IMG/VR virus record: IMGVR_UViG_3300009710_000010
Span: 1 to 64,000 of that record
Source of the DNA: a virus
Lineage: Duplodnaviria > Caudoviricetes
DNA length: 64,000 nt
Strand: one strand, 5' to 3'
Made by a program: the position numbers and the translations under genes. The notes under the pieces were generated by a model. That model was not told the origin of the DNA. It worked only from the letters and a program-made list of their open reading frames with translations, and made no database searches. Positions 1-64,000 of this stretch are shown in pieces (position 1 is the stretch's first letter; every line of letters starts with the position of its first letter).

Positions 1-159
1 AGTGTCAATCACCATGACCCAAATATCGGTTTTAGACTTCACGATCTTTACAGGGATTGTAAGTTCTTTAGCTTCGGCATACTGATTTACAAAGAAAGCA
101 GCTAATAACACTAAAAGTACAGTCCAGACTCTTTGAGTCCATTTTTCTAATGTTTCCAC
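1..159 (-). CDS. 5' part of a secreted protein, possibly a subtilisin-like (S8) protease; runs off the left edge
   Basis: Not in the ORF track. Hand translation from GTG at 159: METLEKWTQRVWTVLLVLLAAFFVNQYAEA-KELTIPVKIVKSKTDIWVMVIDT..., i.e. a signal peptide (AEA cleavage site) followed by VMVIDT, resembling the subtilase catalytic-Asp motif VxVIDTG. Confidence 0.45.
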   Translation of the reverse strand, partial: METLEKWTQRVWTVLLVLLAAFFVNQYAEAKELTIPVKIVKSKTDIWVMVIDT

Positions 160-161
160 AA

Positions 162-644
162 TTACCCCGCTAATTTTTGTAGAAGTTCTATAGAAGAGAC
201 AGTAGCATCTCTCATGAACTTCTCATAAATTCTGTAGTAAATTAACATGGCTTTCTTTGCGTTAGCCTTTTCCATAGAATCAAATGACCAACTACAATTT
301 TGATCAGGTCTTGCAACTTTTGAATAGACTGTAAAAGTAACTTCGTCAATAGTATAGTCGTCAATATACTCTTGACCTAACTTTTCAATTAAAAGTAGAG
401 TTTTCTTACCTTTAAAACCTTGGAAAATCTTATGAATCTCTTCTTGGATAGCCTCGATTAAAGCCATAGATTCTATTTTAAGTTGTTGACTTTTAAACAT
501 AGATTGATTTTGAATATGAATTCTACGGTCCAATTCAGCTTCAATTAAACTATAAATAGGGTCTGATTCTTTTAAAGAGTCTAAAACTATATAAAGAGCA
601 TCCTCGCTTAACTTTGTTACGTTTTCGTTTGTTACTTTTAACAT
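162..644 (-). CDS. Hypothetical protein; paralog of the predicted reciprocal inversion product at 33.1-33.9 kb
   Basis: 160-aa ORF with GGAGG RBS. The C-half motif GQE..Y.I...W.F...E.A..KK..LIYYR.Y is shared with ORF 32938..33396. Confidence 0.75.
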   Translation of the reverse strand: MLKVTNENVTKLSEDALYIVLDSLKESDPIYSLIEAELDRRIHIQNQSMFKSQQLKIESMALIEAIQEEIHKIFQGFKGKKTLLLIEKLGQEYIDDYTIDEVTFTVYSKVARPDQNCSWSFDSMEKANAKKAMLIYYRIYEKFMRDATVSSIELLQKLAG

Positions 645-663
645 ATAGCCTCCGTATATATAA

Positions 664-692
664 ATATTACAAAATCCAACTATACTTGTAAA
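664..692 (-). promoter_or_regulatory. Sigma70-type promoter TTTACA-17-TAATAT containing an AAGTATAGT box
   Basis: Hexamers and 17-nt spacer read directly upstream of ORF 162..644. Confidence 0.55.
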
Positions 693-747
693 ATAAATAA
701 AATGCCAGTACCCACTTAATACAGTAGCCGTTTCACATAGATATGGT

Positions 748-760
748 TGGTTGATATAAT
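748..760 (+). promoter_or_regulatory. Extended -10 promoter (TGGTTGATATAAT) for the tail operon
   Basis: TGn-TATAAT; the identical 13-mer recurs at 14884-14896 upstream of the long tail-fibre gene. Confidence 0.55.
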
Positions 761-791
761 TAATCTTAGATTAAGATGGAGATAAGTTACT

Positions 792-1205
792 ATGAATAAT
801 CAGATTCCAAGCACTACAAAAGTGTTTCAAATCGATATAGTTGGGTCGGTCACTAAAAAGAGATTTTTAGGTGATTTTGAATGCAAAATTCCGACTATGA
901 AAGATCAAGCCTTAATCGCAAAACACGAAGCCATGTTGAATGGCGAATTCCCAGTTTATCTTAATCAAGGTGTCTTAAAGCTCCATAAATGGATAGCTTA
1001 TCTTCGTTTTACATTAATAAATACTCCAAGATTCTGGCAAGAATCAGAGCTAGGATATGACCTTCGAGACCCAAATGTGGTTGAAGAAGTTTATGATCAA
1101 GTCCTAAAATTCGAACAAGAATGGTATAACGAAATCTGGGGTGTTGAAGAGTTCGAAAAAGAGGCAGCTGCGAATGAAGAAGCAGACAAAAAAGAAGAAG
1201 CTTGA
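792..1205 (+). CDS. Putative tail assembly chaperone
   Basis: 137 aa with acidic C-terminus; canonical position two genes upstream of the tape measure gene. Confidence 0.55.
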   Translation: MNNQIPSTTKVFQIDIVGSVTKKRFLGDFECKIPTMKDQALIAKHEAMLNGEFPVYLNQGVLKLHKWIAYLRFTLINTPRFWQESELGYDLRDPNVVEEVYDQVLKFEQEWYNEIWGVEEFEKEAAANEEADKKEEA

Positions 1206-1578
1206 TCCGTATAAGAACCTAAAAAGATTAGGCTATAATACGAGTCAGCTTCCTGAAAGATATAATAAAGATCAGTTAGTTACTTATGCCAAATTTTCTT
1301 TGGCTAAGTTTTCTAAAAGACTACTTAAGGATCCAATTTGGGATGAGTATACCGAAGAGGAGTTATTGATTGAGTTTTTTGCTCACCAATTTGAAGATAA
1401 TGATAAGCTTCGAATTGAGTTTGAACAAGAGATGAACTTAAATCAAGGTGTAGTAGATGATTTTGCAGCTTGGGCTGATAAGAAAATGGCCGAAGATGCT
1501 AAAGAGCGAGAACAAATAATGGGGGAGGCTGAAGACTCTATAAGTTTCAGTCCAGACGACGTAATGGGAGATGATTAA
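1174..1578 (+). CDS. Putative second tail chaperone ORF (own ATG at 1174, or frameshift extension of 792..1205)
   Basis: Overlaps the preceding ORF in the +1 frame; GAGG at 1161 precedes ATG 1174; TAATG overlap with the tape measure gene. Confidence 0.5.
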   Translation: MKKQTKKKKLDPYKNLKRLGYNTSQLPERYNKDQLVTYAKFSLAKFSKRLLKDPIWDEYTEEELLIEFFAHQFEDNDKLRIEFEQEMNLNQGVVDDFAAWADKKMAEDAKEREQIMGEAEDSISFSPDDVMGDD

Positions 1579-3548
1579 TGAGTTCCTCACTGAAGATTTC
1601 GGCAGATACATCCGAAGTCAAAAAGTCGATCCTCGATATAGGTAAATCTTTAAAAGATCTTAAAGGTTCTAAGGTTTCTGTATTTAATGCAGAAGATCGT
1701 AAATTCATCAAAACTGAAATGAAAAAGGAAATAGCCTTGATGAAAGTCAGGCTTAAAGAGAACCGTGAAGAAATCGCTAAAATGGTATCTGAACAAAAAA
1801 AGATGACTCAAGGTTCTAAAGAAGAACTTGAAATTCGTAAAAAGATCTTAGAAGGTTATAAAACTCAAGCTAAATTGGCAAGAGAAATGGGTCAAGCCCA
1901 AAAAGCTTCAAAAGCTGGTGGCTCGGTAGACCAAAGTGCTGGTGGAGTTATGGGATCCTTAATGGGATTCTTAAGATTAATTCCTGGAATTGGTGCAGTT
2001 GCAACTATAGGTTACGCTGCGATGAAAGGAAAAGCTGCCAATGATCAGTATAAAGCAGGAGCAGTTGACAGAAATAGACTTACTGGTTTAGGTGGCGGTG
2101 ATCAAAACTTCGGATCTGCCCAAGATTTAGCACGTGTGGGATTGACCGAACAAGAAATGATTCAACGTAGAATTGAAGCATCTTCCCGTTTAGGAGGAGC
2201 TGCCACAAATCAATCTGAAATGAGAAACGCTGCGTTTGAAAGAGCATTTGGTCTTGAAGGTGGAATGATGACTGGAATTGCCAGCCAACTTCGTGGATCT
2301 TTCGGAGCTCAAGGTGGTCAAGACGCTCAGTTGAAATTACAAGCTTCAGTTTACGCAGCAGGTATTGAGGAGGCTTTAGCACCTTATCTTGAAGCTGCAA
2401 CTCAATTACTTTCTTCAATTAACGAAACAGGAACCCAACAAACTAATGAAATTACTAGTATGTTGGCGCAACTGACTAAAGACGGTGAACGAACTCCAGA
2501 GCTAATGGCTAAAACATTTGCTTCTATTAATGACGCAGTTAAAGGTTCTACCGGTGAACAAAACGCTTACTTGCAAACTGCATTTGCAAGAGCAGGTATT
2601 GGTGGCGGTACTTTAGGCGGAACTAGATTTGCTATGGCGTCTGGTGGCATCATGGGGCAAGATCGCGCATCACTTGAAAAGCGTGGCTATAATAAAGATC
2701 TTTTAGATCAAATGGAAAAGTCTGGAATGTTTTCTGGAATGGGAAAACGTACTGGTGCTATTTTAGACATGTTTAGACAATCAGGTGGATTAAATCCTGG
2801 CCAATCAGTTTCATCAATTACAAATCCAGACCGAATGGTTGGGATGAATAATTTAGCTAATAATATCTTCGGTACTAAAGGCGATCAAGGGTTTGATGTT
2901 TTAATGATGCTTGAAAAAGTACAAAACAAACAAATGACTCAGAAACAATTTGATGAAAAACTAAAAGAGATGCAAGAAGGAAAAGACCCTACAGTATCTC
3001 GTTTAGATAAGATCAACGGAACGTTGGCTGGTCAAACTGAAGTTTTAAATAAAATCAATACTAATTTAATGGAAACTCTTGGTAAAGAGGCCGTTCAAAT
3101 GGGAAACCAAGCCACTAGAGTTGATAATGAAGGAATCGTCGGCATCAAGAATGTGGCAGGAGCTGTTAATGATTCCGGTGCTACTAAAGCAGCAGGTGAT
3201 GCTGGTGCTGGAATCGGTAAATTCATTAATGACGGTAAAATTGGTGAAGCACTATTTAACATGGGTGAAAGACACCGTACGAATATGTTAAACCAATCTA
3301 TGTCAGATGATGCAATAGTTAAGAAGGCTAAAGAGAGATACCGTAAAGGTGAAGCTTTTAAAGGTTATAAAGATGAAGCAGAAGTTGAAGCTAAAATTCG
3401 TGAATCTTTAAAACAGCAAAGACCACCTACGGCTAAAGAAATTGGAAAAGAAGTTGCAAATGCTCTTAAAGAATCTCCAATTATCAACAATAATAATATG
3501 AAAGTACAGATGCCGGATGGTAAAATCACCGACAGGACTGGTAATTAA
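1578..3548 (+). CDS. Tail tape measure protein
   Basis: 656 aa, helical, Ala/Gly/Gln/Met-rich, with an N-terminal coiled coil and a hydrophobic GIGAVATIGYAA stretch; lies between chaperones and baseplate genes. Confidence 0.75.
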   Translation: MSSSLKISADTSEVKKSILDIGKSLKDLKGSKVSVFNAEDRKFIKTEMKKEIALMKVRLKENREEIAKMVSEQKKMTQGSKEELEIRKKILEGYKTQAKLAREMGQAQKASKAGGSVDQSAGGVMGSLMGFLRLIPGIGAVATIGYAAMKGKAANDQYKAGAVDRNRLTGLGGGDQNFGSAQDLARVGLTEQEMIQRRIEASSRLGGAATNQSEMRNAAFERAFGLEGGMMTGIASQLRGSFGAQGGQDAQLKLQASVYAAGIEEALAPYLEAATQLLSSINETGTQQTNEITSMLAQLTKDGERTPELMAKTFASINDAVKGSTGEQNAYLQTAFARAGIGGGTLGGTRFAMASGGIMGQDRASLEKRGYNKDLLDQMEKSGMFSGMGKRTGAILDMFRQSGGLNPGQSVSSITNPDRMVGMNNLANNIFGTKGDQGFDVLMMLEKVQNKQMTQKQFDEKLKEMQEGKDPTVSRLDKINGTLAGQTEVLNKINTNLMETLGKEAVQMGNQATRVDNEGIVGIKNVAGAVNDSGATKAAGDAGAGIGKFINDGKIGEALFNMGERHRTNMLNQSMSDDAIVKKAKERYRKGEAFKGYKDEAEVEAKIRESLKQQRPPTAKEIGKEVANALKESPIINNNNMKVQMPDGKITDRTGN

Positions 3549-5152
3549 TGGCTAATAACGAGAATAAACTGTCAAACGAAGTTAAGCATATACTACCTCA
3601 GTGTAAGGTGGTGGTTTATCCATGGCAAGAGATCTTAAACGATCCAAATCTCTCAGATGACAAACTAGCAGCTACTACTCGTTTAGATATTTCTAGTCAA
3701 GTCCAATCAGTGACATATCAAAAGAATATGGGGTCTGCTGCTGGATCGTTCTCAATTCAGCTTACAAACTCTCCGAATTACGGCACTAATGATTGGAAAG
3801 ACATTATTAAGCGTGGATATTGGGTTGTAATATATATGACTAACGATGGAGATTTATCTTTAAATCCAGTTGTTGGTCCTAATATTTCTAAAAATAAGAA
3901 ACAAGAGGCTAAGAGAATCCGTTGCGTCGGTTACGTAGAACGGGTTTCAGTTACCGGATCCACACAAGAAAACAGATCTATTGATATTACTTACACTGTG
4001 ACTGGTCGTGATTTTGGGATTGTATATGAAGAAACCAATATTTGGCACAATCTATTTGCATTCGATAAAATCATGTTGGATTCAATTGCTCAAACTAAAT
4101 TGAATATTACTGGTAACGTTAGAGTTCACGATGCTTTAACTTTAATCCACGATTTATTTTACTTTCCATCTAAAATTCCAGGAGCTAAAGTCAACGATAA
4201 TAAATCATTGCTGTCTATAGGACTTCAATGGCTTCTTCCAAAAGAAATGTTAATCGATATTGGATTTAATCTCTCAGGAGTTACAAATGGCACATACTGG
4301 GGAGCACTTCCTGGAGTATTTAAAGCATCACCTACTGGAGCAGGTATTGCAGTTGAACAACCTGGTGATTACTTAAATGGTAATGCTTGGGATCAATTAA
4401 AACGATTATCAGTTGCACCTTTCCATGAGTTATTTACAGAACTAGATGATAATGGACTCCCTAGATTAATTTTTAGACCTATTCCTTGGGGTATTGATCA
4501 AGATAAATATCCAAAGAATAAACAAAATATCCCACTTTATAAAGACATTAAAGAGATCGTAACTGTTCCAGCTGTAGATCTTTATGACTTTGATTTAGGT
4601 GAGGACGAAAATTCACGATATAATTCATTCCTTGCAACTGTATCTACAACTCTAATTAATACAGAAGACAACATCAGTCTTTTAACTGGTAAAGGTTTTC
4701 CAAAGAATAACTCAGCTTCTATTAGACGCCATGGTTTTAGACCTATGCATGTTACAGTAGACTCGATTGTTAAAAATGAAGAACTAGGTAATGGTTCTGC
4801 AGATCAACAGCAATTAACAGAATTCAATGAAATTCTATATGATTACTGGAATAATGCAGTGTTTGCTGAATCTGGATCAGTTACTAAATTAGGAACTAAT
4901 GATTTAAAAATCGGTAAAGTTATGAAATTTAAAGCCGATGTTCCTTATTTATCATCTAAACGATATTATATTGAAGGTTATACTGATACATTTATCGTTG
5001 GAGAAAAACGTGAACGAGAGTGGACTCAAGAGGTTAATTTAACCAGAGGTTTCGAAGAAGCTGACTTAGCTGCTAAGAAGGGTTTCTTAAGTAGAAATAC
5101 CACATTTACTCAATCTGGAAGCTTTATTAAAGGTGAAGGGGAGAATAAATAA
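3548..5152 (+). CDS. Putative baseplate hub protein (gp27/late control D-like)
   Basis: 534 aa; motifs LDISSQVQSV..K....GSFSIQL, VTGRDFG, ELFTE...LIFRPIPW and YYIEG.......W......RG; follows the tape measure gene. Confidence 0.6.
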   Translation: MANNENKLSNEVKHILPQCKVVVYPWQEILNDPNLSDDKLAATTRLDISSQVQSVTYQKNMGSAAGSFSIQLTNSPNYGTNDWKDIIKRGYWVVIYMTNDGDLSLNPVVGPNISKNKKQEAKRIRCVGYVERVSVTGSTQENRSIDITYTVTGRDFGIVYEETNIWHNLFAFDKIMLDSIAQTKLNITGNVRVHDALTLIHDLFYFPSKIPGAKVNDNKSLLSIGLQWLLPKEMLIDIGFNLSGVTNGTYWGALPGVFKASPTGAGIAVEQPGDYLNGNAWDQLKRLSVAPFHELFTELDDNGLPRLIFRPIPWGIDQDKYPKNKQNIPLYKDIKEIVTVPAVDLYDFDLGEDENSRYNSFLATVSTTLINTEDNISLLTGKGFPKNNSASIRRHGFRPMHVTVDSIVKNEELGNGSADQQQLTEFNEILYDYWNNAVFAESGSVTKLGTNDLKIGKVMKFKADVPYLSSKRYYIEGYTDTFIVGEKREREWTQEVNLTRGFEEADLAAKKGFLSRNTTFTQSGSFIKGEGENK

Positions 5153-6144
5153 TGAAACGCAGATGGAACGGTTCGATTCAATCTTCTAATACTCCATATT
5201 TTGGAGCACCAGGTACTTCTAGAACTGATTATGCACTATATAGATGCATGATTATTCAAGTCCATTATGTGGATGATCCACAAAACATTACAAAGAACTC
5301 TCAAAATCCAGAAGTGCTTTATACATGCATCATTTTAGGTGGGGCTGCGACTGGTCAACAGATTTCATTTTGTAGACTTGCTCAATATCTAAACTATTCT
5401 GAAAGAACATTAACCCCATCTTCTAAAGATCCAGCTAAAGTTAAATTAAGTCAACACGATGGTGATATTGTCTGGGTTCAATTTGTTCAAGGGCATGATG
5501 CGTATCCTATAATTATAGGTCTTGCTAAAGGTTTGACTGATAAAACAGGTGCTAAAAAGGCAGATGGTCCAAGACTTATTGAAGAGTATAACGGTTTAAT
5601 CCGTAATATAAACAATAAAGGTGAAATCACTCAGACTATGATGGGTGGAGCTGTTAAAGACGGACGCTTTACAGCAAATAAAGAATCTATAATTAAACAA
5701 GAGTGGCTTTCTACTGAACAACTTATTCATACTTTCAAGAGTGGTTTAAAACTTACAATTGATGGTAAGAACGATAAAGTTACTCAAAAATTCGCTGGTG
5801 GTTTAGAAGCGTCTTACGATGGTAAAAACGATAAAGCTGAAATTAAAACAGCAGCTGGAGCCGTAATGACTATTGATGGTAAAGGCTCAAAGATTACAAT
5901 TAAAACTGGATCCACTGAAGTAACAATCGACGGTAATTCAGGTAAAATCACATTAAAAGGTGAAATGATCGATTTAGGTGCTTCTGTATCTGACTTCGTA
6001 ACTCAATTCACCCAACTTGCTACAGCGTTTGCAACTCATATGCATTTGTATTCTCCAGGGCCTGGTGGTCCTACTCCAACATCTCCACCGATGGCTCCGT
6101 TATTAACAACTGTAGGAAGTCAAACAGTAAAGGTACAACCATAA
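5152..6144 (+). CDS. Baseplate central spike (gpV/gp5-like)
   Basis: N-terminal OB-like GDIVWVQFVQG..YPIIIG, beta-helix repeats (LTIDGKNDK, MTIDGKGSKITIKTG) and a C-terminal HMH metal-binding tip. Confidence 0.7.
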   Translation: MKRRWNGSIQSSNTPYFGAPGTSRTDYALYRCMIIQVHYVDDPQNITKNSQNPEVLYTCIILGGAATGQQISFCRLAQYLNYSERTLTPSSKDPAKVKLSQHDGDIVWVQFVQGHDAYPIIIGLAKGLTDKTGAKKADGPRLIEEYNGLIRNINNKGEITQTMMGGAVKDGRFTANKESIIKQEWLSTEQLIHTFKSGLKLTIDGKNDKVTQKFAGGLEASYDGKNDKAEIKTAAGAVMTIDGKGSKITIKTGSTEVTIDGNSGKITLKGEMIDLGASVSDFVTQFTQLATAFATHMHLYSPGPGGPTPTSPPMAPLLTTVGSQTVKVQP

Positions 6145-6145
6145 T

Positions 6146-7360
6146 ATGCCAGGACCTACTTTATCACCAGCAGAAATTGCTCAATTGCAGAAAGAAAAAG
6201 CCAAAGCTGAATCTGCAGCCGCTACTTATGCGGCAGCAGTTGCAGGTCAACAACAGCGTGCAGCAGAACTTGCTGTAGCTGATGGTGCTTTTAAGAAATT
6301 CTTTGATTACTATAATAATGACATCATTGGTAAATACGATTTAGAAAGACGCTGGATTAATGGTTACACTCTAACAAGTCCAGTTACCGAAGCAGACATT
6401 ATCAATTGTGCTAACTTAGGTGGTGGAAGATTACAACCAGCTCTTCCGGCAACTGATGTAATTAGAATATCTCAGTTCGATGGTACACCAAGTACCACTG
6501 ACCCAGATAACGAACTTCAACATATTACTGATCAAGCTCCTAAAGAAACTGTTTTAGTTTCAGGTTACGGTGGAACTGCTCCAGCGTTGACAGTAGTAAC
6601 AGATTCAACTTTATCAGCTGCATCTACAACTTTGACTCTTACCGATCCTGCAGCTACGTTTTCTCTTACTCCAGGAAACGTTTATGTTGTAAAACATACA
6701 GGAACAATTGCAGTATTTAAAGTACTTACTTTTGTAATGCAAACTTCGCCAGTTCCTCCACCATATGTGGCCAATTTAACTATTCAAATGATCGTACCAC
6801 CTACTGGAACTATTCCAACAGGTAAAACGATTGATGTATTTACTGGTTTTAATAACACTGAAAGAACGAATAAAACCGCTACAGTTGAACCGTTATATCA
6901 GCCTTTAATGGATTATCTAATTTTAGATCTTCAAACCCACATTAATACTAAGAGAATTCCCGTATTAAATAATCAATTAGCTGCGATTGCGGCTAATCAA
7001 GATCCAGATGGAGCGGCTCAATTATTAGCTGCGTCAGGTAACGTAAATGCATCAAAAACGTTCCTTACAAATTATTTAGTAACGACTGATATTTCTAATA
7101 CAGGTCTTGCTTCACTTGCTTCTGAAAGAGCATCTAGAACAACTCAAGCCAACACTCGAGTGGGCCAAATTATTGCAAACTACACTGGTCAATCTAAGAA
7201 TTACTATAATGAAAGATACAACGCAGCTAACAATCGAGCTAATACTTCTAGAGGAAGTTTAAGATTACAAAAGAATGCTGAACAGGTAGCTTCTCAGTCT
7301 CAAGGGTTTGCTGATACTCTTACAGCACAAGCAGGAGCCATCGGCGATATACTCCCTTAA
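6146..7360 (+). CDS. Virion structural protein of unknown function
   Basis: 404 aa with helical ends around a beta-rich core; inside the baseplate operon. Confidence 0.5.
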   Translation: MPGPTLSPAEIAQLQKEKAKAESAAATYAAAVAGQQQRAAELAVADGAFKKFFDYYNNDIIGKYDLERRWINGYTLTSPVTEADIINCANLGGGRLQPALPATDVIRISQFDGTPSTTDPDNELQHITDQAPKETVLVSGYGGTAPALTVVTDSTLSAASTTLTLTDPAATFSLTPGNVYVVKHTGTIAVFKVLTFVMQTSPVPPPYVANLTIQMIVPPTGTIPTGKTIDVFTGFNNTERTNKTATVEPLYQPLMDYLILDLQTHINTKRIPVLNNQLAAIAANQDPDGAAQLLAASGNVNASKTFLTNYLVTTDISNTGLASLASERASRTTQANTRVGQIIANYTGQSKNYYNERYNAANNRANTSRGSLRLQKNAEQVASQSQGFADTLTAQAGAIGDILP

Positions 7361-7398
7361 TTTGATACAATTATAGTTAGATTTAAGATGGAGATTTT

Positions 7399-9543
7399 GT
7401 GGCTTTTGGGATCAATGATTTAATCAATAACATTCAGGGTTCATTGGACGGATTGATTGCCGACTTTAAAGGTGAATCAAATAAAGTCGTTCAGTATCAC
7501 CAGGGTGTAGCCGAATTTAAAGCTATTCAATCTCAACTTAATCCTGAAAATTGGTCAAAGTTAAGTTTTCCATATACTTTTTCAGTCATTAATTTAAAGA
7601 ATCCAAACGATAATGGTGGTTTTTCAGACTTCCAACTACCTTTGGCGCCTTCAGCTATAAATCAAAAAGAACAACCAGCTATCTCTATAAAACCGTCTCA
7701 AGGTGGTACAACCGTTGGCCATTCTGGAATGTCTTATGGACAATTAAACATAAATGGAACTACAGGTCTTGCACCATTCCGTGGCGAAGGCGGAGTTAAT
7801 CGTAAAACTGGTGAAGCTATACTTCAACCTAAAGACTTAAAACATAAGTCAGGATACGAAGTTTTCATACATTTAAGAAATTGGTTTAGAACTTACTATC
7901 AATTTAAAAAAGTCAGAGGTCAAAACGCCAAAGACTATGTTTTAGTTTTTAAGAACTATAAAGATGGAGAGTTTTTAATTGTTGAACTTGAAGATTTCGA
8001 AATGGATCGTCAAGCTGCCCGTTCTTTATTATATGACTATAAGATCCAATTCAAGATACTCTCTCACTTTACATTCAAAAACCCAGCATCTAAAACAGGT
8101 TTCTTAGCGGATACTGATGCTTTTATCAATTCAGCTTTAGACAAAATCAATACAGCTCGTGGGGTATTTTTAAGAACCCAAGGTATACTTCGTCAGATCG
8201 AATCTACGTATGATGCTTCAGTTCTTGAACCACTTCGCCAATCTACTTTAGCAATTAAGTCACTTTTAGGTGTACCTATAGTTGCCGCTGATATTTCATC
8301 TAGAACGATTGTGAATACAGTTTCTACAGCATCAGCTTTATTAATTGCTTCTAGAGAAGCTGTTAATTTTGCCACATTACAGGCTACTGGATCTTCTGAG
8401 ACTATTCAAGAGATCGAAGGCTTATTGGATAAACGATTATTTGGTACTAAAAATACATTACAAAAGACTTTTGACGCCGCTAATCAACAGATGAAACAAA
8501 AAGGTTCATCAGGCTTCTCTGTATTGGGTGGGTTAATGATGAAGATGGATGCTGGACAATTCCCAGAGAAAACTTTATCAATGACTGCAGAAGAACAGTC
8601 TAGAGCGGTAGAACTTCCTAGAAATTTCTATGAACAAGCTATTGAGTCTTTAGAACGGGTAAAGAAAAATGCAGAGGACTATTTTAATCTTGGCTCTACT
8701 TCTTATGATAATATTTTTGACCGAACCTCAACTCTAAATGCAGATTTTACTAAAGTTCCAACTAATGATGAATACGACATGTTGAACGCGTTTAATGAAG
8801 CAATCATAGGTCTTAATTTGTTGTTATCAACGACCGATATGTTTAAATCTTCTTTCGATGAGAAGGTTCAAGATATGGTTAACCGATTTGACGGTAATAT
8901 TGAGTTGTTTGCAAATCAAGCTGTTAAACAGATTAAGCTTCAGCAAGGTACTACTTTAGAACGTTTAGCACAACAAGAACTAGGTGATTCAACTCGTTGG
9001 GGTGAGATCGTTGAAGTAAATGGACTTAAAGCTCCGTATTTATCAGATGATCCTAATGAATCTAGAGATGGTGTTTTAGGACCTGGTCGTAATATTTTAA
9101 TTCCAATTCCTGTTCAAAACGGTTTCAGTCAAGTTCCTGTAGGTAAAGAAAATAAGCTTACTAAGAATATGTCTGAATTAGAAAGATCTTTAGGTACAGA
9201 TTTAAAGATCAATAAAGACTTTGACTTAGTCCTTACTTCTTCAGGAGATCTTGAACTTGTGGCTGGAGCTGATAACATGGCTCAAGGAACATTACTTAAA
9301 TTAAGTTATGAACCTGGTGAAGTTATGCTTTACCCAGAACTTGGGTCTGGTCTAGTAGTTGGTAAGAAGTTTCCTCCAATTGAGGATATTAAAGACCGTA
9401 TCACAAATTCATTGTTACAAGATAATCGTATCCACAAAGTGGCTGACTTAAGTTTGATTAGAGATGGTGGAGCTTTATATATTAGTTTCAACTTACATAT
9501 CAAACAAATTGACATTCCCGTACCAGTAAAAATTAAGGTATAA
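7399..9543 (+). CDS. Baseplate protein: tube-initiator-like N-terminus, LysM-like domain and C-terminal gp25/GPW-like domain
   Basis: TLERLAQQELGDSTRWGEIVEVNGL (LysM-like); GDLELVAGADNMAQ...GE...YPELGS...LLQDNRI (gp25-like). Confidence 0.65.
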   Translation: MAFGINDLINNIQGSLDGLIADFKGESNKVVQYHQGVAEFKAIQSQLNPENWSKLSFPYTFSVINLKNPNDNGGFSDFQLPLAPSAINQKEQPAISIKPSQGGTTVGHSGMSYGQLNINGTTGLAPFRGEGGVNRKTGEAILQPKDLKHKSGYEVFIHLRNWFRTYYQFKKVRGQNAKDYVLVFKNYKDGEFLIVELEDFEMDRQAARSLLYDYKIQFKILSHFTFKNPASKTGFLADTDAFINSALDKINTARGVFLRTQGILRQIESTYDASVLEPLRQSTLAIKSLLGVPIVAADISSRTIVNTVSTASALLIASREAVNFATLQATGSSETIQEIEGLLDKRLFGTKNTLQKTFDAANQQMKQKGSSGFSVLGGLMMKMDAGQFPEKTLSMTAEEQSRAVELPRNFYEQAIESLERVKKNAEDYFNLGSTSYDNIFDRTSTLNADFTKVPTNDEYDMLNAFNEAIIGLNLLLSTTDMFKSSFDEKVQDMVNRFDGNIELFANQAVKQIKLQQGTTLERLAQQELGDSTRWGEIVEVNGLKAPYLSDDPNESRDGVLGPGRNILIPIPVQNGFSQVPVGKENKLTKNMSELERSLGTDLKINKDFDLVLTSSGDLELVAGADNMAQGTLLKLSYEPGEVMLYPELGSGLVVGKKFPPIEDIKDRITNSLLQDNRIHKVADLSLIRDGGALYISFNLHIKQIDIPVPVKIKV

Positions 9544-9552
9544 AGGTGTAAT

Positions 9553-12500
9553 ATGGCATTAGTATTAAAATCAGAACGTCAGATACAAACCGAAATTCTA
9601 GCAAGATTGATTTCTCAATTAGGTCTTAATGACGTAAATCCAGGATCTGTTGTTGACGTTTTAACTCAAGCAGTTGCTCAACAAGACTTTGCGCTTTACT
9701 ACCAAATTGCTCAAGTTTCAAGATTAGTAGACATTGATTCGTTAACTGGTGATGATCTTGATAATAAAGCATTTGAATATGGTATGGAACGCCTTCAGGC
9801 TGAAAAGACTAAAGGCTGGATTACTATTTTACGTCCTTCTGGGTTCGTTAAAGTTTCAACTACGTTTTATGCAGGTTCACCTGCTCCTATTTCTGGCGAC
9901 ACTCAAATCGATGTAAATGATGCGTCTAATGCTTTGATTGGTACATCTGGTACTTTAATTTTAGGTCGTGGTACGAATAATGAAGAACAAGTTCAATATA
10001 TACTTGCTCCTGTAAATAACACTACATTTTATCGTTTCGTATTAGTTAATCCTTTGACCAAAGATCATGCAGTTGAAGAGACTGTAATTCTTCGCCAAGG
10101 TAACGACGAAATCATTCTAGCAGGAACTACCGTAGTTGTGCCTGCGACTGGTGCTTCTTCGGAGATCCAATTCCAAATTGATAATGATACTACGTTACTT
10201 GCAGGTGAAGATAAAGTTGAAGACGTTGAGGTAACTGCAATTGAAGCAGGTTCTGCTGGAAATATTCCAGTTGGTGCTATTGACGGTGAAACCGCTTTCC
10301 CTTCAGCACCGTTTACTGGAGCTCGTGCTAGAAATGATGTGAAGTTCACAACTGGTCGAGACAAAGAGTCTGATGACGAAATCAGAGACCGTATTAAAAA
10401 CTACGTACAAGGTATTTCAAAAGCTGTTAAACAAGCTATTTTAAATGCAATCGTAGGTATTGTTGACCCTGAATCTGCAAAACGTGTTGTTTCTGCTTCA
10501 GTGGTTCTTCCAATAGTAGAAGCTGGCGCTGTTAAAGTTTATATTGATGATGGTACTGATTTTGAACCATCTTTCTTAAGTCAAGGTTTTGAAATCGTAT
10601 TAGGATCTTCTACTGGTGGTGAACAACGTCTCCAAGTAGATCGATTCCCGATTGTTAAAGCTCAATTAGAATCCAATTCAGCTGAGTCTTATGATATGTC
10701 CGGTGGTGCTAAGACTTTTATTATCCAAGTTGGAACTATTCAAGAGACCATCACTTTTAATCCTGCAGATTTTAGATTCCCAGACATTGCTACCGCTGAA
10801 GAGGTGGTTGCTGTTATTAACGATAAATCGACTTTAATCGAAGCTAGAACATCTCAAATTGGTAAGTATATTTTGATCACTGCAAAACGTGATGAAAATG
10901 AATCTATCCAAGTTTTAGGTGGAACTGCGAATGCTATTCTTAACTTCCCACTAGATAAAAAAGACACTATCAACTTATATATAGACGACGTTAAAAAGTC
11001 TAAAGATGGTGAAACCGCAATCCTTGATTCTGGAAACCAAGCTCCATACAATTTGGATGCAATCGGAGCATTTCCTCATGAATTAAATATCACTGTTGAC
11101 GGTAAAACAGCAAATCCTTTAGTTGCTTCTTTTGGATCTTTAGATGCTGCTGACGTAAATGCCGTAACTGCTGCTGAAATCTGTACGGTTTTAAATAGAG
11201 ATATTCCTGGAATTATCGCTACTCCAATTATTTCTGGAACTAAGGTAAGAATCGAATCATTAACTAAATTATCTTCTAAGTCAAAATTAGAAGTTACTGG
11301 TGGTTCTTTAAATGACTCTACAAATGGTCTTAACTTCTCAACATCTGAAGTTGTTGGTGTAGACGGTGATTATACATTCAATAGAGAACTTGGAATTATC
11401 GAGTTAGCTAATCCACTTGGAATTAACCAATCTGTAACTCTTGGATCACTTTTTACTAGAGGTAAATTAAGAGCAACTCAGTCTGAACTATATGCTCCAG
11501 CCAACGGCCAAACCCTTGTGATTAGTGTTGACGGTGGTGCAAATCAAACCATCACATTCGATGCTACATTTACGGGTGGTAAAACAGCTGAACAAACTGC
11601 TTTATTTATCAATAACCTTTTAGAAGGTGCAACTGCGATTGTTCGTGAAATTGGTGGATTGTTCTACTTAGAAATCAATACCAATACATATACAACTGGT
11701 GGTTCAATTGAAATTAAAGGAACATCTACTGCAAATTCTGCTTTTGGTTTTAGTCTTGATACTGTTAGCACATCTGGAGAGCCTAATAAAGCTTACTTAG
11801 TTTCTTCGTCAGTTGCTCCTTATGATTTTGCAGAAGCCGATTCTTTAGTTGCTGTTATTGATAATGACATTGTAAATAATACGTTCTCAATTCCAATGAA
11901 CTATCCAGGAAATACTACTCTTGGTGTAAGTAACTCTGTATTTAGAGATTCGTCTTTAGGAAATATATTCCCATCTAACGATGAAATTAAAGATTTCTAC
12001 GTTGCATTTAAAACTGGACCAAATACTCTTTCTGGAGTAATTGAAACAGTTGCTGATCAGGGTTCAAACGTTTTTAGATATACCTTCAATCCAGTTCCTG
12101 GAAGTTTTGCATCTTTTGCAGTAATCGGAAACTTATTTAATATCCAAAACTTAGATGACTCTGAGAATAACGGATATTTTGTAATCGTTGGAGCTGGTGC
12201 TGATTACGTAGATGTTTTAAATCCAGATGGACTAAATGCATCAGGTCAAACTGGAACTGCAATCTTAAGTCAACGTAGAAGAATTACAGCATTTAACCAA
12301 TTGACTGGTCAAATTACAGTTAATGCTAACTTCTTCGCTACTCCAGTTGCTGGAAACCAATTCATAGTTATTCCTTCAACTATTAACAATTTAGTTAAAT
12401 ACATCAAGAATACGAAGATTACGTCTTTCACTCTTAAGGGTATTGTTGAAGGTGTTGAAGCAAATACTAAGCTTCAATTATCGTCTAAATCTCAAGGGTC

Positions 12501-12969
12501 TGATGGTTATGTCCAAGTAACCGGTGGTAATGCAAACCGTGAGTTAAACTTCAGCACTGTTGTTTACCGAGGTCTTCAAGCTTACTCTTATTGGACTGGA
12601 TTGTTAGCATTGGTTCACAAAACGATCTATGGTGACGATTCTGATTTAGCTTCTTATCCAGGTGTAGGTGCTGCTGGAGTTATCTTTAGAGTTCTTGCTC
12701 CGACAGTCCGTAACATTCAAGTTGAACTTGACATTACTCTTCAAGAGGGTATCTCAATTGCGGCTGTTGAAAATGATGTTAAATCTGCAGTTGTTGGATA
12801 TGTAAATACTCTAGGTGTTGGTGAAGATGTTATCATCGAACGAATCAGAGCTGCGGTTATCGCAATCCCTGGAATTATTGATGTGGTAATCAACAATCCT
12901 ACTGCAAACATCGCTATTGCTGATAACGAAAGAGCTGACGTTGCAGATCCAGACATTTTGATAGGATAA
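9553..12969 (+). CDS. Baseplate J-like wedge protein with a large beta-rich insertion
   Basis: DVNPGSV..VLTQAVA, G.DLD..A..YG..R, AG..GNI, GRD.ESD.E.R.R and C-terminal YVNTLGVGEDV..IPGIIDV. Confidence 0.8.
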   Translation: MALVLKSERQIQTEILARLISQLGLNDVNPGSVVDVLTQAVAQQDFALYYQIAQVSRLVDIDSLTGDDLDNKAFEYGMERLQAEKTKGWITILRPSGFVKVSTTFYAGSPAPISGDTQIDVNDASNALIGTSGTLILGRGTNNEEQVQYILAPVNNTTFYRFVLVNPLTKDHAVEETVILRQGNDEIILAGTTVVVPATGASSEIQFQIDNDTTLLAGEDKVEDVEVTAIEAGSAGNIPVGAIDGETAFPSAPFTGARARNDVKFTTGRDKESDDEIRDRIKNYVQGISKAVKQAILNAIVGIVDPESAKRVVSASVVLPIVEAGAVKVYIDDGTDFEPSFLSQGFEIVLGSSTGGEQRLQVDRFPIVKAQLESNSAESYDMSGGAKTFIIQVGTIQETITFNPADFRFPDIATAEEVVAVINDKSTLIEARTSQIGKYILITAKRDENESIQVLGGTANAILNFPLDKKDTINLYIDDVKKSKDGETAILDSGNQAPYNLDAIGAFPHELNITVDGKTANPLVASFGSLDAADVNAVTAAEICTVLNRDIPGIIATPIISGTKVRIESLTKLSSKSKLEVTGGSLNDSTNGLNFSTSEVVGVDGDYTFNRELGIIELANPLGINQSVTLGSLFTRGKLRATQSELYAPANGQTLVISVDGGANQTITFDATFTGGKTAEQTALFINNLLEGATAIVREIGGLFYLEINTNTYTTGGSIEIKGTSTANSAFGFSLDTVSTSGEPNKAYLVSSSVAPYDFAEADSLVAVIDNDIVNNTFSIPMNYPGNTTLGVSNSVFRDSSLGNIFPSNDEIKDFYVAFKTGPNTLSGVIETVADQGSNVFRYTFNPVPGSFASFAVIGNLFNIQNLDDSENNGYFVIVGAGADYVDVLNPDGLNASGQTGTAILSQRRRITAFNQLTGQITVNANFFATPVAGNQFIVIPSTINNLVKYIKNTKITSFTLKGIVEGVEANTKLQLSSKSQGSDGYVQVTGGNANRELNFSTVVYRGLQAYSYWTGLLALVHKTIYGDDSDLASYPGVGAAGVIFRVLAPTVRNIQVELDITLQEGISIAAVENDVKSAVVGYVNTLGVGEDVIIERIRAAVIAIPGIIDVVINNPTANIAIADNERADVADPDILIG

Positions 12970-12973
12970 TCCA

Positions 12974-14305
12974 ATGGCTGATAATATTAAACGGTATCAA
13001 AACACGCTTCCAAAGGTATTTAACCCTGAACAAAACAGGGTTATCTACGCACTATTATATGCAATTTCTAAATCAGATGATGACGTTGAATTAGCTGTTG
13101 AAGAAGCGAAGAAACAATTATTTGTAAGAACTGCAACTGGTAGAAACTTAGACCGATTAGCCAATTCTTTAGGTGTCGAACGCCCGCCTACTTTAGGTCT
13201 TACGGATACTGAATTTCAGAATTTGATTCCTAATTTATCATTAAAACCTAAGAATATTCGTAAAGCTTTTTATGATACTGCTGATGTATTCTGGGGTCCT
13301 GCCTTCTCAAGAGCTAACATCACGACTAATAATTTTGCACCGTATAACGTCAATGTTGGAGACGTAATTGAAGTTCAAATTGATTTAAGAACTAAACAAC
13401 AAGTAAAAGTTTTAACGGGTGAAATCGCTGCTCCAGGTGCTGCTACTGCTGAAGAAATGCAGAAGATACTTTCAAGAATCAGAGGAGCTACTGTTTCCAT
13501 TATCGAAGATGCTTTAAGTGGCGATAAATCTATTAACATTAGAACAAACACTCCAGGACCTACTGGTAAGGTCGAGATATTCAGTTCATCGATGATTTCT
13601 ACATTGAAATTAGATTTCACTCCTGGAGATTATGACATCCTCGATTTAGACCAACGTGTGGCGATCTATAATACTAATCCAAATGAACTTTTAATTGAGA
13701 TTCCAGCCATAGTTCCAGCCTTAAGACGTACTCTTAAAGGATCTCATCACTTTCACAGTGATTCCACAATTGAACCAGCTCGTGGGACTGTTCAGGGTAT
13801 TTGGCAAGGTTCATTTCTTTTTAATCCGAATGGATCTGTAAATACTTTTACAATTACTAAACAAAAAGCCAATCTTCAACAAGTCATTTCAAAAGGAAAT
13901 GTTTACACTTCGATTGCGGTCGATTCAACTACACTTTTCTTGAATCCATCTGGTGAGTTGATTTTTGGTTTTGGTACTCCAGAACAAGAAGGTCCAGTTA
14001 AATACCGTGGGATCCCAAATACCTCAACTATACTTTTAGATCCAAGCTATACTTTTAAGAATAATCACCCAGTAAATACAGTCATCAACGTGATTTCAAA
14101 ACGTGAACCTTATGTTCCAGTTCGTTCGGGTAAAGACTTAGCTATCTATTTGACTTCACCTTCTGGTGCCCGAGAGATTGTTCAGGACATTCTTAGAACA
14201 TTAGCCGCGGCTGGAATCATTATTAACTTTAAGATCTTAGCTCCGCGCTATAAATACGTAATAGACAATCCGTATATTACAGAAGACGATGCTCCTACAG
14301 AATGA
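12974..14305 (+). CDS. Baseplate wedge protein (gpI-like)
   Basis: LFVRTATGRNLDRLANSLGVERP..L..D..F N-terminus and AAGI C-terminus; follows the J-like gene. Confidence 0.65.
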   Translation: MADNIKRYQNTLPKVFNPEQNRVIYALLYAISKSDDDVELAVEEAKKQLFVRTATGRNLDRLANSLGVERPPTLGLTDTEFQNLIPNLSLKPKNIRKAFYDTADVFWGPAFSRANITTNNFAPYNVNVGDVIEVQIDLRTKQQVKVLTGEIAAPGAATAEEMQKILSRIRGATVSIIEDALSGDKSINIRTNTPGPTGKVEIFSSSMISTLKLDFTPGDYDILDLDQRVAIYNTNPNELLIEIPAIVPALRRTLKGSHHFHSDSTIEPARGTVQGIWQGSFLFNPNGSVNTFTITKQKANLQQVISKGNVYTSIAVDSTTLFLNPSGELIFGFGTPEQEGPVKYRGIPNTSTILLDPSYTFKNNHPVNTVINVISKREPYVPVRSGKDLAIYLTSPSGAREIVQDILRTLAAAGIIINFKILAPRYKYVIDNPYITEDDAPTE

Positions 14306-14321
14306 GATATAATTAGGAGCA

Positions 14322-14915
14322 ATGAAACATTGCAATAAATGTCACCAAGACAAACCATTACATGAATTTTATGATTTTAAGGGAACTAAAGACGGAAAAC
14401 GAAATGGATGTAAGTCTTGTTGGCAATTATACAGAGATCAAAATAAGCATTTAAAGCATCAACATTATTTAAACAATAAAAATGAAATAATCTCCAAAAT
14501 CAAAGAATATGAATTAAAAAATAAAGACAAAATGAGATTATACAGAACTAACTATACTAGAGAACGTTTGAAAAATGATGCAAAATATAAAATTGCCTTC
14601 ATTCTAAGAACTAGGTTAAGGCAGGCTTTAAAAAATCACTGGAAATCAGGATCTGCTGTAAAAGATTTAGGTTGCTCGATTCAAGAACTTAAAGTCTATC
14701 TTGAATCCAAATTTCAACCAGGAATGACTTGGGATAATCATGGAAAGTGGCATATAGATCATATCATACCTTTATCCGCTTTCGACTTAACTAATAGAAC
14801 TGAATTTTTAAAAGCTTGTCACTATAGTAACTTACGACCTTTATGGGCTTTGGATAATATTAAGAAAAGCAATAAGTTAGTTATGGTTGATATAATAAAC
14901 CCAGATATAGATTAG
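14322..14915 (+). CDS. Free-standing HNH homing endonuclease
   Basis: N-terminal CxxC..CxxC; LGCSI.EL..YLE.KF..GM.W.NHG.WHIDHI.P...HY.NL.PLWA.DN..K; own extended -10 promoter at about 14303-14313. Confidence 0.85.
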   Translation: MKHCNKCHQDKPLHEFYDFKGTKDGKRNGCKSCWQLYRDQNKHLKHQHYLNNKNEIISKIKEYELKNKDKMRLYRTNYTRERLKNDAKYKIAFILRTRLRQALKNHWKSGSAVKDLGCSIQELKVYLESKFQPGMTWDNHGKWHIDHIIPLSAFDLTNRTEFLKACHYSNLRPLWALDNIKKSNKLVMVDIINPDID

Positions 14916-14926
14916 GAGATTAAACC

Positions 14927-17900
14927 GTGGGAATTCTTTCAAGACCAAGATTTTTACCTCAACAACGACTAGATCTAGAAGACGTAAACGCGCTTTTAGC
15001 AGCTCTGCGTACCGATTCTAAGCTTTATACTAAACAGTTTCTTTCTCAAACTAACCTTATTTATAAGGGTTTTTCTGTTACTGGTATCGGCTTAAAATCT
15101 GCGACTGTCAATATGGCAGATGCTACTCTTATCATTCCTCAAAATAACAATGATTTTTCATGGTTTACTGCAGCTCCTTCTGAGCCCAACATTGTTATTC
15201 CAGATGCTGATTTAGCTGATGGAACTAGAAACTATGTTGAAATTTCCCTAACTACAGAGAACAATACTCCACTTACAAAAGCATTTTGGGATCCAGAAGC
15301 AAATTCTGGTGCAGGTTCTGAATTCAATCAAATCGTTGCGACAATCACTGATTTAAAAGTCAACATGGTCGTTTCTACTGGTGGTTTCTCTGGATCACCT
15401 GATCGTTTACCTCTTTGCATTATTGATGTGGATGGTTCTGGTAATATCAAAACTATATTCGATCGTAGAAATCTATTTGGACGCTTAGCAACTCCTGTGA
15501 ATATTGATAATAGGTTCACTTGGGGTACAAAAGTAGAACCAGTTTACAGCATGACTCTTACTGGAGTTACTGGAACTTTTGTAGCTAATGAAACCATCAC
15601 AATCGGGTCTGAGACTGCGAAAGTAGTAACTGGCGGTACTGGTTCAATTACATTTAATATTCCTTCTGGTATTGGTTTCTTTCCTGGTGACGCTGTAACT
15701 GGTGGAACTTCTGGAGCAACCGGTACTGTAAACACCGTATCTGAATCATTTACTGGTGTTGATAAAAACTTAAAGACGCAAAAAGACATTAATGACGCGT
15801 TAATGACAGAATTTGCTTTAGTAAAAGGCACACGTTTCTGGTGGGAGAATGCAAATACTTCTCTTTCTGGAATCATTAAGTTCCTGGAGTCTGTTTTAGT
15901 CCAAGCCACTGCAACTGCAAAGTTCTCTTGGTCAGGTACTCAATTAAGTATCACGGACGACAACGTATCTCCAGCGAACGATACATTAGGTTACATCAGA
16001 ATGATGGGTCGTGGCGATGACTTAGCTCTGACTCGTGAAGACGGAACTGGTGGAACTTCAAAAATTAATATCGCTGATGGCGAGGTTTTATATGTTAAAA
16101 TCCCTGCGACTGGAAATAGAAACTATTCTGCTTCAGGTTCTTCTGATACTAATTATCAAGTCGTTGATATTGCTTCATACATCTCGAGTGACGAAACCTA
16201 TTGGTTAGCGTATAGAGAAGGAACTCGTCTTTATATCCGTGGTTATGGTGAATTAGAACCAGGTGAAGAAATCAATATCGGTGATCCTGAATTAGAAGAT
16301 ATTTTAGCTCAGATTGCTGCGAATCAAGATATTGAAACTCAAGATCGTAATATTAAATTGATCGAAGGTGGTACTTGGTCTTTAGATGAAACTGCGTCTT
16401 TGACTCCAGTAACTCCTGTAAATAATAACTCTACATCTGGAACAGCTTCTACTCAAACTCTTAAAAATGGAAGTGCTCAAGTTGCGTTTCCTTTTACGGT
16501 TGCGAATACTACCGACATTTCGACTATTGCTATTAACTTAGCTAAAGCAGGATCTCCTACTGGTACTTTAGGTTTTGAGTTAAGAAATCTTTCAGGTCTT
16601 ACTGTTGGTTCTTTGATCAAATCTTCAAATACTTTGTCAATTGCAGGGTTTAACGTATCTCCATCTTTACAAACATTTAACTTTGGTGCTGGAACTATTC
16701 CAGCTGGTACTTACGTACTAGTTCCCGTATTTACTTCTGGAACTGACGTTGTTGTCTACGGTACATACTCTGGAAACTCATCTATAAGCGTGCTATCTTC
16801 TTCAAACGGTGGCGTGTCTTATACTGGAAGTAACTCTACACTTTATTTAGTAATCTCTGGAAACGAGATTGGGTCTGGAGTATCTGCAGTTACGCTTTCA
16901 GCAGATGCTTATATCCAAGTTCCTGGACTATTAAGAGCTAGAAACAGAATCGCTGCTCAAACTATTAATCTTCCAAATGCAACATCTGTTGCTTACGTTG
17001 ACATTAATCGGTCTGGTGTAACTCCTGCGGCTCTTACAGTTGTAGTTGCTGACGAAGACGCAATCACAAATAATGTGAACCGCATTGTGATCGCAAGACG
17101 GGTTACCGCTGGTGTTTTAATCGGCACTAAATCATTTTTACTTAAAGATTGTGAAAGATTAGAATTAGATGGTGCATTAGCTGAAATTAATCGCTATATG
17201 CAACAACTTAAAATCGGTAAACACGATTCAAATGTTTCTAAAGCGCGAATCAATGCTGCTGATTCTAGTTTATTAAATGGTAATACGTTAAGTCAAGTTG
17301 TAGGTAATTTCTTATTAGATTTTACTGGTGCTGTAATTAACTTTACAACTGGTGCAATTCTTAAAGAAGATGATTCAACAGCTCTAGGAACTAACTTTAC
17401 ACCGTTCTCAATTCCAGTCGGTCAATACTTCTGGTATGGTATTTCATTAGTTCCTGGAAACATTACTTCAGATAATCGTCAACAAGCTACAGTCTTAATC
17501 GACCTTGCGGATTCTGCAAATGCTTCGGCTTCATTAGCTCCTAAACCTGTTATTTCTGGATCTATTAAATTAGGTGCAATCCAAGTACAAAACATCGCAG
17601 GAACAATTACTGTTGTTGATGTTAAACCTCTAGGAGTTGGCTCTGGCTCAGGTTCTGGCGATGGTCAAGGTGCTTCTTTTGATGCAGAATTACGTACTTA
17701 TTTAAAATTATCTTCATATGAATTTGTAACTGAGAATCTTATTCCAACTGATGAAGATGACAATATTGATCCAGCATCAACTGGTGCTTATTCTCCAGCT
17801 ACTAAGACTTTCAAACAAGCAGCTGGTCAAACTCTAATTTCAACTGAATTATTGGATGCTGACTTTATTGCTTCTAACCGATCATTATCAAAAGCACGAA

Positions 17901-19459
17901 TCATTTTACGCTACGCTTCTGGAGCTATTGATTCAGCTCCAGTTGTTGAAATCAAAAAGAATGGTGGATCATATCAAACAGTAACAATGAATCGTATCGG
18001 TAATACTGATACATTTGATGGTGAAATTAGTTTAGATGCTGCGGTTGGTACTTCATTAATAATGAGAGTCACCGCGTCAATGACTGCCGAGATCTTTGGT
18101 TATGGTGTGATGTACGATACCACATTCGTTGCAATTCCTATGGGACTTGCTAAAAATATCCATACAGAATCTTTTGCAGGTCTTACTGGTGTTAAAACTT
18201 GTACTTTACCTTTCATTCCAGACCCTAATGCGTTAGTTGTTTACGATAAAACTAGAGGTCAGGCTTATGTTTACGATCCAGCTAATACTTTTGCGATCTC
18301 TGGAAATAACGTAATTTTCGTTGCTGATTTCTTTAACTTCCCAGGTGAGACTATCTCTTTAGAGTTTAGACAAATCATCGGAAATGGTATTGATTCATCT
18401 GACCAAAACGCAAACAATATTGCGACAAATACCTCAGCAATTGCCGCTCTAGGTACTGCTAAGTTTAAAAACTATGCTCAAAATGCTGAAATGAGATTCG
18501 GACAACGTCAAGATCCAACCGTCTTGACTACAAGAGCTGATGCTTCTTTCGGTTTGGATCGTTGGAAAGTACTATCTTCTGGTGGTACAGTCGGTGTTCA
18601 AAGAATCGAAGACGGACCAACCGCTAGATACTCTATGAAGTTACGTCAACTTGATTCTACTGCTCGTCAATTCGGTTGCGTTCAGTTCATCGAAAAAGAC
18701 CGTTGCGTCGAGTTGAGAAACAAACAAGTGACTTTACAAATTACAGTTAAAACTACAGGTACTCAAATTCCAACTCTTAGAGCTGCACTCCTTGAATGGA
18801 CAGGAACCTCTGATTCTGTAACTTCTGATATAGTTTCAGCATGGTCTTCAACTCCAACATTAGTTGCAAGTGCTTCGTACGTAACAACACCTACTGATAT
18901 TGCGATTACTTCTACATATTCAACATTTACAGTAACTGGATCGTTCTCTGGATCAATGAATAATGCTGGTATTTTCGTTTATACACCAAATGCTGAAGCT
19001 CAAAACGATGAATTCCAGATTACTCAAGTTCAAATGGTTCGTGGACCTACTGCTAGAGCTTGGGAAGCTGTAGCGTTAACTAAAGACGAAGATTACATGG
19101 AAGTTTGCAATTTCTATCAAAAATCTTTTGAAGCAGAAACGGCTCCTCAAAACTCTGGAACAGGTACTACTGTTGCAGAACCAAATTCTGCTATGGGACT
19201 TAATCACCATAACGCATTATTAGGAGTTAACGTAGTGTTTCCTGTTAAAATGAGAGCAGTTCCTACTTTAACTAAATACGGAAACAACTCTGGTAATTGG
19301 CTGTATTACGCGATCGGAAATGCTGCCGCAGTTGCAGCTCCAACAGCTCAATTAAATTTTGCTTTACAATCTTCAAAAGGTTTTTCAATACAACAACAAG
19401 CTGTTTCTGCAATGGTTACTGTCGTCGGTCACTGGACTGCTGAATCGGAGATATTCTAA
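14927..19459 (+). CDS. Long tail fibre / baseplate-attached receptor-binding protein
   Basis: 1510 aa, Gly/Thr/Ser-rich beta modules, GSGSGSG linker, C-terminal carbohydrate-binding-like domain (NY..N..M...QR..DRW..QV..YQKS..W.A.SE). Confidence 0.75.
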   Translation: MGILSRPRFLPQQRLDLEDVNALLAALRTDSKLYTKQFLSQTNLIYKGFSVTGIGLKSATVNMADATLIIPQNNNDFSWFTAAPSEPNIVIPDADLADGTRNYVEISLTTENNTPLTKAFWDPEANSGAGSEFNQIVATITDLKVNMVVSTGGFSGSPDRLPLCIIDVDGSGNIKTIFDRRNLFGRLATPVNIDNRFTWGTKVEPVYSMTLTGVTGTFVANETITIGSETAKVVTGGTGSITFNIPSGIGFFPGDAVTGGTSGATGTVNTVSESFTGVDKNLKTQKDINDALMTEFALVKGTRFWWENANTSLSGIIKFLESVLVQATATAKFSWSGTQLSITDDNVSPANDTLGYIRMMGRGDDLALTREDGTGGTSKINIADGEVLYVKIPATGNRNYSASGSSDTNYQVVDIASYISSDETYWLAYREGTRLYIRGYGELEPGEEINIGDPELEDILAQIAANQDIETQDRNIKLIEGGTWSLDETASLTPVTPVNNNSTSGTASTQTLKNGSAQVAFPFTVANTTDISTIAINLAKAGSPTGTLGFELRNLSGLTVGSLIKSSNTLSIAGFNVSPSLQTFNFGAGTIPAGTYVLVPVFTSGTDVVVYGTYSGNSSISVLSSSNGGVSYTGSNSTLYLVISGNEIGSGVSAVTLSADAYIQVPGLLRARNRIAAQTINLPNATSVAYVDINRSGVTPAALTVVVADEDAITNNVNRIVIARRVTAGVLIGTKSFLLKDCERLELDGALAEINRYMQQLKIGKHDSNVSKARINAADSSLLNGNTLSQVVGNFLLDFTGAVINFTTGAILKEDDSTALGTNFTPFSIPVGQYFWYGISLVPGNITSDNRQQATVLIDLADSANASASLAPKPVISGSIKLGAIQVQNIAGTITVVDVKPLGVGSGSGSGDGQGASFDAELRTYLKLSSYEFVTENLIPTDEDDNIDPASTGAYSPATKTFKQAAGQTLISTELLDADFIASNRSLSKARIILRYASGAIDSAPVVEIKKNGGSYQTVTMNRIGNTDTFDGEISLDAAVGTSLIMRVTASMTAEIFGYGVMYDTTFVAIPMGLAKNIHTESFAGLTGVKTCTLPFIPDPNALVVYDKTRGQAYVYDPANTFAISGNNVIFVADFFNFPGETISLEFRQIIGNGIDSSDQNANNIATNTSAIAALGTAKFKNYAQNAEMRFGQRQDPTVLTTRADASFGLDRWKVLSSGGTVGVQRIEDGPTARYSMKLRQLDSTARQFGCVQFIEKDRCVELRNKQVTLQITVKTTGTQIPTLRAALLEWTGTSDSVTSDIVSAWSSTPTLVASASYVTTPTDIAITSTYSTFTVTGSFSGSMNNAGIFVYTPNAEAQNDEFQITQVQMVRGPTARAWEAVALTKDEDYMEVCNFYQKSFEAETAPQNSGTGTTVAEPNSAMGLNHHNALLGVNVVFPVKMRAVPTLTKYGNNSGNWLYYAIGNAAAVAAPTAQLNFALQSSKGFSIQQQAVSAMVTVVGHWTAESEIF

Positions 19460-20331
19460 TGGCAACTAAAATAACCTCAATCAAAAAAATAGACAAAATT
19501 ACAGCGTTAAATCATAGTACCGGGGTCATTAACTTGGCGGCTGGTGCGATTTTAACAATCGGCGGTCTTCAATATACTACTGATGCTGTAAAATCTGTAA
19601 CTTTATCTGGTCTTGTAGGAACTCAACGTTATCAAATCTATGCTGTAATTTCTTCTGGAGATGTGATTCTTGTTACATCCACAAATGAGAACTCTGTGGG
19701 ACCTGCTGGATATACATCTTGGAAATTAGTTGGTTCATTCTACACGGGTGGATTGGCAGTTCCTGCTTTTGGAGCTTTCGTTAATATTAGAGGTGTTCCA
19801 AAAACAGATCGTAGAATTCAATATTTAGGTGAAATTGTAGATCAAAATAATACCGACGTAAGATCTGTTTCACCTTTAACTAACATTTTTTATTGGGAAC
19901 GAAATGGTCAATTAGCACTATACCAGGGTGGGTATTATCATCAAGGCTCGGCCGGTTCTAACGGATCTAACGGATATTATATTAAAGCTCCTGGAAACTT
20001 AGTCCATATTGATGAAGGTGTTGGTGGAGGAAATACTCCAGCAGGTGGTGGAGTTGCTCAAGGGGATGTTGGTGGCAGCATCTACATGCAAGGTTCAAGA
20101 AATAATGTTGCAACTACTACTGGCGGAGCTTTTCTTTTTAATGGTTTTGGAATTAGGGGTATAAACGTAGTTCCAACTAGTAACGCTACGGATGGTGGTA
20201 TTTGGGGAGCTTCTGGATCAGGTGGTGTTATAGATAATATGTCTATGAATACCGCGTTTTTAGGTATGTCCTGGGCTTATATTCCTTGCAGAGTTGTAGG
20301 TTTTTCAGACACTTCAATTGAGGACCTATAA
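19459..20331 (+). CDS. Tail fibre/receptor-binding module protein
   Basis: N-terminal LVGSFY...FGAFVNIRGVP shared with 23075..23824. Confidence 0.6.
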   Translation: MATKITSIKKIDKITALNHSTGVINLAAGAILTIGGLQYTTDAVKSVTLSGLVGTQRYQIYAVISSGDVILVTSTNENSVGPAGYTSWKLVGSFYTGGLAVPAFGAFVNIRGVPKTDRRIQYLGEIVDQNNTDVRSVSPLTNIFYWERNGQLALYQGGYYHQGSAGSNGSNGYYIKAPGNLVHIDEGVGGGNTPAGGGVAQGDVGGSIYMQGSRNNVATTTGGAFLFNGFGIRGINVVPTSNATDGGIWGASGSGGVIDNMSMNTAFLGMSWAYIPCRVVGFSDTSIEDL

Positions 20332-20360
20332 GGTATAATTTAACTATATTGGAGATTTAG

Positions 20361-21575
20361 ATGTCAACTGGTAAAGGTTCAAAATCAATAAGAAAAAGTC
20401 AACAAGGTAATGATTTATTGCCTTCGGTTGGTTTTCTTAATACAGTAGCTAAGCACAAAGCTACCCTTAATCAAACTGTAATTAATTTAGGTTCTTTAAC
20501 TACACCTCCAGAAGCAACCGCTCTTGGATTCGTTCAACCTTCTGGCGGAACTCTTGCGGCTTTGGATCTTCAACGTTATAAAAACAACGTTAAGGTAATG
20601 TCTACTACAAAGGGTATATTAGATAATCCAATAGATTATCGTATTACTGGAACATCTCAAATTACTCTTGCAGATGGTGCCGCAGATGGCGAGATCTTTA
20701 CTATTATGGTGGAATCTCAACCTAGAAGTGGTATCAATATAGTAGCGGCACAGCCTAAAGTTGCATCATATCTTTTACCCGCAGGTCAGACTGATATTCC
20801 TGCAGGAACCTACACGGTTAATAAAAACCCAGGTGAAGATATTGGCGAGTTTATCGTAATCGTTGATCGCGAAGTTCAATATAGAAATACCGGGAATGGC
20901 GTTTCAGGTGGAGATTATCAAGAGATTGCCGGTCTAGTAAGAATGAACGATTATGATCCAATTAATGACCGTAAAGTCGTATTAGTGTGGGTTGGTGCTT
21001 TAGTTGATAATCCTCAAGATACTCAATTAGCTTTAATTCAAACCCTTCAAGGTCAAATTGACGCGATGGTTCCCGCATTAGCTGCAGTTACTGGACTTTC
21101 TGAAAGTACTTTTCAAACATCGCCAAATGATCCTGATCTTTTAGCATTTTCTGCGTCGGTCATCGCTTTAGCAGCTAGAGTGACCGCTTTAGAATCTGCT
21201 AATAATATGACGTCCTACACTCCCACATCTGGATGGGAGACTGGGGTTCCAAGTGGTTCATTAAAATCTATTTCTGCAGCTACTGTAATTCGAATTAATA
21301 AAGATATACACGTAACCGGTACTGCTTTTTTTAGAAATGACACCTCAAATCTAAATATTTCATGGTCGCTTCCTATAACTAACGGACTAATTCCTGCACT
21401 AGTTAGCGGGACTATGGTTAGAACCAATGAAGCAGGTACAGGTTCAGTAGGTGCTTTGCAAAGAATGAACGCAGTAGCTAATAACTCCACTACAATTTTT
21501 TGGCAAGGTTCTGGAATGGGAATACCTGGAAATGATGGTTGGTATACATATTCATTTATTTATAGGTTAGCATAA
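20361..21575 (+). CDS. Tail fibre-associated protein
   Basis: DY.I.GTSQITL / GDYQE modules, coiled coil ARVTALE, C-terminal SYTP...Y.. beta domain. Confidence 0.6.
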   Translation: MSTGKGSKSIRKSQQGNDLLPSVGFLNTVAKHKATLNQTVINLGSLTTPPEATALGFVQPSGGTLAALDLQRYKNNVKVMSTTKGILDNPIDYRITGTSQITLADGAADGEIFTIMVESQPRSGINIVAAQPKVASYLLPAGQTDIPAGTYTVNKNPGEDIGEFIVIVDREVQYRNTGNGVSGGDYQEIAGLVRMNDYDPINDRKVVLVWVGALVDNPQDTQLALIQTLQGQIDAMVPALAAVTGLSESTFQTSPNDPDLLAFSASVIALAARVTALESANNMTSYTPTSGWETGVPSGSLKSISAATVIRINKDIHVTGTAFFRNDTSNLNISWSLPITNGLIPALVSGTMVRTNEAGTGSVGALQRMNAVANNSTTIFWQGSGMGIPGNDGWYTYSFIYRLA

Positions 21576-21608
21576 TGAGATTTATAATAAGAGAGCTTGG
21601 AGAATAAC

Positions 21609-22061
21609 ATGGGCGATCCACTAGTAAGACGTATTGCCAACGCAAACATCAAACCTAATAAATTACAAACTAAAATATTAGGTTCTAATGTTCAATTAAA
21701 TACCACTTTAAGTAGTTTTACTTTTAATAATCTTCAAGTTGGTAAGACTTACCATTTAACAGGTACGTTTTTTATTAGATTGGATGACGTAACTAATGAT
21801 GACGCGGCAACTATAAATATTTTAAATGGTGCAACAAACATTTTACAATTTACGGCGTTGATAGGTGCTCCAGATTCTCAAGCAGATAATCAGTACATGC
21901 CTGTAGATTTAAAGTTCGTAGCAACTGCAACTACGATTACAGTTACTACTTTAGATTTTAGTACATCTAGCTACATAATAGGAAACGGTAGTACATCCGC
22001 AGGATCTTATTTACAATTAGAAGAACGTAATGACGTCGTTGATACAACGGACTTTACATAA
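21609..22061 (+). CDS. Small beta-sandwich tail appendage protein
   Basis: TFNNLQVGKTYHL..F.AT.TTIT pattern; ATG at 21609 preceded by GGAG. Confidence 0.5.
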   Translation: MGDPLVRRIANANIKPNKLQTKILGSNVQLNTTLSSFTFNNLQVGKTYHLTGTFFIRLDDVTNDDAATINILNGATNILQFTALIGAPDSQADNQYMPVDLKFVATATTITVTTLDFSTSSYIIGNGSTSAGSYLQLEERNDVVDTTDFT

Positions 22062-22070
22062 GGATGATGA

Positions 22071-23063
22071 ATGAATAATCAATTAACTCCTAGAATTAAT
22101 ATATTAGAAAGAAACGTCTTAATTGACGGTGGTATGAACATTTGGCCTCAAGGAACTTCTCGTTCAGTGGCAAATAATACTTCACTATTTGGTGCAGTAT
22201 TATTCAAATGTAATAATTCTGCGTCAAATATCAGCGTTACTAATAGCCAGCAAGCTGCTATCGGTACTAATAAATTAACGTTTTCAAATCAAATTTCTAA
22301 AACTGCAGCTGGTACTTTAGCAAGTGGTACGGCAATCAATCTTGAATATGGTATTGAGGGTCAAGATTTAGAACGTATTTATGGCAATAATTTCAGTATC
22401 ATATTTATCGTTAAGTCTTCAGTCGCATCGACAAGATCTGTAAGCATTAGAAATTCTACAGGAACACACTCTTATGTGAAACAGTATACTATTGCTGCGG
22501 CAAACACGCCTCAGTTGGTTGTACTTCCTTTTGCTGCTTTATCTACTTGTCCAGGAACTATTAACAGAGATAACACATTAGGTATTTTAGTTGATTTTTC
22601 TGTAATTACAGGATCAGGTGGTTCTACATTCACATTAAATCAATGGGTTTCTGGAGGATTCTTATCGGGTACTGGTGAAGATTCTACTTGGTTGACTGGA
22701 ACAAATCATGACTTTTCTATTGCTGGTGCAATGATTATTCCTGGCGACTGGACTGGTCTAACTCTTGCGACTTACGATTTTGTTAGAGCAACGGCTAATG
22801 CTCAAACTGAACTAACTGCAACTCAAAGATATTATGAAACACTAAGTGCTCCAGGTATTACAGTTTCAAATCCTGGAGCAAGTCCTCAAACTATTAGGGC
22901 AACTTGGCAATATAAAGTTACTAAACGGGTTACTCCAACAGTAACTGTTGGAACCGGAGCTATAGATAACGTTTCTGATGGTGCCGCTTCTTCGTATTCA
23001 AATAATGTTCCAGCGGCCGGTACTTATACAACTGCTAATTGGTCTGCAGACGCTAGATTTTAA
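22071..23063 (+). CDS. Tail fibre-like protein, paralog of the C-terminus of 14927..19459
   Basis: RNVLIDGGMNIW.QG...E...QRYYE..Y.V.KR.TP....WSADARF. Confidence 0.6.
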   Translation: MNNQLTPRINILERNVLIDGGMNIWPQGTSRSVANNTSLFGAVLFKCNNSASNISVTNSQQAAIGTNKLTFSNQISKTAAGTLASGTAINLEYGIEGQDLERIYGNNFSIIFIVKSSVASTRSVSIRNSTGTHSYVKQYTIAAANTPQLVVLPFAALSTCPGTINRDNTLGILVDFSVITGSGGSTFTLNQWVSGGFLSGTGEDSTWLTGTNHDFSIAGAMIIPGDWTGLTLATYDFVRATANAQTELTATQRYYETLSAPGITVSNPGASPQTIRATWQYKVTKRVTPTVTVGTGAIDNVSDGAASSYSNNVPAAGTYTTANWSADARF

Positions 23064-23074
23064 TGGAGATATAA

Positions 23075-23824
23075 ATGTCTAATTCAATATGGAATAGAAA
23101 ACGTAATTACCAAATACCAGATTCTCTAACTCACACAGCTGGTACAATTTCTGCAGTATTTGGGACTACGACATATAACGCAAATTTGTCGGGCCTTACT
23201 GCCATGGCTCTTTATTATCTTTACATTCGTAAAGTCTCAGGAGTTACAAGTTTAGTATACGTTACTACTGCTCCCCAATCAATGAGAACATCGTTCTCTG
23301 ATGCAGTTTTAATAGGTGCCTTCTACGCTAACGGAATTACTGCAGGTGTTGGATTTGGATCCTTCGTAAATATAGAGGGTGTTCCTCAATCTCAAGTTTT
23401 TAATTATACTGGTACTGGAACTTGGACCAATACGGTTATAACTAGTAGAACTAAAGTTGTAGGCGATAAGATGGAATTAAATCAAACAATTCAGTTTACC
23501 GGAGTACCCGCATCTGGTGTTTTTGCGTTAAATTTACCATCGAATATCACTATGGACAACACCAAATTATCTAGTACTACTGGATTCAACTATGATTCTA
23601 ATTTACCAGGAAGAGCTAAAATGATCGTAGGTTCGGCATACGAAGGTTCTGTATTGAGAAACTCAGATACGTCTTATGTATTATCATATTTAGATGTAAA
23701 TGCTAACGCTGCGTTTGTTACACCTACAGCTCCTGCGGCATTCTCTGCAGCTGGACATTACATTCATGTTGAAGTGATACTTCCTATATTAAATTATTCT
23801 AACGTACCGTTAAAGGATAGATAA
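23075..23824 (+). CDS. Tail fibre/receptor-binding module protein, paralog of 19459..20331
   Basis: LIGAFY...FGSFVNIEGVP motif. Confidence 0.6.
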   Translation: MSNSIWNRKRNYQIPDSLTHTAGTISAVFGTTTYNANLSGLTAMALYYLYIRKVSGVTSLVYVTTAPQSMRTSFSDAVLIGAFYANGITAGVGFGSFVNIEGVPQSQVFNYTGTGTWTNTVITSRTKVVGDKMELNQTIQFTGVPASGVFALNLPSNITMDNTKLSSTTGFNYDSNLPGRAKMIVGSAYEGSVLRNSDTSYVLSYLDVNANAAFVTPTAPAAFSAAGHYIHVEVILPILNYSNVPLKDR

Positions 23825-24162
23825 TGAAGATTGCAATTGTTAATTTAAAGAATAAAAAGGTAGAATTCTCGTATGAAGCCGAAGATATAAACATCAAATC
23901 TTTTGGTGGTCCTTGGGGTGACCCATCACAATGTGAACACATCAAGATCCCTCAAGAATTAGAGTCAGAACCTATTGAAAACTTAGAATCATACGACGGT
24001 GAAGAGCAAATTAGTACTGAAACGGTATTGGACGGCGAAGAACAAGCTTATGATTCTAATAATAGACCCGTTCGAAATCCTTTAGGATTGCCCGTTATGG
24101 TACCTAAATATAAAGAAGTTCCAGTTATAAAACAAACCCGTTTAATGAGGATAAAACAATGA
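23824..24162 (+). CDS. Hypothetical protein (possible fibre assembly factor)
   Basis: 112 aa, FGGPWG motif, translationally coupled to the fibre gene. Confidence 0.5.
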   Translation: MKIAIVNLKNKKVEFSYEAEDINIKSFGGPWGDPSQCEHIKIPQELESEPIENLESYDGEEQISTETVLDGEEQAYDSNNRPVRNPLGLPVMVPKYKEVPVIKQTRLMRIKQ

Positions 24163-24458
24163 AACTAAAAATAAAATCATTTAATAAAACAGTCGCTGCG
24201 TCTGCTACGCCTGAGCAATTGACTAAAGACAAAATCATTACGTCTAACGCGCGTATCAAAGCTTTAAATACTAATACAAATCCAGTGTTTATTGGTGGAG
24301 AAGATGCTCAAACTTATCCTCTAATTGCTAATCAAGAGTTAGCGTTAAACGAATTGTTTTCTAAATCTGGAGCTGATGAAGTTGACTTATCAGAGATATT
24401 CTGTAAAGTTACTACAAACGGTGAAGGCGTAGCAATCATTTACGGTGATAAAAAATAG
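24159..24458 (+). CDS. Hypothetical small beta protein
   Basis: 99 aa, IKA...NT..VFIG motif, ATGA overlap. Confidence 0.55.
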   Translation: MKLKIKSFNKTVAASATPEQLTKDKIITSNARIKALNTNTNPVFIGGEDAQTYPLIANQELALNELFSKSGADEVDLSEIFCKVTTNGEGVAIIYGDKK

Positions 24459-24486
24459 ATACGATTGTATACTTTAGGAGTACATT

Positions 24487-24945
24487 ATGATTACAATGAA
24501 TGAATTGTTAATGGGTCGACAAACGTTCGACCAATTGACTCCTGAACAACAGAAGAATGCTACAGAATTACTAAGCAAAATTAATATAATTCGTGCTGCG
24601 TATGGTAAACCAATGAAGGTTAACGATGGTATTCGCAGACCTCAAGATACTCCTAAAAACGGTGCGGCTAAATCAAAACATTTATTAGGTCAGGCGATAG
24701 ACATCGATGACGATGATACATTATTTATGTGGAAATGGTGTTTGGCCAATCTAGATCTTATTCAAAAAGCTGGTTTATATTTAGAAGATCCGCGATGGAC
24801 TCATGGTTCTGTAGGAACATGGATGCATTTTCAATCAGTACCTCCTGCTTCTGGTAAACGGATATTCGTTCCTTCAACGGCTCCAGCATCTGCTCCAAAT
24901 ATTTGGGATGGAAAGTACGATCCAAAATACGATAAAGTGATATAA
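24487..24945 (+). CDS. Endolysin, peptidase M15 family
   Basis: IR..YGKPM.V.DG.R, GAAKSKH..G.A.DI, W.H.Q zinc-ligand pattern. Confidence 0.85.
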   Translation: MITMNELLMGRQTFDQLTPEQQKNATELLSKINIIRAAYGKPMKVNDGIRRPQDTPKNGAAKSKHLLGQAIDIDDDDTLFMWKWCLANLDLIQKAGLYLEDPRWTHGSVGTWMHFQSVPPASGKRIFVPSTAPASAPNIWDGKYDPKYDKVI

Positions 24946-24951
24946 AACTTA

Positions 24952-25023
24952 GGCGCCAGGTAGGACTCGAACCTACAGTCTCCCAGGTATCTACCCGAGG
25001 TTTTACCATTAAATTACTGGCGT
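24952..25023 (-). tRNA. tRNA-like RNA with an atypical 8-nt anticodon loop (Ile-GAU-like or pseudo-tRNA)
   Basis: ACGCCAG TA ATTT AATGGT AAAA C CTCGG GTAGATAC CTGGG AGACT GTAGG TTCGAGT CCTAC CTGGCGC C: perfect T arm, 6/7 acceptor pairs, no encoded CCA. Confidence 0.65.
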
Positions 25024-25029
25024 GCTATC

Positions 25030-25185
25030 CCAAGAACCTTCTGGACTTATTTAAAGTCTCGAGGGTAATTACGTCCTCTACTCCTTCAACTTATACCAGC
25101 TTGGTTTTTACAGCGTATCGATCTATGGCCGGCACAGCCGATACTTCTGCCTCTTGCGTCTGGATGATCACTTCCACGACCGCAA
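25030..25185 (-). ncRNA. Candidate structured RNA directly 5' of the tRNA-like element
   Basis: Three consecutive stem-loop domains in a GC-enriched intergenic region; extended -10 TGATAAT just upstream. Confidence 0.4.
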
Positions 25186-25227
25186 TAAATAACTATTTAA
25201 TTATCAAAGAACAAAGTCCGTTTCGTT

Positions 25228-25527
25228 CTATTTAATCGTAACTAAAGATTCACCAATATTTACAGCAATAGATCCATCTTTATTGATTGAATATTGAGTA
25301 CCATCACCCACTAAATTATAAATAATAGATTTAATCGTTGATGCGTTACTTGAATTAACGCGTTGGCCTACATAGGGTTTTAACGCTTCTGTTAATTTCT
25401 CCTCAAGAGTTAATTTCTTTTTATCTTCTTTAGAAGGTTCTTGAACAGGTTCAACGACCGTTTCAGTTGATGCTTCTACTATTGCTTCATCTTGCTGAAC
25501 TTCTTCAGCTTGTTTCTTTTTAGCCAT
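25228..25527 (-). CDS. Hypothetical protein
   Basis: 99-aa ORF with AAGGAG RBS. Confidence 0.6.
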   Translation of the reverse strand: MAKKKQAEEVQQDEAIVEASTETVVEPVQEPSKEDKKKLTLEEKLTEALKPYVGQRVNSSNASTIKSIIYNLVGDGTQYSINKDGSIAVNIGESLVTIK

Positions 25528-25538
25528 TAGTGTCTCCT

Positions 25539-26204
25539 TTAAATTTGTTCTAAAACTTTAATCATGTGTTCTGCAAGACCTGGTTCTTGGCGCCACGCTC
25601 CTGCACCTTCTGACCAATAGATTCTAATAGCAGTCCTCCATTGTGGGTTATACTTCTTCCACATGCGAACGTACTCAGGACCTGCCATCATCATGACTGA
25701 AATCAATTGATTAGGTTCATTTAGTGGTGCAAATTTACAGTTAAACAATATACTTAATCGTAAATTAATCTTCCCTAATAACTTAGGTTCTAAGTCAGAA
25801 CATATACGCAAATGATTCATTGTATCCGGTGCTAAAATATCTGCACCATTTGGAAATTTCTTTAAAGTTCCTGGGTAATCTGCTTCAGTATTTTGAGCGC
25901 GGTATCCACGGTCTTTCGCTGCGTAATATAACTTTCTAACCGTTTCAGCATGCCCTTGTTTTTTAAGTCCAGCAACTAAACAATTTAATTGGTCACGCGT
26001 AAAGTTTTTATGATTATTTGATGGTTCCTCAGTCGGATGCCTCATTGCAACCACTACACCATTCTCATCGTATTTAATATACTTCATGAGATCAATTGAT
26101 TCTGCGTTGTAATCAAACAGGACCATAAGTCCTGCTAATCTGGCTGAATCCATTTTATCTGTAGCACCAACGTCTTTTGGAAGACCTAATTCATCAAAAA
26201 TCAT
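25539..26204 (-). CDS. Hypothetical alpha-helical protein
   Basis: 221 aa, D.MDSAR..G, RHP and FTRDQL motifs; AGGAG RBS. Confidence 0.65.
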   Translation of the reverse strand: MIFDELGLPKDVGATDKMDSARLAGLMVLFDYNAESIDLMKYIKYDENGVVVAMRHPTEEPSNNHKNFTRDQLNCLVAGLKKQGHAETVRKLYYAAKDRGYRAQNTEADYPGTLKKFPNGADILAPDTMNHLRICSDLEPKLLGKINLRLSILFNCKFAPLNEPNQLISVMMMAGPEYVRMWKKYNPQWRTAIRIYWSEGAGAWRQEPGLAEHMIKVLEQI

Positions 26205-26299
26205 TTTAACTCCTAAATAAAAATCGGGCTAGTCTTTTATAATACAGATTGCTGTACATATTATATAGTTTCTAGCCCTAACCCAAGGCAATCTCGGGG

Positions 26300-26767
26300 T
26301 TAAAACTCGAATCCTAAACCAAGAATCAATCCTGATTTTTTAGTAATATCAACACCAATCATTGGAACTAATCCCATGTCGAATTGATATTGATAAGTTA
26401 AAGCAGGAACATATCCAGTATTAACTTTCGCTTCTGCAGAATATTCAGGTCCTGTAGTATCTCGATCTGTAGTGATATCTTGAACACTCTTATGAGCAAT
26501 AACGCTAATAATATGCTTTTTAATTTTAGTAGTTTCTTTTTCAACTACTCTTTCAGCATAAACAACTTTCTCCTTAACTACTTCTTTTAAAGATTGTTCT
26601 TTAAGTTGTTTTTTTAATCTAGAAATCTCAGCATATGCAGATTTCAATCGCTCATCACAAGTTTTGACTGGAGTACAGCTGTATTCTTGTTCACCGTCTT
26701 TGATAGTTTTAGCTTCACTTGCTGATACATAACCCAATGCAATCGCAATAATCATTAAATATTTCAT
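26300..26767 (-). CDS. Secreted coiled-coil protein with a C-terminal outer-membrane beta signature
   Basis: Signal peptide MKYLMIIAIALGYVSASEA, coiled coil, alternating beta strands ending LGLGFEF. Confidence 0.6.
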   Translation of the reverse strand: MKYLMIIAIALGYVSASEAKTIKDGEQEYSCTPVKTCDERLKSAYAEISRLKKQLKEQSLKEVVKEKVVYAERVVEKETTKIKKHIISVIAHKSVQDITTDRDTTGPEYSAEAKVNTGYVPALTYQYQFDMGLVPMIGVDITKKSGLILGLGFEF

Positions 26768-26779
26768 TTTATACCTCAA

Positions 26780-27697
26780 TTACTGTTGTTGTAAAGAACC
26801 GTTAGATAATACTTTGAACTTACAAGATGTACCATCGGTTGTTGTATATAAAGTGTTGATTGCAAGTTCAGCTAAATAAACACGTTCTAAATCGTCGCAA
26901 TATCCGTATTGATTCATAGCTGCATAGTATTTACCACCAATTTTAATGAAGAATTCTTTAGCGTTAGAGCATGGAGCTTTAACCATAGTTACTTGTTGAC
27001 CATTAACCAAAGTAGTCAAATTTGTGACTGAATTATTAATATTAACTACTTGAGTATTTAAGTTATTAACTGTGTTTGTAACCGCATTAAGCATTGAAAT
27101 CGTTGCGAAGTTATTGTTAATGTACAACTGTAATGCATCAAGTTGAGATTGCGTTACACCATTTTGATTAACAATATTATTAACTTGTACTGTTAAGTTA
27201 TTTACAGTTTGATTCATTGCTTGTAAAGCTGTAACACGCGCATCTAAATTAGAGATCGACGTGTTTACACCAATCAATTGTTGGTTAATGTAAGCCGTGA
27301 TACTTGAATTTAGATTCGATATTTGTTGTTGAACCGATGCTTGTAGCGCATTAATTTGAGCTTGCAAATTATTGTCTGCCGCAATACGATTATTAATTTC
27401 AGCTTGTAACGCAGCCTGTTGCGCTGCATCTGCGTTAGCCATTTGAGCTTGTAAAGCTGTAATTTGATTTTGTAAGTTTGTATGTTCTGCTTGATGTTGG
27501 GCTAACGTATTCTCAATAACAGATACCCGAGCCGCTAATAACGCGTCGTTTGCTGCATTCAATTGTAAACTTTGTTCAATTACAGTCATGCGAGCATCGT
27601 TTGCAGAACCGTCCTTTGCTTCTACTCGTACTGTTTCAGTTTCTTTAGCACAACCTGCTAACAAAACCAATCCTAGAACCATTACTAACTTTTTCAT
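26780..27697 (-). CDS. Lipoprotein with a long N/Q-rich coiled coil and a Cys-bracketed C-terminal domain
   Basis: MKKLVMVLGLVLLAG-C lipobox; heptads; PC...YTTTDG.SC.F.V. Confidence 0.7.
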   Translation of the reverse strand: MKKLVMVLGLVLLAGCAKETETVRVEAKDGSANDARMTVIEQSLQLNAANDALLAARVSVIENTLAQHQAEHTNLQNQITALQAQMANADAAQQAALQAEINNRIAADNNLQAQINALQASVQQQISNLNSSITAYINQQLIGVNTSISNLDARVTALQAMNQTVNNLTVQVNNIVNQNGVTQSQLDALQLYINNNFATISMLNAVTNTVNNLNTQVVNINNSVTNLTTLVNGQQVTMVKAPCSNAKEFFIKIGGKYYAAMNQYGYCDDLERVYLAELAINTLYTTTDGTSCKFKVLSNGSLQQQ

Positions 27698-27812
27698 AAA
27701 ATCTCCCCGCCTTAAAGGCATTTATTTGTCTATAATATAACTATAAAACAAAAATTTGCCCACTAACAAATTTTTGTAGTGGATTATCACAATAGTACAT
27801 ATCAAAATGATA

Positions 27813-30800
27813 CTATGTCTTAACTTTAAATAAAGTGAACTTGGTTGGCGTATAAACAATCACCGCTCCTTGTGAATAACTAGCAAGTCTGATAACCAAT
27901 TCATCTCTTGAAGTAGGAGCCAACATGTAATGTTTATAACCGTGGTGTTCATTCATGTAAACCACAACACATGATTCGATGTCTACAAACTTTTCCATTG
28001 CTTTAAACACTGCTTCTTCGACCGAATCTTGGAAATTCATTCCATAATCTACAAAATCCATTTTAGCTTTATTCAATTGATTCATTAATTGCTTTCTAAT
28101 AATCTCTGAAGGATTTTCAAGTTCTTCTAAGATGATATAATCTCTGCTATATACTGAATCTTGGGATTCTTCTGCCTTTTCAAATGAAGCCGGCTCACAT
28201 GTTTTATTTTGAACTACGTATTCTTCGACAATACGATATGATCGTTCACGAATAATAGCATTAAAATATTGATCCCAATTAATAACTTGAAGAGTTAATT
28301 CCATAGATGTTGATGCCAAAGTTTTACTCATAAGTCCTCCGAATTTAATGGAACTGCACCGATATCAAAACTTAGTTTAGTTGGATTTTTGTCCATAAAT
28401 TCAATACCTTCTGGAGATAGAGCAACATAACTCACGATCGCCCATCTTTCTAATTGATGTGGTTCAGTCACAAATTTGATCATTAATAACTTACATAAGG
28501 AACCTGTTACGAAACCTTTATTTGCATATTGATTTATTTGATTTGCAACTTTTTGAGCAGCGTCAAATATGTTTCTCTCACCTACAGCCATAGCTCCGAA
28601 GTATCTTACTTGATCTATTACTTTCTTTTGAGTAGTAGTAACATAAGTTAATTCACGTTCTATAACAGTATGCTCGACTTTAATATCCATTGCTCTTTTT
28701 GCTGCGGTATTGAATAAATGGTTCAAAGGTAAATAAATATCATCAGCTTTGATCGAGTTGGATGCTGGAAAGTTTTTAAGTAGCTCTTCAGCTTTATTGA
28801 TTGCGTCTGAAATAGACGACTTTTTAGCCCTATTCAGGCTTATTTTTACGGACTTCATATTTTCTCCTATCTGCGTCACGCAGAGGTTAATTAGCATACC
28901 GTCACGATACGCTGGAAGTCATCATACACTATTTAATCTGATGAGTCAATAATATATTTTAGTTTAACCACGTCATCTGTATTTGGAAGTAAACCATAGC
29001 AACATTCCATGATTCCACATTTAGGTTCAAAAACAATAGGATAGCCCGAATGGGAACGGGCCTCTAATGGTGTAATCACGAATCCTGTACATTCTTTAAC
29101 TAATTCATCGTACATTGGGTGAGTATACTCGGTTAGGCACTTTCCAATAGTTTTTTGAACGTACATAGAAGGATTATCCCATTTAACCATTTGATTCCTC
29201 TTTTACAACTTTATTTAAAGCATCTAAGATATTAACATACAAAGAAGAATCGAGTTCTAATAAGGATGGAACACTCATCTTTTGTAACTTTTCTATTTTA
29301 GAATAAATCTTCTTAATAGTAGTGTATTTAATTAAAGCTAAATTGTATTCTTCAGTTTGATCAACTATTTTTCTATCACTATACTCAAAATCACCTACAT
29401 TATAAATACGGTCGAATGAATCAGTTCCAACAATAGCTCCATTTTTCTTCCAATATTTCTTTCCTTTAACTTCAATTTGTGCTTTAGTTACTCTTTCAAC
29501 TTTTGCTGATACCCAAAATGATAATTCAGATCTCCACCCATAAGAAATGGAAGCTTTTACCAATACAACGTCGCCTTCTTTAATATTTTCAAATTTAATA
29601 GTTTCCATGTTATTCCTCAATCTTCCAACAAGCTTCGTTTCTTAACGTCTCTTGAATTTGGTGACCCTGTTGAAATTGAATAAACAAATGGTCAATTGGT
29701 ACGTCAATTACGCATTCATCGTCTTCAGCTGTAAAAGTGCTTTCGTTCAATTTTAAAACAGTCATACCCTCGTTCATTGCGTATTTAAGACACTCGTTTC
29801 TAATGATTAAATTTTGAGCCTTATTCATATTAAAGTCCTCCTAATTTAAAAGCTAAAGCCATGAGAAACGGTAAAGCTATTGAAGCAAAACCTAACAACA
29901 TAAAGATCGGACGTAAATCTTGTTCTGGTGAACTGTAAAATTGATTACCGTTTTCGTCTTCAAATAAACAATCACCATCAACACTTTTCCATTTATATTC
30001 GTTCATATTTACCTCTTAATATAACTATACTTTGATCTAAAGTTAAGTTACAAATAAAACTATACTTTTATCATAATAGTACGAAAAGCGTCACTTTTTG
30101 AGACTATTCTTGTATCCTGAGATTAAATGATTAAATTTGTTCCACCGTTCTTCAACTTGTTTAGAATTATAAGTTATAGTCTTACGGTCTGATGTGTTCA
30201 TTGAATAGCCTTGATCGTCTGCGAATCTACCATGATCCCAAACCAGATCAGTCAATTTGTGGAAGAAATGATCTTTCTTAGTAATTACCGACTTTAAATT
30301 CTCGTTATCAGTCTTAGCTTTAAACAACATCACACATAAAACGTAATTTAGGGCTAAACTTAGTAGAGTCAAAAGTAGGATCTGCATATTATCTCCCACT
30401 AAAGTGTTTATAATTATAGTCAGCGTGAATATCGCCTTTAACCAATTGGTTAATCACCTTTTCTTCTTGATCACCGAAAACTATACCTATTGAAATTGGC
30501 CCTAACAGAAACTCAATCTCAAAAGGCTTATCAAAGAACACACCAAACCCAAATTCCCAAGTGGTCCAGGTAAATTCACCGTATACTCTAAATAAGTTCA
30601 TATTAAGACTCCTCGTAATAATACACTTGATATTTTAAATCCTCAGAACGTAATTGAATGTTAATAATAAAACAATCCATCATATAAAAGAAGTCTTGAA
30701 GTTGATTAAAACTACCAAAAACTTTATTTTGTATGTTTTTACCTAAAGTGTTCATTATGCAGCTCCTTTTTCTAAATCGTTAAAATAGTCATAAACTTTA

Positions 30801-32041
30801 TGTTTCGCCCAGAACTTTCTGGCCCTTTCAGTCTTAATGATCCCGTAAGCGCCAAACATCCAACCTTCAGCTTTACACTTCTTTTTAAGTTCTTGGACTA
30901 ACAAAGAACCATAGCCCATTCTTCGGTGGTCCTCGTATACCATTAGGTCGTCTACCAATAGTAAATTCCCATATTTGAAGATTCTCGCATCAGCCACGGC
31001 CTTACCGTTAACTAGAACCCAACACGTTTCACCATACACGAACTTTACATCTTTAGGCATATTATAGTCCCTCTTTAATAATCGCGTTAGAAGTGTAGAT
31101 ATTCTTACTCAATTTTAGATTTATTAAGTCGAGTTTATCCCAAATTTCTTGAATTAAAGTTTGTTCCACATTATTCTCCTATAGCTTTCTTTAAAGTTTG
31201 TTCAATTTCGTTTCTTAAAGTTGGATGTAAATGGTAAGTCAAAACTTCTTGAAGTAATAAATACATCTTAGGAGATTGACTCATTAAATCCGATTGCAAT
31301 TGACTTTCTAAGTCTTCAGCAGGTCCAGATAAGCTTATAAGACTTAAATCCGGACGACATACACATGAGTGGTTTTGGATAGTTTTAAAGTCAGAAGAGG
31401 GAGTGTATTGGCCGACGGTCCAACTTTCATTAGTCCAATTTTTAATGATTTCAGCTTTACTTTTCATTATTGCACCGTCTGATACTTTCTAGGAGCATAA
31501 TCGCTCACTCGATCTATGTGGTTAATAACTTCTGAGTCAGATCTAAAACTAAACTTTCTCAAAATCACGCCATTCAAAACTAAAACCCAGTAAACGCCGT
31601 AATTATCGACTTTCTTAGTAGCAAAGAAAACCATTTTATAGTTTATATCAGAACCATCCATTAAAAACCTCCAATATAATTAAAAAGAGTCATGCCAATA
31701 AAACCAACCGTATAAAGTAAAGTCACAAAACAAGCAATACTTTCCATAAATTACTCCTGTACCAAAATAGGATTCTTAGCAATAAAAGCATCTACACCAG
31801 AATGGTAGTCTTCAAAAGCATTAGCATTCGAAGTATGCCAACCTTTAGACCAAGCCTTGTACATCATAATTCTACGACCTTCAGGAACTTCATCCTTAAT
31901 AAACTTAAAGAATTCAGTATCATAATGTGGAACAGACTTTAATCCAGTATTAAAAGCCTTTACACCATATTCGTATGCTTTTGCTTTAAGATCTTTTAAT
32001 TTAGGTTTATTAGATTTCATAATGTAATCTCCTATATACAT
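27813..32041 (-). other. Cluster of small early/accessory hypothetical CDSs (27813-28331, 28328-28858, 28933-29190, 29183-29608, 29610-29828, 29830-30006, 30091-30387, 30389-30601, 30603-30755, 31171-31467, 31467-31661, 31751-32020)
   Basis: Tightly packed co-oriented ORFs with GGAG/GAGG RBSs and several sigma70-like promoters; no recognisable domains. Confidence 0.6.
30755..31060 (-). CDS. GNAT-family acetyltransferase
   Basis: LMV.EDHRRMGYGS.L (motif A) and ARKFW.K. Confidence 0.75.
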   Translation of the reverse strand: MPKDVKFVYGETCWVLVNGKAVADARIFKYGNLLLVDDLMVYEDHRRMGYGSLLVQELKKKCKAEGWMFGAYGIIKTERARKFWAKHKVYDYFNDLEKGAA

Positions 32042-32106
32042 AGTATAAGCTATTTCGACTATACTTATACACTAAAAAGTATAGCTGATTCAAAATAGCA
32101 CATATA

Positions 32107-32444
32107 GATAAAGGATCTATATCACTATGAGCCGGGGCGGAACCCTTGATGCTTATATAGGATCTAAATTAGGTGCTACCGCAGCGCGAAGCACCGGCGA
32201 GCGGGGGGTTTTAGCTGGTGCCATCTGCAATATACGGACTGCATTTTATGGGCTATACCGCTTAAATAGGATCTGGATGTACGCATTTCAAAATTATGTT
32301 GACAAATCAACCAGGTGGAAGCTATTATAGGATCTATTAGATAGCGCTGGTAGCGCGCCGGCGCCGTCTTGGCGCAGCGATAGCGTCTCATAGTGGTATA
32401 ATATAGTTTTGACCTTATGACTATACTCAGATCCTATTTAAGCG
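32107..32444. repeat. Divergent control region with five ATAGGATCT-type boxes, including a perfect 17-bp inverted repeat (32259-32275 / 32428-32444)
   Basis: gataaaggatct 32107, gcttatataggatct 32151, cgcttaaataggatctg 32259, gctattataggatct 32321, inverted cagatcctatttaagcg 32428. Confidence 0.8.
32299..32402 (+). promoter_or_regulatory. Two rightward promoters inside the inverted-repeat-bounded segment
   Basis: TTGACA(32299)-18-TATTAT and extended -10 TGGTATAAT (32394-32402). Confidence 0.55.
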
Positions 32445-32447
32445 CAA

Positions 32448-32945
32448 TTGGAGCATGCTGTGCAATGTAAACGATGTAAATCATGTATGGCGAATTTGCC
32501 GTTATCTGCATTCGGTGTTTCTCGACATGAGAAGGATGGGATGCGTCCTACATGCTTCGAGTGTCAAGCTCAGTATCCACGCCTTAAACGTAAAGCCAAA
32601 TATAAGGATCTACGTTCTCATATAGATGATTCTGTTATTAGATCAGTTCGTATGCAGAATATAGCTGTTCTTGATACGGCTTTAAAATCCACATTAGAGG
32701 TTCGAGCTCTTAACTACTTGACCAAAGTTCCATATAAAGTTTTCTTTGGACCATCTTCAGTTAATGGAATGCACTCTATTGCCTTTTTCGACTTTAATTC
32801 AGTCTTATACCGTGAATTTATATTCTCAGGTGGAGATGCGAATATCCAAGAGATTATATTAAACATATTACGTGATCATAATCTTAGGCTAGAATATACC
32901 GATGGAGATTTAACGACTTCTCTGTCGACTATATATTATGTCTAA
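32448..32945 (+). CDS. Zn-finger-containing hypothetical protein
   Basis: CKRCKSC...DG.RPTCFEC; overlaps the start of the next gene; exact start uncertain. Confidence 0.6.
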   Translation: MEHAVQCKRCKSCMANLPLSAFGVSRHEKDGMRPTCFECQAQYPRLKRKAKYKDLRSHIDDSVIRSVRMQNIAVLDTALKSTLEVRALNYLTKVPYKVFFGPSSVNGMHSIAFFDFNSVLYREFIFSGGDANIQEIILNILRDHNLRLEYTDGDLTTSLSTIYYV

Positions 32946-33396
32946 ACGCGTTACTACTCAAAAATTATTACAGCTTAGATCCAGAATGGTGAAAGAAGCC
33001 ACTCAGCGTTTTCATACAGATCCTGAGGGTATTGCTTCCATATATGTTATACGCCTCTTAGAGGGCCTACATAAGAAAGCCACCGTCAGTCAAGCTTACA
33101 TCGATATTGTCAGGTTAGAATCCGGTAGAAAAGCCTCTTACGAAGCAAAGGTAGCTCATATATTAGAATTACATGAGTCTGGCCGAATGGTGGAATTAGT
33201 TGAAACGTACGGTCAAGAGTTCGAAGCTAACTATACGATTACAGATAGCTTTATGGTTTTAAGCGGTTGTTTTAATCCTAGAAATCCTAATCAAACTAAT
33301 GGATGGCAGTTCACTAATTTAGAAGATGCTCTTAAAAAGAAGTTCTTATTAATTTACTACCGAGTTTACGACCATTATGTGAGAAATGTCCAATAA
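32938..33396 (+). CDS. Chimeric ORF: sigma-factor N-half (aa 1-65) joined to the C-half of an unrelated protein
   Basis: aa 28-65 (DPEGIASIYVIRLLEG..ATVSQAYIDIVR..SGRK) resemble sigma region 2; aa 66-152 align to ORF 162..644. Confidence 0.65.
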   Translation: MSKRVTTQKLLQLRSRMVKEATQRFHTDPEGIASIYVIRLLEGLHKKATVSQAYIDIVRLESGRKASYEAKVAHILELHESGRMVELVETYGQEFEANYTITDSFMVLSGCFNPRNPNQTNGWQFTNLEDALKKKFLLIYYRVYDHYVRNVQ

Positions 33397-33747
33397 TACA
33401 TCCAAAGAACGTATTAAAGATCTAGTATATATTTAATGCGTTCTATCTCTTTGGTGACTATTTGATGAATCCTACTTTCAGTCACCCCAGCTTCTTCTGC
33501 AATCTCAGCGTATTTATAGCCCAATAAAACCTTATCAAAGATAGCCTTATATTTAGGCTTTACAAACTTCAAAGCTAAATGTAAGTCTAACCGATCATCC
33601 ACACTTACGTTAAGGACTTCAGGCTGGTTTTCTATATACGAAGCTTGCTCATCAGACGAAGCTTGCTCATCAGACGAAGCTTGCTCATCAGACGAAGCAA
33701 CCTGGTTTATACTCTTCCGTTTGTCATAAGACTTAAAGCCTTTTCTA
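33126..33747. mobile_element. Candidate invertible segment (622 bp) bounded by in-frame TAGAAAAG inverted repeats
   Basis: TAGAAAAG at 33126-33133 and CTTTTCTA at 33740-33747, both read t-AGA-AAA-G (Arg-Lys) in their ORFs. Confidence 0.55.
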
Positions 33748-33899
33748 TGAAGCTCTTGTTGAGCTTTAATTTCGTTAAATTTTGCTTGGATTGCGTTTGC
33801 TTCATTATTGTAAAGAGTGAATTCTGCACTAGATAAATCTTCACGGTCTAACTGACGTTCTAACCACTTAAGTCTTGCTTCTGGGTTTTGACGGTCCAT
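33414..33899 (-). CDS. Chimeric ORF: coiled-coil N-half (aa 1-53) joined to a sigma-70 region-4 C-half
   Basis: ALKFVKPKYKAIF...LLGYKYAEIAEEAGVTESRIHQIVTKEIERIK is a region-4 HTH; no region 2 in this ORF. Confidence 0.75.
   Translation of the reverse strand: MDRQNPEARLKWLERQLDREDLSSAEFTLYNNEANAIQAKFNEIKAQQELHRKGFKSYDKRKSINQVASSDEQASSDEQASSDEQASYIENQPEVLNVSVDDRLDLHLALKFVKPKYKAIFDKVLLGYKYAEIAEEAGVTESRIHQIVTKEIERIKYILDL
33638..33698. repeat. Perfect 18-bp tandem repeat x3.4 (ACGAAGCTTGCTCATCAG), coding ASSDEQ
   Basis: Units start at 33638, 33656, 33674; partial unit at 33692. Confidence 0.95.
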
Positions 33900-34000
33900 G
33901 ATTTAGCTCCTTTGTTAGCTATAAATACAATATATAAATATAACTTTACTTTGTACAATTAAAAGTATAGTTGTATCGAATTGATGCATGAGAGTTAAAA

Positions 34001-34377
34001 TGGTGGACCTGGAGGGAGTCGAACCCTCGTCCGCAAGACATTACTCTCAAGACCTTTTACATGCTTAGGCTATTTTAAAGACCAGCTCCCAGTCTTAGGG
34101 GCGATCTGGCTTCAAACCATTTCACCCTCCACCATCTGATCTTTACAGGCGTCAGAATTCCTCAAGCTAGTTTAAAAGTCCAGCTTAAATGACTCTTTTT
34201 GATACTTTCTGTTTCGAGGTTGTATCCACCCAATCAAAGCTAACTGCAATTAAGCAGCGTTTTGAAATGCGAAATCGTTAGATTCTGCATTTATAAATCG
34301 AAGCAGGTTTTAACCGTCCACTTCACCGGTCGCATGATTCTAAGCCTATTTCTCCACGTCGAAACCATGGCAGGCCC
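34001..34377 (-). ncRNA. ssrA: tmRNA (one-piece), tag peptide AESNDFAFQNAA
   Basis: 5' GGGCCTG-CCATGGTTTCGAC; 3' GAGGGTTCGACTCCCTC-CAGGTCC-ACCA with G3.U alanine pair; ATAAAT|GCA resume context; tag ORF 34288-34250 ending GCT GCT TAA. Confidence 0.95.
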
Positions 34378-34382
34378 AATTA

Positions 34383-34411
34383 AATATAACTTAACTATTT
34401 AGATCTGTAAA
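34383..34411 (-). promoter_or_regulatory. tmRNA promoter TTTACA-17-TATATT
   Basis: The -10 ends 5 nt before the tmRNA 5' G. Confidence 0.6.
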
Positions 34412-35944
34412 TCGATCTCTATTAAAAGCTCTGACCACTCCATCTTCAGCCAAAACGTAGTACATCTTGTGAAGTTCTTCTATTATTTTATAACTCTTAC
34501 CTTCGATTAAATAAGAAGCAAATCCTTTTATGCATTTAAGTTCGTAGAGATAGATCATGATAAATCCTTGTATCTTACAAGACCTTTATAGAGCAATTTT
34601 ATGTATTTTATGTATTTAAGGATAGTCATATTTTTAAGCTTTAAAATGTGCTTACGGTTAATCCAAAAGTATTTAACGTCTCTTTTCATTTCCCACTCTG
34701 GATTGAAATCTAAATATTCGAACGTTTCTGTATTGAGTTCTACAGCTCCCCATCCTAGATTTCTATGATTACCATAAAGCCATTCAGTTTTCATACGACT
34801 ACCTTATTACACCTTTCGGCAACTTTACATCCATACACGCAATTGCCATTTCAGCTGTTTCGTCTTGAGTCATTTCTTTGGCATGTCTTACTAAGCATCC
34901 CCAAGCGGCTTCTGACCCTATTTGAATTACGACTTCATTTTCAGATTCATGGTTCATAACGAAACCAGGATCTTCTTTACCTTCAGGAATAGCTAATATG
35001 AAACCATCTTTTGTAGTGATGGTCTTTTGTTTGGCCTCCATATATTTCAAACAAAAGTACAAGCGTCTGTGGAAGCTATAATGAATCGCCATTTAATCCT
35101 TCTTTCGGTAAACTCTTATATTGCCATTTAAGTTGTTCTAAGCAAATTCGTTCACCTTTATTGTTAGTTAAGATAAATCCACCGTCCCTCATATCGAATC
35201 TAAGGTTGATGTATTTACAATCCCAGTTTTTAGCCCAAGACCAATCCTCGACTCCAGGCTTTAACGTATTTCCATCTTCTTCATACATGTCATCAATATC
35301 AACGGCCAAAGCTTTAATAGTCTTAATGAATTCGTCAAGCTCTGATTTATTGTGCCACATATTCGACTCTACCATTTGATTATGATACGCCAAGACTGGA
35401 GGGCAGTTTACACCTGGAACTTGGGGTTCTGGTGGAGGATCTTCTGGCTTTTTATATTCAACGTAGTTTGTAGCTTGCCAATATCCATACTCGTTTGAAA
35501 GATCTGGATTAGGTTTATTTCTAGACCTAGCGGCTTTCTGTTTAGCTCTTCTTTGGGCTCTATTCATAACAATCCAATCAACGATTCAATAAGTCCAAAT
35601 ATAAGTATTCCACCAAGTCCCACTCCAACTGAAACTATAATCAAGACTAAAATACCACCTGTGATTTCTGTAAGTCTATCTCTATTCATTTAGTATCTCC
35701 TATTAGATTTAGCTTGACCCATTTCATCAGCATGGTCTGCCGCTTTCAATAAGTTTTCAGCTAACTCTCTTGCATCGTCGGGACTCAAGTGAATTTGGAC
35801 CTTTGCACCTTGAACTTCTTCTTGTTTCATTGGATCCCAAGTAGATTCTACAACTTGAGTAACTACTACCATGTCATTAGATCCAGCGGTTTCTACGGAT
35901 TGACCACGTTCTTGTTCAAATTTATATTGCACCCAAGATTTCAT
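34391..35944 (-). other. Cluster of small hypothetical CDSs (34391-34558, 34555-34794, 34799-35092, 35076-35567, 35690-35944)
   Basis: Co-oriented, overlapping or abutting ORFs. Confidence 0.55.
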
Positions 35945-35968
35945 TTAAGTTCCTCTAGTTCTTTCTGT

Positions 35969-36415
35969 TCATTGATTTTTCCAAGTAGGTTTTCTTTTAT
36001 CGTTCTTCCATTTTTCAGCCATATAAAGCTTGTACGCTTCGTGCACGTTTGACACGTCTTTGAATGTAGTGCAATTAGGATGCGTGGTCATAGGTGCATC
36101 TTTAAACATGATTCTACGAGCTTGAAACATCTCCAAATATTGATGACATTTATGTGTCTTTCCGTACCGATGAGTATATTCGCTCAGTAAGGCTTGGAAG
36201 TGTTCAACCGTCCAATCGTAATTAGATCTATTCTCGCGTACCCAAATAGAACACGGATGATTTACATGTGTAGGTTTATAAGGTGCATTTCCACCAGTTA
36301 AATGGATAGCAGTACTCAACAGCTGACAAGTCTCAAGTACCATCTTGACTACTCGCTTATCATCTAACTCTTCTGCGCATACTGTAGGGTCTGGGTGTGT
36401 AGCAAAGATATTCAT
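35969..36415 (-). CDS. Pyrimidine dimer DNA glycosylase/endonuclease V family protein
   Basis: MNIF...P..CA..LDDKRVVKM.LET.QLLST, YKPTH.NHPC..W, EYT.RYGK.H. Confidence 0.85.
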   Translation of the reverse strand: MNIFATHPDPTVCAEELDDKRVVKMVLETCQLLSTAIHLTGGNAPYKPTHVNHPCSIWVRENRSNYDWTVEHFQALLSEYTHRYGKTHKCHQYLEMFQARRIMFKDAPMTTHPNCTTFKDVSNVHEAYKLYMAEKWKNDKRKPTWKNQ

Positions 36416-36416
36416 A

Positions 36417-37096
36417 TTAAAATCCAACCTTTTCGCAGGACACTTTACGGTAATTAGTATCTACGTAATAGTTGTCAAATCTGTATTTTACAGCTTTCAA
36501 ATTCATAACCATATAAAAGTCAAAACCTTTATCTAATACTCGAACTACCCCAGCTGACGATTCTGGAAATAAAACGTGCTGAAGGCAATCGTCAACTTCC
36601 AAAACACGGACCGAGGCGCAGCCTTGGATCATAAAAGCTAACAAATAAATGGCAGCTATAGTCAATAAACTGGTCAAAAAATTTTCTTTTGTTTTAGTCA
36701 TTTATAGACTCCCGCTAACGGGTATCGGCCTGGTTTTAATGTATTGACGACTTTCAATAGATCTTTCTTTGAAGTGTAATACCACTCGGGCTCCGTGTAC
36801 GGATCACCTTTCCAGGTGAAAGTAAAATACTCTCCAACTTCAACTATATGAATCTTTTTACAGTTATTATTTGAAGTGTTTAAACCACCTACGTATTGAT
36901 AACGGCGTCTAAATTCAACTGCTCCGTAGTTTCTAGCACTTGCGCAGATGAAAACATCTGGACGAAAACCTGCACGTTTAAATACAGGAGCCACTACGTA
37001 ATACTTACGCTCAATGGTTCTACGATGAGGCTTTCTAACTAATACTAAATCGTTTGAGAATCGATCTTGATAGACCCAACATGCAGTTTTAGGCAT
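36417..37096 (-). other. Two hypothetical CDSs (36417-36701, possible lipoprotein IQG-C; 36698-37096)
   Basis: ORF track; hydrophobic N-terminus followed by Cys in the first. Confidence 0.5.
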
Positions 37097-37099
37097 TTG

Positions 37100-37498
37100 T
37101 TACCCCTTGTTATTGATATTCATCATTGACTTTACCAAGTCGTAGGGAAATATGAAACCTTGTTTTTCAAACCAGAATTCAACTTTAATTGGTGCAATCA
37201 CCTTCAAAATACCGAATCGTTCTGATACGATTACGCCTGCTTTTTCGTGGTACGTTTCGATACACTTTCTAAAAGACTCCAACGAAAGCTTATTCTTTAG
37301 AGTATTACAATGCTTACATGCAGGGAACAGATTCACCACATCATCTGGTCCTCCGTCCGCCCACGGGATAACATGGTCGCAATGCCAACCTTTAGATTTT
37401 AGTTGAACACCACAATAAGCACAGTGTCCACCAAATTTGTGGAATACATCTTGACGTATCGACTTATCTATAGGTTCACGATCATCACGGCCGAACAT
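37100..37498 (-). CDS. HNH endonuclease
   Basis: CAYCG..W.CDH..P...GG.D...NL.PACKHCN..K. Confidence 0.85.
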   Translation of the reverse strand: MFGRDDREPIDKSIRQDVFHKFGGHCAYCGVQLKSKGWHCDHVIPWADGGPDDVVNLFPACKHCNTLKNKLSLESFRKCIETYHEKAGVIVSERFGILKVIAPIKVEFWFEKQGFIFPYDLVKSMMNINNKG

Positions 37499-37800
37499 TA
37501 TTTGGCCAATTGATAATAAACTTCAGTGCGGCCGATAGAGGTTCTTTTAAATCGAACATCATCTTCTAATAAAGTCGATATTTCAACTGGAATTCCGTGC
37601 TTTATTTTGTTTCGCTCTTTCCAGTAAACTACAGTTGGGTGATCGTCGTGTTCTAGTTTCATTAATTTCCAAAGATCTGCAAGTCTTAAAATTGATTCAG
37701 GTCTACGGGTAAAAAATGTATGTATTAAGTTAATCATTGTAACTGCCGCATCTTTTTTAGATACTTCCTCTTTAATTTGTTCCATTATAGTCTCCTTTAT

Positions 37801-38097
37801 TTAAAACGGAATGTCTTCTTCGTCATCGTTTTCAAGTACTAATTCATCTGGTAATTTACTAGATAACAAATCTACATATTGTTTTTCGTCTTCTGCACGT
37901 TCTTTAACTAAATTCTCAATAGCATCTTTATTGCCATTAAGTTGTTCTAGAACATTTAGTGCCAAACTTGGATCATTAGTTGCCAAAGCACTAAAGCTAG
38001 ATTGGATAATTTCAACCAATTTCTCAGTTGCATTGTCCAGTTTTTGGATCATTTGTTTGTGCTCAAACTGCATAGTTGCTAATGCTGACTTTTTCAT
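37801..38097 (-). CDS. Helical protein ending in an SSB-like acidic tail (DDEEDIPF)
   Basis: C-terminal D-I-P-F after an acidic run. Confidence 0.65.
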   Translation of the reverse strand: MKKSALATMQFEHKQMIQKLDNATEKLVEIIQSSFSALATNDPSLALNVLEQLNGNKDAIENLVKERAEDEKQYVDLLSSKLPDELVLENDDEEDIPF

Positions 38098-38390
38098 TTT
38101 GAATTTCCTTTGTCAAAACCGACTTTTAATTCTTTGTAAGTTTCGCCTACAGATTTACCTAAGCACTCAGTACCAGAATTAGTACCTTTGCAAGCGTCGC
38201 AACCTGATACGTACATTAACCATCCGACTATCATTCCAAAGAATAGATAATCCACAATTGTGGTTGTAGAATTTCTTACTGTTACTTTTGGCTCACTCAT
38301 ATTATCTCCTTTTAAAATGGTATATCGTCTGATGGATCAAAATTTGGTTCTGGTCCAAAGTCTTTAAATGGATCATCTTAACTTTAGTTT

Positions 38391-38552
38391 TCATTTTCGT
38401 TTATCCTTATACTTCGGTTTTGTTTTACCGTATTTACCTTTACGTTTAGCGTTCTCACCTTTGTTAGGTCTACAGAAAGAACAGTTTAAATCTTTACGAC
38501 GCTCCCGATCGTCAACGGTGGAATTAGTATTAGGTTCTCTATTTTTACCCAA
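38391..38552 (-). CDS. Small basic CxxC protein
   Basis: Hand translation MGKNREPNTNSTVDDRERRKDLNCSFCRPNKGENAKRKGKYGKTKPKYKDKRK. Confidence 0.45.
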   Translation of the reverse strand: MGKNREPNTNSTVDDRERRKDLNCSFCRPNKGENAKRKGKYGKTKPKYKDKRK

Positions 38553-38853
38553 CTGAACCTCTGCGTTTTGCTTCTTCCACGACTGGACAGACTATTTGAC
38601 CATGGATTTTGTATTGATCAAATAGTTCATATTCATGAAGTTTATTATAAAGAGTTTTAATAGTAACCCCTAAACTAACTGCAGCCCGTGTTTTATTCCC
38701 TTTGTGAAGTTTTAATGCTTCGATAATATGAAGTTTTTCCATTTGAGCTAATGTTAAAAACGGGGGATCTACTCGATCATTGACCGGTCTAGTTTCGTCT
38801 ATCTTAAGTTTTAATTCAGATCCTTTTGGGAGCTGAGGAATTTCATCACTCAT
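38545..38853 (-). CDS. Fis-family (HTH_8) DNA-binding protein
   Basis: LAQMEK.HI..AL....GNKTRAA..LGV..KTLYNKL.EY. Confidence 0.85.
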   Translation of the reverse strand: MSDEIPQLPKGSELKLKIDETRPVNDRVDPPFLTLAQMEKLHIIEALKLHKGNKTRAAVSLGVTIKTLYNKLHEYELFDQYKIHGQIVCPVVEEAKRRGSVG

Positions 38854-39436
38854 TTTAACCTCTTAATCATTTCTTCACAAAATGGTTCTAAAATTAACTC
38901 TGGTGCTTTAGCAAAAGTAACCAATTTCATAGTTAGATTCGTGTTGTTTCCAGCTGAGAATACGATCATCCAATCATTTCCCATTCTTTCCATTCGAATG
39001 AGCAGCGGGTAACCTTCTGCGTTTGCTAATTTCTCGAGTCCGTCTAAAACCTTTTGATGATTCATTTTAACCTTTGTTGTAGCACTTAACTTTTACGTAA
39101 TTTTCTTTAATAAATTGAAATGTTCTCAATCTTAAAGTTCCAGGAACTTCACTTAAAACCCAGCCTTGCAGATATTCGCTTTCATGGACTTCTGCATCCC
39201 TTAAATGAGCCTCTTTCAAAGAATCATAAGTTCTATGCACTATAACAGGCTTATAGGATTTGTCGATATAGCACTGTCCTTCTTCTATTTTATTTTCAGG
39301 AGAATCAAATACTCCAGCAAAATATAGAGTTGCGGCAATAACAGTACCTACAAATATAAGTAGTATGAGAATTTCGCATCCAGCACAACTTTCAGCTTTG
39401 ATTGAAGTTTTTGCAGTCTTTTTAACTATTTTCTTT

Positions 39437-39964
39437 TTAGACATTCGGCTTCTCCTTTTTATATGGTAGCCCTAAAACAATACTAGCGGCCTGGGCTCTC
39501 GTTACATCTCTAGTTTCAACATCACTAACATCTCTTTCAAAAGATCTGACAACCTCTGAATACGGATCCGGTCGTAAAATAAATACCGGAATCTTCATAG
39601 AAACTGGAAGAGTTCTCTTCATCGCCTCCAGTCTATGGTTCCCATCAACTACCAACCACTTATCTTGGTTGTAGTCCCAGATAACTTTAATTGGTTCTAA
39701 TTTTTTCCAACCTTCAGTGTTAATCTTTTTTACCAAGTGTTTCACCCAAAGTGGATAATTAATTTTATGACCAGGAACTATTGATCCCAATTGCACGCAC
39801 CCGTGCCCAAGAACTAAATCATGTTCACGACAAAGTGATCTCATATATCGAATTTGATTTCGGTATTCAGAATCCCAAAAGACTCTGAAGATGGCATAAA
39901 ACTTACCCTTCTTTAAATTTCTATACAAACTTCTAACTGTTTGTTGAAAACTATTTAGACGCAT
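39437..39964 (-). CDS. ParB/sulfiredoxin-like N-terminal domain protein
   Basis: I..EG...PI.V......W.VVDGNHRLEA. Confidence 0.7.
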   Translation of the reverse strand: MRLNSFQQTVRSLYRNLKKGKFYAIFRVFWDSEYRNQIRYMRSLCREHDLVLGHGCVQLGSIVPGHKINYPLWVKHLVKKINTEGWKKLEPIKVIWDYNQDKWLVVDGNHRLEAMKRTLPVSMKIPVFILRPDPYSEVVRSFERDVSDVETRDVTRAQAASIVLGLPYKKEKPNV

Positions 39965-40149
39965 ACTTCTCCCGTAATTTTTTAACGTAAATCTTTTTGT
40001 CTTTACCTTTTAAAGTAGCCAAGTGGGCTTCTTCATCAGGTGTTAATTTCATTCTGTTAGAATCCCGTTGAGAACGGTCTGGATCTTTAGCAATAGGGAG
40101 TGCTCCCATTCCAGCCAATAAACCTAAAGCGGCTGCTAAGCTTAATGTT

Positions 40150-40689
40150 TTACGCATAAAGTTTTCCTTCAATCCAGATTTCATTATTAATAATTTGAGA
40201 TACATGACCTTTTGAAATCTTAAACCCTTCAACCAGCTTTGAATACGAAGCACCCATTTTATGAAGGTATCTGATTGTTCTTACGGTTTCCCAATCTAAA
40301 CGGACATTTCCCATAACTGGAGGTTTCCCACCATCTTTACGGAATCTATGGTAATTATTTTTGGATTGAGTCACTAATTCTAAGTTCTCTGGAGAGTTAT
40401 TGTAGCCGTTATCATCAATGTGATTAATTACTAAATCTATTTCTAATCGGCCTTTGAATTTAGCGTAAATGATTCGATGAACTTGAAGCATGCGCCCAAA
40501 ATACTTCACAGTATAATAATCTCGGCGACCACTTCCGGCAAGTCTCCATACATTGTTTACTGATACTTTTCCGGTTTTGGTTATTCGAGTCCAAACTGTT
40601 CCATCAGCACGGACTTCGTAATTAGGATCTTTTAATAATTCGTAAATGTAAGAATCATTTGTGCAAGTTAATTGTCCAGATCTTCCCAT
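40150..40689 (-). CDS. HNH (NUMOD4/HNH_3-like) endonuclease with C-terminal HTH
   Basis: VHR.I...F.G......INH.D.N..NN...NLE.VT...N..H; V..IR.......Y..L...F.IS...VS.I.....W. Confidence 0.8.
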   Translation of the reverse strand: MGRSGQLTCTNDSYIYELLKDPNYEVRADGTVWTRITKTGKVSVNNVWRLAGSGRRDYYTVKYFGRMLQVHRIIYAKFKGRLEIDLVINHIDDNGYNNSPENLELVTQSKNNYHRFRKDGGKPPVMGNVRLDWETVRTIRYLHKMGASYSKLVEGFKISKGHVSQIINNEIWIEGKLYA

Positions 40690-41343
40690 CGATCCTCCCG
40701 ATAATGTAATTATTACCTACCAAGAGCTATAAGTTAACTAGCTATTTTGATACAGTTTCTTCAGGATCCCATGCGTTATCGTATGCATCAAGATGAGACA
40801 GTTTCGTCGTAGGTGGAAGCATTCCAACATCTTCAATTACTTTTAAGAGTTCTTGAGCTTTATCTTTGTCAGATAAATCTCTAATCCAGAATAATCTGGC
40901 CTCTAGTTTACGAAGAACTTCACTACGCTTCATCGTCTAAACTCCGGTCAGGCGGAAAGATTTTGTCTAATTTTGAGATAGTAGATGCATCCGTAACCAT
41001 TGAAAACTTATCAGCACAAACAGACCTCATCATACGGTATCGGCGCCCTTTAATTGGGTATTTTAATTTTTCATAAAATACACCTTTAAGTTCCGTAGTC
41101 ATACTCATATCGTAGATGTTTAAGTCATTTTCTTTTTCGCTCATGCTCTGCCCGTTGTTTTATTGTTAATTTCAAATTGCTCTAAATTATCCTGAAAGAA
41201 TGCTAAACCTTCTTCAGTTGGTTTTCCATCTTTTAAGATTTGACCATAATCCGGATGAAACATATCCACTGCTGCACCAAAATTTCCAGCATTCATGATA
41301 GCTGCTTCAACCATTTCTTCTTCAATTTGATCTTGTGTCTTTT

Positions 41344-42231
41344 TCATTTTGACATGTCCTCAGGAGATCTAAACCCATACCATACTGGGATCCTTGGTTT
41401 ATCTTTAACCCCGTGTGGTTGTGATCGATAGTGTACGAGCTTACCCAAATATTGATCTTTATTATCCCAAATCTCTTTACGAAGTTGGGCAGTAAGACCT
41501 TGACCTGTTCCAATTTTAAATTCAGTGCCATCAGATTTACGTACTAAAAATGCTCCAAGAGTATTACCTGGCACCATGTTTTCTTTTTTAGATGAACGTT
41601 CTGAATGACCAAACGCATCTTTAGTTTGCTCATTCTCATTATGCATAAGTTCCTCGAAGCCAATAACTTCAGCTTCACCATCTTCAAAATATTTAATTGC
41701 AGTTAAATATCCCTCTTTTAAAGAAGCACGACCACATTTATATGGTGATTCCGGAGAACGAATCATAGTTCCTTCGTGACCTTGTTCAAGATGTAGGGCC
41801 ATAATATCTTTAAGTTCTTCTAAGTTATTAACCAAAACACCATATAGTGGTTTGCAAAACGATAACAACGGAGTATGGCAAAAGTCTTCGGCTAAATGAA
41901 GTTGACGTTCGGCGTATGGAGTATCCAAAGAATTTCTTACTGTATCAAATACCAAATAGGTGAACTCCGGTGTACCATCTCGTTTCATAACCATTGATTG
42001 AACATCTGAAAATCCGTCACCGCATAAGATCTCTCCATCAAAACCATCTGGACAATGCTGTTCAATCATAGTTCTAATATGAACATTTGGGATTGGCTTA
42101 AATGATCGACTGAGAGCTTGACCATTTACTTTGATACATCGGATTCCATCGATTTTAGGGGTTGCTAAAACAGGGAACTTAATGTTTTCAAATACTGGTT
42201 TCTTTGCTGCAAGAATTGGAGATGTGATCAT
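41344..42231 (-). CDS. lig: ATP-dependent DNA ligase
   Basis: KIDGIR (motif I), FDGEI, VFD, EGTMIR, Y..GR, F.IGTG, PR.PV; likely start at ATG 42231 (AGGAG RBS, ATGA overlap). Confidence 0.92.
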   Translation of the reverse strand: MITSPILAAKKPVFENIKFPVLATPKIDGIRCIKVNGQALSRSFKPIPNVHIRTMIEQHCPDGFDGEILCGDGFSDVQSMVMKRDGTPEFTYLVFDTVRNSLDTPYAERQLHLAEDFCHTPLLSFCKPLYGVLVNNLEELKDIMALHLEQGHEGTMIRSPESPYKCGRASLKEGYLTAIKYFEDGEAEVIGFEELMHNENEQTKDAFGHSERSSKKENMVPGNTLGAFLVRKSDGTEFKIGTGQGLTAQLRKEIWDNKDQYLGKLVHYRSQPHGVKDKPRIPVWYGFRSPEDMSK

Positions 42232-42368
42232 GGATATACTCCTAAAACTAAAAGTGTTGTTAATAAAGCTAAATGTAAAAGGGCCATTAAGAACATAAAA
42301 AAGTACCAAATGCACAGTAAGCAGGCCGTTACGATCGTCATTAAAATGACGTTCAATAAAGTTTTCAT
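42228..42368 (-). CDS. Small membrane protein
   Basis: Hand translation MKTLLNVILMTIVTACLLCIWYFFMFLMALLHLALLTTLLVLGVYP; ATGA overlaps at both ends. Confidence 0.5.
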   Translation of the reverse strand: MKTLLNVILMTIVTACLLCIWYFFMFLMALLHLALLTTLLVLGVYP

Positions 42369-43075
42369 CCGATACCTAACTTATGTTTTGCTTCAACGGA
42401 AGCTTCGCCTGCCATTGGATGGTTAAACGGAAACGAATCAAGCGTGTATGGGTAATCATCTCTTACGCCAAGTTCGTTAGCGATACTGCTCCAAATCGTT
42501 TTATTATTCTGAAAGTCACGATCTGTCATGTGGCCAGGTCTTTGCATTTCCTGACGAATATAAATTTCAACCATTAAACTATAGGTTAAATTTTGAAACT
42601 CTTGAGTTAGCTTTGGAAGAATCTTTTTGTAAGTCTCATAGGCGTGTCCGCCTGCGTGACATCTTTCGAAGTTTTTCATAATCCCCCTGAGACATGAAAT
42701 TCTGATGTTTAATCAAACCTTTATCGGTCTTGTATATTCTAAGATACTTGACCGGATACATACTCATAGAATATCTACATAAAAGCCAATGGTAAACGAA
42801 GAACGCGATTATTCTAAATCGCGTCTCAAATCGATACTCTTTATATTTCAGATAAACAAAGTGTCTACCGTACGTTATTCTCCACATTAGAAATGGCCTC
42901 TTCAATTTGATCAGCATCGGCGTCTCGAGATGATTCAGTGTCATACTTGAGTTTCATAACAGCAGATCCTATAGTCAATATTATAGTTTGAGTAGATCCG
43001 TTACTACCATTAATATCATAATCTCTAGAAATAGAAGTGATAGCAGAAACCACCACTTTAGTCTTTTCTCTATTT

Positions 43076-43681
43076 TTAAGTTGTAGTAACATTTGATTCT
43101 GCCTGTTGAGCTGCAATTTGTTTAAACGCTTCGATCATTTCTTTAAATAGTTTATAATGATCAATTACATATTGTGCTTGATTTTTAGCATCATCCAAGG
43201 CGTTATGATTTGTACCTTCCGATTTGTCAACTTTCGCACCGTTTGCTACGTAGCGTTTAAATGTACGTAAGTCATAAACATTGTAGAAAAGCCATGGACA
43301 TTTGATGTCGTACATGCGGAACATATCTTCAATAATTGAAATATCAAAGCTTGAACCATTACCCCACGGGTTGATTTTTGAGATCGTGTTTTGACCTAAA
43401 ACCCATTGAGCAAATAATGTTAAAACATCTTTTGCAGGTTTTGCTTGTTCGTTAAATACTTTCTTAGCGGCACCTGATTGACCCATCCACCACTTCAAAG
43501 TGGATCCATCAATTGAACGACCCCGTTTGATTTGTTCATCCACATCAAAGGCCATATAAAATGTAGGTCCCATTTCTCCAGTTTCTTGGTTAAAGAAAAC
43601 TGCACCTAGTGAAATTACAGTTGTGGTTGGTGTTTGTCCTAAGGTTTCGAAGTCGATCATTAAGTCTTGGAATTTTGACAT
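43076..43681 (-). CDS. DEDDh 3'-5' exonuclease
   Basis: MIDFETLG, WGNGSSFD, YDLRT, HNALDDA. Confidence 0.9.
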   Translation of the reverse strand: MSKFQDLMIDFETLGQTPTTTVISLGAVFFNQETGEMGPTFYMAFDVDEQIKRGRSIDGSTLKWWMGQSGAAKKVFNEQAKPAKDVLTLFAQWVLGQNTISKINPWGNGSSFDISIIEDMFRMYDIKCPWLFYNVYDLRTFKRYVANGAKVDKSEGTNHNALDDAKNQAQYVIDHYKLFKEMIEAFKQIAAQQAESNVTTT

Positions 43682-43689
43682 GGCTCCTC

Positions 43690-44764
43690 CTACATTACCC
43701 ATGGTTTCTTTTTATTATCATAAGGAGTATACAGTCCAGGCCGTGCCTCAAACCAAGTAGACTCTCTGGTTCCGTCTCTAGATATTACAATCTTTTGAGC
43801 CTCGAGGAAATCAAACATTTGACGTATAACTTCTTCTGGCGAAAGATTAATTCCAACATGTTCAAAATGTTTTTTAAATACTTGCGTTAAATTGTCAGGA
43901 TATGGAGTTAATTTGTATCCTTTAGCGTAAATGCAACTGAGAAGCGACTCAGCTAAGGCTTCGTATCGATTTGATATTCTTGTAGTGACTAAAATATCTA
44001 TTGCGTTACTTTTGATTAGTAATATATCCGTTAAGTTAAAATCTTCATACTTCACGTTTTATCCTTTTGTTTTAAAGGGATTGTTATCTGCCGTTTGTAT
44101 CGATTTAAGACGCGCATCTACGTAGACCTTAAGTTCCTTAATTCCCATATCACCAGAAATCATTGATTTGATTTCAGTTAATATTTCCCTAGATCCTTCT
44201 TTTTTGCCAACTTCAAAAGCATCGGCTAAAGTAGGTTCTAGATCACTGGACTTCGTCGTCATCTGATGGTTTCCCCAATCGGTTGAATTCAATTATTGCT
44301 TCAGCCCGTTGCATTTGTGAATCAAAAATTGTAGGTCTAATATGCCGACCAACTATTTTTGAATCTACAACCTGTCGAATCTCTTCCGTATCGTGGTTTT
44401 CCAGGTAGTGTTCTAAAACCTGTTGAGTTCTATACATTTCCTGGAGCGCTACGGCATCTTCACCGAGATAAGTTTCACCATTAGAATCATCAATATAAGA
44501 ATCGTGCATCTTAATTAATGGATGCAGAGAATAGATATTTATAAACCACTGAATTGCTTCAGGATGATACATATCAATATGAAACGATACAACAATTGAA
44601 GGATCATCTTCTTTTGTAAACATTCCATAAAATAATTTAAAGAGCGGTCGTTTGTCTTTATAAAAAGTGTGAATGTCCCTATGATCAACTTCAATATCAA
44701 GTTTATAGGTATCTTTCAACTTCCCAATGACGAACAAGTATTGCTCGTACAGCGTTGTTACCAT
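43690..44764 (-). other. Three hypothetical CDSs (43690-44055, 44059-44265, 44243-44764)
   Basis: ORF track, co-oriented. Confidence 0.55.
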
Positions 44765-44773
44765 ATCTATATT

Positions 44774-45640
44774 TTACTCTGATTTAGGACCAGAGAACTC
44801 AGTTATATTTTCGTTTGATAACATTTTTCGATACTGAATAAAACCACGTAGGTTTCCAGACCTCAAAGTTGAGTCGTCTGTAGCTTGCGCTTGATGTTCT
44901 GTTGGAGATGCGTGTAGTGGAGATCCTCCCACTAATCGGTCATATAACTGTAAATCTTTTCCATAAGAATTCTCAGAACCATCTAAAGTTGAGTACGATG
45001 TACGGGCGCATCTTGCTACAGAGACTTTAATTAACTCTGCTACCATTTCATCACCATCTTTTAAACTTGAATCGTTTAAAACATTTGCCATATCCGTTCC
45101 GGTGACAAACGGTAAATGCCACTGACCTTTCTTTAATTGGTTAGGCATACTTTTAGAGTATTCTTCCCACATCGCAAGTGCGAGCTCTCTAAATTCTGGT
45201 TGAGCATCTTTATGAGTTCGAAGTGCAAAGAAGTTATTCCAATCTGTAGCGGTGGCCACGACCCTCATGTGTTGGAACGGTTCTAAAAGACGATTAGCGT
45301 GTTGTTTATGGACCCCAAGATCTGAAAGTTTTTGAACGAAACCCATCATAGCATCTCTAGCTTCCAACCAAATTTTAACAGCTTCGTCTTGACCTTCTAT
45401 TTCCTCTTTAGCCTGCATTCCTTTACAGTTTTTAGAGAACGATGATGGCATAGCTGGATTTTTTGAAATCTGTTCCATAAACGTGGCCACGGGAATGGCA
45501 CGTGAACTTGATGCGTTCTTTGAAATCATACGATGAGTCATAAATTCTGAATGAATAAATCTAGGATACGTTAGAACGAAAGTAGTTAAACGCACGCCTG
45601 CTGGTGAAAGTGAATCAGCTATGATTTCAGCTTTAATCAA
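44774..45640 (-). CDS. thyX: Flavin-dependent thymidylate synthase
   Basis: PRFIHSEFMTHRMISKNASSSRAIP (ThyX-type motif), HKQ.ANRLLEPF, W.NFF.LR...AQPE, HASP.EH. Confidence 0.9.
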   Translation of the reverse strand: MIKAEIIADSLSPAGVRLTTFVLTYPRFIHSEFMTHRMISKNASSSRAIPVATFMEQISKNPAMPSSFSKNCKGMQAKEEIEGQDEAVKIWLEARDAMMGFVQKLSDLGVHKQHANRLLEPFQHMRVVATATDWNNFFALRTHKDAQPEFRELALAMWEEYSKSMPNQLKKGQWHLPFVTGTDMANVLNDSSLKDGDEMVAELIKVSVARCARTSYSTLDGSENSYGKDLQLYDRLVGGSPLHASPTEHQAQATDDSTLRSGNLRGFIQYRKMLSNENITEFSGPKSE

Positions 45641-45656
45641 GTTGCCCCCTTAAAAT

Positions 45657-46148
45657 TTAGTCTTTATATGGATTTTCGTTTTTAAATTCTTCTACTATCC
45701 AGCGCCACTGTCCTTCGGGACTATTCGTACCGTTTGGATTATAACCGCCATAGGGAAAGTGTACAAACTTTCCACCATTTTGTTCAAACTTTTGTTTCCA
45801 CTTTTTCTCGTTATCATCAATAAGATAATCGCCCACATTTAAACCTTTATCTTGGGTCAAAATGATCTTGTTAGTTAATTGTGGAAAGTGCCTTTGGATC
45901 CATTCTACTTTTTCGATATAAGACTCTGGGAGGTTGGCCAAAGGTTGGCTCAGGATCCAAATATCAAAACCCATTTTAAGTAATTCATGGACTGCTGCTT
46001 TAGCCCCTGGAACTGGTTCTAAATTTAAAAAGAAATGTTTATCATACATTCTAGATTCTTGAACACGACCTAATGAGTCGGCTGCAGCTTTATAAAAATC
46101 CGCTATAACGTCGTCCATATCGATATAAAGAATCTTAGACTTTTTCAC
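45657..46148 (-). CDS. 5'(3')-deoxyribonucleotidase (HAD family)
   Basis: IDMDDVIADF, F.NLEP.PGA, EK..W...HF, K....GDYLIDD. Confidence 0.9.
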   Translation of the reverse strand: MKKSKILYIDMDDVIADFYKAAADSLGRVQESRMYDKHFFLNLEPVPGAKAAVHELLKMGFDIWILSQPLANLPESYIEKVEWIQRHFPQLTNKIILTQDKGLNVGDYLIDDNEKKWKQKFEQNGGKFVHFPYGGYNPNGTNSPEGQWRWIVEEFKNENPYKD

Positions 46149-46377
46149 CTAGTACTTCTCTTTTAAACCTCAGAATGAAATCTTTATTCCACTCTTCATC
46201 TGTTAATTTTGGCTTCTCAACATGCCCCTTACGCGTACGTACGGGCTTACGAAGATTGTCCAATTCTTTTTTATAAAAATCACGCTCTTTTCTTAATTTG
46301 AGATTATCCGATTTTAACTCTTTAATAATACCGTTCAGTTTTTTCTGATTCTCTTTCGGATAGGTTCTATTTCTCAA
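46135..46377 (-). CDS. Small coiled-coil hypothetical protein
   Basis: 80 aa, basic. Confidence 0.5.
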   Translation of the reverse strand: MRNRTYPKENQKKLNGIIKELKSDNLKLRKERDFYKKELDNLRKPVRTRKGHVEKPKLTDEEWNKDFILRFKREVLGEKV

Positions 46378-46960
46378 ATTTTGCTCCTTTAGTCAAATTA
46401 TCAATAGCCCATAGTGGTTGTAAATTAGTATAGTGAAAAGCTTTATATAGTTCTTCTATAGGAAATGACGAGATAGGTCTAATATGGTCTATATGCCAAG
46501 TTCCATGGTTTTCCCAAGACATTCCTTCTAAAAATTTAGATTCTAAATGCAATTTACAAAATTCAATTGAACATCCTAATAAAGTTTTCCAACTACCAGA
46601 TTTATAGTTACCACTTAAGGCTCTTTTGATCTGCCCTCTAAAACTATTTGCTAATTTATTTTTAGGATCTTTTAAATAAGAATGTCTATAAGTTTTACGT
46701 TGTTTGGCAATTTTGTCTTTATTTTTTGCTCTCCAAGCCTTCCGATACTCTCTTATAGCTTCCTTATTAGCATCTCTATTTTTCTTTTTGTAAGCTAATA
46801 TTTTATCTTTATTTTTTAATCTATACTCTTTTGTTCTAACTCTAATAGATTCAATGTTTTTATTATAATGTTCTTTTTGGTAAGAAAGTTTACAGCTTCT
46901 ACACCAAGAGTTGTTTCCCTCGTGAAGTTTATTACATTTTGTACAATTTTTAGTATTCAT
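46367..46960 (-). CDS. Free-standing HNH homing endonuclease, paralog of 14322..14915
   Basis: LGCSIE..K.HLESKF..GM.WENHG.WHIDHI.P....HY.NLQPLWA.DN..K. Confidence 0.85.
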   Translation of the reverse strand: MNTKNCTKCNKLHEGNNSWCRSCKLSYQKEHYNKNIESIRVRTKEYRLKNKDKILAYKKKNRDANKEAIREYRKAWRAKNKDKIAKQRKTYRHSYLKDPKNKLANSFRGQIKRALSGNYKSGSWKTLLGCSIEFCKLHLESKFLEGMSWENHGTWHIDHIRPISSFPIEELYKAFHYTNLQPLWAIDNLTKGAKFEK

Positions 46961-48404
46961 AAACTGTAGATTTAAAGTTTCTATCATAAATATCTAAGCG
47001 ATCTTCACAATGTTTGGCCATAAATTTAGTGCCGTTAAATCGAAAATCATGAACATGCGCCATGTCTTTACCGTCATATAACCTAATAGCTCTCCCGATG
47101 GCCTGAACTATAGCTATTTCAGATTTACCGCCATTTGCCATAATTAAATGGTCTGTAGAACGAATATCAACGCCTTCTCCAAAAACAGAAGAACCTATTA
47201 AAATTCTAATGTTTTTAGAATTAAAAGCTTTTATACCTGCGTTAATTTCTATAGAAGTATTATCTCCTGATAAATAAGTGTTAGTTATACCAACTGATTT
47301 TAAATATTCATGAATAACTAATCCGCATTTATCTTTTTGTTTTACTAAAATCAAAATTTGTGACGAGTCTGGTACTGTTTCTATAATTTCTTTAATTTTT
47401 AACAGAAACGGAGGATTTGAACAATACGTTTGTTCATATTCTTTTTGATAATTCCTATTTGAGGTAGCATTCATGTTATGAATGTGAACCGTCATTGGAG
47501 TCAGGTAACCTTCTTGGATTGCGCGATGGGCCGGATATTGATAAAGCACGTTTGATAAGAACGACCACATTTCTAGAGTCTTGTTGTCATTTCTAAGGAA
47601 CGTACCAGAAAAACCATATCTATAATAACAATGTTCTAAGTCTTTTAAAAGTCCTGTGTATGTGGATGCGCCTGCGTGATGAACTTCATCTACATATAAA
47701 GCGTCAATCCATTTGGCAAAGTCTTTAAATTCACCAGATTTAACCAAGGATCCCAAAGATTGTACCGTAACGATACTGATTGCAGGTGGTTTTCCAAGCT
47801 TTCGAATTTTTTGAGCGTCTAAAAGTTTGACATTTCCTTCTCCAAACCAACTGCAAAAATCATTGTAAAGTTGACCACTTAAACCTCTTGAAGGTACGAC
47901 GATTAAAGATCTACAAGATATGTTTTTAATTAAATAAGCCATCACTAGGGATTTGCCGCTTCCTACTGCTGCCTCAAAAACACCTCGGCCTGCTTTCAAT
48001 CCCAAATCAATCATTTCTTTTTGATAATATCTGGGATCCCATGGAGCGTTGTTCCAACGCAAAATTGCAGTTTCACCAGGAGATTGTCTCAAATCGGTAA
48101 GTGTAAACGGAACTTGTATCGCTTTGAGACCTTCCACAGCAATATTCAAAAGTCCTGTTGGAAATGATCCATCTCTATAAAGACATACGTATTCATTCTC
48201 TTGGAGTGAAGTTACTCTAGCTTTACAAGCGTGGAAAGTTTTCCAATCTTGTTTGCTTTTAGCTATTTTCATTTGATAGAAACACTGACTAACTTCTGCT
48301 TCAATCTCATTTTTATAAGTCATAACTGCACGGAGCATTTCGTCCGCTTGTGGATGAATTATTCCGCTGACTTTAACAAAAGAGTTTTGAACTACTAATT
48401 CCAT
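46950..48404 (-). CDS. SF2 DEAH-box DNA helicase (UvsW-like)
   Basis: PRYYQ, AAVGSGKS, VDEVHH, FSGT, FGEGVDI, QAIGRAIR; likely start MELVV at 48404 (AAGGTGG RBS). Confidence 0.9.
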   Translation of the reverse strand: MELVVQNSFVKVSGIIHPQADEMLRAVMTYKNEIEAEVSQCFYQMKIAKSKQDWKTFHACKARVTSLQENEYVCLYRDGSFPTGLLNIAVEGLKAIQVPFTLTDLRQSPGETAILRWNNAPWDPRYYQKEMIDLGLKAGRGVFEAAVGSGKSLVMAYLIKNISCRSLIVVPSRGLSGQLYNDFCSWFGEGNVKLLDAQKIRKLGKPPAISIVTVQSLGSLVKSGEFKDFAKWIDALYVDEVHHAGASTYTGLLKDLEHCYYRYGFSGTFLRNDNKTLEMWSFLSNVLYQYPAHRAIQEGYLTPMTVHIHNMNATSNRNYQKEYEQTYCSNPPFLLKIKEIIETVPDSSQILILVKQKDKCGLVIHEYLKSVGITNTYLSGDNTSIEINAGIKAFNSKNIRILIGSSVFGEGVDIRSTDHLIMANGGKSEIAIVQAIGRAIRLYDGKDMAHVHDFRFNGTKFMAKHCEDRLDIYDRNFKSTVYEY

Positions 48405-48494
48405 TAGTGTATTGTCCACCTTGGTTAGTCGATCGTAAATCGACTTTTTTGCGTTTTCATAAAAAAGTTGTTTACTTAGCGCGTTGCGACGCGG

Positions 48495-48675
48495 TAACAT
48501 ATCTTTACTATCCTAAATTTCATTAATTTACTTCTATATAGATCCTAAAATCCACATCAATACTATACTTAAAACATTATTTCTATACTCATTACTTATT
48601 CTATATTTATTATTTCTATACTCTTCTTAATTACTTATATTTATAAATTCTATACTTACTATCTTAGATCCTATA
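48495..48675. other. Candidate replication origin: G-free AT-rich tract with phased direct repeats
   Basis: One G in 48495-48666; ATTATTTCTATACTC at 48576 and 48609; TTCTATACT at 48581, 48614 and 48648; located at the major strand switch. Confidence 0.55.
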
Positions 48676-48750
48676 GCGCGATTTTGGCCCGAATCGGCCG
48701 TTTACTCCGACCAACCTCATAGATATTATTGGTAAATCAATATTCCGGAG

Positions 48751-50388
48751 GTGGAAGTGTCTAAGAAAATCGTTACTAAAGATGAATTACAAGAACCTAA
48801 ACGCAAAGGTCTTAAGCAAGTTGCTGGTATTGTAAAAAGAACTTTGGGTCCAGGTGGACTTCCAATCGTTATTCAACGCGTAGGACAAACTCTCGAAGGA
48901 ACTCCTTTGGGACCAAAAATCACAAAAGATGGTGTAAGTGTAGCTGAAGAGTGTTCTTCTCCAAATGAAGAAGAAGATATTATAATTCAAGCTGTAAAAG
49001 GAATTTGTAGAAAAACAGTAAATACTGCAGGCGATGGAACGACTACAGCCATAGTTTTAGGTGAGGCTTTAGTAGAGGCAATGGACGCGGAACTTCAAGC
49101 TAATCCAGATCTAAACCCCCAATTAGTTAAAGAATCTTTAGAGTCCGCCTCAAAAGAAGTAATTAAGAAACTTAGAAAGTTAGCAACTCCAGTTAAGTCA
49201 ACAAAAGTAATTAAACAAGTTGCAACTATCTCTGCGAATGGGGATGAAGAGATCGGCCAAATTATCGCTGATGCCTTTGACCATGTGGGTGTAGACGGAG
49301 TTGTAACTGTAGATGAAGGTTCAAATAATAAAGTGACTTTAGATAAAGTTGATGGGTATCAATTCCAGCGTGGAGCTGAAGGTCGAAATGCTTTCTTTAA
49401 TAATAAAGAAAACACACAGTTTGAAGCAACTGATGTAAGTCTAATTATTTATGATGGTCGTTTAATTTCGTTTAATCAACTTATTCCTGCATTAAGACTT
49501 CTTAATGGGGTGGAAAATGGTCCAATGGGTGAGCAAGCTACAAAAAAGGCACCACCTTTGGTGATTATTGCCAATGAATTTAGTCCAGAGGTACTTCAAT
49601 TCTTATTGATTCAAAAGGATCAAGGTGGAATGGTAGTTGTTCCAGTTCTTGGACCAAACACGACCAGCGTACGATCGGGTTACTATGATGATTTAGCTGC
49701 GTATTCTGGAGGAACTCGACTGGGTAATGGTGCCCGAAACCTAGAATCAATTGAAGAACAAGACTTTGGATTGGTTTCAAGAGTCATCATTAATAAATAT
49801 AAAACTACCTTTTATGAAGGTCAAGGTGCCGAAGACGATATTTTGGCAAGAGTTAACCAATTAAGAGCTGCAAAAGAGGAAGCTGAATCTCCGTACGATG
49901 CTCAAGTTTTGAATGATAGAATCGCAGCTCTAACTAACGGGATCGCGAAAATCGGTGTTGGTGGTGCAACTGAATTTGAAATTAAAGAAAAATATGACAG
50001 GATTGAAGATGCTCTAAATGCCGCACGGGCAGCTATTCAAGAAGGTGTAGTTGCGGGTGGCGGTTCAACTCTATTAAGAATTGCTAGAAGTTTGAACTCT
50101 GAAAAGAGCGTCGGCCATAGAATCTTGCAAAGAGCACTTCAAGCTCCATTTTATCAGATTTTAGAAAACATAGGACTAAAAGAAGATAAAGTTGCAGAAC
50201 TAGCTTCTCAGATGACTAGATCTGATAAAATAGTATATGATGCTAGAAACAAGGAAATTAAAAGAGCACTAGCTGCAGGGATTATTGATCCTGTAAAAGT
50301 TACTAGAACTGCATTAGAAAATGCAGTAAGTATTGCATCACTTTTATCTACTGCAGGTGGTGCAATTATTTATAAAAACCCAAAATAG
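48751..50388 (+). CDS. groEL: Phage-encoded GroEL-like chaperonin
   Basis: TLGPGG, ITKDGVSVA, AGDGTTTA, ATISANGD, KEK.DRIEDAL.A.RAA..EG.V.GGG, GIIDP.KVTR.AL.NA.S. Confidence 0.95.
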   Translation: MEVSKKIVTKDELQEPKRKGLKQVAGIVKRTLGPGGLPIVIQRVGQTLEGTPLGPKITKDGVSVAEECSSPNEEEDIIIQAVKGICRKTVNTAGDGTTTAIVLGEALVEAMDAELQANPDLNPQLVKESLESASKEVIKKLRKLATPVKSTKVIKQVATISANGDEEIGQIIADAFDHVGVDGVVTVDEGSNNKVTLDKVDGYQFQRGAEGRNAFFNNKENTQFEATDVSLIIYDGRLISFNQLIPALRLLNGVENGPMGEQATKKAPPLVIIANEFSPEVLQFLLIQKDQGGMVVVPVLGPNTTSVRSGYYDDLAAYSGGTRLGNGARNLESIEEQDFGLVSRVIINKYKTTFYEGQGAEDDILARVNQLRAAKEEAESPYDAQVLNDRIAALTNGIAKIGVGGATEFEIKEKYDRIEDALNAARAAIQEGVVAGGGSTLLRIARSLNSEKSVGHRILQRALQAPFYQILENIGLKEDKVAELASQMTRSDKIVYDARNKEIKRALAAGIIDPVKVTRTALENAVSIASLLSTAGGAIIYKNPK

Positions 50389-50416
50389 TGGTATTATTAT
50401 AATCTCGACCTCCCGT

Positions 50417-50459
50417 ACGCCGTGTAGTTGATCCCCCCTCCATCTGCACGGCGTTTTTT
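50417..50459 (+). terminator. Rho-independent terminator with a CCCTCC-containing loop
   Basis: ACGCCGTGTAG...CTGCACGGCGT followed by TTTTT. Confidence 0.75.
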
Positions 50460-50522
50460 ATTTCAATCAAATGTCAAAATAGTTTGTAAAATATCCTTAC
50501 CCCAAACATTGTAGGAGTCATC

Positions 50523-52373
50523 GTGAATAAATCAAACAAATTGCTTTCGAACTTAGTCGCATTCAGAACATACGCTAAATACTTACCGCATCTCTCACGA
50601 AGAGAATCTTTAGAAGAAACTATTAATAGAAATATGAACATGCATCTTGAGAAGTTTCCAAAACTTTCAAGAGATATTATTAAAGCTTATAAACAAGTTC
50701 ACGATCTTAAAGTTATGCCATCAATGCGATCTTTGCAATTTGGTGGAGATGCTATTTTTAAAAATAATGCACGTATTTATAATTGCGCGTTTGTTCATAT
50801 AAAATATACAAGAGTCTTTGCAGAATCACTGTATCTTTTGTTATGTGGAACTGGTGTAGGTTACTCTATACAGAATCACCACATCTCGGAACTTCCATCT
50901 ATTAGAAAACCAAAACGTGAAAATACTCATATGATTCATGATTCTATTGAAGGATGGGCAGACGCAGTCGACGCACTAATGAATGCGTATTTTCATGGGG
51001 CAATTAGACCTATTTTTGATTATTCTCAAATCAGTCCAAAAGGAACTTATTTAGCGACTACTGGATCTAAAGCTCCAGGACCTGAGCCACTTAGATTAGC
51101 TTTAAATCAGGTAGAAAAGAAATTGCAAAACTCTATTGGTCGAAAACTTAATAGTTTAGAATGTCACGATATTATGTGCATTCTGGCTGATTGCGTATTA
51201 GCTGGAGGAATTAGACGAGCAGCTCTAATTGCTCTTTTTGATAAAGATGATGAATTAATGCTTACCTGTAAACAAGGTGAGTGGTGGGTTAAAACTCCAT
51301 ACCGTGCACGTGCTAACAACTCTGCTATATTGGTTCGAAATGAAACAACTAAAGAAGAGTTCTTGAGAGTTTTTGATGCGTGTATTAAATCTAATGCCGG
51401 TGAACCTGGATTTTTATGGGTAGACGATCGTGAAACTGGTGCAAATCCATGCGTTGAAATTGGATTGCAATCTAATCAGTTCTGTAATTTGACAACTACA
51501 AACATGACTGGTATTAAAAACGAAAAAGACTTTTTAAATAGAGTCTATGCTGCAGCTTTACTCGGAACTTTGCAGGCGTCATACACTGATTTTCCATATC
51601 TTGGGGAACGCTGGAAACAAGTTACAGAACAAGAGGCTTTAATTGGTTGCTCTTTTACTGGAATCGCCGATTCTCCTGAAATTACAGCTGAAATGCTTCA
51701 AAAAGGTGCAGAACTTGTAAAAGAGGTTAACGAAAAGTATTCTAAAATTATTGGAATTAATGTCGCAGCTAGAACTACTGCTATTAAACCTGAAGGCACA
51801 GCAAGTTGCGTATTGGGTTCTGCATCTGGAATCCACGCACGTCATTCAAAGTATTATTTAAGACGAATCCGACTAAACAAAGAAGAGTCGCTTGCTAAAT
51901 ATCTTAAATTAGTAGTTCCTGATTTAGTAGAAGATGATTTGTTTAGTACTCGTGATATAGTTGTGACTATTCCTCAAGAATCTCCAGAAGACTCAATCGT
52001 CAGAGAAAAAGAATCAGCTATGACTTTACTTGATCGAGTCCTTCATTATAATAAGAATTGGGTAATTCCAGGACATAGATCTGGAAAAGCACGTCACAAT
52101 GTTTCATGCACTATCAATTATAAACCAGAAGAAGTCGAAGCATTAGCTCAACGTATGTGGGAAGAACGAGACGTTTATTCAGGGATCAGCCTACTTCCAT
52201 ATGATGGAGGAACTTACCAACAAGCTCCGTTCGAAGAATGCACTAAAGAGGTTTTCGATTCTATTAATAAGTTGGTAAAAGATATTGATCTAACTCAAGT
52301 GTTAGAAATGGACGATCAAACAAACATGGCAGAGCAACTAGCTTGTGCGGGTGGAGTTTGCGAAATCCGATAA
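50523..52373 (+). CDS. nrdJ: Class II (B12-dependent) ribonucleotide reductase
   Basis: YNCAF, GTGVG, GGIRRAA, GEPG, NPCVEI, FCNL, KPEGT, C-terminal ACAGGVCE; no beta-subunit gene nearby. Confidence 0.9.
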   Translation: MNKSNKLLSNLVAFRTYAKYLPHLSRRESLEETINRNMNMHLEKFPKLSRDIIKAYKQVHDLKVMPSMRSLQFGGDAIFKNNARIYNCAFVHIKYTRVFAESLYLLLCGTGVGYSIQNHHISELPSIRKPKRENTHMIHDSIEGWADAVDALMNAYFHGAIRPIFDYSQISPKGTYLATTGSKAPGPEPLRLALNQVEKKLQNSIGRKLNSLECHDIMCILADCVLAGGIRRAALIALFDKDDELMLTCKQGEWWVKTPYRARANNSAILVRNETTKEEFLRVFDACIKSNAGEPGFLWVDDRETGANPCVEIGLQSNQFCNLTTTNMTGIKNEKDFLNRVYAAALLGTLQASYTDFPYLGERWKQVTEQEALIGCSFTGIADSPEITAEMLQKGAELVKEVNEKYSKIIGINVAARTTAIKPEGTASCVLGSASGIHARHSKYYLRRIRLNKEESLAKYLKLVVPDLVEDDLFSTRDIVVTIPQESPEDSIVREKESAMTLLDRVLHYNKNWVIPGHRSGKARHNVSCTINYKPEEVEALAQRMWEERDVYSGISLLPYDGGTYQQAPFEECTKEVFDSINKLVKDIDLTQVLEMDDQTNMAEQLACAGGVCEIR

Positions 52374-52388
52374 CAATAGGATTTAACA

Positions 52389-52844
52389 ATGATAACAGAC
52401 AAAAAACTAAAAAAGTATTATCGCCACGCTCTGGCTGCTTCGGTGGATTCTCCAGATCCATCAACTAAAGTCGGAGCCGTTTTAATCAATAAAAATTCAG
52501 GTGCCGTTATAGCTGATGGCTTTAATGGGTTTATTCGAGGAGCTCAAGACGACAAGCTACCTCTCACACGACCAGAAAAATACGACTATATCATTCACGC
52601 AGAAACCAACCTACTATGTAATGCAGTAAAACATGGAATTTCAACTGATGGTTGCGTTTTATTTTGTACCCATTCACCGTGCATTAAATGTATGCGTATG
52701 CTATATCAAGCAGGAATAAACGAAGTCTATGTTAAAGAGTTCTACTCAGACTTTAAAACTTGCTCGTCGATGCTAGACCTAAGTCTTGAGGTTACAACGC
52801 TGGGCGAATTTAGTAAAATAGAAATTAAACCAAAGAGGAATTAA
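52389..52844 (+). CDS. dCMP deaminase
   Basis: S.DPSTKVGA, GFNG, HAE.N, PC..C. Confidence 0.92.
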   Translation: MITDKKLKKYYRHALAASVDSPDPSTKVGAVLINKNSGAVIADGFNGFIRGAQDDKLPLTRPEKYDYIIHAETNLLCNAVKHGISTDGCVLFCTHSPCIKCMRMLYQAGINEVYVKEFYSDFKTCSSMLDLSLEVTTLGEFSKIEIKPKRN

Positions 52845-53389
52845 TGAAAAACAGTATCGTAACAGTTAATATGGGAAACTCATCTTCAAACACGTTCATC
52901 GTTGATACTGACGAAGGAGATACAGTACTCCTAACTCATCCATTGGCAAAGGGTCTCTTAATGAGAGTTCCTAAAGATAAAGTCGATGTATCTGCTCCTA
53001 ATATTAAAGATTCCACAGAACGTTGCATAGACTATGCAAATAATAATAAATCATATCTCGACTATAATACTGTTGGAGATTTAGAATCCGTAGGTACTCA
53101 TTTTGCCTTTAAAAGGCAACTTACTCCTCGCCAAAAGCAAACATTAGCTAACATTTGCGGAGTTATTGCTAGTGTTAAATTTAATAATGATCTAAGAGAG
53201 GCCATGAACTTTGTCAGCAAAAATTCATCACTTTTAGATGAGTTTAATTCTATGTGGTATAACAACTTCCGAGGTTTGTTTAATGGAAGTCAACAAGTTA
53301 CGTCAAAAAAACAAAGAAGTGCAATATTTAATATAGCAGGATACGTTTTAGCTGAGTTGGAGAATCCAACGGCTAAAACTCGTAAGTGA
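52844..53389 (+). CDS. Hypothetical protein
   Basis: 181 aa, TAATG-coupled. Confidence 0.6.
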   Translation: MKNSIVTVNMGNSSSNTFIVDTDEGDTVLLTHPLAKGLLMRVPKDKVDVSAPNIKDSTERCIDYANNNKSYLDYNTVGDLESVGTHFAFKRQLTPRQKQTLANICGVIASVKFNNDLREAMNFVSKNSSLLDEFNSMWYNNFRGLFNGSQQVTSKKQRSAIFNIAGYVLAELENPTAKTRK

Positions 53390-53424
53390 TATAATCTTAC
53401 TATTCAATACACACAGGAGTACAG

Positions 53425-55239
53425 ATGTCTTCATTAAAACGGGCCCATATAGACTTCGTAATGAATTTACGAAAACAGGGAAAGACCTTCCTAGAAATCA
53501 CATTAGCATTCGGTAAAAAGTTCGGTATTAAGAGATCTACTAGCTCAATCGAAAGAATCTTTAAAACTTATAAAAACGAATACGACTTAAAATCTATTAA
53601 AAGTACAGTCGAAGTTAAAGCTGAAGTTATGCAGGAAAAGCTTATGAGTTCTTTCCTGGAACTCGTTTCTCTGCGCAAATACATTCCAATTCAAACAGAG
53701 TTCATTCAACACCATGGTGGAAATAAAGACACTATCAATAAATATTACGGGTCATTTGACAATTTGATCCAGGAAGCCCGTAAGAGGGATCCAAAGGTAT
53801 TTAAAAATATCATCGATGAAACATCATTTAATAATGAAGCATTTAAAGAATTACGAAACTATATTTCTGAACATAAGAGATTCTTTATAACTTCTGCGGT
53901 CACTGGATGTGACGTCCATGAGGACGCACTAGCTGCGGTACAAACTTATTGCAAAAAGAACAAAGCGGCACTTTTAATTCTTCCATGTTCTGATCCAGCT
54001 CGTCAAAAAGACCATAAAAACAAGTGGACGCTTTCACCAGATCTTCCTAAAAAATCAGTAGTATTTAAGGAAGTTGCGCTAAACGACAATATTATACTTT
54101 CTACAATTAAAATGTCAGCAAAGCAGCTTCAGCCTTTGACAGGTATTAAGCGACTTTCTCAAAAGAAAGGTTCTGCAATCGTAGCGTCTCCTAAACAATT
54201 TCTTGAGTATGTTGCTAATTCCAATAACAATACTGAAATACCAAGAGCTCTAATGTCTACAGGATGTATTACTAAAGCTAGTTACCAGACAGAAATGTAC
54301 ATGTCTGAACGTACAGCTGAATTGGCAAATTTAGATCACGAATTAGGTGGCATTATCGTTGAAATTAAAAACGGTAAGATTTTCTTTTTCCGCCAAGTTC
54401 AAATCAATAAAAAAACAGGTTCATTTACAGATATTGACAAAAAATATAATGCAGATGGAACTGTTGAAAAAGTAACTGCAGATTTAGTTCAAACTGGCGA
54501 TTGGCACGTACTTTCAACATGCCCATCTACTCGTCGAATTGCTAAAGAAATTGTAGAAGCCGTCAAACCTAAATATCTTACATTTGAAGATTTTTTAGAT
54601 GGTATTACCATCAATCCTCATGAAAAGCATAACTTAGTTGCGCTATCTAAAAAGGCCAAACAAGGTCTTTTAGCACTAGATCACGAATTAGAAGCTTGCG
54701 CTAAAGAGATCAACGAAGTATGTAAATGGCCGGCTGAAGAAGTCGTGTTTAAGTACGGTAACCACGAAGATTTTTTAAAACGATACTTAGCAGATGGTGC
54801 TTTCATGTACCAACCTATGAATAAAATTATTGCGATGAAACTTACGATTGCTTTAGAAGAGCTTGAAGTTAATCCATTTGAATATGCAATGCGTGAAATG
54901 TATGGATTAGATCAACCTGATAAAGTTAAATTTTTATCTATTAACGATTCTTTCAAAGTTAATGGAATTGAGAATGGCGCCCACGGGCACATGGGCAAGG
55001 GCGGTCGTAGAAACCCAGGTATGGCAGAAATCGAAGAGTGTTACGGAGCAGCCAACGTCGGTCACAACCACTCAGCTGCAATCTTTAGATCTGTATTTCG
55101 TGTGGGAACAAGCACTAAATTACAACTAAGTTATAACGATGGCCCTTCGGCTTGGACCCAAACACACTTAATTCAACATAAAGATGGATCACGCCAACTG
55201 ATCAGCAATATTTATGGTGAGTGGAGACTTCAAGATTAA
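53425..55239 (+). CDS. Calcineurin-like metallophosphoesterase with N-terminal HTH-like domains
   Basis: GDWH, EDFLDG, GNHE, HGH.G, GHNH. Confidence 0.75.
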   Translation: MSSLKRAHIDFVMNLRKQGKTFLEITLAFGKKFGIKRSTSSIERIFKTYKNEYDLKSIKSTVEVKAEVMQEKLMSSFLELVSLRKYIPIQTEFIQHHGGNKDTINKYYGSFDNLIQEARKRDPKVFKNIIDETSFNNEAFKELRNYISEHKRFFITSAVTGCDVHEDALAAVQTYCKKNKAALLILPCSDPARQKDHKNKWTLSPDLPKKSVVFKEVALNDNIILSTIKMSAKQLQPLTGIKRLSQKKGSAIVASPKQFLEYVANSNNNTEIPRALMSTGCITKASYQTEMYMSERTAELANLDHELGGIIVEIKNGKIFFFRQVQINKKTGSFTDIDKKYNADGTVEKVTADLVQTGDWHVLSTCPSTRRIAKEIVEAVKPKYLTFEDFLDGITINPHEKHNLVALSKKAKQGLLALDHELEACAKEINEVCKWPAEEVVFKYGNHEDFLKRYLADGAFMYQPMNKIIAMKLTIALEELEVNPFEYAMREMYGLDQPDKVKFLSINDSFKVNGIENGAHGHMGKGGRRNPGMAEIEECYGAANVGHNHSAAIFRSVFRVGTSTKLQLSYNDGPSAWTQTHLIQHKDGSRQLISNIYGEWRLQD

Positions 55240-55267
55240 GCTTCTCAAAACTAACGTTTACCTAGGC

Positions 55268-55304
55268 AAGAGCCATTGGATAAGATGAATCCGATGGCTC
55301 TTTT
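55268..55304 (+). terminator. Hairpin terminator or operator palindrome
   Basis: AAGAGCCATTGGAT-aagatga-ATCCGATGGCTCTT-TT. Confidence 0.6.
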
Positions 55305-55324
55305 AGTTTAAAACGGAGGATAAA

Positions 55325-55891
55325 ATGCTTAATGTAAAATACTGTCTCAAATTGGGACAAGACATGTTCGAAATCACTGGAGATTTTAAAACAGAAAAGG
55401 AGTTCTTCCAAAAGATGGCTTTCTTTTCAAATCTTCCAAAAACTGCACCGAAAGGCGCTACTGATCTTAAATTGGTAGTTCGAGAAACTAAAAAAGGTAC
55501 ATATTACTCTTTAGTTTCTGAATCTGAGAAAATGGAATTTCAAATTGGTCAGCATAAAGAAGGTGATACGCTTTATGCTAAAGACTGGGTTCCTCTGTAT
55601 CAAGCTGAGACAGAACAAGGTCCTGCGACATTCGGTGGTCAATCTGCGCAAAAGACAGCAGCACCTACACAATCAACTGCTCCAGCGTTTGGGACTCAAA
55701 CGGCAGCTGCTCCTGTAGCCCAAGCCGCAGCGCCAGCGTTTGGAACGCAAGCGCCAACTCCGGCACAACCTGCAGCGCCCGCTCCTCAAACTACAGCGCC
55801 AGCCGCAGCCCCAACCGCTGCTGCAGTGAGTCCTGCAATTCAGCAAACTGCCAATAACGTATTATCGCGTTTTGGAATTCAGGCTAAATAG
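55325..55891 (+). CDS. Hypothetical protein (possible SSB) with an Ala/Pro/Gln/Thr disordered tail
   Basis: About 95-aa beta domain followed by PATFGGQ/APAFGTQ repeats; located upstream of primase. Confidence 0.55.
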   Translation: MLNVKYCLKLGQDMFEITGDFKTEKEFFQKMAFFSNLPKTAPKGATDLKLVVRETKKGTYYSLVSESEKMEFQIGQHKEGDTLYAKDWVPLYQAETEQGPATFGGQSAQKTAAPTQSTAPAFGTQTAAAPVAQAAAPAFGTQAPTPAQPAAPAPQTTAPAAAPTAAAVSPAIQQTANNVLSRFGIQAK

Positions 55892-55899
55892 GAGATAAC

Positions 55900-56220
55900 A
55901 TGTCAGAAGATCAAGGTCAAGATAATAAAGCAAACCGACGATACGTCGGTAAAATGCGAGGAACTAATACAAAGTATGGCACCATGTATAAAATCTACAT
56001 GGACAATTTAGATGCTCAAAATAAAGACGGTACTCCAAATAAGTACTATAAGGGTGCTTTAATTTGGGCAGATGCTGAAACTGGTAAAAATTATCATGTA
56101 AAACAAATGAGTTTATGGATTCCTAAAGATGGAATGGATCCAGCGTTGGTTGCAAAAGGATATTCTCATTTTATTACTTTAAATCTTGATGATCAATATG
56201 AAGTAACAGTTCTAGGTTAA
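55900..56220 (+). CDS. Hypothetical protein in the replication cluster
   Basis: 106 aa, beta-rich and aromatic; AGGAG RBS. Confidence 0.6.
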   Translation: MSEDQGQDNKANRRYVGKMRGTNTKYGTMYKIYMDNLDAQNKDGTPNKYYKGALIWADAETGKNYHVKQMSLWIPKDGMDPALVAKGYSHFITLNLDDQYEVTVLG

Positions 56221-56242
56221 TATTCACATCTGAGGGGTATCC

Positions 56243-58291
56243 GTGAGTTTCTACCGATTAATTAAAGCTGATTGGGGCAAGCCGTTATTAGATAACGGCA
56301 AGCCTAATCCTAAATTTGTAACAGAAATCAAAGGTCCTAATACCTATGAAGGTTATAATTTTACTCCAGAATTCCTAAAAGAAAAGAATGAAGCAGGTTA
56401 TAACGTTTATTTCTTTCCTAACCATCCTAAAAGAGACGTCTACAGCGAGGGTGTAGTATCTTTAGCCGGTAAACACATTGAGCAATTCAATTTTGTTTTT
56501 GTGGATATGGACTTAAAAGATAAAATCTATAATAGTAAAGATGAATTTATCATGAAGCTATTAGAGTTTCCGCTTAAACCAACCATGGTGGTAAACTCTG
56601 GAAACGGTGTTCATGCATATTGGGCAGTAAACCCACTAACCCGAGATGAATACGTTTTTGCCCAATTAGCTCTCTTGAAATATTTTAAAACTGATGAGTC
56701 TGTTTTTACAGTTCTTCAATTAATGAGACTTCCTGGATATTTGAATACTAAAAAACACAATGAATTTGTTCCAGCCTCTATAGTTGCGGAAGCATCTTCT
56801 AACTTATCTTATACTTTAGATCAGTTTCCTAAAGAAGTATTTGAGGCTCTCGCTCCTGAGGATATTGCGCGCGGTCAAAAACATCTAGACCGTCTAGACG
56901 GTAAATTAGCTATTAACGCTCCTGAGTATGTTAATATTGATGAAGTTCCTGAAAAATTCTTTGATTATATTAATGATCCTAAAAACAAACAAGCTTTAGA
57001 TCTTTGGATGGATCCAAAAGGCACGTATGGTGATCGCTCTAAAGCTGATATGAAGCTTGCAAACATGCTTTATAAAAGTAATTTTAATAAAAAAGAGGCT
57101 TTAGCTATTATTTCTAATACACAAAAGGCGTTAAGCCACGCTAATCGTAAACACTACGCTGAAACTACTGTTGATAAAGTTTATACTGAAAAATTAAATA
57201 GTAAATTTATGACAGTTGGTCAAAGAAATAGAACTGTCGAAGAAGATAGAAATCTTGGAGATTTAATCAGATGTTCTTGGTGGGTAGACACCAACGTATT
57301 AGGAAACCCGTGGAGAAAACGAGAATTGACAGGCTTAATAGCAGGTCCCGGCGTAGGCAAAACTTCAGTAACTTTAAAATGGATTAAAGACGCTATTGAA
57401 AACAACCCAGACAATGATGACATTTACGTAATATTTACATTAGAAATGTCGGTGGGAGAGATTCAAACTAGATGGAACAATTTAGTAGGAAAAGAGTCTC
57501 CACTAGCCGATCGTTTATATGTGATTGGTAATGAGACTGAAACATTCGAACCACGAAACGTAGGAATGCAAGAAATTGTTGAAGATTGTCTTGAATTAAA
57601 AAAGCTTACTGGTAAAAATATTGGAATGATGGCTATTGATCATATAGGTCTCATTTCGAAACATATCGATATTCGTAAAAAATATACGTTCGGTATTGAT
57701 TCAGAACAGAACGCTGGTTATGGAAATATTAGGACATTAGGTCTAAATTCCATTGCTAAACAAATGAAACCGTTATGTAAGTTACTAGATACCCATATTA
57801 TCTTATTGACCCAGACTACTAAAGAAAAAGGTGTTGGAGATCTTCCAATTGGTAAAGACGGAGCTTTTGGTATTTCAGATTATGAAAACATTATGGACCG
57901 TATCATTACGGTATGGCAGCCTTTAAAATTAGTCCAAGCTCAGACTAAAAATAGGTTTATGGCATGGCAATACGTTAAGATTCGAAGTAAGCACCAGAAC
58001 GACAAGATACAAACGGATGAACCTAAAATAATGACGTACGATCTAGCTACTGGGGATATTCAACCAGCTACCCAAGATCAATTTAATGAGTTTATGAGGC
58101 TATATCCGACTACCATTGAGATGCGTGACGCCATGATGAAGAAAAAGGGTGGAATTGGATATTCAATTCACGTAAATCTTGATACTTTAAATAAAGTAAC
58201 ATCGGCCCTAGTTAACAGGGGCGCAGGGGATAAAAATGATTTGGCAAAAGTACAACCTAATCAACACTCCGGAACTAATCAAGCAGGTTGA
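56243..58291 (+). CDS. Primase (AEP/RepB-like)-SF4 helicase fusion
   Basis: VDMD, PT.VVNSGNGVHAYW, RLPG..N.K, DRS..D; helicase AGPGVGKT, FTLEM, IDHI, LLTQ. Confidence 0.88.
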   Translation: MSFYRLIKADWGKPLLDNGKPNPKFVTEIKGPNTYEGYNFTPEFLKEKNEAGYNVYFFPNHPKRDVYSEGVVSLAGKHIEQFNFVFVDMDLKDKIYNSKDEFIMKLLEFPLKPTMVVNSGNGVHAYWAVNPLTRDEYVFAQLALLKYFKTDESVFTVLQLMRLPGYLNTKKHNEFVPASIVAEASSNLSYTLDQFPKEVFEALAPEDIARGQKHLDRLDGKLAINAPEYVNIDEVPEKFFDYINDPKNKQALDLWMDPKGTYGDRSKADMKLANMLYKSNFNKKEALAIISNTQKALSHANRKHYAETTVDKVYTEKLNSKFMTVGQRNRTVEEDRNLGDLIRCSWWVDTNVLGNPWRKRELTGLIAGPGVGKTSVTLKWIKDAIENNPDNDDIYVIFTLEMSVGEIQTRWNNLVGKESPLADRLYVIGNETETFEPRNVGMQEIVEDCLELKKLTGKNIGMMAIDHIGLISKHIDIRKKYTFGIDSEQNAGYGNIRTLGLNSIAKQMKPLCKLLDTHIILLTQTTKEKGVGDLPIGKDGAFGISDYENIMDRIITVWQPLKLVQAQTKNRFMAWQYVKIRSKHQNDKIQTDEPKIMTYDLATGDIQPATQDQFNEFMRLYPTTIEMRDAMMKKKGGIGYSIHVNLDTLNKVTSALVNRGAGDKNDLAKVQPNQHSGTNQAG

Positions 58292-61049
58292 TGATTTCTT
58301 AATGGATTCCAATGGGAATCCTAAATTTAATTTAATGTCGTACGATACTGAAACCAACGGGTTGGAGTTGTATAAAACTTCAATTGTTGGTTTTTCGTTT
58401 TCAGTAGATTCACATAAAGGTTTTTATGTACCTCTATTGGTATGGGTACCAGACCCTAAATCTAAAAAATCAAGAACTAAAGATAAGATCAAAATGGAAG
58501 TTTTTACAGATGGACATTTTGTAAATCCGTGGACTGGTAAAATACACCCAGAAAATGTCAAACCAAAAGATGTAGATTATCCTGAATGGGTTGGACCCAT
58601 TATGCAAAGATGGTTCGGCAAGGCCCAACTCTTTATGTGGAACGCCCCGTTCGATATTAATCACACATATATTTGTTTTAATGTAGATTTAAAAGATAAT
58701 CTAGTTGCCGACGGTGGATTACTAGCACATATCGCCAACGAGAACGAATCTGTCGGATTAAAAGAATCTGCGATAGTTTATCAAAAACAACTAGGTATTA
58801 ATCCATGGGCCATGGCCGATCAAGAGAAAAAAGAACTAAAAGGTTCCATCATACTTAACGGCGGACAGGGTCGAGAAGTTTGGAGAGCAGATTTAGAGCC
58901 ACAAATGAAATACGCTTGTGCGGATACGTTTCTTACACACGGCCTGGTGGAAGTTATTTTAACAGAAATAGCAAAAGAGCGTCGAGAACAATATTCTCAA
59001 ACTGAGAAGTGGATATTCGATGATGAAGTAATGCCAGTATGTAAAGAAGTCGTTGTAGACATGAAACGTAAAGGCGTTTACATAGACGTTCCTCATTTCC
59101 AAAAACTATATGATCAGAATTCAAAAAAATTGATGGAGCTTGAGGATCAATTTATTAAAGATATTACTCCATTCTTAACTGATTTTGATAAAGGTAAATC
59201 TTTAGATGAGGCAGTATCTCATCAAAGATTAGTTAAAAAGATCATGGAATTAGAGGGAGTAGCAATACCCCAGATTCTTGATAAGAAAAGCGGAGAGATG
59301 AAAGAATCTATCTCGAAGGCTGCAGTTAAAAAAGCGTATGAAGAGAATCCTCATTGGATCTTTGGGTACCTATTAGATCAAGACGAAATTAAATATTCTG
59401 AAGCTAAATTAAACGAAATCAAACAAAAACTTTACGAAGAGGTAGAGGAGCGTAGGTATCGTTTTAATCTTAACTCAAATGCACATTTAATTTGGTTATT
59501 TTTTGATAAACTTAAAGAAGAGCGTCGTAAATTTCCTAAAACAGATGGCTCTACTACAGAAGAGTGGGTACCGTCGATTGATGCAGAGGCGATCAAGGAA
59601 CACTTACTTCCTAAATACCCGTGGGTAAACTCACTCTTAAAATATAAAAAGATTCAAAAGATCCTTTCTACGTATGTGGCACCAGCTCTAGAACTTCAAA
59701 TTGATGGCTGGATGTATATGGATATGAAGCAGAATGGTACAACATCTGGTCGATTCTCTTGTTCTGGTGGTTATAACTTACAAACCCTACCCCGCGTTGA
59801 TGATGAGTACGAAGCATTAGATGAGTGTCACAAATGCGAAGCAAAGCGTTTAAATAAAGACGGAACTGAAACGGGCCTGATCACATTAGATGAATACATC
59901 GAATGCATGGCCAACAGAATCTGCAATAATTGTGGACACGTCGAGTATGATATTCCACGACCATCCGCTATTAAAAAAGGATTCATAGCTCCTCCAGGTT
60001 ACAAGATTATTAACGCAGACTACTCTTCGCTTGAGCCTAGATGCTTTGCGTATGAATCTCGAGAGGATAAAATTAAAGCTGTTTATAAACAAGGTTTAGA
60101 TCTATATTCTAAAGTTTATTGCGATATGTTCGATACTCAAGGTCAGTATTCCGCAGATCCTAAAGCTCCAAACTTCTTAAAAAAGGCATATCCAAAAGGT
60201 CGTAAATGGGTAAAACCAATAGTTTTAGGTATTCCTTACGGAGCCGGAGATGCGCAATGCGCAAATATGACGGGTGCTACTATTCGTTCTGAAAAGCCAA
60301 ACGAGTATGGTATATATGAAGAACGTCCAGACATGAATAAGGGTAAAGAGATTAGAGATAAATATTTAGCGACCTATCCCAATCTACAACAATATATGTC
60401 ACACCAAGAGTATATGGCTGTTGAGTATGGCTATGTTGATGCTAAATATGGAAGACGTCGACACTTTGAATATGCTAAAAAGATCGGTGATTTCTTTGGA
60501 GCCAAGCCTTCGTCTTATGGAAATTATGATGATAAAATGGTAAAAATTGAACATTTTCTTAAAACAGGAAAAGCTCGATTAAACGGTACATCTGCGATTA
60601 TTAAAGATAAACTTACGGGCAATGTTGTATTTAATCTTACAGAAGAGGATTTGGTTGCACTAGCTGAAACTTTAGGCATGAGTTTTAGCATGGATAAATA
60701 TGGAAAAGACGGTGTTAAACAAAAAGGTGGATGGTCTTACATTAGATCACTTCTGAAAGCCGACTTAAATAATGCTAAAAATCATCCAATCCAAGGTTTA
60801 GCTGGACATATTGCCAACATGGGAATGCTGACAACAACTAGAGGTTTTAAAGCTAGAAACTTAAATGCGTGGGTAGCTTTGCAGGTACATGACGAAATTA
60901 CGTGCTATGCTCAAGAAGATCAAGCGGAAATAGCTAAAGAAGTTTTACAGTCTGGCATGGAAGACAATATTTATACTATCCCTCTTAAAGAGGATGTTGT
61001 TATGATAGCTGAACCTGTTATTTGCGATAATTTGAAAGATTCTAAATAG
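58236..61049 (+). CDS. polA: Family A DNA polymerase with 3'-5' exonuclease
   Basis: YDTET.G, WNAPFD, YACAD; TTSGRFS, ADYSSLEPR, R...K...LG.PYG, N.PIQG, QVHDE. Confidence 0.95.
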   Translation: MIWQKYNLINTPELIKQVDDFLMDSNGNPKFNLMSYDTETNGLELYKTSIVGFSFSVDSHKGFYVPLLVWVPDPKSKKSRTKDKIKMEVFTDGHFVNPWTGKIHPENVKPKDVDYPEWVGPIMQRWFGKAQLFMWNAPFDINHTYICFNVDLKDNLVADGGLLAHIANENESVGLKESAIVYQKQLGINPWAMADQEKKELKGSIILNGGQGREVWRADLEPQMKYACADTFLTHGLVEVILTEIAKERREQYSQTEKWIFDDEVMPVCKEVVVDMKRKGVYIDVPHFQKLYDQNSKKLMELEDQFIKDITPFLTDFDKGKSLDEAVSHQRLVKKIMELEGVAIPQILDKKSGEMKESISKAAVKKAYEENPHWIFGYLLDQDEIKYSEAKLNEIKQKLYEEVEERRYRFNLNSNAHLIWLFFDKLKEERRKFPKTDGSTTEEWVPSIDAEAIKEHLLPKYPWVNSLLKYKKIQKILSTYVAPALELQIDGWMYMDMKQNGTTSGRFSCSGGYNLQTLPRVDDEYEALDECHKCEAKRLNKDGTETGLITLDEYIECMANRICNNCGHVEYDIPRPSAIKKGFIAPPGYKIINADYSSLEPRCFAYESREDKIKAVYKQGLDLYSKVYCDMFDTQGQYSADPKAPNFLKKAYPKGRKWVKPIVLGIPYGAGDAQCANMTGATIRSEKPNEYGIYEERPDMNKGKEIRDKYLATYPNLQQYMSHQEYMAVEYGYVDAKYGRRRHFEYAKKIGDFFGAKPSSYGNYDDKMVKIEHFLKTGKARLNGTSAIIKDKLTGNVVFNLTEEDLVALAETLGMSFSMDKYGKDGVKQKGGWSYIRSLLKADLNNAKNHPIQGLAGHIANMGMLTTTRGFKARNLNAWVALQVHDEITCYAQEDQAEIAKEVLQSGMEDNIYTIPLKEDVVMIAEPVICDNLKDSK

Positions 61050-61057
61050 GAGTATTG

Positions 61058-61702
61058 ATGGCAAAATTAGTAGCATTCTGCGGAGCAAAAGAAAGTGGAA
61101 AGTCAACTTCGGCTGAACTTTTTAGACAAGCCGTAAACACCGCAACCGAAGAAGTGGCATTTGCTGGTCATTTAAAAAAGACCTGTGCTAAAGTTTTTAA
61201 AATTGACATTAAATATTTTTTAGATACTAAACTTAAAGAAGCTGAATTGGAAACTTATGTTAGACTAACCAAAGAAGCTATTGAGCAAATATTCCAAGAA
61301 TTTGATATTCAAGCCTTTGATTATGACAAACATATACGTCCCCATATGGGTCAAGTTTTTGATACACCTCGTAAAATACTTCAATACGTTGGAACAGAAG
61401 TCCTACACCCTTTAGACAAGAATATCCATGTGAATATTACTCTTAAAAAGCTAAATCCAGAAGTAATTACAGTCGCCACGGATTTAAGATTCCCTCAAGA
61501 GTTTGATGCTTTAAAAGACAATAAAGATTTTATTCCAGTTTATGTTAATAATAAAAAAGCAGAAGACGCAGCTGCAGCGGATACTCACGCATCTGAACAA
61601 GGTTGGAAACAGTTTAAGCACTTATGTATTGAGCTGGATAATAACGGTACCATGTCCGATTTAATAGCAAATGTAAATAAATTTATTAAGGAGAAATTAT
61701 GA
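61058..61702 (+). CDS. Deoxynucleoside monophosphate kinase
   Basis: G.K.SGKST, AFA..LK, PR.ILQ.VGTE, TDLRF.QE, H.SE, NNGT. Confidence 0.88.
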   Translation: MAKLVAFCGAKESGKSTSAELFRQAVNTATEEVAFAGHLKKTCAKVFKIDIKYFLDTKLKEAELETYVRLTKEAIEQIFQEFDIQAFDYDKHIRPHMGQVFDTPRKILQYVGTEVLHPLDKNIHVNITLKKLNPEVITVATDLRFPQEFDALKDNKDFIPVYVNNKKAEDAAAADTHASEQGWKQFKHLCIELDNNGTMSDLIANVNKFIKEKL

Positions 61703-62109
61703 GTCTAAGAAATACTATTATATTAATGATTTTAGTTGCCGCAGCTTCTGCTGGAATTACGCGATATTACTTTCCGCAAGTAGAATTTAAAAATACAGAA
61801 ACAGTAAAAGAAGTCGTTAGAAACGACGTTAGAACCATTGTTAAAGAGGTAGTTCGTCCGGATGGTTCTAAAGAAATCGTAACTGAAGTAATCGATAAGT
61901 CGACTAAAAAAGAGACGTCTACTTCTGAGACGATGAAAGCTGCTCAAAAACAATGGTTAGTTGGTTTAGGAGCTCGTGCAAAAGTATCAGAACGAGACAC
62001 CATAATTTATGAATTAGAAGCCCATCGACGTATACTAGGTCCTTTTTATTTAGGTGGAAAAGTTGGATCTGATAAAAGTGTAGGCTTGTCCGTTAGCATG
62101 GAATTTTGA
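61699..62109 (+). CDS. Membrane-anchored protein with C-terminal beta strands (possible lysis/envelope protein)
   Basis: N-terminal TM segment, K/E/V/T linker, ends GLSVSMEF. Confidence 0.55.
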   Translation: MSLRNTIILMILVAAASAGITRYYFPQVEFKNTETVKEVVRNDVRTIVKEVVRPDGSKEIVTEVIDKSTKKETSTSETMKAAQKQWLVGLGARAKVSERDTIIYELEAHRRILGPFYLGGKVGSDKSVGLSVSMEF

Positions 62110-62121
62110 TAGGATTCACAT

Positions 62122-62508
62122 ATGTTAGATTACCAGCAACTTCAAAATTTAGTTAATCAATATCTCGATCTAATTACTATAGATCGGGATGCTATTATTG
62201 ACGCCCGCAATCGTGCTGCTAAATTTCTTGTAGTTCAATCCCATTTATCAAATCATTTAAAAACATTAGACGATATTAAAGTTACTGCATCTACTCTAGA
62301 AAAAGCTACGTATGCTCAAGCTTTAATGAGACAGGCCGGTAAAAACGTTACTGAGAATAAAATTAATGCTGAAGCTGATCCAGAATACGCGCAAGCTAGA
62401 AGTTCTTTAGAACTAGTAGATGCTGAAATCAATTGGACAAAACGTCATTTTGAAATATTTGGAAACGCTCACGTAATGTTTAGGCAAATTGCTGCAGAAA
62501 GACCATAG
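62122..62508 (+). CDS. Putative recombination mediator (UvsY-like)
   Basis: Helical; K.TE..I.AE.DPEY...R; immediately upstream of the RecA-like gene. Confidence 0.5.
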   Translation: MLDYQQLQNLVNQYLDLITIDRDAIIDARNRAAKFLVVQSHLSNHLKTLDDIKVTASTLEKATYAQALMRQAGKNVTENKINAEADPEYAQARSSLELVDAEINWTKRHFEIFGNAHVMFRQIAAERP

Positions 62509-62516
62509 GAGATATT

Positions 62517-63425
62517 ATGGAAAAGAAGTTTGACTTTTCAAAAACAATTAAACGCGTTCAAGATAACTATAAAAACGACAAAAAGATGGCTCAACAAATT
62601 GGATTAGGTCAAGCATTAGAGACTATCTCCAACGATCCAAATGATTATGTGGTAATGGCTGATTGGTGGAAATCTAAATTTGGAATTATGGGTTTAAAAT
62701 TTGGACATATGGTTCAAGTAGCCGGTAAGTCTGACTCAGGTAAAACGTCAATTTCGTTGGATGCAATGAAGAGAGCCCAACAACAAGGTTGTGCCGTTGT
62801 TTACGTGGAAACTGAAGGAAAGACTGGACCTGAAGATTTAATCTCAGCCGGTATTGATCCAGATGGTGTAGTTTGTATTTATTCTTCAATTACAGAAGAA
62901 GCATTTGAATTAATGCTCAAAGCTGTAGATTCTATTTATGTTGATTATCCAGAGGCAAAAGTACTAGTAGTATTTGACTCTTTCGGTAACACTACATCAG
63001 TTCGTGATGCATCTTTAGAGATGACTCAAAAAACGGCTATGGTTGGTGGAGCTGCGAAAACTAATAGATTGGGCCTTTCAGCTCTCCGTGCAAAAATGTC
63101 AAAAGATCCAATCGCAGTATTGCTAGTAAACCGCACGTATGATAATTTAAACTCTCCAGGTAAATCAAACGCTGGTGGAGATGCAATCAATTTCTTCTCT
63201 ATGTTAACCCTTCAAACAGCTCGTAAAGGTTGGTATGAACGTACTGTTAAGGGCGAAAAGGTTCGAGCAGGCGCCGTTGTTATTTGGAATGTTTATAAAA
63301 ACCACTATGCTAAAGCTTTGAAAGGCGAAGATGGACAATCAATCTTACTCCCAAAACAAGTCGAACTTAAAATTACATCAGAAGGCATTAATCCGACTGA
63401 CCAGGTATCTGAAGAAGGCGAATAA
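62517..63425 (+). CDS. RecA/UvsX-like recombinase
   Basis: GKSDSGKT (Walker A), YVETE, VFDS (Walker B), GG.A..F. Confidence 0.85.
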   Translation: MEKKFDFSKTIKRVQDNYKNDKKMAQQIGLGQALETISNDPNDYVVMADWWKSKFGIMGLKFGHMVQVAGKSDSGKTSISLDAMKRAQQQGCAVVYVETEGKTGPEDLISAGIDPDGVVCIYSSITEEAFELMLKAVDSIYVDYPEAKVLVVFDSFGNTTSVRDASLEMTQKTAMVGGAAKTNRLGLSALRAKMSKDPIAVLLVNRTYDNLNSPGKSNAGGDAINFFSMLTLQTARKGWYERTVKGEKVRAGAVVIWNVYKNHYAKALKGEDGQSILLPKQVELKITSEGINPTDQVSEEGE

Positions 63426-63527
63426 GATTTATAACTTATTTCTTTTGTTTATGCTGTTTAGATTAGTTGATTATAATTACTTCATCACTGAACGATTAGA
63501 CATACTCGTTCGAGAGTTGGGGAATTT

Positions 63528-64000
63528 ATGCTTGATCTCTTTACATTTATTGGCGACCCACATATCACTCCTAAATCCTTAGACAAGGGTGAAGTACTAT
63601 TTAATACAGTTGAGAACTTAGGTCGCCATTGCGTATGGCTTGGTGACCTCTTAGACACTAAAGAAGTTATCAGAGGAAAGTGTTTAAACGCATTTTATGA
63701 CTACTTTAGTAGATCTAAACTTCAGCATATTATTATCGTAGGAAACCATGATTGGTTCAATCTTGAATGTAAAGACCACTCGTTAAAAGCTCTAGCGGCC
63801 CTCCCCAATGTTACTATAATTGATACAGTAAGATCTCACCCAACTTTGCCATTCGTGTTCTTTCCGTACATCCACGACAAGGCTAAGTTAAAGGAAGAAC
63901 TTAATGCTATTGAAAATCCTCAAGACAAAATTATAGTTGGACACTTTGAAGTATCTGGATTCGACTTCGGAAACGGTCATTTATGTGAAGACGGAATCAT
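63528..64000 (+). CDS. SbcD/Mre11-like recombination nuclease (partial; runs off the right edge)
   Basis: Not in the ORF track. Hand translation MLDLFTFIGDPH...LGDLLD...VGNHD...FPY...GHFEV.GF. Confidence 0.85.
   Translation, partial: MLDLFTFIGDPHITPKSLDKGEVLFNTVENLGRHCVWLGDLLDTKEVIRGKCLNAFYDYFSRSKLQHIIIVGNHDWFNLECKDHSLKALAALPNVTIIDTVRSHPTLPFVFFPYIHDKAKLKEELNAIENPQDKIIVGHFEVSGFDFGNGHLCEDGI

Follow-up and report, generated by a model that had tools for sequence, protein, structure and literature searches.

The sigma gene sigK of Bacillus subtilis and Clostridioides difficile is stored in pieces around skin, a large element that is excised by its own serine recombinase, SpoIVCA, at defined att sites and in a terminal cell. 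The inversion systems Gin (of phage Mu), Cin (of phage P1) and Hin rely on a serine invertase that acts on 26-bp sites together with an enhancer, tail-fibre ends being swapped as a result; Fis is a cofactor of Hin/Gin-type invertases. Sigma function can also be divided between two polypeptides, as in the two-chain sigmas SigO-RsoA of B. subtilis and gp55 with gp33 of T4. A further class of events comprises gene-altering inversions and invertons, which have repeats of 11-22 bp or more, occur as mixtures of orientations within a clone and usually have an invertase nearby (PMC9881135; PMC10028968). Their targets are specificity genes such as hsdS, tail fibres and SusC/D (Milman et al. 2023, PMC9881135; PMC10028968), and among them are intragenic invertons in Bacteroides that have repeats of approximately 11 nt and no identified invertase (Chanin et al. 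2023, PMC10028968).

Here we describe a phage locus that shares features with each of these systems. The window that we analysed is a stretch of 64,000 nt (positions 1 to 64,000) from the IMG/VR record IMGVR_UViG_3300009710_000010, a virus contig of 94.5 kb that is 82% complete and that elsewhere carries baseplate genes and genes for a helicase, GroEL, ribonucleotide reductase and DNA polymerase. A preliminary description of the window, made from its letters, had proposed that two convergent genes hold the two parts of a sigma factor, that one inversion at a short repeat would reassemble it, and that the arrangement is a recombinational ON/OFF switch; a fixed one-off inversion and an assembly chimera were named as alternatives. 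We find that the inversion is real and that the two genes are reciprocal in-frame chimeras, and we weigh below how they arose.

Layout of the locus

The coordinates and residue numbers that the preliminary description gave for both open reading frames and for the repeats are all correct. The features of the locus, in window coordinates, are the following.

32448..32945, + strand: Zn-ribbon gene, upstream in the operon; N-terminus endonuclease VII / HNH-like (PHROG endonuclease VII, E 7.7e-8, residues 4-54)
32938..33396, + strand: ORF A, 152 aa, chimera; residues 1-65 are the sigma N-terminal domain and residues 66-152 the C-terminal alpha/beta domain of the 139-aa family
32938..33132, + strand: sigma region-2-like domain, three helices, the last being the AYIDIVRLESGRK helix
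33126..33133, + strand: left crossover microhomology TAGAAAAG, read as R64-K65 in ORF A
33134..33739: inverted segment, 606 bp, in opposite orientation to that in every relative; it comprises the 3' half of each gene and the 17-nt spacer that separates the stops
33414..33899, - strand: ORF B, 161 aa, chimera; residues 1-53 are the N-terminal helices of the 139-aa family and residues 54-161 the sigma linker and region 4
33414..33739, - strand: sigma linker and region-4 helix-turn-helix
33638..33698, - strand: tandem repeat of 18 bp in 3.4 perfect copies, coding for (ASSDEQ)n in the sigma linker
33740..33747, - strand: right crossover microhomology, the reverse complement of TAGAAAAG, read as R52-K53 in ORF B
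33748..33899, - strand: N-terminal helical part of the 139-aa family (RLKWLERQLDREDLS...YNNEANAIQ...)
Junctions in the present orientation: GAATCCGG-TAGAAAAG-CCTCTTAC and GAGCTTCA-TAGAAAAG-GCTTTAAG
Junctions in the sigma-intact orientation: GAATCCGG-TAGAAAAG-GCTTTAAG and GAGCTTCA-TAGAAAAG-CCTCTTAC

The two chimeric genes converge, with their stops 17 nt apart, and both copies of TAGAAAAG are read as R-K in identical codon phase. The span that includes both copies measures 622 bp, and the DNA between them 606 bp. ORF A keeps its own start signal in the form of an overlap with the upstream gene, as the stop of the Zn-ribbon gene overlaps the ORF A start (ATGTCTAA); the start of ORF B has AAGGAG 7 nt before the ATG.

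Reconstruction of the parental genes

We searched ORF A and ORF B against 5.8 billion protein clusters, and two proteins, P0001 (163 aa) and P0002 (161 aa), were matched by both. Each is collinear with residues 1-65 of ORF A followed by residues 54-161 of ORF B, and each runs without a gap across the predicted junction (...RLESGRK-GFKSY...). The N-terminal domain of ORF A (32938..33132) shares 74-82% identity with residues 1-70 of these two proteins, and the sigma part of ORF B (33414..33739) shares 67-72% identity with their C-termini. The complementary arrangement also exists in nature: P0004, P0005 and P0006, each of 139 aa, correspond to residues 1-53 of ORF B followed by residues 66-152 of ORF A.

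We then inverted positions 33134..33739 by script. The first product of this in-silico flip is an open frame of 173 aa that matches positions 1-159 of the 167 in the sigma profile as a single domain (166.7 bits), and the second is an open frame of 140 aa that matches positions 2-136 of the 139 in the profile of the 139-aa family (201.9 bits). When compared end to end with the natural proteins, the two products are 73-74% and 60-64% identical to them, respectively. Without the flip, ORF A matches positions 1-75 of the sigma profile and positions 48-136 of the 139-family profile, and ORF B matches positions 2-66 of the 139-family profile and positions 61-159 of the sigma profile.

These results bear out the structural part of the preliminary description. 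One inversion at the 8-mers does rebuild the split sigma gene, since natural full-length homologues cross the junction without a gap; both frames stay open after the flip, as had been stated, and are 173 aa and 140 aa long; and the end-to-end sigma homology on which the 173-aa fusion was to be judged is present, in one domain, over profile positions 1-159. The division of the sigma factor was likewise described accurately, in that ORF A holds only the region-2-like part (profile positions 1-75) and ORF B only region 4 (61-159). To this we add that the reciprocal 140-aa product also corresponds to a natural family.

The breakpoints are further defined by the closest relative, locus L003, whose flanking genes are 75-93% identical to those of the window. 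Positions 4741-5199 of L003 align with window positions 32679-33136 on the + strand and positions 5189-5488 with 33747..33412 on the - strand, and the two aligned pieces overlap on the 8-mer TAGAAAAG. It is because homology places the breakpoints exactly on the 8-mer, and not because of the repeat itself, that the observation goes beyond chance.

The sigma family

A profile search of 1.84 billion representatives identified 278 representatives of the sigma family. Nearly all of the 150 that were listed are collinear, end-to-end matches of 140-220 aa, and ORF A is among the very few, in the 150 listed of 278, whose match is restricted to the first 75 profile positions.

The C-terminal domain is clearly sigma region 4. 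Of the 60 family members compared, 51 matched Sigma70_r4, with a best E value of 2.1e-11, and a comparison of the family profile with solved sigma factors (WhiG, FliA, SigL, SigW) matched region 4 with an E value of 1.9e-12 at best. The structural model of P0002 (pLDDT 93) superposes on region 4 of SigD over 61 residues (Z 9.6, rmsd 2.1). ORF B on its own matches the PHROG sigma factor family (E 1.2e-8) and Sigma70_r4_2 (E 1.4e-4), the latter at 21.8 bits, just under the Pfam cut-off of 25.7 bits.

For the N-terminal domain, which is probably region 2, the P0002 model has helices at residues 7-23, 29-41 and 50-62. Among 60 members, Sigma70_ECF was matched by 9 and Sigma70_r2 by no more than 2 (E <= 0.01), and P0007 matched Sigma70_r2 with an E value of 0.13. 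The (A)xIDxxR helix is profile-aligned with AMIDELR of the 6pfj sigma chain, at a score below significance (-1.4 bits). The top Foldseek matches were all whole sigma chains (ECF SigL, SigE, SigH) with probabilities of 0.92-0.99, but with E values of at least 0.02, and whole-chain structure alignments to sigma factors extended over residues 1-161, with 113-131 residues aligned and Z scores of 8-9.4. We class the family as an ECF-like minimal sigma factor in which region 2 is probable.

Within this protein the break lies in the loop directly after the last region-2 helix. A one-polypeptide sigma with both domains is absent in the window, and it is present in relatives and after the in-silico flip. 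We found no second copy of the sigma in the 94.5-kb record, and the genotype lacks a single-chain member of the family. As the record holds no other copy, a phage that needed this sigma would be crippled. The linker differs from that of the relatives: ASSEDQ is single-copy in them, whereas ORF B has the tandem array (ASSDEQ)n.

The partner family

A profile search for the 139-aa family gave 19 matches, all of them collinear except P0003, which is the window's own ORF A. Two other proteins, P0168 and P0169, were considered as further chimeras and rejected; they are distant full-length members of the 139 family with a different N-terminus. The family gave no Pfam, PHROG, Atlas feature or PDB fold match. 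Its model (pLDDT 89) has a short helix, a 45-residue helix (21-65) and an alpha/beta domain, and on this model the inversion break falls in the middle of the long helix and not at a domain boundary.

The way in which the two proteins were cut bears on whether the products could work. It is conceivable that a fixed inversion left functional chimeras, either as a two-chain sigma, perhaps joined through the two halves of the 139-aa protein, or with ORF B acting as a region-4-only competitor or repressor. Regions 2 and 4 would each be whole, on separate chains, and both genes retain their own start signals; by analogy, the two-chain sigmas known elsewhere suggest that such a division could be workable, and the genotype is abundant enough to have been assembled in five samples. 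Set against this, association of the chains and their binding to RNA polymerase are hypothetical, and the long helix is cut mid-way, and therefore re-association is not obviously favoured. The copies are also near-identical, and a selection signal is therefore unmeasurable. We consider this outcome rather improbable.

The repeat and the related loci

The repeat at the breakpoints is what chance would supply. The window contains 6 copies of the 8-mer TAGAAAAG, where 5.95 are expected, and the 2 kb around the site have 72 inverted-repeat pairs, with the pair at the breakpoints outside the 25 longest. In the restored genes we counted five common 8-mers in coding sense and three in phase, where codon-shuffled controls gave expectations of 5.8 and 3.0, and at least one in-phase site arose in 91% of codon shuffles. 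Beyond the 8-mer, 4 of the next 7 bases are alike, which is a weak resemblance. The repeat is therefore at chance level, and any convergent gene pair of this size offers such a site.

Comparison with related loci shows each parental gene in its own context. L003 and L008 have an intact sigma gene in tandem with the Zn-ribbon gene, with an overlapping start like that in the window, and a converging ADP-ribosyltransferase gene takes the place that the 139-aa gene and a tmRNA occupy in the window. L016 and L017 have no sigma gene at this point, and their 139-aa gene and Zn-ribbon gene converge on each other. The two genes were found together in none of the 8 related loci. The 8-mer is not kept either: L008 reads GGA AGG AAA, and relatives of the 139-aa protein use other codons at this place. 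Relatives that keep both the convergent pair and the repeat, which the preliminary description had put forward as a check on its proposal, thus did not appear among the 8 loci.

The wider searches returned little. The locus had no DNA or protein match among the INPHARED phages, and no relatives emerged when ORF A, ORF B and the sigma alignment were used for pattern searches of IMG/VR; the corresponding search with the 139-aa alignment returned only the contig already known. The relative G001 has no sigma homologue in its record, which is a fragment of 54 kb that is 47% complete, and the exact ORF B sequence is absent from the protein collection.

From the geometry of the locus and the flanking synteny we infer that before the inversion the sigma gene (+) faced the 139-aa gene (-). 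The ancestor would have had, in order, the Zn-ribbon gene (+), the sigma gene (+), the converging 139-aa gene (-) and then the tmRNA (-). Because several relatives are without a sigma at this locus, we regard the sigma as accessory in the phage group, and because it is accessory, the loss of a single-chain sigma was probably tolerated.

Orientation of the segment

The exact flanking Zn-ribbon protein is present on five contigs and so is the exact ORF A; we took the two five-contig sets to be the same because their size profile and the two places shown agree. In all five public assemblies of this genotype the orientation is the inverted one, it being understood that assemblies hide minority orientations. 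Exact junction patterns for either orientation had no match among metagenome or viral contigs; as the window's own junction was not matched either, this blank carries no weight. Two of the contigs, L004 and L005, show identities to the window of 99.985% and 100%, respectively, and three of the five contigs, which are 50-200 kb in length, run unbroken through the inversion site. The inverted state is therefore the consensus of the population, and it is probably fixed.

This agreement weighs heavily on the idea that the junctions are a chimeric join made at microhomology during assembly or amplification and absent from the phage itself. The window is a metagenome assembly, and whole-genome amplification can create inverted chimeras at short microhomologies, both of which speak for the idea. 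The same state is however found on five contigs that come from different sample records, the two shown being from ENA (ERZ724020) and JGI (3300025597), the junctions are reciprocal and exact, and 8 bp is far under assembler k-mer sizes. With five assemblies in agreement, the assembly chimera named in the preliminary description is very improbable.

We also looked for an enzyme that might move the segment. Searches of the 94.5-kb record for Resolvase (PF00239), Phage_integrase (PF00589), the large-serine Recombinase domain (PF07508) and IS110 (PF01548) gave no match at E <= 1, and the same search matched the control genomes; it covers the phage side, in a record that is 82% complete. A gene for a Fis-family HTH protein is present at 38545-38853 (HTH_8, 47.5 bits).

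Both chimeras retain every conserved residue of their parent families and contain no stop and no frameshift. This undecayed state is what a very recent event would leave, but it is equally compatible with maintained function and with a reversible state. A separate observation is a conserved cassette with flanking inverted repeats, which lies upstream of the operon in the window and in L003 alike.

A programmed, reversible switch would have a phage or host recombinase flip 33134..33739, so that an intact sigma and the 139-aa protein alternate with the two chimeras, the assemblies representing a majority OFF state. Such a device would account for the two open frames in either orientation and for the lack of decay in the chimeras; the phage encodes the Fis-family protein, the repeat-flanked cassette is conserved upstream, and real intragenic invertons do operate with short repeats and unidentified invertases (PMC10028968). 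The locus nevertheless lacks most of what a switch would be expected to show: its repeat is 8 bp long and at chance level, the four recombinase families were not found in the 94.5-kb record, the 8-mer is conserved neither in L008 nor in the 139-aa relatives, and the gene pair occurs in no relative examined. All five assemblies have the same orientation, with the three long contigs crossing the site unbroken, and a break in mid-helix of the 139-aa family is unlike a designed module boundary. On the strength of the repeat statistics, the recombinase search, the relatives and the uniform orientation, we set aside the ON/OFF switch that the preliminary description preferred as an unlikely account of the locus.

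Origin of the inversion

The explanation that we favor, with some but not full confidence, is that illegitimate recombination occurred a single time, recently, at an in-phase microhomology present by chance, and that its product has since become fixed in this genotype. The 606-bp inversion would have taken place once, recently, in the ancestor of the phage genotype, and would have been inherited since. The exchange may have occurred by template switching or break repair at TAGAAAAG, with no dedicated invertase. Its parents are an ECF-like sigma of about 161-173 aa and a protein of about 139 aa, both of them whole in relatives and represented here by reciprocal in-frame chimeras only. Both frames stayed open because the two 8-mers happen to share codon phase. 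Among the explanations in the preliminary description, its alternative of a fixed one-off inversion fits best, with one orientation in 5 of 5 assemblies and a repeat that is not conserved in relatives.

We assign a low probability to the broader view that the segment serves a lytic phage as a working device, whether as a reversible sigma toggle driven by an unseen phage or host invertase or as a functional two-chain sigma held together by the two parts of the split partner. The locus is most likely an accessory regulator that has recently undergone a structural mutation.

The locus is an unusually clean natural case in which inversion at an 8-bp microhomology present by chance has shuffled the domains of two unrelated genes while leaving their frames open, and the parental forms are each documented in related phages, one gene per phage. 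It illustrates that one step can yield new two-domain proteins as well as a sigma split into region-2 and region-4 chains. If the chimeras work, they would constitute a natural experiment on sigma-factor modularity; were the segment to flip, this would be the first phage transcription factor under the control of an inversion switch.

Comparison with known systems

Like sigK with skin, this locus has a sigma gene stored in two pieces that a single recombination would restore. It differs in that the change is a 606-bp inversion, with no element and no recombinase found, and that a reciprocal chimera is formed on the opposite strand. The pieces lie on opposite strands with 606 bp between them, a geometry that calls for inversion, and excision of the skin type does not apply.

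The Gin, Cin and Hin systems resemble it as inversions of phage DNA that alter the C-terminal part of a protein, and this phage has a gene for a Fis-family HTH protein, but no Resolvase domain was found in the record. Gene-altering inversions are alike in having inverted repeats inside two facing genes whose 3' parts are swapped in frame (PMC9881135; PMC10028968). Here, in contrast, the repeat is a chance one of 8 bp, no invertase was found, one orientation was seen and the partner genes are unrelated. Because the locus departs from that class in three of its four defining features (repeat, recombinase and conservation), although the geometry is alike, we do not classify it as a programmed gene-altering inversion.

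The distribution of region-2-like and region-4-like functions over separate polypeptides, ORF A and ORF B, recalls SigO-RsoA and gp55 with gp33 of T4. Those proteins are evolved partners for which RNA polymerase binding has been shown, whereas the chains described here are halves made by rearrangement, fused to foreign sequence and known from their sequence.

The locus resembles illegitimate, microhomology-mediated inversions in that the crossover lies in a few bases that are inverted repeats by chance and, on the reading favored here, in that the event was single and the orientation is fixed. Such inversions usually destroy genes; in this case both products are full-length in-frame chimeras with their domains intact, in a phage that is apparently thriving.

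Repeats at and near the Zn-ribbon/sigma operon

Of two repeat features, one precedes the operon that holds the Zn-ribbon gene and, downstream of it, ORF A, and the other lies within the facing ORF B:

32107-32444 (4295-4502 in L003, the closest related locus): inverted-repeat element just upstream of the operon
33638-33698: perfect 18-bp tandem repeat, 3.4 copies, coding for (ASSDEQ)n in the sigma linker

The upstream element contains a perfect 17-bp inverted repeat (arms 32259-32275 and 32428-32444), and within the 152 bp between its arms a promoter close to the consensus, TTGACA-18-TATTAT, spans 32299-32328. The window has 12 copies of the core TAGGATCT, where 2.2 would be expected. At the same place in L003, 180 bp are flanked by perfect inverted arms of 14 bp, whose sequence is unlike that of the window's arms. 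The element could serve as a set of operators, have a structural role or be a promoter that is inverted.

Because the natural full-length sigma proteins P0001 and P0002 of related phages each carry a single ASSEDQ, the (ASSDEQ)n expansion in the window's linker is recent.

Other genes in the window

24952-25023, minus strand: predicted tRNA-Ser, anticodon AGA (ARAGORN)
38545-38853, minus strand: Fis-family HTH protein, 102 aa (PF02954, 47.5 bits), without an AAA+ domain
40150-40689, minus strand: HNH_3 endonuclease, 179 aa (HNH_3, 50.1 bits)
48751-50388, plus strand: phage-encoded GroEL-type chaperonin (PHROG 5725, E 5.6e-115)

The HNH_3 protein, whose C-terminus shows a weak region-4-like HTH, is likely a homing endonuclease.

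The position facing the sigma gene

34001-34377, minus strand: tmRNA (ARAGORN and Rfam RF00023)
L003 5483-6865 and L008 1036-1359, minus strand: ADP-ribosyltransferase-domain protein, 449-460 aa (PF01129 ART, PF03496 ADPrib_exo_Tox)

The phage-encoded tmRNA, which directly precedes ORF B on its upstream side, covers the full Rfam model (98.7 bits), and ARAGORN predicts AESNDFAFQNAA as its tag peptide. In L003 and in L008, another of the closest related loci, the ADP-ribosyltransferase gene faces the sigma gene, in the place of the window's 139-aa gene and tmRNA; the difference at this position is a module swap.
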